Assembly: GCA_026025795.1 (NCBI GenBank)
Contig: JAPEUG010000055.1
Coordinates: forward strand, 1-64,000
From: Thelocarpon superellum
Taxonomy: Eukaryota
Reading direction: 5' to 3'
Length of the DNA: 64,000 bases
Below, piece after piece: positions 1 through 64,000 of this stretch. The notes beneath the pieces are model-generated. The model did not search any database. It was not told the DNA's origin and saw nothing but the letters and a program-made list of their open reading frames with translations. The position numbers were made by a program, and so were the translations under genes. Position 1 is the first letter of the stretch, and every line of letters begins with the position of its first letter.

Positions 1-909
1 ATAAGGCCGCCCGCCGGCCTCCGAGGGACGCATGAGATGTTGGGTTTGACGACCTTCCTATCTATAGCCACTGGCTATTTAGCAGCTGACACGCATTATC
101 ATGTCACAGATGTGGGGCACTGTGAAGCCCATCATGCATCGGCCGAACAATTCGATGGTGTAGCATGTGCAGCCTAGGAGCACAATGACAGTGGCACTCT
201 TAGGCTTAGCCCGTGTCTGGCTTGTCGGGGCACGCACCGGTCGGAGGTTGCAGCTTTTGGCGAGGGCTGTAGTTGGTGCACGGAAGAGCGTGCGCCCTCG
301 AACCCGGGCTATGTTAATTCTCGCACCATGGACACCTGTGCGATCACCACAGCTACTAGCCCAATACGCTACGGGAGCTCCTCTTTAGCCAGGGTTGTGA
401 ATCATCCTAGGGTCTTTACATAGCTCAATCCAAACATCTCACCCTCATTGGTGGCTAAGCCACCAGTCAATACCATGCGTTGAACGAGGACGTGGAAGGC
501 CTTCGGTAAGCATGGCCCGATCGGAATCGCATGATGGCGGTGGCGACGGAGTGCGTGGCTGGAGGCCGCGGTGCCCCGTACAAACCTGGCGGCGGTGGAA
601 CGGGCACTCATACTCGTCCTTCCGCCTCGAGTAGCACGAGTTCTGAGGCGCAGGAGTAGCCCGTCCGCTCAGTGTTACTTGCACCAACCCCCCCAAACCC
701 TCGAGACACACGGCAATTCTGCCAGCGCATCTAGTGCCGGCGTGCAGCTCCCCGCAATGGACCTCACAGTGGGGCCATTGACACTTCACCTTGCTTGAGA
801 ACCTGCAGCATTGTATCTAACGATCGTTTTGTTTCCATTCTGCTTCCTGCTCCATTTGCCAGTGTCGCCCACACCGTGTTTGGAAGCCGCCGTATCACCT
901 CACCACCAG

Positions 910-2397
910 ATGGCGTCGCTGGTGAAGGAGCCTGGTGAGCCCGACCGATATCGGCCGGACTCAGCAGACCTGCCAGACCTGCCCGCACCGCATGAATCCT
1001 CGTCCGCAGTCAGGTCCAGGTCCAGGTCCACATCCAGGCGTGCGCCCCTCCCCGCGGCCTCGCTCACCGGCGATACCGCTGACTCCACGCCGCCCGCGAC
1101 AGACGACGGACGACGCCATTCGATGCCCTTGGACTTCCTCCTGGCGAACCTTTGGAGTAACACCACCTCCGTCGCATCCTCTGCCAGGTCGGGCCATGCC
1201 GCCACGGGCGAGACCACGCGCGAAGGCACCACCAGCGCTCACCGTGCGGCCGCCCTCCGCCGGCTGAATGGCCCGCCCAAGCTCCGCCATCGTCAGTCCA
1301 AGTCCGTCGGCGCCCCCAAGAGCAGCTCGAGCCAGCCCGTCATCGTGCGCACCTACTCCAAGGCCGACACCATGGAGTCGCGCCGCAATGTCCCCGCCAT
1401 CCGCGAGGAGGAGGAGGCCGATGACGTGAGCCTCCCGCCGCTCGACGCCTTCAGCTTCAATGGCATCATGGGCGCCATCGAGCCCGACATCGCCGGCACC
1501 TTGGACGCCATCGCGAGCATCTGTGCCAAGAGCCGCTACAGCCTCTCGAATCAGTACGAGGTGCACATGCCGCCGCATGGGGACAATGATCTGGTGCCCG
1601 CTCACGCTGGGGACTTCACGCTCGAGGCGGATGGCCCTCGACACGACCCGCTCGAGGTAGCCTCGATCCATTCGCGCGACCGCAGCACCACCCGTGCGAT
1701 CGATCACCCGGTAAATGTAGGCTCGACGCGCGACCCGGACCTACCACACCTGGCCACCCGCGGCCGCTCGCCGACCCAGGGCATCTCACGTCGGCATGCC
1801 AATGGCCTGGGCATGACGGTGTCGAGGGACGCCTCCAAGGAGCTGAATTCGGTGACGGGCACCGTCAGTCCACCAGCACTATCGCCGTTGCGCTTCAGTC
1901 GCGAGGGCAGCGTCGGCCCGGCCGTCTCGACCCAGGAGGACGGCCACTCGTCCCGGCGGGAGGCGGTGGATGAGGCCGTCCCGCATCCTAGAGTAACGGG
2001 GAGCCTCTTTTCGGGCTTTAGTGCTGGCGCCGATGGCCAAGGCATGGGAAGTGCCGTCCCAGCGGGGCACACCGCCGCCAACCTCTCCCCGCCTCCGGCG
2101 CCCCTGGTGCTCTCGGACGTGCAGTTGATTGTGTCGTCCGTCGACATCCCCCGACGCCACGGCAGCCGGCGCTTCGACCATGGAGTTTCGGGCCCGGCCC
2201 AAGATGGCCAACCGCGAGCCGAGCTGCGTCGATGGTCGAGCATCGGCAACCTCGCCGCCTGGCTGCCATGGTTCGGTGGCGAGAACGCCGAACCTCCCGT
2301 GCCGATAAGACGTCTTCCCGTCCACCCACCGGTGGGTTCCGGGGAGACGGCGGAGAACAGCTTACGAGGTCTTCTCAGATGTGAGCGGGATGACTGA
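910..2397 (+). CDS. Hypothetical protein, largely low-complexity, with one ordered-looking core
   Basis: Long uninterrupted ORF 811-2397; first ATG at 910. Ordered-looking segment LPPLDAFSFNGIMGAIEPDIAGTLDAIASICAKSRYSLSNQYEVHMPPHG. No family recognised. Confidence 0.7.
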   Translation: MASLVKEPGEPDRYRPDSADLPDLPAPHESSSAVRSRSRSTSRRAPLPAASLTGDTADSTPPATDDGRRHSMPLDFLLANLWSNTTSVASSARSGHAATGETTREGTTSAHRAAALRRLNGPPKLRHRQSKSVGAPKSSSSQPVIVRTYSKADTMESRRNVPAIREEEEADDVSLPPLDAFSFNGIMGAIEPDIAGTLDAIASICAKSRYSLSNQYEVHMPPHGDNDLVPAHAGDFTLEADGPRHDPLEVASIHSRDRSTTRAIDHPVNVGSTRDPDLPHLATRGRSPTQGISRRHANGLGMTVSRDASKELNSVTGTVSPPALSPLRFSREGSVGPAVSTQEDGHSSRREAVDEAVPHPRVTGSLFSGFSAGADGQGMGSAVPAGHTAANLSPPPAPLVLSDVQLIVSSVDIPRRHGSRRFDHGVSGPAQDGQPRAELRRWSSIGNLAAWLPWFGGENAEPPVPIRRLPVHPPVGSGETAENSLRGLLRCERDD

Positions 2398-2562
2398 TGG
2401 ATGCAATTGCGGCAGTATCACGACAAATTCCGGGAACGTGAACAGAATTGATGGCTTGTACATAGCTCCACCAGCTTGAAAGAGGGACTCTCGTATATAC
2501 ATTCTTGCACACTTATGGCACGGAAGATCTTTCATGGTCCTAAGATACCCGGATCGTCTCCC

Positions 2563-3404
2563 TCATCGCTTCTTGTTCTTCTTGCCGTCGGATCTGCTGT
2601 CGCGACCGCTCGACCCGTCGGACCGGACCAGCTTTTGACGCTGATACTGCTGCACGATGCCCTGCACAGAACCCATGTCATGTTCCGGTTTTCTGTAGTA
2701 CACGTCAGCTGCCGTACCACTCCCATGCCACGAACACAGGTTGCGAGCCCTTTGTAAGTGCACGTACCGCATATAGTACAAGCGGGCTCTCCGCGCACGC
2801 TTGGCCCGGCGCTGCACGACCTCGACGGCTTCCACATTAGGGCTGAAGATCTTGAACCACATCTCGACGCCGACGCGGGTCAGCTGGTTCCGCAGCAGAA
2901 TGCCGGTATCGACGCCTCGATGGCGAATATTGATGCACACGCCGGCGAACGGGTCCCCGTTCTTGAGTCGCACCAGCAGGATATCGCCCACTTTGGCGGC
3001 CTCGCGATTCGTCCGCGAGAAGAGATGACGTCGTGCACCGGTCGGATCGAGCACGTTGAGCTGCACATCGGACACGTGTCGGACGGCGTCTTTATTCGGG
3101 ATCGTGGCCGCCACCGATGGCGGCGGCGGGTAGGTCTTGATCTTCTTCGGGGGTCCCCGTGGCGTGGTGGGCGGTTCGTCTGGATGGCAAGTCAGTCATT
3201 CATGCCGTCTGTAGATTGGTCAAGAGAGAGACAATGGAGCTTGGAGCTGCTACCCTTGTGTGGAAACCAGCGCGGCGATAGCCTTCGCTCTGGAATTGTC
3301 GATGCGGTGGAGAGCGCACATCTCACTACCCGCTGGCACCATGGCTGCGGTAGGACCACTCGAAGGCAGTTGGTCGACCGCAGCATTAATCTGGGAGCGA
3401 TCAT
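2563..3404 (-). CDS. IMG1: Mitochondrial ribosomal protein bL19m (about 2 introns)
   Basis: L19 motifs FAGVCINIRHRGVDTGILLRN..GVEMWFKIFSPNV..RARRARLYYMR. Arg-rich presequence-like N-terminus MIAPRLMLRSTNCLR from ATG 3404. Confidence 0.88.
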
Positions 3405-3644
3405 GGCGGTTGAGGTGCACACTGCATCGGAGTTGGGCGTGGTCCGTCACAGGGTGGAGAGACGTCGTTGCGAGATGGAAAATGTCGAAAATCGATCCAG
3501 CGGTAATTGGTCGACTAACTATAGTAACGAACATAACCGTAAAGTAACTAAATTGAATCTTCGATCGGAATTTGGGCTCCCATTTCCTACGTTTCATCAC
3601 ACCCGGCAGCGCATTGATCCACCGACCAAGTCGGGGGGCTAACA

Positions 3645-4891
3645 ATGTCACCAAGCTCCAGAGGCCTTGAGCTGCCTCGATATTGTTTCCAGGGCAAATC
3701 ATTGACCTCTCCTGCTCGTCTGCGGCCCTTCGTACGATCGTTCACTAGCTCAACAAGCCGACAGAAACATGGTATGGACCTCCAGACATCAAGAACGAAG
3801 CTCTGTACTGACCACCCACCATTCTAACAGGCGCAGTCTCGGCCTTTGCGCCCACGTCTTCGCCCGAACTCGACTCGCTCCTGTCCGACTTCCGGTCCAA
3901 AGTCTTCCTTCCAGCCCACCTGCTCAAACCGCACCGGAACCTGATCTACCAGCCGCGGAACCATGCCAGGCTACGCAGCGAACCCGTGCATGTGGAGATC
4001 GGGCAAGAACGCGTGCAGCTCGAACCGATCAACCGGCTTCAAGACGAGCCGTCGTTTCGCAAAAGCCTCCCACGCATACTATCGCTGATGCGTGAGCCAA
4101 GTGACTGGAGAGTGGTGCCCGCCTTCCTGGCAGAGCTCCAGACGGCCAAGCGCAAAGTGACGCCTGGGCAGGCGCAGAAGATTGTCCGGAAGGCCAACGA
4201 GGCTGGAAGGCAGGACATCGTGATCGAGTGCGTGAAGCGCGTGAGCAAGACCGGTCTGCGCCTGAACGATGTGCACCTCGCGCGCGAAGTCATCTGGGGA
4301 TCGTACATGAGAGCAATGCGCGCCGAATGGGCCGCGAGCGAAGTCGCCAAGGCCTTCAGCCAGGCCGAATACATCGTCGACCTTTTCGAGGACGAGCGAC
4401 ATGGCGGAGGCTGGATGGTGCGACGAGAAGATGCCCGAGCCGACCCGGGCATCATCGGCGTCCTACTTGCCCTCTCGGCATCTCAAGCGCGGAGAGGCCA
4501 GTCCGCGGACGGAGACGAGACTGGAACCGGAACCGGAACCGGAACCGGAATCGGAAAGGAGAAAGTAGAGACGTACGCCCACCGACTTCGCGCAGCCTGG
4601 TCCAACCTCCCCTCGTCAGACGAGGCGGCGGCGGCAACAACGACGAAAGGCACCTGGCAAGACGCCAACGCGCGCCTGCAGATCCTGACGCCCATCCTGC
4701 GCGGCCTGACAGGTGCGACGGAAATCCTGGACGAAGATGGCGACGTTGGCCCCTGGGTGGCGGAAACAGCGCTGCCGCAGCTCCAGGAACAGGTCCAGGC
4801 CGCTGCGGCCCGGCTCGAGGACCACAACGATAAGACGGACGCGGATCGTGTCCCCCGCGGCCTGGCTTGGTTGAGGGACTTGGACCGCTGA
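3645..4891 (+). CDS. Hypothetical, probably mitochondrial protein (1 intron near 3772-3830)
   Basis: Presequence-like start (..PARLRPFVRSFTSSTSRQ), GTATGG..CTAACAG intron, then a helical-looking ORF to 4891. Divergent from IMG1. Confidence 0.7.
4523..4552 (+). repeat. (GGAACC)x4 plus GGAATC coding microsatellite (Gly-Thr repeat)
   Basis: Seen directly; translates as TGTGTGTGTGIG. Confidence 0.9.
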
Positions 4892-5077
4892 TATCACCAT
4901 CGTGTCTGTAATGTATGCACTTTATCTACTATTCCTCGTGCTAGACGAGTATCTTATCGTGTTGAATACCTGATACACCCGCGTGCATTGCATTTGCAAT
5001 TTGGTAATGCAATTGACGGTACGATACGCAGCACGACTCTAAACACACATGACGGATTCCCAGACTTGGGGTCCACG

Positions 5078-5846
5078 CTACAAATAGGCCAATATGCCAG
5101 AACTGACGACCGTGGCGCCAACGACGATCCAGCCCGTGCGAATGACCTGCTTATTGGCGAACGTCGAGCCCGTGTCCCACGAGAGGTAGCGGAGGCCGTT
5201 GAAGCAATGGAAAGTAAAGGGCATGGCGAGGCTGAACTTGGCCAGCACCTTGGCGGCCACGGGCCACGTCGCGACCGCCGCCGCGATGCTCGCCGAATCG
5301 AGGTGCCATCCGAACAGTGGCGCGGCTAGATAGGCCGTCGCGAAGACGTAGAGCCCGCCCGACAGAATCGTGCCCGTGATCCGGTTCAGGCCCGACGCGT
5401 ACCACGTTATCTGTGGTCGGTAGATGGATAGATGCGGTGAGAGTGGCCGTGCTAGTCGCTGCTTGACGAGGATATCGCTCGCTGCCGATTGGTTTACTTT
5501 CTGTGTCGTGATGGATCTGATGATGGAGGAGATGTGAGTGAGAAGTTGGTGGAGGTGTGCGGTGAGAGGGGGTAAGGAGAGGAGTCAGTTGGGAGCCGCT
5601 CTATCGTACCTTGATTGAACGAAGAGGGTCTGTAGAGCAATCGTAGCGGGCGCAGAGAATCTATGCACACCGCTGCGGGAGGATACTGCCTGTGTCGCGA
5701 CTGGGTTGGTTGAGCGTCAACGTCTGATAGCCTCCTTCCGTCTACTTCCCCGCCCTTGAAGCACATCACGCCGCTCGCCTCGACACACACGGATGAGACC
5801 ACTTACATCGACGCAGCGACTGCTGCGTTGTTCGATTCGCTAACAT
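5078..5846 (-). CDS. SDH3: Succinate dehydrogenase cytochrome b560 subunit (SdhC), multi-exon
   Basis: MLANRTTQQSLRR start; RPLSPHLSIYRPQITW..SGLNRITG and PFTFHCFNGLRYLSWDTG motifs typical of SdhC. Confidence 0.93.
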
Positions 5847-6517
5847 GCCGAAGCCTGCTTTGCACGCAATTGGGGCGCCGACGGGACGAATTGGCGATGG
5901 TGGAGGAGTGGAGTGATGACGGACGGACTCGCATCGCCCAGCGTCGTGAACACGGATCCGACTGGACGCCGAGGAAATAGAGGCTGGCCATCCACCAATC
6001 AATTCATCCCAATAGCCAAGTCCGCTTGATTACGTCAGCATCCTTCTCTGGTCCGCACATAGATACTCGCTTCGCTTCTTCTCGTCGCTGACACCAGGAA
6101 TCCTCACCATCACCGCTCTACCTGAACACTTCGGGGATGATGAATCGGTGATCATGCCTTTCAGTGGTCCGGCTTTCTGTCGTGCTGTTCTTGTCAGGTC
6201 GAGGAGGGACTTCCGAGAGTGGAAGGGAACGCAGCTTCCTTTGACCTGTCGTTAATCGCGCATTTTGATCGAATGCCCTACGATTCGGTGCGTTTCATAT
6301 CAGGGTTACATCTTATGGCACAAGATCCGAGTGTTCAGCGGACGTGGGTCTGAGAGTTTGACTGAGAGACTAAAAGCTCGGCCTTGGGAGCTGAGTCTTA
6401 ATCTGAGCTGCTTTGTCATTAGATTGGTGTCATCATCTTCGTCAAGATCTCTCTTCAATCCAACGTTGCCAATGCCGTTGTCGCTCCCAACGCCATGCCC
6501 GTGTATAAGACCAGCTA

Positions 6518-8023
6518 TCAGTCCACAGATTCCAGTGGCGCAATCCAACCCGCTTTCAGCCGAGGCTCTCGTGGCAATATCGTTTCTCCAAAGAAGATGC
6601 TCATGTCCTTGGCCACATCCGCCGGCCGTTGCCAAACCGGCCAACCCGCTTCGCCTTCATGGTGACGCGTCCAGGTCAAAGGCTGGACGCAGGCCGCCCA
6701 CTGCACCGGCCACCACGCTTCGTGTGGGCTGGAGAAAGTGCTGATTGCAAGTCGAGTTGAGCTCCAGGTCCGGCTCACGTCCCGAAGCTCCGAGGTCGTG
6801 GGCGCGCCATACATGAATCTTAACGGCGCTTCCGGCCCTGGCAACCACGACATCATGGTGAAGTCAATGGTCTCGGCAGACGAAAAGGCCTCCACCATTT
6901 TGGTTCGCTCGTACTGCGCGTGCCGGATCCAGGCGAGCAGACCCACCGGAGAGTCACACATGCCATACGCCAGCGCCTGCGGTCCAGGACTGAATCCTCT
7001 CCCGCTGATTGAGCCGCCTGGCGATTGGAGATTTGGCCGTCGAGGAGTCCGAGGAAGAAAGTCCGAATGATGGTACCCAAAGCGAAGCCCGGGTACATTG
7101 GCGCGGGTGAATCGAGCGATCAGAAAACCCAGATAATTCCATAGTCGCCACGTGAACGACGGTCGCTCAAGATACGGAATTGGTGTCGTGGTGTGGACGG
7201 CAAGACAGGTCGACGAATGGTGAGTGGCCAGCATCCTACAGACCCCAAACCCCCTAGGTCTCTGTCAGCCAGCATGAACATAGTGGACGGGAAACGCGAA
7301 AACTCACCAGTCACTCCCATGCGCCACGTAATGCTCGTACCCGAGAGTACTCATCAGCGTGTCGAAGACCCGGGCGACCTCGCCCATGCCCGGATCCTCC
7401 AACTTGAAATGATCGCTAAAGCCACAACCGGGAACGCTGGGGACAACCACATGAAATGCCTGCATTCCTTCCTCGCTCGGCTCCGTCAACAGGTCGATGA
7501 TCTTCGACGCCTCGACAATACCCCCGGGTAGGCCGTGACAGAATAACAACGGGATTGCCATGGGACGTGGCGATTGCTTGTGGACATAGTGCAGTCTCGA
7601 CGACGATTCCGGCGCTGCATCTGGAAGAAGTATTCGAAATTGCGGAAGATGGGCGTTGATGGCGGCTTCGCGGGACCGCCAGTCATATTCTTCCAGCCTA
7701 TTGAGACCTATCAGCATCAAGACCGATGGCACGCAGGACGAATCGGGGAGCTTTTCAGACGAAGTACCAATAATCAACGAGAGGTTCGATCTCAGCCTTT
7801 GACGTCCCCGACTCAACCCCGCGGTGCGGCGGGACGAGAATTTCGTGAGGCAGTCGTGTCAATTCTAACTTCTTTGTGGTCAAATCCAGGTATTTCGACG
7901 AGACCTAGAGAATCGTGAGCGTCGTAGAATGAGTTGACGGACATAGGTACTTGCATGAATTTTATAGGGTTTGATCGCTTCAACCCCGTCCGGCGGTCTG
8001 GCTTTAGCGGCCAGAGCAGACAT
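6518..8023 (-). CDS. Epoxide hydrolase-like alpha/beta hydrolase (microsomal EH family), probably degenerate
   Basis: KPYKIH|VSSKYLDLTTKKLELTRLP, YDWRSREAAIN, PLLFCHGLPG, AFHVVVPSVPGCGFSD, LGYEHYVAHGSDW and DSPVGLLAWI motifs. ATG at 8023. Confidence 0.85.
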
Positions 8024-11000
8024 GGTCAACATGTGGCTTGACTCTGAAGGCGGAAGTCGAGGTGTGGCTCAGTCAAGTACTTATTCGCTTCTTGCCTCCG
8101 AGGCAAAATGTGGCGTACGCGTCCGGACGGGGATCTAGACCCTTGCATGGTGCACCGCCACAACCACTTTCCAACTTTTCTTCCAGGGCATGGCGTGGTG
8201 GCACGCGCGTCGCGCCCATTCAATCCAATCAAAGAGTCGACCAATGTCGATCAGCTCATTGTATGAGCCATCTATGTTTGAACTGCTCTCCTCCGAGGAA
8301 GTGACCTATTCCGGTACTGCCCAAGTCCCCCGCACCCTTTCTCTCGACGAATCAAGCTCTAGCAGATGCGCCTAGGATTGAGTCATCTAAACGTACGATG
8401 AAAACTGAATCACGATTCCACATTCCTGCGTTCATCTTAGCACGACTTCACGGATGACCGATGTGACCGATGAGAAGGCAACCAAATAATCAAACACGTC
8501 CTGGCTTGCCTGATGTTGAAGAACCTGAGGAGGGAGATATGGGAGCGAGAGGGTAGCAAGAGCCAGAGAATGGATCTCGGGGAAGCCTAAACACGCCTAG
8601 GCAAGCTAACAAAGCAGCACGCTTCATGATTCTCACGAGACTCCTCAGGCAATGCAGAGCCACATCGTGGCGAGGCGGGACCCTGTCCGATGGCGAGGCA
8701 CAGGTAGTCTAGTAGATGGTGTGGTCTATCGAGGCTCTGTAGTAGTCTGTCGACTTCCTATCCTCGGTGTCTTCCAGAGTTGAACGCTGGCCTTGCTGCG
8801 AGCTGATTATGTGCACGCTTGTATGCTGCGCAGTGGGTAAACAGCGAGTGAAAGGTTTGAGGCTGACTATGAAAAGTCTGCTTGCGTCTCCCCATATAAA
8901 GTATATGGAAACCCGTAAGGCGGCATTCTTCATTCTACCCTTCTCGACCAACTGCTGTGACTGTAGATTCTATCGTCCTTCAATATCTTACGGCAGACGC
9001 GTAGGTCACGTGAGATCTCCTGTTCCTGCGCGAGGCGTGGCCGCCGCCACACTCACACCATCTACTAGTGGTGATAACAGAGTAGAGTACCTGTGCTTGG
9101 CCACCAGACAGGGTCCAGCCTCCTAACACGAGATCTCAACTCATTTCTCTCTCGCTTCTCATCTAGGTAAATGGTCGTTTCCAATTCCTCCTCGAATCTT
9201 ATCAGCCTCTCACAACAACCGCCGAGTCGTGCACGATCAATCGCTTGCAGCAACAGAAGCTCAAACGAGGGCGCCACCTAGCCAGCACTGTAACTGCGAA
9301 CGCGACTCCAAAAGCACGGGAAGTAAGACATAGCCTCATCATGCCCTACAGTAAAGCGCATAAGACGTATCACGACCTGATCGCTTTTGATAGCAAGTAC
9401 CTGGTGACTCGACAGCGACACAACATAGGACGTGACCTGACTCTCCAACCAGAGCTAGGGGTGCAGGACCCTTTTGATCTGACATGACCATCTGACGCAT
9501 GAACTGGAACCCAGAAACCAATGGATTCTACACCTGAAAGGTCTGGAATCAGGGAATACCTGCGTCAAGATGACTGGTCTTAGCTAGATTTTGCTGGGTC
9601 ATAGCCAGTACAAAGTACAGTCTCAGGCGATAGAGTCTAGATGACCACTACGACCTCGACGGCGACAGGGCTCCCGAGCTCCGAGGACCTACGTGACATG
9701 GACATCCCGTACCTTCACTCCGTATCCCCCATGCATTATCCCAGCTAAAGAGCGGCGTTCTGCGTGGCTCGTACCGAGTACGAGCATCCGAGCGCAGCGC
9801 TCGCGACTCCAGGTAAGAGTGGCGCCGATCGCAGCGCTTCTCCCACAATTTACGCCCACGGCGATTCCTTACCCTGGTCGCTGAAATCTACCTGCTGTCA
9901 GCTGAGGCTAGTCAAGGGAACCCCGCCATAGGGCGGCTCTTGGACAGCTGGACGGCCGAGTCCTCTAATTAGCAGGCTCGGCATTATTAGTTCGCCAAGA
10001 GTGCGTTTGCTCCACCATTTCTTGGCTACTCGTCGGCACCGGAGGGTTTGCGGCCTGTCAAGACGTGCATGCCGTTGGACTTCATACGTAGCAGACATGC
10101 CGTTCTTGCAATTTGAATCGCAAGGCGCCGATAAGGAAGACGGGATTATTGAGTTTGCCACCCTTCGTGGAGACATGCCGCCAGAAGGCCAGCCAGAAGA
10201 CGGCATGACGGCTTCGACTGCATGACAGCGGCACCCAGCGGTGCTGGAGGCTGGGTGACAGGCGAGATGGACGGAAACAAGCGAAGGTTCGGACTTGACC
10301 GCCGCCGACGGTCCTGACATTCCTTGGCCTCAGCGCGCGCTTGTGGCTGCTGGCGTCGACGGCGTCCCCTCCACCATGCCGGCCTCGGCTAGAGCTGCGG
10401 CTGACACGGGCCAATGACCGTGATCCCCCCGCTCAAACCAGGAACATGGGCCACACGCTTTGTCCAACACCCATGGCGAGGCTTGCCTCGCCATGGGCGG
10501 CCTTGCCTTGCTCGACTCATCCTCATCCACGCATACGCACACGAGCGACACCCACACCACCCGGTGGTGGCGTTGCGAACGGCTCGTCTCACCCTCCAGG
10601 CTCCCGGGGTTGAGGTCGAGTACTCGTAGGATGCACGACGGCGAGAACAAGATGGCAGGTTGCTCCATAGCTCCCCCCACCACTTGAACCCAGTCCTCCC
10701 AGTTGGGTCTAATCTCCAGATCGGGCTCATCGGCCGCTCGACCTTTCCACCTCCTCAGAGCAGTCAGTGGGCGAGTCCACTCGCTACTCGTCCTTCACTT
10801 TCCGTCCATCCTTTCCGTGTCCAGTCACCCGCCACCACGCTGTCCATCATTCCGTCGCGGCCCTCCCCCCCACGGCCCACCTTCTCGACTGACCCGACTC
10901 GTGGATCCCCTTCGATAGACGCTTCTCTAAGCGATGCCCCCAGCCCAGTCCCGTCTTAGATCTGCAAAATGTCATCGTCTCCGCTTATGATCTGCCAGAC

Positions 11001-11203
11001 TGGGGGTGGGAAGCTTCCAAACGCTTGGCAGGCGTGGTCAGGCTTTGCCCGGCCCGCCATGGCCGCGGCCACGCTTCTGTTACCTGCACGGAACGTACAA
11101 GTATAGATTATGCCTCTGCTGTGTCGCTGCGTCGCTGTGTCGTCAGCGTCGGCGACTTGCATCGAACCGCTGTCACCCCTCGCGTGCTCGCGTGTCCGTT
11201 ACC

Positions 11204-13081
11204 ATGGCTGGCATCCGAAAGGTCGCGGGCGACGTGCTCGACAGCTTCAAGCGGGACCCCAACGCGCGCGCCATCCCCAGCGGTGTCATCCGAGACGATG
11301 ACAAGCCTTGGGATATGGAAGATGCCTACGAGGCCACGGCGCGGTCTCCCTTAGCCAAACAGCTCAAGGCTCGGCATCTGCAGATGATTGCGATTGGGGG
11401 CGCAATCGGGGCCGGCCTCTTCATCAACACCGGCACTGCCTTGGCTACGGCCGGGCCGGGATCGCTGGTCATCGCCTTCATCATTGCCGGGGTGGCCATG
11501 TACTGCACCGTTCAGGCCCTGGGCGAGATGGCCGTGCTATTTCCCGTGGCGGGATCCTTCTCGGCCTACTCTACTCGATTTCTGGACCCGGCCTGGGGCT
11601 TTGCCATGGGGTGGAAGTGAGCGAAGTCTTCCTCGGCGCGCACACACACAGGTCTGGCGCTAACCTGGGTCAGTTATGTGCTGCAGAACCTGTCGGTGAT
11701 TCCGCTCGAGCTCGTGGCGGCGTCAATTGCGGCGGACTATTGGGCCAAGAACAGCATTTCGAACGCGGTGTGGATCACCATCTATTTCGTCATGCTGTGC
11801 GTGGTGAACTGCATGGACGTGCGCATGTACGGCGAGGTAGAGTTTGTCTTCACAACTATCAAAGTCGTGGCCATCCTTGGCTTCATGTGAGTTGGGTGCC
11901 CTCCCCGTCGCGGCCTCGCTGACCTCGCCAGCATCTTTGCCCTGGTGATCGATGTGGGTGGTGGCCCCAACGGCCACTTCATCGGGGGCATGTTCTGGCG
12001 CAACCCCGGCGCCTTTCTCAATGGCTTCAAGGGCTTCTCCACCGTGATCTCGACGGCCCTGTTCGCGTACGAGGGCACGGAACTAGTGGGGCTGTGTGCG
12101 GCGGAAACCAAATACCCACGACAGTCGATTCCGCCGGCGGTGCGACAGACGTTCTGGCGCATCACCTTTTGCTACGTCATCTCCATCATCATGGTGGGAC
12201 TCATCGTGAGTGCGGACGATCAGCAGCTGCTGGCGACGCCGGCCTCGGCCGCGGGGGACCCCACCGTTTCACCCTTCATCATCGCGATCAAGAACGCGGG
12301 GGTGAAGGGCCTGGATTCGGTCTTCAACGCCGTCATCCTGCTGGCCATCTTCGAAGTGGGCAACTCGGCGCTGTACGCGTCGACGCGGACGTTGACGGCG
12401 CTGGCGGAACAGCGACAAGCGCCTCACTTCCTGGCCTACATTGATCGACACGGGCGCCCGGTCGCGTCGGTGCTGGTGTCCTTGGTCGTAGCGCTCCTGG
12501 CCTATCTCGGCTCGACGTCTTCGGTGGCGCAGGTTGACGTGTTGATCTGGTTGACCACCATCTCCAGTCTGGCCAGCATCTTCACGTGGGGATCCATCTG
12601 TCTCTGCCACGTCCGTTTTCGGCGCGCGTGGATCTACCAAGGGCACAGCCTGGACGAGCTCGCCTTCAAGTCCAGCGTGGGCACCGTCGGATCCTGGGTC
12701 GCCATTGCCATTTACCTCTTCTTCCTGGTGCTCCAGCTCTGGATCGCCATCGCGCCCATTGGCTACGGCGACATGTCGGCCTCGGCGCGAGCCACCAACT
12801 TCTTCCAGCTCTACCTGGCCGTGCCCTTCATCGCCATCTTTTACGGGGTGTACAAGATCCTGATGCGGACGCGGGTCGTGCATAAGGACAACATGAACCT
12901 CTCCATCGGCGTGCTCAAGCTCACGCTGGAGCAGATTCGCGAAGAGGAGTGGGCCAAGCGCGCCCAGCCGCCGTGGTGGAAGAAAATCACGACGCATACC
13001 CCGAGCCATCCGTTCTGGAAACCACGGTCTGATGATCTCGAGATGGACTGGGGGTTTCGCGCCGCCAGTGCCGCCGAGTGA
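11204..13081 (+). CDS. Amino acid permease (APC superfamily, YAT/GAP1-like), 2 introns
   Basis: LKARHLQMIAIGGAIGAGLF, FLDPAWGFAMGW, YGEVEF, GTELVGL.AAETKYP and SPFIIAI motifs; many hydrophobic segments. Confidence 0.93.
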
Positions 13082-13435
13082 TGGCGCGTGGGAGATTGCT
13101 CTTGCCGGATGTTTTCTTATCTGCAGCACGATGCGTCATGACTGATCAAGTATACGTGGGTGGAGACAGGGAAGGAAGTGGAAAGGGGGAAGGGGGGATG
13201 AGCTGAGTGATTTACGACAGGCAGGGAGTTGGTTGGATACCCGGACTGGAGTCTGATGATGTCGTCTCTTCCTCTGATATCTTGGGCATAGTATGCTACA
13301 AAACATGCTCAACCGCCCGATTTGAGTCCCGCACCCGCACCCACACCCCTGGACGCCTCACCTCCGCCCCTTTCCCTCCTCTCGTCAAGCCTGTGAAACG
13401 AATCCGTATCCTCCGTACCTGTGGTGTGCAAGCCG

Positions 13436-16400
13436 TCACGAGCCCTGGTCACGAAGAGAAGTCGTCGACGAGCTCAGACCGGCATGTCCCGCTTCGCCCG
13501 TGGCCAGCCGCGTCTGCGACCCGCCACTGCCGCCGAGATTCAGATTCCCAATGCGCTGCACGATGTTGCTGCCCACGGCATCGACGGCGCCACGGGGCGC
13601 CATGAGCGTCGGCCCTTCGGCTGCTGTCTCCTGGACGCGGAACAGCCGGATGCCCGTGCCGTTCCACACGCCCACCGTGCCCTTCGACACGTGCATCTCG
13701 CTCGTGAAGATGAAGCCCCAGAGTAGTGACTCGTACCATCCTAGTGATAGTGGCGACCACTCGAACAAATGTACCCGTACTGCCGAGGGCTCGATGCCGT
13801 GTATTTGCGCGCCGTGAATCACCTGCAGCACTGATCGGCTGTGCGGGTCGCCGGAGGAGCTGACTCGCGATATGGCGGGGGAGAGCTCTTGGATGAGGGT
13901 TAGGATCGTGTGGAGTGGGAGTTGAGGGAGCCAGGTCTCGATCTGGACGGGGTCGTCAGTGGTTCGTTTGTCGTTGAAGGGGGTGCGGCGGGACAAACCC
14001 ATTGTACGGATGGCTCGAAGCCTCCTACGGTGCTTAAGCCGCTGTAATTGCCCAGACTCGTTGTGCTGCTATGCCGTGAGAAGGCGGGCGTCCCGACCGG
14101 TCTCTTGCCTCTCGCCTTTTCCGACATTCCTCGTAGCTGAGGCGGGACGGTGTCGTCGACCGAGGAGGCAATCGACGCGGCTCGCGAGTTCTGCGTGGGT
14201 GGTGATGATGGGCGTCTTGACGGCCGGGTGTCGTGCTCGTCGTCCGAATCGTCGTCCTCGCCTATGGCGAACGCGCTGCTCTCTTCTGGCACATCCGTCA
14301 AGGTTGGCGTCCGTGGCTGATGCGTTGAGGGACTGCGTAGGCTCTCACTCGCCTCGCCCCGGGTCGGGCTGGTCGCTCCGCCGTCCATGGCCTGTTCCTT
14401 TCGCTTTTGGTTCTGTCGCTCTATCTGCTCCTGTCCACTCTCGAGCGTAAAGGTGCGCAGGGCTTCGAACTTCTTCTTCGAGCGTAGAATGGCGTAAACG
14501 AAGTTGGCGTTGGCTGTGGAGCCTTCCGTTAACACGTTAGTCCCTCAGACGAGGACAGGATACATACATTTGTATTGATGTTCGATGATTGCATTCATCG
14601 ACTCTAGTAACGATGAGAGCAAGGCATGGTTGCCATCGTTTGCCAAGAGGAATGAGGGCGATGACATGGAATCGAAGAGCTGCACGATCTTCGCACTGGC
14701 CGTGGCCCCGAGGTTCTCCACGTACGCGGCAATGTTGTTGATGATGGCGAGTAATGCAGGGTAGATGGCCTGCAGTCGGCTCTTGCTGGCCGTGATCAGA
14801 GTATAGATCGACTATGACGAGTGAGCTTGCTGGTCTTCTAATCGGCGGGGTGACGTACAATGATGAGGTAGTCGCCATAAGAGCCATGGAACCCCGGGAT
14901 CCGGACACTGGTAGGCAGGGAATTTTGACCCTCAAAGGTCTTGTTCAACCCCTGGCCGAAGCTAGGCTCGGAGCTCAAGGTCTGTAGCACAAAGACACAC
15001 ATGCGCACGACGCCGTGGTTGGCGGCATCCGACCGGTACTCAAGGGCGTAGAAGAGGATCAGAATGACAAAATCGTGCGCTCGGTCGGTGTCGATGAGAA
15101 AAGAGCGGAAGCGCTTGTTGCACTGCAATGTTTCCCAAAAGAGGATGATCATCTCAGGGGCCCATTTAAGTGATTTCTGACTCCCTGGCAGGTAGGAGGC
15201 ATTGGCTTGGACCTAGGCCACTCAGCATCCTCCGATTGGCACCGCGTTACTCTCTTAGCACTCACGGGTTGGTGCAAAATCTTCGTCATGCCCTCAACCA
15301 GGAATTGAAAGTCCTGTGCGCGATGAAGTCGCCCGAGAAAATGGCGATAGTAATTCTTCGATTGCGGGCCATCAGGCCGCTCGGGGATTGGATAGAGCAG
15401 CAGGATGAGAAGAAATTGTAGCGAATACGTGACCAGGGCCTGTTTGGGGTCTTTGAAGACGACGTGGTCATACGGCACCCGCCAGCTGGCTGGATTATAT
15501 TTGAGTGTCTGTCCGAGTGTCAGAAGAGGCCCAGCTTCGCTCCAGCGACATACGCACCGTGTTGAGCAACGAACACAGCACGGACAGCACGACTTGTTTA
15601 TCCGGACAAGTCGTCATGTACGTTAGAGCTTTGGTGCCTTTGACGGGCAAGATGTCTATCGACGTCAGATGTGTTCACGGTGCTCATCGCGGCACGTACT
15701 CGCTGTCATGTAGAGTGATTTGCTGGCGATGGTGAGCAAGAGACGCAGCACCTCGCACCGATTACTCTCCAGCTCTTTGCTCGTGGCTACAGCCGTGTTG
15801 CAGCCCACGCCACTCTGCCAGATGGTGTAGGTGACCTTGCTTTTGCTGATGGGCGACGGCGGTAAGGTGAAGTTGGTGAAGAAGAGCAAATCGGTCAAGG
15901 TATCGAGCAGCTCTTCCGCCAAGGGTTTGATTTCCTCCACCTTGTCCGTCGTCTCGCCTGACTTCGTTTCGTCATCGGTCTTGGACTCGTCGAACAGCAC
16001 CTCGGATCCGGTGCCGGGGCCGGCCTTGGCAGGTCGCTTTCGGACGGCCCAAAAGAATTGCTCCTCCCATGGGTCGAGCTGATCGACTTCGTAGAGGAAG
16101 GGAAGAAGTCGGGTCAGGACGCGGATGCAATTCAATGCGTCACGTTCGGGTGCGAGGTCTGGATGGGGAAATGAAGGGTGATTGCGTAAGACGAAGAGGC
16201 GCGAGGTCACCGCGAGGATCAGGGTTTCGAGGTTGGCCAGAGAGACATCACGGGAGCGACGAATGTCCGTGGCAGAGAAGAGGGTGAAGACATCCTCGGT
16301 GGACTCGGGGAGCTCCCAGAACTGTCATTGCAAAGCCTCGGCGTCAGCGGGTACGAAGTCTGATGTGGGGCCCCTCTGTCGACCTACCGACGTCCAGTAT

Positions 16401-16483
16401 GGGTCATCGGGAGGGATGACCTTTCCCTCTGATAATCGGAAGACGCCCTTCTTGAAGACAAGCTTCGAGTCCGAGGCCCCCAT
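13436..16483 (-). CDS. HID1: HID1/Ecm30 family (dymeclin-like) protein, multi-exon
   Basis: Myristoylation-like start MGASDSKL; RDALNCIRVLTRLLPFLYE, TIWQSGVG, LGRLHRAQDFQFL and C-terminal VWNGTGIRLF motifs. Confidence 0.88.
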
Positions 16484-16841
16484 GTCTCATCGCATGACCG
16501 TTTGCCGGCGACAAGATGGTTGCCTCAGTTCGTCCACGTTGACAGTGACGAATACGGATGGTTCGGCGGTTCGACGTTCACGCTTCGTCGGCAATCTACA
16601 GCACGAGGAGCAGCAACAATAGGCGAACACCGACGCTCCGAACAACGTGAGGATGAGGGTCCGTCGTCACCTCGCCCGTGGAACACACCTTGATCATCCT
16701 TCCCCGCCTGACAGACCAGCTTCTGTAAGGTAAATGAAAGCTACGATTGCTGGACAGCAGGTTCCCTAAGACTGAAGATGGATATTGCAGACGGCGTCCC
16801 GTCCAACGTGCAACGCGTTGCCCCCACCATCCCGTCACGAC

Positions 16842-17710
16842 CTAAGAGTACAACGCCGGCGACCCTGGACTTGCTCTCCCTCGTTCGTACAACCAGCGGC
16901 TATTCAAGCCGACACTGGCACGTTTTCCGCTAGACGGGCTAGGCGTGGCTGGGAGGCCCATGACACTTGCGTTGTTGCCCGTGGCATTGGCCCCCAGGGG
17001 GGAGGGCGACGCATACGAATTGCGGCGAGTCAGATCGCGACTGCCACCGGCGACGGCCTTCTGTAAGAGAGGACTGGCCATGGGCGAGTAGGGCGATCCA
17101 CCAGGTGAGGCCGCGTTGGCCGGACTTCCCTTGCCCGAGAGGGGCGAGCTGCCGTAGCTGCTCGCCCGGCTTCCGGGTGTGCCACTTCCGGGCGTCGACG
17201 AACGATGATAGCGAGGTGGAGTGATGTATGTGGACCCGGGCGTGACGGGCGAGGATGCCCTCGGATCCAACCCAAGCAGCGCTCGCTGGGGCGGGGTCAA
17301 CGGGATATCGGATAGATCGTCCTTTCGACGCGCGAGCGGGGCAAGGGCAGCAGCGATGTTGTAGCACAGTACGAGGCGTAGGAGGAGAACGGGGTAGGCC
17401 AAATAGGAGAGGACCATTGCCATGGAGTCGTGTCCAAAAGGGCTACGACATCTCACATCAGTTGGAACCAGGGAGGACGTGAGCATGCGACCGACCTCAT
17501 GCCAACTAGCCATCCCACGGCCCACGTGGCGGCGAGTGATCCTGCATTCCACATGATGCGGTGGACATTCCTCTCCGTGAAAGTGCACGCATTCTGCCGC
17601 CGTGCGATCTCATCGAATCGTGGGTGTCGCCACGTCCCCGTGTTGGGAGTGACGGGTGCCGAAGTGGTCATTTGAGAGACCGGCGTGGCCGGAACCACTG
17701 ATGATGCCAT
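16842..17710 (-). CDS. POM34: Nuclear pore membrane protein Pom34-like (NPCC domain)
   Basis: [21 protein letters not shown], transmembrane segments, [19 protein letters not shown]-terminal LNSRWLYE. Confidence 0.75.
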
Positions 17711-18155
17711 TGTGCTCAAAGTTGCCTCAATCACTGATTACCGTGCGCGCTACAAAATCAATCAGCAGGACCCTCGGAACATGAGCGAGCTGGTTGCCTT
17801 ACCGGAGACGTGACGTAGGACCCACGGTTCTCTTACCTTCGGGAGCTCATTCAGTCTCCTCGGCTTACCTTCACCGACCTAATGGATCCGCATGCCTGAA
17901 GCCTGGAGACTCAAGACCAGACGGGACCTCACCGACGATGTGGTCGTGGTCGTGGTCGTTGTTCGTCTGTCGGATCCTTTGACATTCGTGCCCTGTTGAC
18001 ATTGAACGGATTGGGAGAAGGTAGGATTAGTCATCAATAGCAAGCAGCTCGGCTTGGCCATGACGCTGGAGCTCGGTCCAACCCGCTTCGATGCTTGATC
18101 CCATTCCATTCATTGTCTGCCTCCATTCCCCGGGACCTAGGATCGGCGTCTCACC

Positions 18156-20126
18156 ATGGCGATGGGGGTTTCGATCATGGAGCACATTGACCAACAGCTC
18201 AGCGTGCTTTTCTCGGGATGGTCCGTCTACACGACAGCCATCACTGTCGTGCTGATTGCGTTTGTCGTTTATCCATGGCTGACCTGGTCCGACCCGGACA
18301 TCCACCCACTCCTGTTGTCCCGTCAGGCGTACAGTGCCCCTGTTCGGAATCTTGGTGAATCGGCTGTCCATCGATCTGCCGAAGCTGCGTATGGATATCC
18401 GCTCAAGACTGGTCTAGGCATCAAAGATGCTGGTGCTCCGCAATGGAAAGCGGGCCGAGACGGCGACCTACGAGATATCTGGCGGCGGGCGGCGGGGCAG
18501 TCAGTGGGTCAGGACGGAAAATTGGCGGACCAGAAAGCCAAAGTCTTTACGATTCTCGGTCGAGACGAGATTATCGAGCATAGCCCAGGTGGGTGGCATA
18601 GATTAGCGTTCGGTTCTAGCGGCTGACTGGGCGCAGAGGAAATCTCGCAGGATATCAAGATCATAGGCAGTCACATACGAGAGCGTAAAGGCAGCCGTGT
18701 GGCTATCTATCTCTCCAATTCCCTCGAGCTTCTTGCTGCAATCTTTGGTGGGTCGGTGAACGACCATGTCCGTGCCCAACTAACCAATCGACAGCTGCGG
18801 CGTACTATGACCTGACACCTATCCTTCTGCCCTACGATCAATCGCCTGCTACAGTGCTCGAGCTTCTCCGGCAGACTGGTCCGGATTTTCTGATTGCTGC
18901 GGCAGGCACTGTCCCGCTATCCGATCTGGCGGAGAAGATGCCTAAGGTCCACGAGGTCATGTGGGTCGTGCAACCAGGAAGCCGACATATGGATTGGAAT
19001 GAAGAGCCTCAGGGAGTGGATAAGCATCTCAAAGTATCCGTGTGGCATGAACTGGTCGAAGGGCAACGTGCCGCCACCAGTGCCGACCTACCAGGTTTTA
19101 CAGAGAAAAGCCAGCCTGCGAAGGACGTTGTGACCGTATGGCAAAAGGAAAAGGACGGCAGTGGGGAGATGGTCCAGTTCACCCAAAAGGTAAGGCACTC
19201 GGCCACAATCCGGCATGACTATGCTAATCAGTGAATCGTGCAGAACATCGTGGCTGGCATTTCCGCACTGCTCACATCGCTGCCCCCTCGACAGAGACTG
19301 AATCCCTCCGATTTGTTCCTGCCCGCAGACGCCCTATCCTTCATCTACCCTCTCACTCTGACCCTTGCCGCCCTCTTTTCTGGTGCATCGCTGGCATTGA
19401 ACTCCGTGGCAGGCCCGGGAGCAGACCTCACGCTAGCCAGCCGCGGAGTCGCCCCAACGGTCATAGCCATCTCCGCCGAGACGGCAGCAGCCGCACATGA
19501 GAAAGCCCAAGCTCGCGGCGGCGGAATCCTCTCAAAGATCTCGCACTGGCTGCACTCACGCACGCTAGCAGCGGGACACTTGCCACAGACGGTACAGAGT
19601 CTCTTCACGAGCATCAACAATGACACAGCTCCCGCGACGGCCACTACCCCTGGCAAACTACGCATTCTCTACGTCTCGGACCGCGCCCAGACAAGTTGTC
19701 CCGCGTTGAGTTCCACCACGCTTTCCGACCTTCGCATCTATGCCGGCGCTCGCGTCATATACGCGCTGACGGCCGCGAAAGTCGCCGGCGCCATCGCCCA
19801 GACGAATATCTACGACTACCGCCGCGACGAGGACCCCTCGGCCACACACGCCCACTTTGGTGTACCACTCAGCTCGCTGGAGATTAAGCTCGTTGACACG
19901 CCGACGCATAAGACGACCGACGAAGGCAGGCCGCAGGGCGAGGTACGTTCACGTCCCTCCCTTCCCTCCCCTCCACGTTCCCTCATCCTACCATACCGTA
20001 CAATGGGTACCACCGGGCTAACACCGAGCTCAGATCATCGTCACTGGGCCCTCCGTGGCTGGAGGGGAAGCGGCATTAGGCGTCGTGGGCGCCTTCAGGG
20101 AAGATGGTACCCTGGCGTACGTATGA
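18156..20126 (+). CDS. Membrane-anchored degenerate adenylate-forming (acyl-CoA synthetase-like) protein, multi-exon
   Basis: N-terminal TM segment plus DPDIHPLLLSRQ..APVRNLGESAVHRS; VAIYLSNSLE, FTQKNIVAGISA, HFGVPLSSLEIKL..GEIIVTGPSV..FREDGTL. Start may be 18177. Confidence 0.75.
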
Positions 20127-22583
20127 AGCTACGAATCGTCGTGTCACATTGTATGCTTGATTGGTACCAACTGATTGAAAGCGGCTTCGAGCGAGCAATG
20201 GTGAACGACGTTGCACTGTCTTACTTTTGCCTTCTATCGGAAATGCAATGGACATGACCAGTTCTTCGAAACGAAACGAATCGAGTGTGATACATCTACC
20301 AATTGGTCTAGTCCGTCGATGGTTCCAGCGCCATAAATACAAAGTCTATGAGCGGAGTCGATAATCAGAAATTGAAACAGGACAACGGGCGACAGGAAGA
20401 AATCTAATTGTGTTGTTGGCGTGCCCCGGCGCACACCCCTTCTATCCCAGTACCAGAAATAAGTGCAGGAGGAGTGGAAGACAAGGCGCGATTATCTTAT
20501 GGCCTTGGCAATCACGGACTTGGGCATGCCGTTTCGAGCGAGCGCCGCATTATCGTGTGGCCTAGCGAGCCTCCATGTCCACGGTCAGGAACGAGCCGGG
20601 CGGTAGAGGCTGTACGGACTCACAGGAGGTCCGTCGAAACACGACGCGTGCCACTCCTCCTCAACATGGAGCAAAGCTTGGCTCGTTATGCGCCCGAAGG
20701 ACTCGGCGGTGGATTGGCTGGCGGCGACGGAGGGTCGCTTCTCGAGCAATTGCGGACTTGCCCCGACACGTCGAGGCGGGCCAGAATAGGTTTCGATGGG
20801 GAGCGCCGACGGTCGTCCCGTTGGGTCATGGCCGAATGGTGGCCGGTCTGGTCTGGGCTACTAGGGCACGTTGTGCGGCTGCCGTCACCCATGACTGGAA
20901 TGTGAGACGCCTGGCTAGGTCACGGTAAGGAGAGGAGAGGAGGGAGTAGACGGGATGAAGACAGGTCGATCGGTGCAACGAGATCGGCGAGAGTTTGAGA
21001 CTGTGTTGCAGAAGATAAGATTTGGGCACGACACAAGGATGAGTCCCAAGGTTGGGATTAAATAGTCAGGTACCACGACGGACGACAGTTGACGGACGAC
21101 CAAAGGTTTGGTCGACGGGCCCATGTATCGTGGCAAATACCACGCTATCAAGCCTGCATCTTCCCGAGCGGTTTGTCCGGCTCGACGGGACCTAGCCTCG
21201 TCAGGACCCGGGCAGGGTCTGGTGCGTACCGATCGAGGACAACGAAGGTGGTGGAAGGGTTTAGGGCGCGGACATCCAAGTCGTGGAATGGACTGGAATG
21301 AGCTGGCTCCCGCCATTCCGAAGCCCCGGGTAGCAGACGGGAGAGAAGAGATATGACACGTCAGAGCACAAGGTCGGAATCTCTGGCAAGATTCACCAAG
21401 CGTGGGATGCGGCCGGATAAACGCGGTGGGCGGTGGGCACGGATCTGTACGATGAATGGGCACAAATCCTCGGACCAGTACACGGCCTAGATCAATAATG
21501 CCTTGCCGGGTTGGCCTTCCATCTCCCGAGCTGCAGGCTCGACGGCCGGGGCAAGCATCGGACGAGACGACCTGCGTATGAGCTCAGATTGATGCAGATT
21601 GACGCAGATCCATCACACAGATGCAAGCCTTCTTGTCCTGCTCTCCACCTCTGTGCATGGAGAGGCTGGCGGCGGCCAGCCCACGCCGCAGCGGACCAGG
21701 ATCCCTCGTGTCATTAGACATGTTTCAACCAAAGCCGGGGCTGTGGATTACTCCCACCGCGAAGAGCGGCCAATCACGCCCTCTTCCCCAGTGGAGAATT
21801 CGTCTCGGTGGAGGGGGAGCGAAAGGCGGTCTGACCCTCGCCCACATTTTCTTAGTACCTCTCGACTCTGCATGGTAGGTCGGCGGGGGCGTCACTCCAT
21901 CATCCAAGCCCCCAAAACGCCACAGTCGAGTTTGGGAGCGCCCCAGGCGTAGAAAAAGCACGCACCGGTGCCAAAACGAGTGCATTCCAAGACCTAGCTT
22001 GACCAATGTACTTGCCACATGCACCCTTTCTCTTGACTCAACCCAACTTGACACGGCTTCCGGTCACATCGTGCCTGCTCCGGCCTTACATCAGCACAGC
22101 TGGTGGCCCACAGCGCGCGGCATCGGTTAAATCACGCCGCGGTCAATCAAATCCTGCCTGGAGTAGAATGGGATGGTGTGAACCAGAACAACTGGCCGAC
22201 TCAAGTCACTCAATTGTTTCAGTGTTTATGTTACTGTTACTGCACTCTCTAATCCGAAAGGCGACGCTTACTTTGTCCGTTGGACGCATGGTCGACGTAG
22301 AAGAAATGAATCTTGCCTCCTTCGCCGAGCAAGTCTATCCGAGTGGCTCGTGTAAAGCTGCCAAACTCGCACGCGATCGATCTTCTACATCGCCTTGAAC
22401 GCCTACTACCGACGTCCGGTCAGCTCAAGTGTACAATCAACCCGCTCTACCATGTCTCTGTGAGCATGGACCAGTCGGCTCTGGCCATCGAAGCACAGCC
22501 GCGCGCCGAGCTTCGAAGAGATCATCTTGAACGAAAGCTAGCCTCTTCTCGCGGATTGCGTCCTCGTCGGAGGTGCGCCCATC

Positions 22584-24051
22584 ATGTCGGTATGGAATCC
22601 CGACAATGTCAAAGACGTGGCCGAGGCCGTTGGGATCGCCTCACTGAGTGATGACGTGGTGCAAAACCTCGCGCGCGACGTTGAATACCGCATCTCCCAG
22701 GTGCTGGAGGAGGCGTTGAAGTTCATGCGACATGGCAAGAGAACCACCCTCTCGACACAGGATGTCTCTCAAGCGTTGCGCGTCCTCGATGTCGAGCCTC
22801 TCTATGGCTACGAATCGACCCGACCCCTCCGGTTTGGCGAAGCTTCTATTGGACCTGGACAGCCTCTCTTCTATGTCGAGGATGACGAGGTCGACTTTGA
22901 GAAGCTGATCAACGCGCCCTTGCCAAAGGTGCCCCGCGAGATCACATTCACGGGTGGGACCCCCGAAGTGTCATCGCATGCGGGAGGTTGCTGACGGATG
23001 ACTGTAGCGCATTGGTTGGCGGTCGAAGGCGTTCAGCCAACCATTCCCCAGAATCCCAGCACGGCCGAGTCTCGGAACCAAGATCTGGTGCCCAAGGGGA
23101 CGGGGGCTACGGCCAGCCTGGCTGCCCTGACTGGGGGCGATCACATTACCATGAAACCACCAGTCAAGCACATCCTCTCGAAAGAGCTTCAGCTCTACTT
23201 TGAGCGCATATGTGGCGCCATCCTGGACGAAGAGAACGAGGAGTTCCGCATCGCTGCCTTTGCAAGCCTCCGGAGTGATCTGGGCCTCCACCAGCTCGTG
23301 CCCTACTTTGTGCAATTCGTCGCCGAGAAAGTGACACACAATCTCAAGGATCTCTTTGTGCTCCGGCAGATGCTGGAACTGACCGCCGCGATGCTTGACA
23401 ACGACAGTCTCTACGTGGACCCTTATGTAGGCTACACCCCACACGGGTCGTCGCCAATGCGCGCTAATGCTTCACCAGATTGCCTCCATCGTTCCGCCCG
23501 TGCTGACCTGTCTGGTCGGCCGGCGATTGGGCGCAGATCCGAGCTCGCCGGCACATTACGTTGTCCGTGATCTGGCCGCATCGCTGATCGGCATGATCGC
23601 ACGCAAACACGCCAAGGCCTCGCAGACGCTGAAGCCACGACTGGCACGGACGTGCCTGAAACATTTTCTCGACCCGAACAAATCCCTGGGGGGCCACTAT
23701 GGCGCCATCGCTGGACTGCAAGCAGTCGGTGGCACCGAAGCCGTGCGCGTCTTGATTCTCCCCAATATCAAGGCGTACGAATCCGTACTCCGAGACGAGA
23801 TCCTGGAGGATGGACCGAAGAAGACAGACGCCGAAATGGTGGCCAGCGCGCTACTCAAGGCGCTGCGCTCACTCGAGGCCGATCAAATGCCTATGACCAA
23901 CGGCGCATCCGGCTCGGGCGGAGAAGAGACGAGGCAGAGGCTGATTGAACGCTTGGGTGTGGTGATGGGCACCAAGGTCGCTGAACTGGGCCGGGCGAGG
24001 CTCTCGCACGCCATCCTCGATGATGACAATATGGAAATGACGGGCGTGTAA
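22584..24051 (+). CDS. TAF6: TFIID/SAGA subunit TAF6 (2 introns)
   Basis: H4-like histone fold [62 protein letters not shown]. Confidence 0.96.
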
Positions 24052-25016
24052 GCTGAGCACTTCCGTTCTCATTGCCGCGGTCTGGAACGTATCCATTGCG
24101 GACGTTTATATGGGGGCGTCTTGAGGTGGTAATCGCCTTGCCCATCACCAAGTCTGGGTGGGACACCTGATTGAACTCATTGATCTTATGAAGGTTACAA
24201 TCCTGAATTCACATCAACCGATGCCAGTAAACGGACCGGAGCCCACATTTATTTAGTAGGTGTTCACGTAATATCAAGCATGCGTAGGGAGTCTCGGAGC
24301 TGCAAAAAGCAAAACGTACAACAGCGGGGATTCGCTGGTCGTCACCGACCCAACTACTGGTCCGCCGATCTGTGGCTTATGTATGGCAGAGCGGACGGGA
24401 TGCCCAGTTCTCCACAGTCTATGGTCGTACGTACCCAGCATGTGCATAAAGCATTATCTATACTAGTTAATAGAATCTGCGCGGCAAAAACCCCGTCGAG
24501 GTCGATACGGCAATTCAACGGGCCGCATGCAAAATTTAGGGCGGGGTTCACGCGGCGGCTTGCCCGGGTGGCCCGATATTCCTCTTTCGACCAACCCGCC
24601 GCAAAATCCCATGCTCGAACGAACTTCACAAGATTTTTGACCCGGGCCGACCACACAGTATTCGAGACGGGACTAGGATTCAAGTTGGGGGAAACGGCAG
24701 GTCACTGGTCACATATGTCTCGTGACATCTGCTTAGAGGACCAGGAGGTAGAAAGGTGAGGGAGGCTCTTGTTTGTCTGACTGTCGCGCGACATGCTGGC
24801 GCTCGGATGAAAGACGGACAACAATCATAATCTAGATCACGACACCAAATCTTCCCGACGACCTCAATCAAGTTCACTTACCTCACCCTGTTTCCAGGCC
24901 ACCATCCCTGGTTGGGATGTACTCACTTCTCTCGCCCGGCTCTGGAATGATCTGAAAGAAGCCGCTGCTCTTCTCTTACCGTCAAAAACTTCCCACCTCG
25001 GTAGCTTGCCTTCTCC

Positions 25017-25154
25017 ATGAGCCGAACAGACCTCTTGCGATTTTTGTCGAAGCCTGCAAAGTCGGTCACGCCCCGCTCTCCTTCAGGCGCCTTCATGAGC
25101 GATCGATGAAATGGGTGGCTAACAATGTGCTCTCCGGTATCCAGGCCCAGATAA
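25017..25154 (+). promoter_or_regulatory. Spliced uORF (MSRTDLLRFLSKPAKPR*) in the SAM decarboxylase 5' leader
   Basis: ATG at 25017; intron 25061-25144 (GTCGGT..GCTAAC..CCAG); stop TAA at 25152-25154; no ATG between this stop and the SPE2 start. Confidence 0.6.
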
Positions 25155-25548
25155 CTATCCTCCGAATCTCAATCACCTTTGTTCTTTCCCCCAGTTCAAC
25201 TCCCAGTCGAACAGGATCCTCGTCTGCTGGACCCGGTACTGGAGAGGGTATCGGTTCCCTAGAGTGCGAGGCCGATCGACAAAGGTCACCATTCCGCCAG
25301 CAAAGATCTCATTTATTCCCCTGTCCGCCCGACCTCCATAACACCCTCCCGGCGAACCCCATCACCTAACATTGCTGCTGGCAACAGCCAGCCTCCACTG
25401 GATCAGGCTCGACAGGCCACGGCCTCCGGCAGGCACCGCGTTGTCTGGTCCGGTTGGTGGGCAAAGCTTGAGCTCAGAAAGCCCGGTGGAAGAGTCCGAC
25501 TCTTACGCGTCCTCTGTTTCTTGAGCGCGCACACGGTCGGCTCTGGAG

Positions 25549-27135
25549 ATGGTCAACTTTGAGATCCCTCAAGACTACACGGCATCTCCATCCGAAGGGA
25601 CACCCCATCTTACCATCAATCGTGAGGCCACGATTGACTTGGACTCGAGCAATGCATTCGAAGGTAGGGTTCGACATGGAGAATCCGAGACGACATGCGC
25701 TGATGGAGTATCAGGCCCCGAGAAATTGCTGGAGGTTTGGTTCAGTGCCTCTCCCAATGCCCTTCCTGCGCCTACCATCACCGGTGGGCTGAAGGCCGTC
25801 GCCACTGAGGAGTGGAAAGACATGTTGGACCTGGTCAACTGCAAGGTCCTTTCCGTGGTGGAGTCCGAGCAGGTAGATGCGTACTTGCTCTCGGAATCCA
25901 GCATGTTTATCTTTCCACACAAGATCATCCTCAAAACGTGCGGCACGACGACGCTGCTCTGTGGTCTTCCTCGGATGCTAGAGATCGCGGCGCTCTCGGC
26001 CGGCTTTCCTCACAGCCCAGCAGATCTTCCAGCCGGCGTTCCGGCCTTTGCCACGCCATACCGCGTCTTTTATAGCCGCAAGAACTTCCTCTTTCCCGAC
26101 AAGCAGCGCGGACCCCACCGCAGCTGGCGGGATGAGGTTCGATATCTGGACAAAATGTTCCTCGGCGGAAGTGCTTACATGGTGGGGCGGATGAACGGCG
26201 AGCACTGGTATCTCTACCTCACCGGACCCGGAACGGAATTGACGCCTCCATCGACGCCAGAATACGATCCCGTGCCTGCCACGGAGACCAAGACGCTCCA
26301 CGTACCGGCGGACGATGGAGAGTCTCAGGTCGGAGTCGGCCAGGCGATGTGGGATGAGGTGCCGGACGAGACGCTGGAAGTGCTCATGACCGATCTCGAC
26401 GCGGAGAACGCCAAAAAGTTCCATCTCGACCACGCGAGTGCGGTCGCGGACGGTCAGTCTTTTGGCTCTTCCACCAATGGAGGGCGTGCAGCGAGTGACG
26501 GGGACGGGTTTGATGTCTTCAGCAACACGAATCCGGACCTAGGAGCGCTTCCCTTGACAGTCGCGGGCCAGGCCGCCCCGCCTGAGCTGTCCACGGAAGG
26601 CCACGCATTGGGGACCATGGTGTCGGAGGCGTGTGGACTTTCCGAGGTCTATCCAGCCTCCAAGTATCCGGATGCACGGGTCGATGCGTACTTATTCAGC
26701 CCGTGTGGATTCTCCGCCAACGGCGTGGTGCCAGCCTCGGACGTGGGCAACACGAAACGCACGCACTACTTTACCGTCCACGTCACACCGGAGCCGCACT
26801 GCTCTTACGCGTCCTTTGAGACGAACGTGCCCGGCCGCCAGAGCGGGCGCGAGACGGCCGAGGTGGTGGAGCAGGTGGTGAAGATCTTCCGACCGGGCCG
26901 GTTCAGCGTCACGCTGTTCGAAGCCAAGTTCGAGGCCCCCGACGGCGCGGGGCCAGAGTACAAACAGAACGGATTCAGCACGGCGATGCGTAGCGCGCGC
27001 ATGGATTGCATCAAGGGCTACCGGCGCATCGACCGCATCGTGCATGATCTCGACGGCTACGACCTCGTCTTTCGCTACTACGAGCGCGACGACTGGCGGG
27101 GCGGGGCGCCACGGCTGGGCGAACGCGCTCTCTGA
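25549..27135 (+). CDS. SPE2: S-adenosylmethionine decarboxylase proenzyme (51-nt in-frame intron 25664-25714)
   Basis: AFEG|PEKLLEVWF, pyruvoyl self-cleavage site YLLSE-SSMF, LKTCGTT, FSPCGFSAN, HVTPEPHCSYASFETN. Confidence 0.97.
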   Translation: MVNFEIPQDYTASPSEGTPHLTINREATIDLDSSNAFEGRVRHGESETTCADGVSGPEKLLEVWFSASPNALPAPTITGGLKAVATEEWKDMLDLVNCKVLSVVESEQVDAYLLSESSMFIFPHKIILKTCGTTTLLCGLPRMLEIAALSAGFPHSPADLPAGVPAFATPYRVFYSRKNFLFPDKQRGPHRSWRDEVRYLDKMFLGGSAYMVGRMNGEHWYLYLTGPGTELTPPSTPEYDPVPATETKTLHVPADDGESQVGVGQAMWDEVPDETLEVLMTDLDAENAKKFHLDHASAVADGQSFGSSTNGGRAASDGDGFDVFSNTNPDLGALPLTVAGQAAPPELSTEGHALGTMVSEACGLSEVYPASKYPDARVDAYLFSPCGFSANGVVPASDVGNTKRTHYFTVHVTPEPHCSYASFETNVPGRQSGRETAEVVEQVVKIFRPGRFSVTLFEAKFEAPDGAGPEYKQNGFSTAMRSARMDCIKGYRRIDRIVHDLDGYDLVFRYYERDDWRGGAPRLGERAL

Positions 27136-27404
27136 GGGGACTCGTCCTTGCCCTTCACGTCTCTCCTTTCCTTCGCTTCGCTGCTTTTTCGATCTTTCCC
27201 CTGCCGCTTTCTAGCGGTACTCACTCGTTCACAAGGCCACGTTGACCGATTTCATGGACGAGACACACCCTCGTGTGAAGCAGGTAGGAGCAGTAGCAAT
27301 GGCTGTGACGTGATGTGACGTGACACCAGCCCCAACGGCCTAGCTCGATATATGACGCTCGTTTCACTGTAGTGTCCTATCATGATCCCACCATGATCCT
27401 ACCA

Positions 27405-27456
27405 TAAAGACCAACCGTAAAGTCCCACCGTAAAGCCCCACCGTAAAGACGCACCA
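27405..27456. repeat. 13-bp minisatellite TAAAGNCNCACCG-like, 4 copies
   Basis: taaagaccaaccg taaagtcccaccg taaagccccaccg taaagacgcacca, preceded by two catgatcc(c/t)ac units. Confidence 0.85.
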
Positions 27457-27490
27457 TGATCCCATCGTGGCCCCCATCAAGTCACCCCCA

Positions 27491-28471
27491 TCAGCGAAAG
27501 AGGCGCTTGCCGCCCGTAGCACTGGGGTAGCCATTCATAGCAACGAGGCTCAAGCCCTGAAGCCCCGCACCACCGCCCTCCTTGTGCTTCTTGTAGCGGC
27601 GGAGGGCCTCGCGGAGATGATCGGGAAGGAGCGGGCCGCGGTCTTTCTCGGGCACGGGCTCGCCGGCCTCGGCCGCCATCCACTCTCCTTGCACTTCGCG
27701 CGCAATCTCCATCAGCTCGCCGATGAAGACTTTGGTGAAGCCGTTGATCGTCTTGACTACCACTTCCGACACGGATTGCGACAAGGTTTGGTTGGTGATC
27801 TGGTCAGAGAGGAGTCAGTTGCAGTAGCACGCTTTCTGTGCGGGAGGACGACGTACCTTTCGCACCGTCGGCGGGTGCAGCTTCGCGCGGCGGAAGTAGC
27901 TGTATCGGTCGCTCTGGTCCGCGTCGAAGGCCCCAACCAAGATCCTGCCCGAGATTAGCCTTTCAGGGCGGGGATGTGAGTGGAGTGGCAGTAAGGGTCA
28001 AGCCTACTCTAGCTTCTGGCGCTCTTGGTCGTCGTTCGCTCTCTCCCCGTCGGCCACCATTAGACCGGCTTCGGCGTCGGCGTCGTCTTCTTCGTCTTCC
28101 TCTTCGGCCCCGGCGGTTCCTCCTCCGCGACCATCCACCACGCTGGCACTACCCGCGCGAGTCTTGTCGTCGACGATGCTCCCACCAGTCGTGCTCGGTG
28201 CGTTGGATTTGCCTTTGCGACCCCGGCGAACACTCCCGCCCACGACGGAGCTTGAGATGCTCGGTGAGCGTCCGGGAATCCGCGCACTTTGCTCGGGTGG
28301 GAAGGATGTCTGTCGTAGTGGATGGGCACTCGCGGAAGCAACGGAGGGAGTTGAGGGTTTGCGCCGCTTGGAGGGATTGTTCGTCGACGAGGTGGAGGAT
28401 CGTTTCTTGGGTGGGAGGGAGGGTGGCGTTGCCTGGGGCGGCGACATGGCTAGATTCGTGGGTGACGACAT
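27491..28471 (-). CDS. TAF11: TFIID subunit TAF11 (2 introns)
   Basis: AFDADQSDRYSYFRRAKL, ITNQTLSQSV..GFTKVFIGELMEIAREVQ, GPLLPDHLREALRRY histone-fold motifs. Confidence 0.92.
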
Positions 28472-28888
28472 CTTTTGAGCTTAGGACGGGGTTCTGGATG
28501 TGTATGGAACAAATCACTGGCTTCCGAAGTGCTGGTTGTTCACGAGGCGAGGTGGTGAGTGACAACGATGACGGCGGAGGTTTGGAGGATTCACGGGTTG
28601 TATATCAGGAGTTGTCAATGAAGTGACGGGTACGACACTAAGCTGCGGCATGTTAGCAGGGATTGCGTGCGGTAAGTTTGGACAGCCGGTCCTTCCCTTA
28701 GCTGGGTCGCTTGACTACGCCGCGTGAGCCAGGGTTCTTAGGGTAACATAGCTGGTGGTTAAATCAGTCAATGGTCGGTCCGCCGCTTGAGCTCTAATCC
28801 GGTGTCTTGCAAGTCAATCATGGCGTAACATCCACCTCGACCATGTCAGCTCGACCTATGTGGATCCGCTTATGTCTCTACAACGGTC

Positions 28889-29724
28889 ATGTCTACTAGA
28901 CTTGGTAGTCGACCCCGTTTGTATCTAGGTGACCACCCTCTAAGAAGCTTACGTCCAAAATGGCGTCGGTGTCTGAGTCGTCCGTTTTCTATACGAGGTC
29001 CCCTTCGATCAGAATCTCAAAATGCTGAGCGGAAATATGGCCGTGTCGATCGAGTCATCTCACGAGGTATGGAGTCGTGATCCGCCTTCCATCCTAGTCC
29101 TGTATCTCCCTTTCACTGACTCCAACCCGAGTGCCCCGCTTCCTCCGTGGATATGTCACGCCCCTTCGACAAGCTCCTGTGACCCACGTCACGTCTTTTC
29201 TTCTGCTTCATGAAATTACCGCGGTGGCTCCTCTATTTGCGTTGGCTGCTCTGTTCCACTACACCCAATGGCTCCCCCCCTTCATCAGTGAAGGTAAGTG
29301 GGTGAGTGAAGGCGTGGAGAAGTTTGGACGGTACTTTCGGAAGAAGGGATGGTTGGGCGAGGAGGGGCGTGGGAGGTACAAGTGGTGGGGTCGAGGGGAA
29401 GGAGGAGTCAAGATTGTGATAGAGTACGTCTCGCGGCATTCGCCAGCCAGATGCCCAGAGACTGATGTGAACCTTGCCAACAGATTTGCCACGGCCTACG
29501 CCATCACCAAAGCCCTGCTGCCGTTGCGACTCATCCTCAGCGTCTGGGCGACTCCATGGTTTGCTAGGACCGCGATAACGCCATCTGTTGGCTTGTTCTG
29601 GAAAATGGTCGGGAGAAAGAGCACGAAAGTCGGACCTTCGCCGGCTGCAAAGGCTCCTCCTGCGAGCCAAGCGCCGACCGGTGGAGGAGACAGGACGCCA
29701 AGGTCAAAGGGCGAGGGGCAATGA
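28889..29724 (+). CDS. MRX11: FLILHELTA-family mitochondrial protein (Mrx11-like)
   Basis: SFLLLHEITAVAPL and ATAYAITKALLPLRLILSVWATPWFA; Arg-rich first exon from 28889 (start uncertain). Confidence 0.8.
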
Positions 29725-29888
29725 AGCGTTTCATGCGTAGATGAATGATTTGTACATGAGTAGCGTATTGTGGACCGGTTCCGATATACTCGCGGAAAAT
29801 GACGATGAAGCGCGGCCGCGGCAGTCCGAGTATCAACCAGCATTCCTCCTGACTACCATCTGGACCTGCTTGCCCCGCTGATGTCAAG

Positions 29889-31268
29889 ATGACAGCACCC
29901 ATGAGCCTACGAGCTTTCCTCGGCGAAGCTCGAGTAGCCCTCCGCGGCGCCATTGAGGCCTCCCAGAAAGTGTCAATTGTCATTGGCAATGAATCGGCAG
30001 GTAAGCTACCCCGCTACCTCGCGCTTGAACCTTGGACGGGATCCTAATTCTGCCCAGACCTCGACTCCCTTTCAAGCTCTATGCTCCTGGCCTACATCCG
30101 AACGCTCTCATCACGCCTACGACCATCGAAGCTACCGTTCAGAGACCACTACATCCCCCTGCTGAACATCCCCACAGCCGATATCACGATTCGACCGGAG
30201 TTCCTCAGCCTTCTGAAGCATGCTGGGCTGGAACCGTCACACTTGATCACGCTCGATGATCTACCGCAGGAGAATACCAAACACTCCCTCCAGCCCGAAA
30301 ATACACGATGGATCCTGGTCGATCACAATGTGCTGCAAGGCTCGCTCGGGTCGATCTACGGAGGGAGAGTAAGGGGGGTAATTGACCATCACGAGGACGA
30401 GGACACGGTGCCGGAGGACACAGGAGACGAGCCACGGATCATCGAGAAGAGCGGGAGTTGCGCAAGCCTCGTGACCAACTACTGCCAGCAGGCGTGGGAC
30501 GAGCTCTCGAGCTCCGCGATGACGTCCCGTGCTACCTCTCATATGGACGGCCCCTGGGACGCGCCAATTGCCATAATGGCCCTTGCGGCGGTTCTCATCG
30601 ACACGTCGAACCTGACCTCAGCAGCCAAGACCACCGAGCACGACATCAAAGCCGTGCAGTACCTCGAAAGCAAGCTCGCGCCAGCCCCGCACATGACGTT
30701 GCAGAAGCCCGTCCGCAAGGGGCTCTATAAAGAGCTCAACAGCGCCAAACGCACCATCGACCACCTCAGCCTGCAGGAACTACTCCGCAAGGACTACAAG
30801 CAGTGGAGCGAGCAAGACGACAAGCGCCTGGGCATCAGCACGATCGTCAAGCCCATCTCATGGCTCTGTGCCAAGGCCAGCCAGGAGACTACGCCAGAAG
30901 GGCAGTCAAGCGGTGATACGGACCCGAGTGCCTTTTTGGACGGGGTGCACAGCTATGCGATGAGTCGCAACCTGGACGTCTGCGCCATCATGACGACCTT
31001 CAAGGCCCAAGAGAGTGGCCATCAGCGCGAGCTATTCATCTGGGCGCTGGACCAGGCGTGTGTGCCGCTCATGCAGGGCTTTGAACGCATGGCAGGAGAT
31101 CTGCTCCGCTTGCAGGAGAAGAGCGAGTTTAGGTCGTCCCCGTCGGAGAAGGAGCCACATCAGACGGGATGGAGGAAATTTTGGCGCCAGGCCGACGCTT
31201 CCCAGAGTCGCAAGCAGGTGGCGCCTTTGATTCGGAAGGCGTTGAATAGTGGGGCTGGAACTTCGTAG
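29889..31268 (+). CDS. PPX1: Exopolyphosphatase (DHH/DHHA2), 1 intron
   Basis: IVIGNESA|DLDS, LVDHN, GVIDHH, GSCASLV, LLRKDYK, SRKQVAPL. Start 29889 or 29901. Confidence 0.93.
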
Positions 31269-31504
31269 CACGATGCTGGCAGGCGACTTCCATTCTCGAT
31301 TGATGTATCGTAGCATGATCAACAGATTTGGCGACAGAGACAGGTGCTGGGGTCAACTCTACGTGCTGGAACGTCTTGAGTGTTGTCCATTTCGGCCTAC
31401 TTTTCGTCTAGTTTGCTCATGATTGAAGGACCGTGGGGAAGTGGGAGAAGACGGAGCACAGCCGCTCAGGACGACATCAACCACTCCTGTAGCCATTTTT
31501 CGGC

Positions 31505-32365
31505 TCATGGCTTCTCGTAGATCCAGTCATTCTGGGCACTCTTCCACTTGATCACCTCCTCGGGCTTGAACCACAGCGCAATCTCGTGCTTGGCCGTCTC
31601 GACGCTGTCAGAGCCATGGCACACGTTGCGTCCGACATCCTGATGGATCAGGTCAGTAGGTGTCAAACGGCGAGGCGGGATGATACAGAGCACTCACGAT
31701 GGCAAAGTCGCCGCGGATCGTACCAGGAGCCGACGCCAGGGGGTTGGTGGCACCCAGCAGCGCTGTGAGGGAGCATGTCATTAGCCTGATATGCGGAGAG
31801 TACACCACAGGGCTTACTTCGTCCGGTCTTGACGGCATCTCGGCCTTCCCAGACCATGGCGCAGATGGGCCCCTTGAGCATGTCTAGGTCGGATTAGTTT
31901 GGGGCGGATTGGAGACTTGGCAGGCGTTGATGAACTTACACTCGATCAGACCGGGGAAAAAGGGCTTGCTCGAGAGATCCTCATCTAGTTTACCCGGCCG
32001 TCAGTGTTGATAATACTCCGTGCGACGTAAACACTCACAATGCTTCTCTAGGTGGGCTCGGCCGGGCTCGACCAGCTTGATGGCAGCGAGCTTGAAGCTG
32101 GCAAGACATTAGGACGCCGGAGCATGATCAAAACATATGTCTTCCTACCCTCGTTGCTCGAAGCGAGAGATGATTGGGGCGATCAATCCACGCTGTACAC
32201 AAGCCATCAATCAAGGCCGTAGAAAGGTCGATACGTCCGTCAGGACGAGCAGCCGTACCTGAACGCCATCAGGCTTAATCGCGATGAAGCTGGGCAAATT
32301 GTGAGCTTCACCGCCTTTCTTCCGAGAAGGTGGAGCAGGAGCACTCACGTCTGCTCCGTCGCCAT
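31505..32365 (-). CDS. NDK1: Nucleoside diphosphate kinase (8 exons)
   Basis: [40 protein letters not shown], catalytic NVCHGSDS. Confidence 0.97.
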
Positions 32366-33094
32366 GTTTGCCTTTTCGGAACTCTGTTTCTGGGATTCAA
32401 GGGTCTGGTGAAGATATCCTCGAGTCTTGATGCTGAGCTTCTCAAAGATGGGTGGATCGGTCATGCCCGTTTGTGAAGGAGAACTGGTGGAAGTGGAGGA
32501 CGAGAGGTGGAAGATTGGTGCGGCGGGGGTTGGAGAGGATGGTTGCCAGGTGGATGAAGTGGGGGGATGGAGGGGAACGTGGGACCACACTGGACTGCTG
32601 CAGCTAGCAACGTTTGGTCCAATTGTGCAGTCTAGCAACCACGCAGCAAACCGTAGTCGAGGCGGGCGCTATGCTCGGTCGCGGCATGGCCTAGCGTCGC
32701 TAACTGAAGTCGTCCGAGTCCTAGGTAGGACTCGGACACGTCGGTTTGAGGCATCGCCGGGCTATTGGAGGGTCGGAACGGCTTGGTCAGACCCTCAAGT
32801 TAGCAAACCCTTGCATGGGCTGCACGTAGAGTGTACAGCGTCGGTCGCTGGAAGCTGTAGGGAAGCGCAACCTCTAGTAAAGTTGCGACGCAAGAGCTCC
32901 GCTGTAGGTGAAGCTAGTCGATCGTTGGCCCCTCCGTGGCAGGGAAACGGGAACACATGTCGATCTTGGCTCCTCCACTTGACAGTCTGGCCTGACGAAA
33001 TCCGTCTCCTTCACTCGCTTCCCTTGCCCTTCCCCCTCTCCATCTCCCTTCGTCTGATGTTGCGTGTGTGACATCACCAGGAAGGTTGGAAGTG

Positions 33095-36000
33095 ATGCAC
33101 CGTCTCCGCTCACCGTCGTCATGGACGGCGTCTTTCTTCCTGTTATCCTTCCTTTCCTGTCTCATAGCCCCTGTGGGTGAGTAGCTCTCCCCACGTCGCC
33201 CGTCGCCTGTCGATCCGTCACGCTGACGTCTCCGCCCGCAGTCACGGTCAAGCATGAGAACTTTAAGACGTGCAACCAGTCAGGCTTCTGCAAGCGGAAT
33301 CGAGCGTACGCCGACGCCGCCGGCGCTCTGGGTTCCTCATGGGAAGCCCCATATAGCCTCGCTCCCGACTCTGTTCAGCTCGAGAATGGTCAATTGACCG
33401 GCATCATCTCCAAAACTGTCATCCCTGGGAACGAGCTGGTCCGCCTCCCGGTGACCGTTGCTCTCCTCCAGTCTGGCACTGTGAGAGTGACCGTCGACGA
33501 GGAGCGGCGACAAAAGGGCGAGATCGAGCTGCGGCATGGCAGTCAGGCCCGGAAGGAGCGATACAATGAAGCCGCCAAGTGGGCCATTGTCGGTGGGCTC
33601 GAGCTTGATCCTGCCGCCAAGCTAGGGGAGCAGACCGCTACCTACACCGTCGTTCATTACGGCCCTGACCAATCGTACGAGGCCGTCATCCGTCACAAGC
33701 CCTTCGGCGTCGACTTCAAGCGGGACGGCAAGGTCCACGTTGTCTTCAACGAGCGAAACTTGCTCAACGTGGAACACTGGAGAGCCAAGGCGGAGCCCGA
33801 GATCAAGGAAGGAGATGCGGCGACCGAGGGAGGGGAAACGAAGCCGGCCGACAACGAGTCCGATGCCACCCTGTGGGAGGAATCCTTTGGAGGTAATACC
33901 GACACCAAGCCCCGAGGCCCTGAGAGTGTGGCCATGGATATCACCTTTCCCGACTATGCGCATGTCTTTGGTATCCCCGAGCACGCGGGACCGCTGTCGC
34001 TACGAGAGACTCGGTGAGTACTGGTGAAGAAGGTGGAAAGCGTCGAGACTGATGTCATGCCAGTGGCGGCGATGGAAACTACAACGAGCCATACCGCATG
34101 TACAACGCGGATGTTTTTGAGTACGAGATGGATAGTCCGATGACGCTGTATGGCTCGATTCCTTTCATGCAGGCTCATCGAAAGGATTCCACCGTCGCCG
34201 TCTTCTGGCTCAATGCGGCCGAGACGTGGGTGGATATCGTCAAGTCGCGCGGCTCCGCCAACCCGTTGAGTCTGGGTACCTCGGGCAAGACAGACTCGCA
34301 CACACATTGGATGTCGGAGAGCGGTTTGCTCGACATATTTGTCTTTCTGGGTCCCACGCCTCAGGCCATCACCAAGGCGTATGGGGAGTTGACGGGGTTC
34401 ACGCAACTGCCCCAGCAGTTTGCCATCGCCTACCACCAGTGCCGCTGGAACTACGTGACGGATGAAGATGTGAGGGATGTCGACCGCAAGATGGACAAGC
34501 TCAAGATCCCTTACGACGTCATCTGGCTCGACATTGAGTACACGGACGGCAAGAAGTACTTTACCTTTGATTCGCATACCTTTGGAGATCCACTAGGGAT
34601 GCAAGAGCAGCTCGATCAGCGGAATCGGAAGCTAGTGGCCATCATCGACCCACACATCAAGAACGAGGCCGGCTACCATGTGGTGGACGAGCTGAAGAGC
34701 AAGGGGTTGGGGGTGTTGAACAAGGATGGCCAGATCTACGAGGGCTGGTGTTGGCCGGGCTCGTCGCATTGGGTGGATTGTTTCAACCCGGCTGCGATAA
34801 CGTGGTGGAAGGGACTATTCAAGTATGAGGCCTGGCTGGGCACGTCGTCCAACACCTTTCTATGGAACGACATGAACGAGCCGTCAGTATTCAACGGGCC
34901 GGAGACGACGATGCCAAAGGACAACTTGCACCACGACAACTGGGAACATCGGGATGTGCACAATATCAACGGCATGACCTTTGTCAACGCCACCTATCAG
35001 GCATTGCTGGAGCGCAAGAAGGGCGTGGTCCGTCGGCCCTTTGTGCTGACGCGATCCTTCTATGCTGGGAGCCAGCGTATGGGAGCGATGTGGACAGGGG
35101 ATAACCAAGCATCGTGGGATCATCTTGCGGCGTCCATCCCCATGATCTTGAGCAACGGCATCGCCGGTTTTCCGTTTGCTGGCGCCGACGTGGGGGGCTT
35201 CTTCGGTAACCCCAGCAAGGAGTTGCTCACGCGGTGGTATCAGACGGGCGCCTTCTACCCCTTCTTCCGTGGACACGCGCACATTGACACGCGGCGCCGA
35301 GAGCCATATCTGGCCGGGGAACCGTACACGAGCATCATCACGCAGGCACTTCGCCTTCGGTACCAGCTCCTTCCGGCATGGTACACGGCCTTCCACCAGG
35401 CCAGCGTGGACGGGACGCCGATCGTCCGGCCACACTACTACGTTTTCCCGGCGGACGAGGCCGGATTCGCTATTGACGACCAATTCTACATTGGAGCGAC
35501 GGGACTGCTAGCGAAACCCGTGGTGACGGAGGGCGCCGAGAGCGTGGATATCTTCATCGCCGACGAGGAGCAGTACTTTGACTACTCGGACTACACCATC
35601 TACAGCGGGCGGGGGCGCAAGACGATGGCAGCGGCGCTGGACAAGATTCCACTGCTCATGCAAGGCGGACACATCATTCCGCGACGCGACCGACCTCGAC
35701 GGAGCAGCGGTCTGATGCGGTGGGATCCATTCACGCTGGTGGTGGCGCTGAGCAAGCAAGGCACGGCGGAGGGATCGTTGTATCTCGACGACGGCGAGAG
35801 CTTTGAGCACGAAGCGGGGGCTTTCATCCACCGACGATTCAGCATGGACGCACCAGCGCAGACGCTGTCGTCCACAGACCTCAAGGACGCCAGCATCACA
35901 TCCAAGCAGAGCACGGCGTACGAGGCCAGTCTGAAGGGAGTGCACGTCGAAAAGATTTTGCTTGTCGGCGCACCGAGTCATTGGAGCGAGCTACGCACCG

Positions 36001-36161
36001 TCCGCGTCCTGGTCGAGGACAAGACGGGTAAGACGGAGAGCACGGCACAGCTGGAATACCATCCAGCGACGGGGAGTGGCAAGGCGACCAAGGCGGCATG
36101 GGCCATCGTGCGTGCTCCGAACGTGCCGATTGCCTCGTCGTGGGAGATTGTCTTCACTTGA
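33095..36161 (+). CDS. ROT2: ER glucosidase II alpha subunit (GH31), 2 introns
   Basis: Signal peptide, NFKTCNQSGFCKRNR, WLDIEYT, catalytic WNDMNEPSVF, WTGDN, GADVGGF, FFRGHAHIDTRRREP. Confidence 0.96.
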
Positions 36162-36238
36162 GCAGGTCGTGGATGAGGGTGAGATGTGGTTAGATCATGT
36201 CTGACGTACTCGTACGTCTACATGTGCAAGATGTATGA

Positions 36239-37599
36239 TCATTCGAGCCTCTCAAACGCAACCATCTTTCGCACGTCCGCTTCCATCTCCTCATCCCTTC
36301 CCTCTCTCTCTTCTCCTGCCTCTACTGCTCCCGCCACCGATTGTCTAGACGGCACGACCCCCGCCGCCCTCAAGACACGCAAGGTATCACGCACAACAGC
36401 GATCTTGACACCTCTCACATCATGCGCGAAACGCACGGTATCTAACCACGCACGCGCGTCTTCTTCCGTGTAATCCAGCTCGTGGCTTATATAGCGTATG
36501 CTCTCCTCCGGGTTAGCAGCGAAGTGATTGATTCCGCCGTTGAGGGCGTTGAAGAGGGACGTTAGTTCCGGGGGCTCCGCGGGTGCCGCCGCGGGTGCCG
36601 CCGTGAGAGTGTGTAAAAGAGAAGGAAATCGCGTAGTGCTAGCCACGATTTTCCAGCTGGACCAGGGCGTGTAGATTTCCGAAATCTTCTTGATGGGATG
36701 TAAGACGGGATGTAAGACGGGGTCTGAAGCGTCCTTTGTCGTTGATGGACAAGGGGGGACGGGGGAGACGGGAAGGAAGTATCGTTTGCTGGTGAAATAC
36801 TCCCACATGAAGAAATCGGCCTTCCGTGACCTTCCACCCACTCCCTCTCGTAGGGCGGCGAACGTCTGGAGCGGGACGAAGCTGAATTTCTCCCCTCCTC
36901 CCTCCTTTGCTTGTTGCTCCCCCAGCCACCCCTGCTGATCAGCAAGCACGAAGCTCATGACGTGGGACCCGCTGCCCAGGCGCGAAACGCCGACGTTGGC
37001 GCCCCTGAGATCAGCCACGTCGCGTACTTCGTCCCTGTCTGCGCCTGTCGAGATGGCCCAACACAGTGGCGTTTCGACGTAGGTGCCGACCAGGATGTAT
37101 CCGGCGGGGTTTTTCTCCGCGCCGGCACCGGCACTGACACTGGTACTTGTACTGGTGGCGGTCTTGGTAGTGGCAGTGGTGGTGGTGGTGGGAGTCGTAG
37201 TCGTAGCGGGACCGCCGCCCTCCCTCAACGCCTTTGCCAGTCCCGCCACCCATCCCTCCGTGAGACCAATACCGACGTCGATCTCGCCGGCGTGCAGGGC
37301 CGTGATCATGTGCCCCGTGCCTGACGGGAAGGGCACGAGTGTCGCTTGGAGGTTGAAGTATCTCTGTGCAAAGTAGAGCGGGGTGGAGAAGTGTTCTGTC
37401 ATGTCCACCCTTCCTTGTTAGGTCCTTGATCTTGTCCTTTCTTGTCCTTTCTTGTTCGAGTCGAGCTGCATACAGGGGGCGGAGGAAGAGAGAGCGGGGG
37501 AGGGCCATGCGCACCAGGTACATATCCGATGCGTAGCGATGATGGACCGTCGGTGGAGCTTGGAGCAGGGGTGGGACCAGAGGGAGGTGGAGCTGCCAT
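36239..37599 (-). CDS. Periplasmic-binding-protein type 2 fold protein (NMT1/THI5-like superfamily), 1 intron
   Basis: LRIGYVP|EHFSTPL, GTGHMI..EIDVGIGLTEGWVAGL, GTYVETPLCWAISTG, GVSRLGSGS, FFMWEYFTSK, IYTPWSSW. Confidence 0.85.
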
Positions 37600-38002
37600 G
37601 GTTGATTGATTGAGTGATTGATTGGTTGGTGCTTGGAGATTTGACTATCGGACAGAGAGGGAATCAAGGTGGCAGAGATCGATGCATGATGTTTACTTCC
37701 GCCGTGCTCATGTCATCCGCCTCGTCATGCACATAATGCCGCAGCAGACAGCAGGCTTCAGTCTCGCGCATCGTTGTAGAATGATAGTGACGTGTACGAC
37801 CCTCTGCTCGACTGGATTGACTCTACTCTACCAGGTATGCATCGTGGAACACGCAAGCCAGATGATCAACTCCGCCCATGTCACAGCACCGCGGAACGTG
37901 CAAAGCGCCGGGTTCGTGCAATCAGACAATCAGACGCGAGATCGAGCCTCAACCAATGCCTCCTCGCCTCCTCGCCTCCTCGCCTCCCCGCCTCCTCCCA
38001 GC

Positions 38003-43696
<5,694 letters not shown>

Positions 43697-45334
43697 TCAG
43701 TGACGGCGCCCACCGAGCCGTTGGGGGCCCACAATTCGATGTGGTACGTGTCCAGCAAGGAGGAGGCAGGATGGGAGACTTGAGCGTGCGCCAATTCCCG
43801 GACGGGCGGTCAGCATGGGGTCTCGAGGTCGAGGCCGAGGCCGAGGCCGAAGGCGAGGGCGAGGAGATCTGGTCGATGGGTGGACGCTGGACGCAGCATC
43901 AACGGGTCGCACGCCGGAATCGACCGGTCGATCCGGAGCATGCGATGGAGCGGGTGAGAGCCGTGTGAGCCGTGTGGTCCGCGGTGGGGAAAACAAACGA
44001 GAGTATGGGGGTGAAGGAGCGAGGGAGGGGTGGACGGTGGTATCATAAAGGACGAGGCAGAAGTTGGGCTACCGGGTGAGCTGGTGGGAAGCGCGGCGGC
44101 ATCCTGGCCTGGCTGGCCGATTGAGGACGGTGACTACGGTCGACGCTTCGACACTTGCTACTTACCATCCAGCCTATTCAGCGATGGGGCATGGGGCCAT
44201 GGGGGCATGGGTAGCGAAGCGAGGGCGGGACTTTGATGCACAGTTTTAGAGCGATCGCACTTGCACTCCGACGAGCATGTTACTCGTGCTATGCCAGAAC
44301 TCGTCGTACGAGTTTGCCGACCCAGCTGCACGAATACGCAGCGGGATGGATATGGGTCCTTCCGCCTTCCGCCCTCTTCGTACGCGTGCTGGCCTGGGTC
44401 CATCGCTACCACCGCGTGTAATTCGACCTCGCTTGTGCCACTCGCACCTTTGTCGGAGAGACCCGGCGCGGCCGGAAGGGCGTCGTTGCATGACGCCCGG
44501 GATGAGGCCCAGGATGAGGCCGGCGTGGGTGACGAGCTGGCCGGCGGGTCAAGAGGATGGTGGGCGGCCAACGGTATGGATATCGGTACGAGTCCCCAAG
44601 TGACTTACGTCGTATCTGAGATGCCGCTGCCCACCTTACTGGAACCAGTCGAATGGGGAATGGAGAGTTCTAGATGCAGCAACAGGCCCATGCCTAGCTC
44701 CTCGCTCAAGCGACGTGCCAAGTGTGCCTCTCCGGCGGGTGTGAGAGGACCGACGTGCGCGGGTACTGGTACCTCTCGTACTCTGTCTGGTGGGACCACG
44801 TCGGATCTTCAGACACAAGACACGCTTGCGGCTGTCGACTTGGTCGTTACCTTGCCTTACGTACGACGCAAGTACGAGAACGGCCCGTGTTCCGTGCTCA
44901 ATGCTCCTTTGATCGTCGTCGGCGCCAGTTTGCCTCATCGTACCGATAGTTCGACTCGACAGCGAGCTTGCAACGACGAGCCCTACGCCATGCTTTGATC
45001 GTTCCATGATAGACATGAGACGCCTGGATGGCGAGGCCCCACCAGCGCCTTGGGACGTCTTTCTCTTGGTGGTGGATAGCGTCGCGGAGCTCTCCGCATA
45101 TCTGTCGGCCGGACCCTGCCGACGAGGGGGGGTCCCAGGAGGGGGCCCCGCCATTACTCTATATTCGTACAAACACCTCGGGGGCAGAGCCGTTAGGCAG
45201 GGCCACCCACCAAGTCCAGCTCCAGACCTCATCCCAGTACGATCCTCGGCGAGGAGGATCCGTCTGCATGATAGCCACAATGCCTTTCTCCCTATTATGA
45301 ACCCATTTGCCTCGGTCACTGTAGAACCAATACC

Positions 45335-45775
45335 ATGGCCACGGTGGATGAGATGCGGGGGCCCTCTCTTCGCACGGTCAAAGAGGCGCCGGGCCCTGTC
45401 GCTCAGCCTGTCGCTCGCCTTGATCTCCAGACCCTACCACTCGAGATCCTTCACGACATCGCGCAGTGGCTGGACTTGTGCTCGCTCATCGCGCTGCGGC
45501 AAACGAGCCGGTGGCTCTACTGGAACGGCGACTATGACATGATGCTCGGTCTGTATGCGGGGGCCCGAGCGTCCCGGTCAGACCGACTACAATTCCTCGC
45601 TTTCCTCGAGCGCGATACGCCCCCATCGCAGCAGCGACGCTGGACCTGTTCCGCGTGCGTCCAAACGCACCTGGGCCACCTTTTCGCCCCATGGGAGCTC
45701 GCCAGTCCGGCGGAAGGGCGGGTTTGTCAGTACGCCCAGTTTTTACGCGCCAGTCGCGAAGACTATCCATTCTAA
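45335..45775 (+). CDS. Small F-box protein with a Cys/His-rich C-terminus
   Basis: LQTLPLEILHDIAQWLDLCSLIALRQTSRWLY fits the F-box consensus; followed by LERD..WTCSACVQTH..F..RVC. Confidence 0.75.
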   Translation: MATVDEMRGPSLRTVKEAPGPVAQPVARLDLQTLPLEILHDIAQWLDLCSLIALRQTSRWLYWNGDYDMMLGLYAGARASRSDRLQFLAFLERDTPPSQQRRWTCSACVQTHLGHLFAPWELASPAEGRVCQYAQFLRASREDYPF

Positions 45776-46491
45776 GCCCGGGGACTCCGTAACCCCCACT
45801 CCCTGGGACCGATCGCGGCGTCCCACTCACCTTGATGCGGTATGTCGATTTACTCTACCGATCGGCACGGACGTCTTTCTTCTCGCGCAGATGGACGATT
45901 ACGAAGTGGACGCTCTTGGAATTTGTGGCTTCGCCGACACCCGAACATCCATCATTTTGTCACATTTCTGGAGCTAATGGGGGGGCGAATATAATGGATG
46001 AAGATGTTGGTAATTCCAAACATTAGTACAAACTGATCTCGTTATGTGGTCCTTCTTTTTGTGCCAATCACTCCAATCTCCATCGCTGGAACTCGAGTTC
46101 CTGAGTACGAAGGTTGTGTTATATCTCAAGGCTTTATCATCATCTGATAATTTAACAATTTAAAATATTTTTTCGGTCAGGAAACGTTACCCCAATTGCA
46201 AGCCTCCAAGTGCGGCAACTGTCACTACTTCTCACGCAGAGGCCTTGCTTCGCATGGGGGTGATGAGGGACACGGGAGACTCTTGATCAATGACCTGATG
46301 TTGTGGTAATTCGGGTGTGGAGTTAACGGACGACGACGGACGACTGACGCGGGGAGCGCGTCTCGCTCGCCTGCGAAAGGTTCACATCATAGCGAACACA
46401 CAGATCCACTCGCTCTTCCGCAACGCGATGGGAGCATGCCACCGACGTTGGAGACCCACGTGGACGGCGTCGGCATGAAGCCACTCTGCCC

Positions 46492-47860
46492 ATGGACCTC
46501 AAACCCATTCCCGCCTTCTACTGTTGCTATCTCTTGAGGTCGACCGTGCGACATGCGAGCCTTTACGTGGGCTCGACCCCACACCCGCTGCGACGGCTAG
46601 CCCAACACAACGGCCTCATCAAAGGTGGGGCCATCAAGACGTCGCGATCGACTCTGCGGCCGTGGGAGATGACGTGTCTTGTGACGGGATTTCCGTCTCA
46701 CGTCGCCGCTCTGCAATTCGAGTACGTGGACACCGCGATGCGCGAGACACGCGAAGCTCTCCGATGGAGAGATAGAACATGTCTTGGAATCGTCCATCAC
46801 CGCTGACACCGCGCATGGTAGGTGGGCATGGCAGCATACACATCTTACCCGACATATTCCCGTCGCCCAGCGTCTCACCGAGGCACGCACACTGGTCCGC
46901 GTTTCACCCAAGACGGGCCGCACGCGTCGCCGGCCGACCCGTCCGCGCATGTCGCTGACGGACCAACTATCGAATCTTAATCTACTCTTGACCGCTGATA
47001 CCTTTGTGCGGTGGCCCCTTGAGCTTCGCTTCTTTTGCGAGGACGTCTTCGCCGTCTGGCAACGGTGGACGGAGCGAGTCGATGAGGCTGCTCGGACCAC
47101 CGTCCCGGTCGTCTTGGACCTTCTCAGACCTCGGGAGCGAGGTGAGGGTGGCGACCCGGACGGAGGTTCGAGCTCCCCTCTCGCCCCGTCAAAGAAGCAG
47201 ACGCGTGGGTTGGTGGGTCAAGGCGGCATTCACGGCCTCGACGTCGGGTACCGTGGGCTTACGGCTCATGTTGAGAAGAGTAAGACGCTTCTCGAGTCGG
47301 CCACACCACCGGCATGTGCCCTATGCCACACCACGCTCCGACGCGACGAGGACTTGACGGGCGTGTGTCCTCACGACAAGTGCCACACCGTCACTCATCT
47401 GACCTGTCTCTCCCATTTGTTCCTGGCGTCGGCGTCTGAGCAGGATATGGTGGTGCCCGTACGAGGGAATTGCCCTGGATGTGGTCGAAGCACCCGATGG
47501 GCGGATGTTGTCAAAGAGTCCTCCCTTCGGCTCCGCGGCTCGTCGGAGGTGGAAAAGCTGATCAAGCCTGCGCGAGGGAAGAAATCGCGGGTGGCCAAGG
47601 AGGTCGCGATGACACCTGCTGGTGAGGAGAGCAATCGGGCGATCTTGACCGTGAGCTCAGAGGTGGACATGTCCGACGAGGCGATGTCTCTTGATGACGA
47701 AGACGACGACGACGCCATGTCCATGACGAGCGCGTCCTCTGTCGACTCTAGACCCTCACTGAGCCTGGCAGGCCCCCTCGCGTCACGATCGATGGGTCCG
47801 CAGCGGCTTGAGGCTGTGGTGGAGGATAGTGAGTGGGACGACGCCGAGGTCCTGGACTAG
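46492..47860 (+). CDS. SLX1: Structure-specific endonuclease subunit Slx1 (GIY-YIG plus RING-like domain), 1 intron
   Basis: [55 protein letters not shown]. Confidence 0.96.
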
Positions 47861-47876
47861 TGGGGATGGACGGAGG

Positions 47877-48693
47877 TCATGATTGGTGAGACCGTGACCG
47901 TAACGGCTGTATCGTACCCAGCGCCTGATCTGAAGCGCTGGTGTCGATCTGCTGTAACTGGGCCAGGACAGCCTGGAGCACGTTATCCTCGACCGTGTCT
48001 CGGGACTCGCCCCCATCGATGACATGAAAGATGTCTTTCTCGTACACGGTGCGTAGCTCGTAGAAGAGCGCCCTCACACGGGCCTGCATGGCCTGATTCT
48101 CGTACCGCTCGCCGCCAAAGCCCGCTCTGGCCGCGGCCGTGTCGGCGGAGAGCTCCAGAAAGATGCAAACGTCCGGACGGGGCAGGCCGACGTCGGGCCA
48201 GCGCGCCCACTCGAGATCGATGCCGGGAATGTCCTTGGCCGCCGAATACACACAGCCCGAGTAGCAGTAACGGTCTACGATGACGGTCGTTCCGGCGGCA
48301 ATGTCTGACGTGATTCGTGCTCTATTTGTTCAGCGGAGTCGCACGTGGAGGAACGGGGAGAGGATTTCGGGTGTCGAAGGACATACGCAGCTTCCCATCG
48401 GTTGGCGGCGAAGAGCAAATGGATGACATGATCGTCTTGCTGGGCCTGGCCCGTGAGGTATTGATTAATGATGGTGCCGGTGGGGGTAGAGCGATCTAGC
48501 GTCAGAGGTCAACATCAGCATCATGTGGCCTCTTACGACCCTTGGAGTGGTGGGGGAAGTATCAACCTGGAAACTTGACATATCGAACATCATGGCCGCG
48601 TGCCTCCAAATTCTTGACAAGTAATCCGCATTGAGTAGACTTCCCCGCTCGATCTAGCCCTTCGACGACAATCAGAGCACCACGTTTGGCCAT
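47877..48693 (-). CDS. CDC8: Thymidylate kinase, 2 introns
   Basis: RGALIVVEGLDRAGKSTQ P-loop, HLLFAANRWE, IVDRYCYSG, PDVGLPRPD, GFGGERYE. Confidence 0.96.
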
Positions 48694-49029
48694 GGCGAGA
48701 TGTGAGGAAGTACGGTTGGGGGAGTCCTGCGTTGGGTGTAGCACGTCGTCGCTCAATCGTGTGGCTTTCATTCTTCACTCCTCCACGGCTTTCTGTCCTT
48801 CGTCCATCCCACGCGGCACACCGGCACCAACACTTCTCAATCAATCCACCAGAGCCAATTGGATTCCAGCAGGGACTGGCCCTTACTATACTACTCCATT
48901 TGCACAGCAGATCGATTCACATGATTCTGCGAGCTCGTTCTCACCTCTGCAAATGTCTTTCCCCAGTGTGCACCAGTAGCCTTCGTGTTCTCTCCCATCG
49001 GAGCCGTATAGCTATACTGTACGAGTAGG

Positions 49030-50726
49030 ATGGACAACGGCAGCTCTGCATCAGAGATGCCACGTTTCCGCGTGCATCCAAGCGTCCTCGAATCTCTTTC
49101 TCCTTCGTCCTCTTCTTCTCTGGGGCCACGACTAGGCCGATTATCTTATCCAAGGCGGAACCCCATCGACACGCCCCACTACCTCGCCATCACCTCACGG
49201 GGCGCCATCCCGCATCTGTCGCAGGATACGATGAGACAGCGGACGGAAGTGAAGGGGGTGTACGTGGCGCTGGAAGACTGTGAGTCTTTTACTGTATTTG
49301 AACTCTTCACCCTCTGGTCCTTGGGGAAAAAAAGCTTGATACCAGTCAGTCGCTGACAAAGGACAATTTCCGGGGCGCAATACAAGTCGTTGAGAAAGCG
49401 CCACGCGAGATACCGCCCATATTCAAGATGCACAGTGCAGGGGGAGAGACTCTGGAAGGAGGCGGCGGAGGTGTAGCTCCCGAAGGCGATGAGTCGACAT
49501 TGAGGCGTTTCATCTCTCTACAGGCCGACACTCTCCTCGTCCTCGCGCCGCGCCGCCTTCCCACGCTCGCGTGTCCGGCGTCCAATACCGACCGCGCCAT
49601 CTCCATCGTCACCTCCGTCGGCTTCCGCCAGCTGCCGATGCAGGAATACATTGACGCGGCGCGCACGCTGGCGCCCGATATCGTCGTCGGCATGGGCGAT
49701 GTTGTGTATTATCCGCGTGGCGGCGGCGGCGGCGGCGGCGGCGGCTTACCTGAGTCGACGACGACGACGACGACGACAAAGACGCCGTCGCTGAAACGCA
49801 TTTCGAAGATGGAGGATCGCACCCTGGTCTGGACACGGGAACTGGTGGAGGAGCTGTCCCATGGCAGCAGGAACGCAGGACAAAGCAGCACACCGGCACT
49901 CTTCGTGCCCATCTTACCCATCGCGCACCCTCACCAGCAGATCTATCTCGACCATCTAGTCGAGTCGTTGCACCTCCCGCAAGACACCACTACCGGCATC
50001 ATCTCAGGCTTGGCGCTCTACGACGCAGCGTCCACCCTCGACCTGCCTCCCCCGCTACGCTCCCTTCCCCGTCTATGCCTCGCGGAGCCGGTGGACCCTC
50101 ATGTCCTGCTGCGCGATGTAGCACTCGGCGTTGACCTGGTCACTGTTCCGTTCATTGGCGCCGCGACGGACGGGGGGATCGCGCTTGATTTCCGCTTTGG
50201 GTCTCCTTCTCCGTCTCCTCCGTCTCCTCCGTCTCCGCCGTCTCCTCTGGGCGTCGACATGTGGGACAGCGCGCACAGCACATCCCTCACCCCGCTCTCT
50301 ACCGGGTGCACATGCCACACATGCCGCACGCACCATCGCGCCTACCTCCAGCACTTGCTCGTCGCAAAGGAGATGCTCGGGTGGGTGCTGCTCCAGATCC
50401 ACAACTTGCATGTCATGGACGCCTTCTTTGCTGCGGTGCGTGCCAGTCTCGCTGCCGGCGGGTCGGAGCGCTTTGAGGAGGATAGGAGAGCTTTCGCCCG
50501 CGCGTACGAGCCGGATCTGCCGCCTAAATCGGGTCTTGGTCCTCGGTGAGTGGACAATCATCAGGGGTCGCTGAAGTGTCGCCGCGTGGTTGCTGACGCT
50601 GCGGCAAGGGTCCGTGGATACCAGTTCAAGGCAAATGGACCCGGTGAGCCAAAGAGGAACGAGCCGGCGTATCGCACGTTGGATGATTCTGGTCCTCTCG
50701 CGGTGCCTTTCCCGGACATTGCATAA
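49030..50726 (+). CDS. QTRT2: Queuine tRNA-ribosyltransferase accessory subunit 2, 2 introns
   Basis: PRLGRLSY..IDTPHYLAITSRGAIPHLSQD; Zn site CTCHTCRTHHRAYLQHLLVAKEMLGWVLLQIHN; GPR|VRGYQ; stop at 50724-50726. Confidence 0.9.
49719..49778 (+). repeat. Coding (GGC)9 and (ACG)6 microsatellites (poly-Gly, poly-Thr)
   Basis: Seen directly in QTRT2 exon 2. Confidence 0.85.
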
Positions 50727-50829
50727 GATACCCTCGGGCGCAGAATCGCTTCTGCTTTGGTCTATACGCTGTCTACCTCAGTCCAGCCATGTGCGCCCCG
50801 TGTCAAGATTGCCCATGCCACGCCTCCCG

Positions 50830-53072
50830 TTAGTCGCCTCCCAGCAACTCCCATAGACTCCCCTCTTGCACATAGGCATGATGAATCACATTCACGAGCC
50901 AGTAACCCTCCTTCACGTGCTTCAACAGCGCCGCCGTCGGCGACCGTGGTGGGTAGACACGCCGCCATTCGTCCCAGATGCTAAAAGCTTCTTCCTGCCA
51001 CGCGCGAAAGGACACGGCTTCGATGATGGTGGGCGTGATGATCCTGCGGCATGTCAGCACCAGGGTTGCCGCATGGATGTGACCTGGCACACGGACTCCT
51101 TGCCGGGAAATGCGCCCCACGTGACCGCGTTGACCGCGTCGACGTCCGACGACGCACTCTCCCCTGATGCGTTGCCGGCGTAGTACGACACCTCTTCGAG
51201 CGTGTCAAGTCGAGCGTGAAGGGCTGTCCATTCAGACGTGGGGAGAAAGAACTCCACAAAGGCCTTGGAGGACGACGTGAGCACCGCCATCTGGTATGGT
51301 AAGGAGACGCCCCACGGACCTTCTGAAAGACAAACCCCCCCTTGGGTCCCCACCCAAACAGACCGTGGTCACTTCGGACCCCGTTGACCGCCGGCTGGCT
51401 GGCCACGGTCCACCAGCCGCGTCGGTTCAGCTTGACCAGCTCGGATCGAATGGCGGCACTCTCCTCATTCAAGCCCTCCTCGCTCCATGGAAGGGCGTCG
51501 ACCTCACCCAAGACATGTCGCACGAAGATGTCGGAGATGTCGGCGGTGCTCGTCGGCGAGCCCCAGAGTCGCACCGCTTGGGATACGGACACATGCAGCG
51601 AGACGCCATATCCGTCAATCTCGCCGTACGCTGCCACATATCGTCAGCCTCACTTTCCTTCCCACGACCGCTTCCTGCGTCATCACATCACTCACCCGGT
51701 GACCGGGCGTCGCCCCAGCGGCCGTTGGGATAGTCGTCCCACGTCGCTTCCCTCCCCAGCGACCCCTCCCCCTCGGAAATGGCCAGGGTGTTCGCCCGGG
51801 TGTTGATCTTGTCTTTGGGGACGCCGGCCTCGTCCGCCGAGGCTTCAAAGTGCGAATTGCTCGACGCATCGTCCACCACGACCCGGTTGTAGGGGTCCGA
51901 CACGACCGACGACGTTCGGCGAGGATGCTGGCGAGGGGCGCCGATGGCCCCGCTGGCCCCGTTGCCGCCATTGGTCAGATGCTTGGTGCTGGTCTCCTCG
52001 ACCGCCACCTCATCCGGCGTATCCGGCGTCGAGGGCGCGATCAGGTGGCATCGTTCCAACACAAACGCCACGGCCTTTTCCAGGTTCAAGGTGTAGAAAT
52101 GAAAGCCTCGGGGCGTGGGCGACGGGCGGTCCTTGATCGCCTCGACGATGTCGCTGACAATCTCCACCCCGGCTCGCTTGACCGCCTCGTCATCCCCCTT
52201 GACGGCGTCGAGTCGCGCCAACATGGGGGCTGGAATCTTGGCGTGGCTGAGCTTCGTCGTGCGTCGCAGGAGCTGGTAGCTCTGGATCGGCATCAAGCCG
52301 GGGATGATGACCATCTCTGCGAAGACGCCGGATGGATCGTGTCGTAGCATGCTCTCAAACGCCTGATATGCCCGCACGTCGTAGAATAGCTGGGTCATGA
52401 TGAAGTCCGCGCCGGCCCGAGTCTTGTCGATCAGGGAAGGGAGGTCGTGTTGGGCACTTTGGCTCGCGGGGTAGGATTCGTCGGCGTGTCCTTCCGGGTA
52501 GGCGGCGACGCCGATGCAAAAGTATTGGCCGTGACGACGACGGATGTAGCGGACGAGATCGATGGCCCAGGTGAACTCGCCCTCGCCCTCGCCCTCGCCC
52601 TCGCCCTCGCCCTCGTCCTGGCCGTCGACCTCTCCCGGGTGCGGTGCGTGGCGATACTCCTCCTGCCGGGGCGGATCGCCTCGCAGGGCCAGGATGTTGC
52701 GGATGCCGAGGGCCTTGGCCTGGTCGAGCGCCTGGTCGACGAGCGAGCGGTTCATGTTGGTGCAGGTCAGATGCAGGCAGGTGGTGAGGCCCAGCTGTCG
52801 CTGGCAGATCTCGGCGAGCTCGAGCGACTTGCCGGCCGTGCTGCCGCCGGCGCCCCAGGTGACATTGACGAAGAGCGGTCGTAGGCCACGAGCCATTCGC
52901 TCGAGTCGGGCCTGGAGGTTGGCGGAGCCCTGTCCCCTGTCAGCACGGGGTGCCGTCACCGTTGGGGCCGGGTCCTCCTCCCTACCATGGCCGTCTTGGG
53001 CGGGAAGAACTCCAACGAGAAGAAGTGGCCGTTGGCCGGCAAGGCGGCGATCTTGTCCGTGATCTTCTCCAT
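50830..53072 (-). CDS. MTHFR: Methylenetetrahydrofolate reductase (probably the Met12-like paralogue), multi-exon
   Basis: FFSLEFFPPKT, VTWGAGG, CLHLTCTN, NILALRGDPP, IGVAAYPEGH, FIMTQLFYD, HFYTLNLE, WDDYPNGRWGDARSP; regulatory domain SQPAVNG and NAVTWG. Confidence 0.96.
52577..52612 (-). repeat. (TCGCCC)6 coding microsatellite, giving a Glu-Gly repeat in an MTHFR loop
   Basis: Seen directly; translates as DEGEGEGEGEGEGEF. Confidence 0.9.
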
Positions 53073-53300
53073 TGCCGCATCTCTCGCCTCTCCCGCGTCT
53101 CCCTCGAGAGCCTCGCTCGGGTGTCGCCGGGCTCGGACCAGGCCTCGGGGCCGCGGGGTGCACCTGTGTGGCGTATGTGAGGGGTCAGCACACGGCCGAC
53201 CGGTCAAACAAACGTCACGGCGACGAAGCGACGGAGCGACGAAGCGACGAAACTCGCAAGGTCCCACCGCAAGCCGCGCTAGTACCCTTCGGTACCAGCC

Positions 53301-53425
53301 AGGTCGCTCAATTTGGAACCCCGCAGCCGCTAAGCCCCCTGTAGCCGCTAGAGCCCCCCGTAGTCAACAAAGCCCCCCGTAGTCCCACTGTCAACCTCAA
53401 CGGTCGGGGTCCAAATTGAGCGCCT
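53301..53425. promoter_or_regulatory. Inverted repeat enclosing three AGCCCCCYGTAG direct repeats; putative bidirectional promoter
   Basis: Arms AGGTCGCTCAATTTGGAACCCCG and CGGGGTCCAAATTGAGCGCCT. TATAAAAAG follows at about 53430. The promoter role is inferred. Confidence 0.5.
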
Positions 53426-53449
53426 TTAGTATAAAAAGCTTGCGTCCCC

Positions 53450-53900
53450 GACATCCCGTCCATCAGTATTTTGTGTGTTTTTTCATCATAAGCTGAAGCT
53501 TACAGAGATCCTTCACATTTCATCATTTGGACGGGGGAAAAGTTCTCTCTCGTCCTCGCAGGGGGTTCAGACTGAGGATGAGACTCACCACGGCGACACT
53601 TCCTCTTCGCCTCTGGGTGGGGATGCGAAAGCGCCGCGGGATGTCACTGAAGTCGAAGGCCCACCGTCGCACTGTCCCGAATGTTATGGTGTCCGGTGCT
53701 GTTATCAGGTTGCATGTGGGTTGGTTTCCAGCAGAAGCCGACGCTTGCAGAAAGTCGTGGCTGTGTCAGACTGAGGATGAGACTCACCACCGCCACGTTC
53801 CTCTCCGCCTTCGGGCGGGGCTGCAAAGTGCGGCGGGATGTCACTGAAGTCCAAGGCCCACGACAGCACTCTTTCTTCTCGACTGTGCTGTGGGAGGCGA
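53450..53900 (+). ncRNA. Candidate structured ncRNA with two tandem kink-turn (box C/D-like) hairpins
   Basis: Repeats at 53570-53654 and 53769-53851: GACT-GAG-GATGA..CTGA-AGTC, covarying stems, a C(UUCG)G loop in copy 2, upstream TATA. Ends are approximate. Confidence 0.6.
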
Positions 53901-54596
53901 GGGAGAGGATCGGAGGAGACGAGGAAGATGTCCCGGCACGATCTGGCTGGGGCGGAGACCTGGCATTTATACCTGCGCCTCCGTCTACGAGTCTACTACG
54001 TTGATGCCTTCGTGCTCCTTGTGGCAGCGGCGATGGTATCGTGGGAAGATGCGGTGGAGGAGCGAACATCACGAGCGGGACGCATCGGGCAGGAATGACG
54101 GCGGCTACGGAGGGGGGCTGCATCAACCGTGTAGGTAACCGCCCGCTTCTCACGGCCCTCAGCAGTCGTGAGGCACCGAAGAGGCAGGGACGACCGGGCT
54201 GACGAAGACGATGGCTACTTTTGGGCGGATTCGTCAGAGATCGCCTTCCGAGGGCCAGTCTCACGGCAGAGACCCAGGCATGGTACGCTGACGAGCGGAA
54301 AGGAGAAGGGACGACGACTCCCTTCGCATCGGATGCGTGGCATGCCGGAGAGGATGGGGGAGGCACGGCGCCACGAACGACTCTACGGCAATGACGAGGA
54401 AGGGATAGAGGTGACCGGAGAGGTGTCGGATGGTGTTCAATTGAATGAGAGCGAGAAATGGCTACGACCATGGCATGTTCATGATCCCGTTACATGGCAG
54501 CGCCCCGTCGTGTCCGACATGACCCAGCCCACCCACGCAGTGGTATCCGTGAGCCTGCCCCCGCCCGTAAACGCCGACCCAGTGCTGTGTCCCCCT

Positions 54597-57500
54597 CTAG
54601 ACGCACGTCCATTCGGCAAAGACACACCAGCGAGCACTGCGATCCGCCAGCACCAGACCCCGCCAGACCCCCCGCTCGCCGCACTTGATGATCGTCTCCC
54701 ACACCCCGCCATCACCCGCCTCGCTGCCGCCCGGCCCGCTGGTGGAGATGGTGTGATCGTTCTTCCGCATCAGCCGCAGGATCTTGCCCGAGGGCGCCTG
54801 CACCGCCAGCTTGGCCGGCTTGGCCTGCGATGCCCCGTCGCTCGAGGGACCGCCGCCCGCGGCCGACGAGCTGGCCAGCGACATGGCCGAGCTGGGCCGG
54901 GGAAAGGGGATGGGCGAGGTCGAGCGCACGTCCGGCGAGACGTTGCGGGGCGCAGACGGGTGCTGGCGCACGGCAAAGACAAAGGTGTTGTTGACGGCGA
55001 GGCGTGCACATTGCGGCTGTGCCACGTAGAGGTCGTGTCGTTGCGCGTGCGGCGTTGGGTGGCGCGTCAGGAAGTCGTAGGCCGGGTTCTGCCCGTGGTG
55101 GACGATGGGCACCGCAAAGGCCAGCGGATGAGGATTGTCCTTGATCGAATGCTAGTGGCCGGTGAGCATGCCATCCTCGCTCTCCCCGCAGCCCGGGCGC
55201 AGGGTGGGGTGACTCACCATCAACCCCCTCTTCCCCGCATACACCTTGAGCACCCCCTGGCCCTCGTCCCCGGGCAAGAGCGCCTTGACCGTATACCGCT
55301 TCTGCCCGCCGATCCACTCGGCCTGGGCCAGCGCCCGCTTGCGCACCACGTCGCCGCTCTCGAACAGATCCCCGTCCGCGTCGCGCTCAAAGGCGCGGGC
55401 CTCGACCTCGGCGACACACTCGACGTCGTGGGGGACCACGACCTGGAGCTGCACCTGTTCCAGCTCCTCCGTCCACAGCAGGCTGGTGTCGTAGTCGCGC
55501 ATCTGGAGGCGATGCCGGAAGAAGGGCGCGCAGGCGCAGGGAAGGGCCATCAGGATGGCCTGGTGCACCGGCGGACACAGATGCTGCTGCGCCGCCGTCA
55601 TGGGGACGTGCGTGTAACAGGCCTCGAGCGGACGGGTCAGGAACCACCAGGCCTCGGCCGTCTGGGAATGCGAGCTCGAGTACTGGCTGCGGCGTGGATG
55701 TGTCGGGCTGGCCAAGGAGCAGTCCATGATGCGCCACTCGCCATCGGCCATCACCGCGTTCCACCAGTGATCCGGCCGCGGCACTGTCTCGCGCTCCATC
55801 GTCTCGCCGGGGGCCTTGAGGTGGCCGCGCACAACCTCGGCGTGCATGCCCATGGCCTGACACATCTCCAGCACGAGCACCGCCACCTCCTCGGCACATC
55901 CGCGCTTGAGCTGGATCACCCGACGCGAGTCGACCTCGCCCTCAAAGTCCTCCTCCCACGAGATCTTCTCGCTGACCCAGATGAAGATGGCCCGCAGGCG
56001 CTGCACGTCGCTCCGGTACGGGCGACAGAGGTAGCCTTGCGCCAGGCTGATGGGGTTGGTCATGGGCGGGATGTTGTTGACGAAGCGCGCGCTCTTGTCC
56101 ACCAGCGTCAGATTCACGGCCTGGAAGTTGGTCGGGCCCTCGACCGGCCGACCGTCGACGCCCTCGTCGCCGTGCGTCGAGTGGCGCAGCTCGTCGACCG
56201 GCCGAAGACACGGCCGGTCCAACATCTGGCACCGTTCCTGCCGCTCCACCCGCTCGTTCCGACTGAGCGAGTTCGACCGGTTGACGTCACGCCGGACCTG
56301 GACCCAATCGATGGCCGTGCCGCCGCCATTGGCCTCGGCCTCCGTCGCCGCCATCCCTCCCGCGATGGCCGTCACTCCGTGGGGCAAACCGCTCGCCGTC
56401 GGGGCGAGGGACGTGGCGGCGTGCCCGGGCGCGATACTGCTCCGGGCGCTGGCGGCGCTCGTCTTGGCCGTGTCCATGATCTTCTTGAAAAAACCACTCT
56501 TCTTCGGGCGCGGCGCCATCAGGCCCCCGAGCGGACCCTGAGCGCTCGTCCCGCTCGCCGGCCCACCAGCCTGCGATCCGTCGGGCGTCGACGTGTCGTA
56601 GCCCGAGTGAAAGGTGACGCCGGTGAGGGGCGTTTCGGGTCGGCCCGTGCCGGAGGCGGAGAGCGGGCCCACCGCACTGCCCGCCGTCGTCTCCATCACG
56701 CTCATGGGCCGGGAGCGGAGGGTACCAAAGGCGCCACGTCGGCGCGCCAAGCTTCCCGCACTGGTGGCACTGCAGCCGCCGGCGCTGGCGGCACTCACCC
56801 CGCCGGCCGACTGTCCGCTCATGACGCTGCGGCTGGTCAGCTGCGTGCTGCCGCTGTGGGCGGTGCTCGTGCTCTGTACTCCCGACGACGAGTTCGTCGC
56901 GGTGGATCGAGTGGTGAAGGTGCGGCCCAGCATCTGACGCCCGAGCTCGTAGGCCGACTTCCGGTTCTTCAAGCGTTTGCTAGTATCGGGAGCGTCGGTG
57001 GTCGGCTGAGTCTGCGCCAGCGAGGACACGGGCCGCCCGTCAAAGGAGGCACGCTTGGGCGGGACAGCGGGGGGTGGGCCAAAGTCGGGCGAGCCCTCCT
57101 TGGAAGGAAGGAAGAGCTCATCGGGCGCTCGCCGGCCGGATTGCTGCTGCATTCCTTGCAAGCGGCGCTCCATGCGGTGCACGTAGTTGTCCGGCTGCAG
57201 TGGGCCGCGATCGTCGCCGTACGCAAACTCAAGCTCGTCCTCCTCGTCGTGATCGTGCGCGCCGCCGAACCCCAGGGAGGTCACGGGTCGAGCGGGACGA
57301 CGGGCGAACGTCTTGGACAGCTGCTGATCGAAGGCTTCGGGCGACCAGGGATTGAGCGGCGAGCGGTTGCGCGACGGCGGCGAGGGGGGGTGCACGCTCA
57401 TGTCTTTGAGAGACGACATGACATCCTCCATGGCATCGCGGAGGGGCGATGGCGTGGTGCGCGAGAGATTGGGCGAGCGCGGCACGGCGGACGTCGGGCG

Positions 57501-58302
57501 CGATGGCGTGTAGCCATTTGTGTAATGCTCGTCATACGGCACGGATGGTGACGGCGCTCGCGATGCATCGTACGGGATCCGGTGCGGCGGAGGCGCAGGT
57601 GGCGGCGAGGAGCCCGCGTCTTGATAGGGCTGCGGGGACGGTCCACGCGAGGCATGATGACGGTCCCACGAGGGGGTTGGTGACGGTCCCCGTGATGGGT
57701 ATTCCCCATGATCGGGCAGGCGGGAGTGGGACCCGGCCGGCTGGTTGAGCGGGTCCAGGGGATTCGGAAAAGAGGCGCGCGAGCTCTCCCTCGTCATGGG
57801 CTGGGGACTTCGCGAGCCGGTGCGAGTGTAGGCAGCGAACGGCTTTCGGAACGACTTGCCTGGGGCTCGCTGCGGCATCATCGAGGCCGCCGACGCTCCG
57901 TTGACCTGGTGCGACCCGTTTGCGGGGTGGGCATCCATAGCATTGGCGGGAGCGCTTGGCGCTGGGCTCACTCCACGGCTGCTGTCGGGACGATAGCTCT
58001 CCTCGAGTACCCGGACGAAGTTGGATGGAAAGAGACCCATCATCCGCCGATCCCGCTTCAGCCGACCCATCCACCATGAGCCATCGCCGGCATTGAGGCA
58101 TTCGATCAGGTCGCCCTCGATGAACCCGAGGTCCCGTTTGGTCTACTCCACCCCGTGACTATTAGCAAGGTGCTCGGGCATGATTGCCGTCACGCACGAC
58201 GGGGCCGGCGGATAGATCGAGGCTCACCTCTCCGCCCCAGGAGTACACGGCTCGACACCAGCAGGGGAACCGAATCGGCAGTTCCGCCGCCACGGGTGCC
58301 AT
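54597..58302 (-). CDS. CYK3: Cytokinesis protein Cyk3 (SH3 plus transglutaminase-like domain), 2 introns
   Basis: FPCWCRAVYSWGGE|TKRDLGFIEGDLIEC..GLFPSNFV (SH3); RLRAIFIWVSE, HWWNAV..WRIMDCSLA; C-terminal WCVFAEWTCV. Confidence 0.93.
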
Positions 58303-59094
58303 GGTGGGCGGCAGCAACTCCGTCGGCAAGGCAATCGTCGAGGGAAGGGGCGATCGTGTCGCAGCTCGAGCGGCGGTCAGTGGTGGTGGTGATGAAAATT
58401 CGACATGGAGCAGATGGGCCAGCAATGGCGTGTCGTCGGCGGTGGGTGGGCAATGGCCCAAACAACACGCTCGCACCCGGCCAGATTGCAAGCCGAGGGT
58501 CAGAGTGAGCGCTAGGAGCAAGAGTGACCTGTCGCAATTGAGATCCACATTGAGCTGGCCAGGTCGGAGCGGAATGATGCATGGAGGGGAGGTGTCACGA
58601 TGGCTGATCCTTCAAGCGAACGCTGATTGGCTGCGGCGCCGGTGTTTGTTGTGGTCCCGGAGTTCGCCATCCTTCCATTACTTGGGTCGCGTCGATCATG
58701 GCGCTACGCCCAACGCGATTAGCCCCGTCACCCTCACATCCTGGCATCCTTGTGGTACGGCCGATTAGCTAAGCGATTTCGCTGGCACTCGGAGTTCCAG
58801 TGCGAGTGCTCGTACGCGAGCCCCCCGTCCGCCCCAACTTCGGCAGCTCAGCCAGAGCGTACCAGGACAGTGGGTCGGCAGGTTATCCGCCGTGCAGCTA
58901 TGCAGCGGAAGTGTGGACTTTCCCTCTTGGCTCCGTGGCCGTATGTACAAGTACACCATAGTTCATGCACACCAAGACCGCGACGGCCAATGGCCAATGG
59001 CCAATGGCTGATGGCGGATGATTCAACCCCATAAGCACCACGCAATGTCCCTGGGAACCACCATACCATGATCGAGGGGTGGAAGATGTCAGGT

Positions 59095-60667
59095 TCACCG
59101 CGGCTCCTGATGCGCCTGTGCTGCCTTCCGCTGCGCCCAACGCTCTCGCTTAGCCTCGGCCTCGGCCCACTGCTGCTGCGCGATCTCCTTCTTCCGTCGT
59201 GCGTCGTACGTCTTGGCCTGTTCCAGTTCCTGCTTGGACCGTTTCCGGCTTCCGTCCGCCGTCGAGCCCGTGTACTTCTCGACCGTCTTCTTCATCTCGT
59301 TGCTCATCCCACGAAATTCCTTCACCGCGCCGTCGACCACACCCTTGACGCGTCCCGGCGGCTTGACGGCCTTCACCGGTACCATCGTGCTCGGTGCGGG
59401 ACGTGTCGGCGCCACGGGCGCCTGGTATCGGTCGGCCAGGGTCATCGTCCCCGCGTATCGCGGCGCCGACGGAGCGCTCCCCCCAGCGGCGGATGCCGCG
59501 GACGGGCGTGGGAGAGGCGCGATCCCAGCCCAGGCGCGGAAGGACGGGGTGCGGAACAGGGTGGACTGGCCGAACGAGAGCAAGCTCGTGATGAAGAACC
59601 ACAGCTGAAGCGCGCCAGGCATGGCGGACATGAAGATGAAGGTGATGGCGGGGAGGATGTAGACCAGGAGCGCCTGGAACCGCTGCGTCTCGGGCGAGAC
59701 AACCATGGCGCCTGTCTCGCCGCCCAGGCGCAAGACGACGTAGAGAAAGCCGGCGGTGGCGGTGGGGAGGAGGTAAAGGGGATCCGACACCGTCAGGTTG
59801 TGCAGCCACAACATGCCGCCGTCGCTCAAGCCCGGCACCGGCAACGTCGCCATGCCCCGCAGCAGCCGGAACGCGCCGTATCCCAGGGGAATCTGGATGA
59901 AGGGGCCGAAGACGGCCACGGTCCGGATCCCCGCCCGTTTCTTGATCTGTTGCAGTTCCTGTCGCGCCCGGAGGACGCCGGCCGTATCGCTCGCGCGCGA
60001 GCACTCGCTCATCCGGTCCGTGATGGGTTTCGTCACGTGCGTGATGGCGGCCGAACGGGCACTGGCGTCGGCCGCGCCCAGGAAGAGCCGGAATAAGGCG
60101 GCACGAAAGAGCAAGGCGGTCAGGGTGATGGAGACCCACCAGGGCGTGCCGGCATAGACATGCACGTGCTCCAGCACCCATTCCATCAGCGCCGTGGGAC
60201 CCCAGCCATAGTCCAGCCCAAGCTCCTTGAGAAAGCCAATTCGTTCCGTGACCGACGACATGTCCATCGTCGTCAGGTCAGTCGCCGCGTCGAGAGAGGA
60301 GGTCGGAATAGCGGCGATCGGGGGAGGCGTCGGGGCTGGGGGACTGGGCATGCTCGAGTTGAATCGGATCGATCGTGCCAAAGCCCCCCCGATCCATGAC
60401 GGAGGACTTGAGATTCTCCATGATGGCTTTGTGTGGGCGAAGATGCACGGTGGGGGATATACGCGCGAGCTCGAGGGAGCCGGGATTGTTTGGGATCCAG
60501 AAAACTGACATGCAGCGTCAGTGGACATGTCATCGCTGATCATAGCAATCGAAGCTCACCGGTCGGGTTGATATGGGAGGCCGCGGTACCCTGAGAGATC
60601 GGGGGCCCGGCGAGGGGGCACAACATCTCAATGACCGGCCGCGGAACATGCTCATGCTTATGGGCAT
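59095..60667 (-). CDS. OXA1: Mitochondrial inner-membrane insertase Oxa1 (1 intron)
   Basis: IGFLKELGLDYGWGPT, PWWVSI, FIQIPLGYGAFRLLRGMA, GGMLWLHNLTVSDP. Start could be 60667, 60655 or 60649. Confidence 0.93.
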
Positions 60668-61268
60668 ATGAGAGCACGCAGAGCGACGGGAGGTCGTCAG
60701 GGCGAGAGTTCGATAGTTACCCGTGCATCGTGAGTTGGAGCGCTTACATAATCCGTCTCTACAGCTTCCTCGCCGTTCACTGCAACACCGGCAAGAGCAC
60801 ATACTCGTACTACGGTAGGGTGGAAGGAGTTGGTATCTAACAATTACGAGTACCCCCATACTCCGCGCCACGCTTGACAGCCACGACCTCTACAAGGTGT
60901 ATATGCTGGGCGAGATCGCGTCACTGCCCACGCGCAATGTACTAGGCATCCAGCGGGCAGCGTTTGATTTGGTACGCCGTCTGCGCATCTAGACAATCTT
61001 TCTGGTGGCTCGCATGTTGGACGCCCCACACAACGTCTTGGCCGTCCCTGCTTCGACGGCGCTCCGGCGGCGGAAGCGGTGAGAGATATGTACAATACTT
61101 ATGCTGGCTACCGGCACACCCTCTACGCATGCCCGCATCTATCAAGCATCATGCCGCACCAATGGTCAGCCCCCGGGTTGATCCTCCGAGCTTTATCTGA
61201 ACGTACAACCGGTCGGATGTGGCCCGGGTGACCCTACACGCTAATTGCCCGATCCATGACACCGCTCA

Positions 61269-61770
61269 TCATTCCAGACTCGTAAGGTGTTCGAGTTCGC
61301 GATCTTCCCGCCGTCGTCGTTCCATCGGATCGTCGCGCACGGCGATGCCTGGGCCCACCGCTCTTGCGTTCCGATGTTGAGGGAACACCTGTGGTCCCAC
61401 GCCGTCAGTGAGTGACTCACCATATCAAGCACGTTGTGCGAAGTAGGGCGCCCAAGGCGAGGAGGAGGAAGAGGAGTGAGGATGACGGTACCTTGGTGCC
61501 TCCCCAGCCTAACCGGAAGGCCGCTTCGTGGGCGAAGAGCTCGCCAAAGCCCAGCATGAGCCCATTGATAAAGGGAAGGAGCACGTTGATGGCGGCGCCA
61601 CGGAGAAGGCCCCAGAGGGTTGGCGGAGAGTAGAGGATCATTGGTGGGGCGGACGACGAGGGAGGGGATGGCGACGCTTCGCGGTGGGCTGAGTACGACT
61701 CGCTGTCCGAGGGAAGGGTCATGGTGGAGTCGGCGAGGGTATGCCGGCCATCACTTGTCCGATTGGCCAT
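61269..61770 (-). CDS. MIM1: Mitochondrial import protein Mim1/Tom13 (1 intron)
   Basis: GAAINVLLPFINGLMLGFGELFAHE..GWGGTK|VFP; second exon ends ..HLTSLE*. Confidence 0.92.
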
Positions 61771-62272
61771 CTTGAACCGACCTGGAGGTGTGGCCCAACC
61801 CGAGTAAATTGATGGAGACACGAGAGGCGGTACTTGCGGCGAAGGGAACAGTGATGGTCCTGCCTAGGACCGGCTGTCTGGCAGCGACCCGGCAGAGGTC
61901 CAGACGGGCAATCCTTGCCGGAGAATGTCCCGACGCTGGATCGTGTAAAATTACCCGAGAGCTCCCCATGATGCATAAGCCAGGTCCAGTCCGGACGAAG
62001 ACCAAGTGGGAGAGCTCCAGACCGTTGACTACCCTCCAGTACTTTCTCCTTCAGTCGATCCAGCTCGAGTTCATAGGCGAGCCTGAGCCCTGCTCCTCTC
62101 GTGATTGTTGGACGAGACCCACGACGTCTGCTAGTCCCACCATCGACTCTTGAGGTGCCCCCGCCGCCTCGTTATCGGCTTCTCACTCCCACTCGTCGGC
62201 CGCTCTCACCAGCGAGGAGGGGGAAACCGCCACCACCTCCGCCGTCAGCCTTGTTCCTCGTCGCAGGCCACT

Positions 62273-63678
62273 ATGGCTACTCCGGCATCGCAGGAAGAGC
62301 GTGATGCCATGATCGACCAGTTTTGCAGAGTCACGTCGGCCCCGCCACATGAGGTGCGTCGGAGGCATCTGCTCACCCTGCGCTAAAGCTTGCTCACTCG
62401 GGCGCCCAGGCCGAGCTACACCTCTCCACTAGTCACTGGGACCTGTCGAGCGCCGTCACCGAATACTACACGTCGCTCGAGGACAGCGGCGCCGAGGCAC
62501 TCGAGGACGATGCCATGACGGATGACGCCGGGGACCCCCTCAGCGCCTCCGGCGCCCAGCTGCACGGGCGGACCCTGGGCGGACCCGCCGCACCGGTACC
62601 CGTCTCCTCCACCGCCGCGACCCGACCCGCCTCGTCCGCCCCGCCCAAAGCTCCGCCCAGCAACAAGAAATTTGCCACCTTACGGGACCTGAACCAGGAC
62701 CAAGGCCACTCGCATGGACACGGACACGGCCACGGTGATGATGAAGAGGAGGACGATGCTCAGCGTGATCTCTTTGCGGGCGGCGAGAAGTCGGCCTTGG
62801 CGGTCCAGAACCCCAGCGACCCGCGCAACCAGGTCAAGGAGATCCTAGACAAGGCTCGCAAGTATCTCATCACTCTACCCGACGATGCTCCGGGAGACGA
62901 GCTAATGCGCGGCAGAAACTTGCCACGACCGGGTGGAGAGGAATCGTCAACCTCGACCTCTCGATTCCGCGGCGCAGGTCAGACGCTCGGAGGCGATGAC
63001 ACGCCGAGCCAAGTCATCCCAGATCCACACGCCCAAGCCCCGCGGCCACGTGCCCCGGTGACGCGGACTTTGCACTTTTGGCGGGATGGCTTCTCGGTGG
63101 AGGATGGGACGCTCTATCGCTTCGACGATCCTGCCAACAATGCCGTGCTGAGCCTTATCCGATCTGGCCGTGCACCATTGGACATTATGGAAGTCGAACC
63201 GGACCAACTGGTGGATGTGACGGTGCACCAGCACGAGGAAAATTACGTGCAGCCCAAGAAGAAGTACAAGCCCTTCGGTAGCGGCGGACAGCGACTGGGT
63301 AGTCCTACTCCTGGCGCCGACGTAAGCAGTGGCCATACCGTCGCCACCACCGCCATTGCTCCCAGCGACCCTGCATCTTCAAGCAGCTCCTCGTCGAACC
63401 CGGTCGCGGCCACGGGCGTGGTCGTGGACGAGTCCCAGCCCACGATCAACCTCCAGATCCGCCTCGCGGATGGTACGCGACAGGCCTCAAGATTCAACAC
63501 GACGCACACCATCGGCGACGTGTACGCCTACATTGAGGCCAGCATGGCCAGCGCAGCCGGACGGCCGTGGGTGCTCATGACCACCTTCCCAAGCAAAGAG
63601 CTGACCGATCGACACATTGCACTGGGCGACTTGGCAGAGCTCAAACGCGGGGGCGTCGTGGTGCAGAAGTGGGCCTGA
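62273..63678 (+). CDS. SHP1: Cdc48/p97 adaptor Shp1/p47 (UBA-like, SEP, UBX)
   Basis: IDQFCRVT..WDLSSAV, FAGGEKSALAVQNP, LHFWRDGFSV (SEP), FGSGGQRLGS (SHP box), QIRLADGTR..FN..HT..TTFP (UBX). Confidence 0.95.
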
Positions 63679-64000
63679 GATAAGATGCATCCGTTGGAGG
63701 GATCAAACCGTGGCAGATCTCTCAAGACATCATGAAAAGAAATGAGATGCACGGGAGTCGCGTTACGATTCCACTCAGATTGGCACGACGATGATGGCCC
63801 TCATTCTTATCCTCATCCACGTCGTCATTTCACATGATGGAATGTCAGGGTCAGTCGGCGTGGTATGATTTGATAATTACATAAATCCGGCCCAGGGAAC
63901 TGTCATCTCTGTGACGGTGGTGCTCGTATCATGTACAAGATGGAAAGGAAAGAGTGAGCGTGAATAGAAACATGACACCCCCTGATATCACGCCGCCGTC

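Follow-up and report, generated by a model that had tools for sequence, protein, structure and literature searches.

Box C/D snoRNAs such as U14 (Y domain) and the acetylation guides snR4, snR45 and U13 carry two conserved elements that flank a central hairpin. Elements of this type can also sit within pre-mRNAs, as in the kink-turn at the 5' splice site of the RPL30 pre-mRNA and snoRD86 in the NOP56 pre-mRNA, both of which lie on the sense strand. Hairpins for RNase III (Rnt1) occur in snoRNA precursors and introns (e.g. U18 and snR38), and fungi have introner-like elements. Cis-acting snoRNAs are reviewed in PMC11028025. In Neurospora crassa, the snoRNA catalogue prints AGGAUGA as the box C of CD50, the U24 homologue, an RNA validated by northern blot and RT (PMC2780460). 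The same catalogue gives 45 of 55 C/D snoRNAs as intronic, mostly 41-60 nt from the splice donor.

Here, we describe two tandem repeats that bear on several of these systems. They were found in a 64-kb stretch of GC-rich fungal DNA (the window, i.e. the whole stretch analysed), between the genes for MTHFR and a CYK3-like protein that groups with Ascomycota proteins. Both flanking genes lie on the minus strand, a fact overlooked in the original prediction, which had read the repeats as a standalone plus-strand RNA; CYK3 extends from 58070 through one short intron to a stop near 54599. What the repeats are depends on the strand, and the kink-turn motif alone does not determine it. Our tentative preference, at a probability of roughly 40%, is that they would be orphan and atypical small RNAs of C/D-like type, encoded opposite the first two splice donors of a host transcript. 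In the literature searched, we found neither a C/D-type motif described as antisense to the splice donors of its host nor a snoRNA hosted by MTHFR.

The repeat module and its divergence

The repeat consists of two copies of a module of about 105 nt:

53567..53676, plus strand: repeat module copy 1, with a hairpin at 53570-53654, the C/D-like motif GACU-GAG-GAUGA ... CUGA-AGUC and then a conserved tail (AAGGCCCAC..GCAC)
53766..53875, plus strand: repeat module copy 2, with a hairpin at 53769-53851 and motif and tail as in copy 1

The copies are identical at 95 of 114 aligned columns (z 17 against shuffles). Similarity begins 3 nt 5' of the terminal stem, and the stretches flanking the copies and the spacers are unalignable, with no residual similarity (z -0.3 and -1.1). 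The two shared blocks reported originally, a 25-nt block (TCAGACTGAGGATGAGACTCACCAC) and a block reading GCGGGATGTCACTGAAGTC-N-AAGGCCCAC, are each present twice and exact, with starts 199 and 197 nt apart. No further copy of either block exists in the 64 kb, even with up to three mismatches allowed. Likewise, a covariance model built from the pair matches only the pair in the window (E 1e-31 and 4e-29), the next match having an E of 0.7.

The differences are confined largely to the centre of the module, in agreement with the divergent middle described at the outset. In the 48 outer columns, which hold the stem, the boxes and the sequence next to them, only one differs, against 12 of the 44 central columns (Fisher p 0.0006). 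That is, the centre has diverged by 27%, and about 54 nucleotides at the ends are identical. Because the divergence is so uneven, the ends of the module are under a constraint that is not common to its middle.

The same pattern bears on the idea that the repeats are a relic or mobile module with no present function, i.e. a unit of about 105 nt copied locally, for example an introner-like element or an inverted snoRNA copy in decay. The module is all that the copies share, their spacers have no residual similarity, and it can be read as a short minus-strand intron (GUGGGC ... CUCAU ... CAG). Its absence from related loci, described below, would also fit. We nevertheless consider this origin unlikely: clustered differences are not expected from neutral decay, no additional copies are present in the window, GUGGGC is a weak donor, and the ends are not inverted repeats and have no target-site duplication that could be seen on reading the sequence.

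A peptide repeat is very improbable. ORFs of 99-275 aa do cross the repeats on both strands, but the 199-nt spacing with indels breaks the reading frame, as the original prediction had argued. In addition, Pfam gives no match above cut-off for five ORFs (one at E 0.18), two ORF translations used as bait found no relatives, and the translations are Arg/Pro/Ser-rich and of low complexity, as in non-coding GC-rich DNA.

Relatives were sought in 79 MTHFR-anchored fungal loci, in which the MTHFR protein is 60-72% identical. The homologues from which the original prediction had hoped to draw covariation did not appear in any of these loci. A blastn-short search with the repeats gave nothing convincing (best E 0.052; the two matches inspected were a splice site of an unrelated gene and an unrelated sequence), and the best covariance-model match had an E of 0.85. 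Where the match included the N-terminus (72 loci, of which those with less than 200 nt upstream were skipped), a loose C/D finder returned a single weak candidate upstream of MTHFR. CYK3 lies upstream of MTHFR on the same strand in six of the related loci and downstream on the opposite strand in seven, and the gap in syntenic loci is much shorter than here. In L070, the closest syntenic relative, it is about 480 nt; neither this locus nor L002 holds the repeat or a snoRNA by eye. L070 does have an AUGAUG...CUGA at 5738-5815, some 45 nt ahead of the ATG on the sense strand of MTHFR, with no convincing terminal stem, and the finder did not pick it up. A metagenome pattern made from the two conserved blocks gave 0 matches. 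Neither string search nor inspection by eye found a homologue of the repeats in the available part of the N. crassa snoRNA catalogue (PMC2780460). At this phylogenetic distance (MTHFR identity of at most 72%), the sequence comparison indicates that the insert is lineage-specific.

Other classes of element were also considered. A tRNA or SINE origin was rejected (0 tRNAs), and hammerhead, SECIS, U3, U14, H/ACA and MITE readings were dropped because core motifs or end structures are missing. A scan for bacterial-type promoters and terminators was empty, which is irrelevant here.

The kink-turn motif on the plus strand

On the plus strand, both copies have the motif as first claimed: a GACU/AGUC stem, a GAG bulge, G.A/A.G, U.U and G-C. 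Each copy can thus form a hairpin with a complete C/D-type kink-turn motif at its base, which counts for a C/D reading of this strand. At the sequence level the kink-turn is found on the plus strand only, the same columns being U.C, C.U and A.A on the minus strand. The candidate box C is AGGAUGA in both copies, the form printed for CD50, and agrees with RUGAUGA at six of seven positions (G for U at loop position L3). Box D (CUGA) is followed directly by the AGUC that pairs with GACU, so each copy has a box D beside a 4-bp terminal stem. No C'/D' boxes were found that are convincing or kept in both copies; copy 1 has weak CUGG/GGAUGCGA look-alikes that are absent from copy 2. Together, a C/D-type kink-turn and identical ends around a variable middle fit a small C/D-like RNA, as had been proposed.

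The statement that the repeats belong to no Rfam family also stands, with zero plus-strand matches in a 321-nt stretch even at E<=10. Specifically, no C/D family matches the repeats at this threshold, whereas a neighbouring minus-strand snoRNA (see below) matches about a dozen. Taken as a whole, the twin repeat is real and under constraint, and it matches no Rfam family. The loose C/D finder returns three candidates in the 64 kb, namely the two repeats and the canonical snoRNA, all within a span of less than 400 nt; shuffled windows have a mean of 0.47 (30 shuffles). Real fungal DNA yields such candidates too, with 18 distinct ones in 638,563 bases or about 1.8 per 64 kb, so the loose C/D pattern carries little weight by itself.

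Guide targets were searched for in 10 Rfam-annotated rRNA segments (SSU, 5.8S and LSU) from three contaminant rDNA contigs in bacterial assemblies, which are not of this organism and which cover fungal LSU up to about nt 2200; the search was confined to rRNA. The only contig giving a complete LSU has a 5.8S that looks plant-like. The 11 nt upstream of box D gave no anchored rRNA match of at least 9 bp with at most one G.U in these references, a test of low power in that the canonical snoRNA itself reached only 9 bp (its best complementarity, to the 3' part of an LSU). Unanchored rRNA matches of the repeats were at chance level (2 and 8, partly redundant, vs 3.55 in shuffles). No complementarity to 18S helix 34/45 or to U14 target sites was found in the contaminant references, and five standard primers found no rDNA in the 79 MTHFR loci. 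With neither C'/D' boxes nor a target or family match found, the repeats are not filed as members of the box C/D snoRNAs.

The structural evidence fared less well. Folding energies of each copy are no better than those of shuffled sequence on either strand (z -0.31 and -0.55 on plus, +0.65 and +0.86 on minus for copies 1 and 2; for the whole 376 nt, -0.29 on plus and +1.23 on minus). Isolated copies fold slightly better on the plus strand (-35.2 and -35.4 kcal/mol vs -31.5 and -33.9 on the minus strand), which counts for the plus reading. Pairing in the divergent centre is indeed kept, with 13/13 and 11/13 central pairs holding, but the compensatory support claimed for it is not significant: across 24 pairs there are one compensatory change, two one-sided changes and two broken pairs, 237 of 500 shuffles do as well, and by our own estimate about one two-sided change is expected by chance at 27% central divergence. 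Covariation from two copies only is not significant. The wobble pairs said to point to the plus strand number 3 and 1 there and 2 and 2 on the minus strand (same register), and the C(UUCG)G loop, cited for the same purpose, has its UUCG in copy 2 only. In short, the repeats, the kink-turn motif and the divergent middle of the original prediction hold up, and the support that it drew from G.U pairs and covariation does not.

The kept central pairing also speaks to a DNA-level role, in which repeated binding sites about 200 bp apart would act in the shared region upstream of MTHFR, with no part for RNA. Such sites would fit the presence, 500-800 bp ahead of the MTHFR ATG, of two perfectly conserved boxes around a variable spacer, and on the minus strand CAGTGACA is one mismatch from CAGTCACA, the consensus of the fission-yeast Homol-D box. 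This explanation is nonetheless quite improbable: pairing held at 13/13 and 11/13 would be superfluous for a binding site, the two boxes, at 25 and about 30 bp, are long and show partial complementarity to one another, the minus strand seems to be transcribed here, and Homol-D has been described for fission yeasts only. The name of the box is that used in PMC4138321.

Beyond the hairpins, the conserved tail (GGCCCAC..GCAC) pairs in both copies with a non-homologous downstream GUGC..GUGGG to form a second hairpin (53658-53724 and 53855-53900), with a z of about -2.8 to -3.0 in copy 2 and no significance in copy 1. Spacer hairpins of a similar sort occur in polycistronic snoRNA precursors, which counts for the C/D reading. 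Separately, a purine-rich tract at 53896-53930 on the plus strand (CT-rich on the minus strand) shows nested complementarity to the CU-rich arms of the two apical stems; this may be chance in low-complexity sequence.

Genes, a snoRNA and splice signals on the minus strand

The opposite strand carries a second set of signals through the same blocks. The features, of which the intron and the promoter are predicted from the sequence, are as follows:

51688..53072, minus strand: coding start and first exons of MTHFR (ATG at 53072, MEKITDKIAALPANGHFFSLEFFPPKTAM)
53275..53422, minus strand: strongly structured domain directly after the branch site, in which a 17-nt inverted repeat (53305-53321/53406-53422) closes three 19-nt repeats
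53425..53431, minus strand: UACUAAA, 24 nt downstream of the snoRNA and likely the branch point of its intron
53455..53535, minus strand: canonical box C/D snoRNA with an 8-bp terminal stem, box C AUGAUGA, C' UGAUGA and box D CUGA
53583..53588, minus strand: GUGAGU splice donor in copy 1 (context GUG/GUGAGU), 53 nt upstream of the snoRNA
53699..53787, minus strand: putative intron 1 of 89 nt, with a GUGAGU donor in copy 2, a CUGAU branch (53708-53704) and a CAG acceptor (53701-53699)
53891..53971, minus strand: candidate promoter for the minus-strand unit, made up of TATAAAT (53971-53965) and then a CT-rich tract (53930-53891)

The canonical snoRNA, also overlooked originally, adjoins copy 1 at a distance of 34 nt and lies on the strand opposite to the plus reading of the repeats. 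Its fold has a z of -3.80 (0/200 shuffles as good), and the Rfam C/D families that it matches score 15-24 bits, all below the gathering score. No homologue was found in the 79 MTHFR-anchored loci, nor by string search and by eye in the available part of the N. crassa catalogue (PMC2780460). Its surroundings are those of an intron-hosted snoRNA: the GUGAGU upstream, the UACUAAA downstream and several YAG beyond as candidate acceptors. Each repeat, read on the minus strand, carries a G/GUGAGU donor, with ACUCACC as its conserved complement on the plus strand. GU[AG]AGU would fall in a 20-nt window with a chance of about 0.007, and the two strands of the 64 kb, 128 kb in all, hold four TACTAA.

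The branch region also bears on the only promoter cue for the plus strand. The AT-rich patch at UACUAAA reads TATAAAAA on the plus strand (53430-53437), and the 'TATA' seen there is the antisense of the U-rich/UACUAAA branch region, so that the minus-strand signals account for it too. The structured domain folds better on the minus strand (-77.8 kcal/mol, z -4.77, 0/200 shuffles) than on the plus strand (-54.0 kcal/mol, z -3.44), and could hide any AGs that lie between the branch point and the acceptor. Within 53275-53445, the inverted repeat encloses three direct repeats (AAGCCCCCYGTAG) and the structure starts 3 nt after UACUAAA. Outside the snoRNA, ATG is depleted between 53895 and 53073 on the minus strand (3 observed vs 8.7 expected, P 0.027) and not on the plus strand (9 vs 8.1).

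Since the snoRNA, the donors, UACUAAA, the structured domain, CUGAU..CAG, the TATAAAT/CT-rich tract and the ATG depletion all agree, a minus-strand transcript very likely runs through the repeats. This transcript is probably a long leader of MTHFR that carries the snoRNA in one of its introns, and the repeats are probably antisense to it. The picture of a standalone RNA in an intergenic gap has therefore to be given up: the repeats face a minus-strand unit with a canonical snoRNA in a well-signalled intron, and each holds one of that unit's donors. What survives of the earlier interpretation is the plus-strand C/D-type motif and the absence of an Rfam family, not the standalone setting or the arguments for the strand.

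Some further observations concern the same strand. An H/ACA snoRNA was looked for on the minus strand, where the hinge has no H box and an ACA follows copy 2 only. A possible additional 55-nt intron lies in the MTHFR leader at 53164-53218 (GUGACG ... GCUGAC ... ACAG), three tandem 8-nt units (GCGACGAA/GCGACGGA) occupy 53220-53249 of the presumed leader, and an out-of-frame upstream ATG is found at 53080, 8 nt before the MTHFR start codon. Within MTHFR, a (Gly-Glu)n low-complexity insertion falls in the catalytic region at about 52400-52480. Elsewhere, a dispersed 5S rRNA gene at 24313-24432, also on the minus strand, is the sole Rfam match at gathering score in the window.

Given these signals, the repeats might act on the minus strand only. 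Pre-mRNA hairpins spanning the exon end and the first ~22 nt of the intron would hold GUGAGU in a helix, and the plus-strand kink-turn would be a chance match. In one variant, the donor hairpins would set or regulate the two donors, with effects on the skipping of exon 2, on how much intronic snoRNA is made and on MTHFR mRNA output; in another, the hairpin would give RNase III a point of entry, so that the snoRNA is released without splicing. This is a close rival of our preferred reading and only slightly less probable. Transcription through the repeats is well supported by the signals above, and the donor lies 53 nt from the snoRNA, within the 41-60 nt usual among the mostly intronic C/D snoRNAs of N. 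crassa (PMC2780460). Copy 2's donor is followed within 89 nt by CUGAU..CAG. The conservation reaches 22 nt into the intron, which calls for a role before splicing, and the basal helix gains two wobble pairs on the minus strand where the plus strand has A.C and C.A mismatches. On the other hand, splicing requires about 9 conserved nucleotides against the 54 that are identical, leaving most conserved bases unexplained, and the exact GAUGA/CUGA and stem geometry would be a coincidence (by a rough estimate, a few per thousand for such a hairpin). Folding on the minus strand is no more stable than in shuffles, three of the eight apical-stem pairs of copy 1 are A.C mismatches there, and burying a donor in a hairpin of about -32 kcal/mol would impede snoRNA production.

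Two strands, one pair of blocks, and comparison with known systems

Two individually unlikely features thus occupy opposite strands of the same blocks, a C/D kink-turn (plus) and a well-spaced consensus donor (minus), and on rough likelihoods they are close to even. The minus-strand signals facing the repeats (the donor, UACUAAA, the structured domain and the ATG depletion) are strong and count against the plus-strand reading. We rank the latter first because it accounts for the ~54 identical end nucleotides and for the onset of similarity 3 nt before the terminal stem.

In the C/D-like reading, the two repeats would be paralogous genes for small box C/D-type (kink-turn) RNAs expressed from the plus strand, each RNA about 85 nt long with its ends joined by the 4-bp terminal stem. 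The variant box C (AGGAUGA) and box D (CUGA) would form a kink-turn for Snu13 to bind, followed by the Nop56/Nop58/Nop1 core, and this core would shield the RNA while exonucleases trim a longer precursor. Expression from the plus strand, protein binding and processing are all predicted here from the motif, in distinction to what can be read directly (the repeat, the motif, the uneven conservation, and the opposite-strand snoRNA with its splice signals). The RNAs would be antisense to the first two exon-intron junctions of the minus transcript, most likely a long MTHFR 5' leader whose second intron carries the canonical C/D snoRNA. The two donors of that transcript, being the reverse complement of the repeats' ACUCACC, would then represent opportunistic use of this conserved sequence. 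The interior of each repeat is an irregular hairpin rather than an open guide region, and for this reason we see the putative RNAs as orphan or non-methylating.

The two strands could also be coupled. MTHFR supplies methyl groups that end in SAM, the co-substrate of the snoRNP methyltransferase Nop1. Two antisense C/D-type RNPs, perfectly complementary to the first two MTHFR-leader donors, might tie MTHFR output to the level of C/D snoRNP components, by donor masking or by convergent transcription. We give this little credence; were it true, it would form a feedback loop between methyl supply and the RNA-methylation machinery. Should plus-strand RNAs exist, as we tentatively favour, the locus would encode C/D-type RNPs that carry no recognisable guide and lie antisense to the splice donors in the leader of a metabolic gene. 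Should the minus strand alone be in use, tandem conserved donor-sequestering hairpins in a snoRNA-hosting MTHFR leader would be a candidate for splicing control in one-carbon metabolism. Either reading corrects the annotation, adding an unannotated canonical snoRNA and a long, intron-bearing MTHFR leader.

Among known systems, box C/D snoRNAs (e.g. CD50 of N. crassa, the U24 homologue; PMC2780460) are the closest kind. The repeats resemble them in having a terminal stem right beside boxes C and D, a length of about 85 nt and the AGGAUGA variant, and in being tandem paralogues with diverged spacers that adjoin another C/D snoRNA. They differ in having no C'/D' boxes, no rRNA target among the references searched, a GC-rich hairpin interior and no Rfam C/D family, and in lying on the strand opposite to the neighbouring snoRNA and its host transcript.

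The order of parts (box C first, box D last, and between them a variable hairpin with a short conserved element on either side) is also that of U14, snR4, snR45 and U13. Here, however, the two conserved elements pair with each other, and no complementarity to helix 34/45 or to U14 sites was found in the references searched. As in RPL30 and snoRD86, a kink-turn or C/D element sits physically on a splice donor, but in the repeats the kink-turn is on the antisense strand.

Introner-like elements share with the repeats the character of a short, structured, repeated unit with splice signals inside a transcript. The repeats depart from them in having only two adjacent copies, central clustered divergence and their strongest donor internal, not terminal. 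Finally, like Rnt1 hairpins, copy 1 places a long hairpin ahead of a C/D snoRNA, 35 nt from it and within one minus-strand precursor. Unlike them, the repeats have no AGNN tetraloop, one copy has no snoRNA behind it, and their conservation goes far above what a cleavage stem needs.
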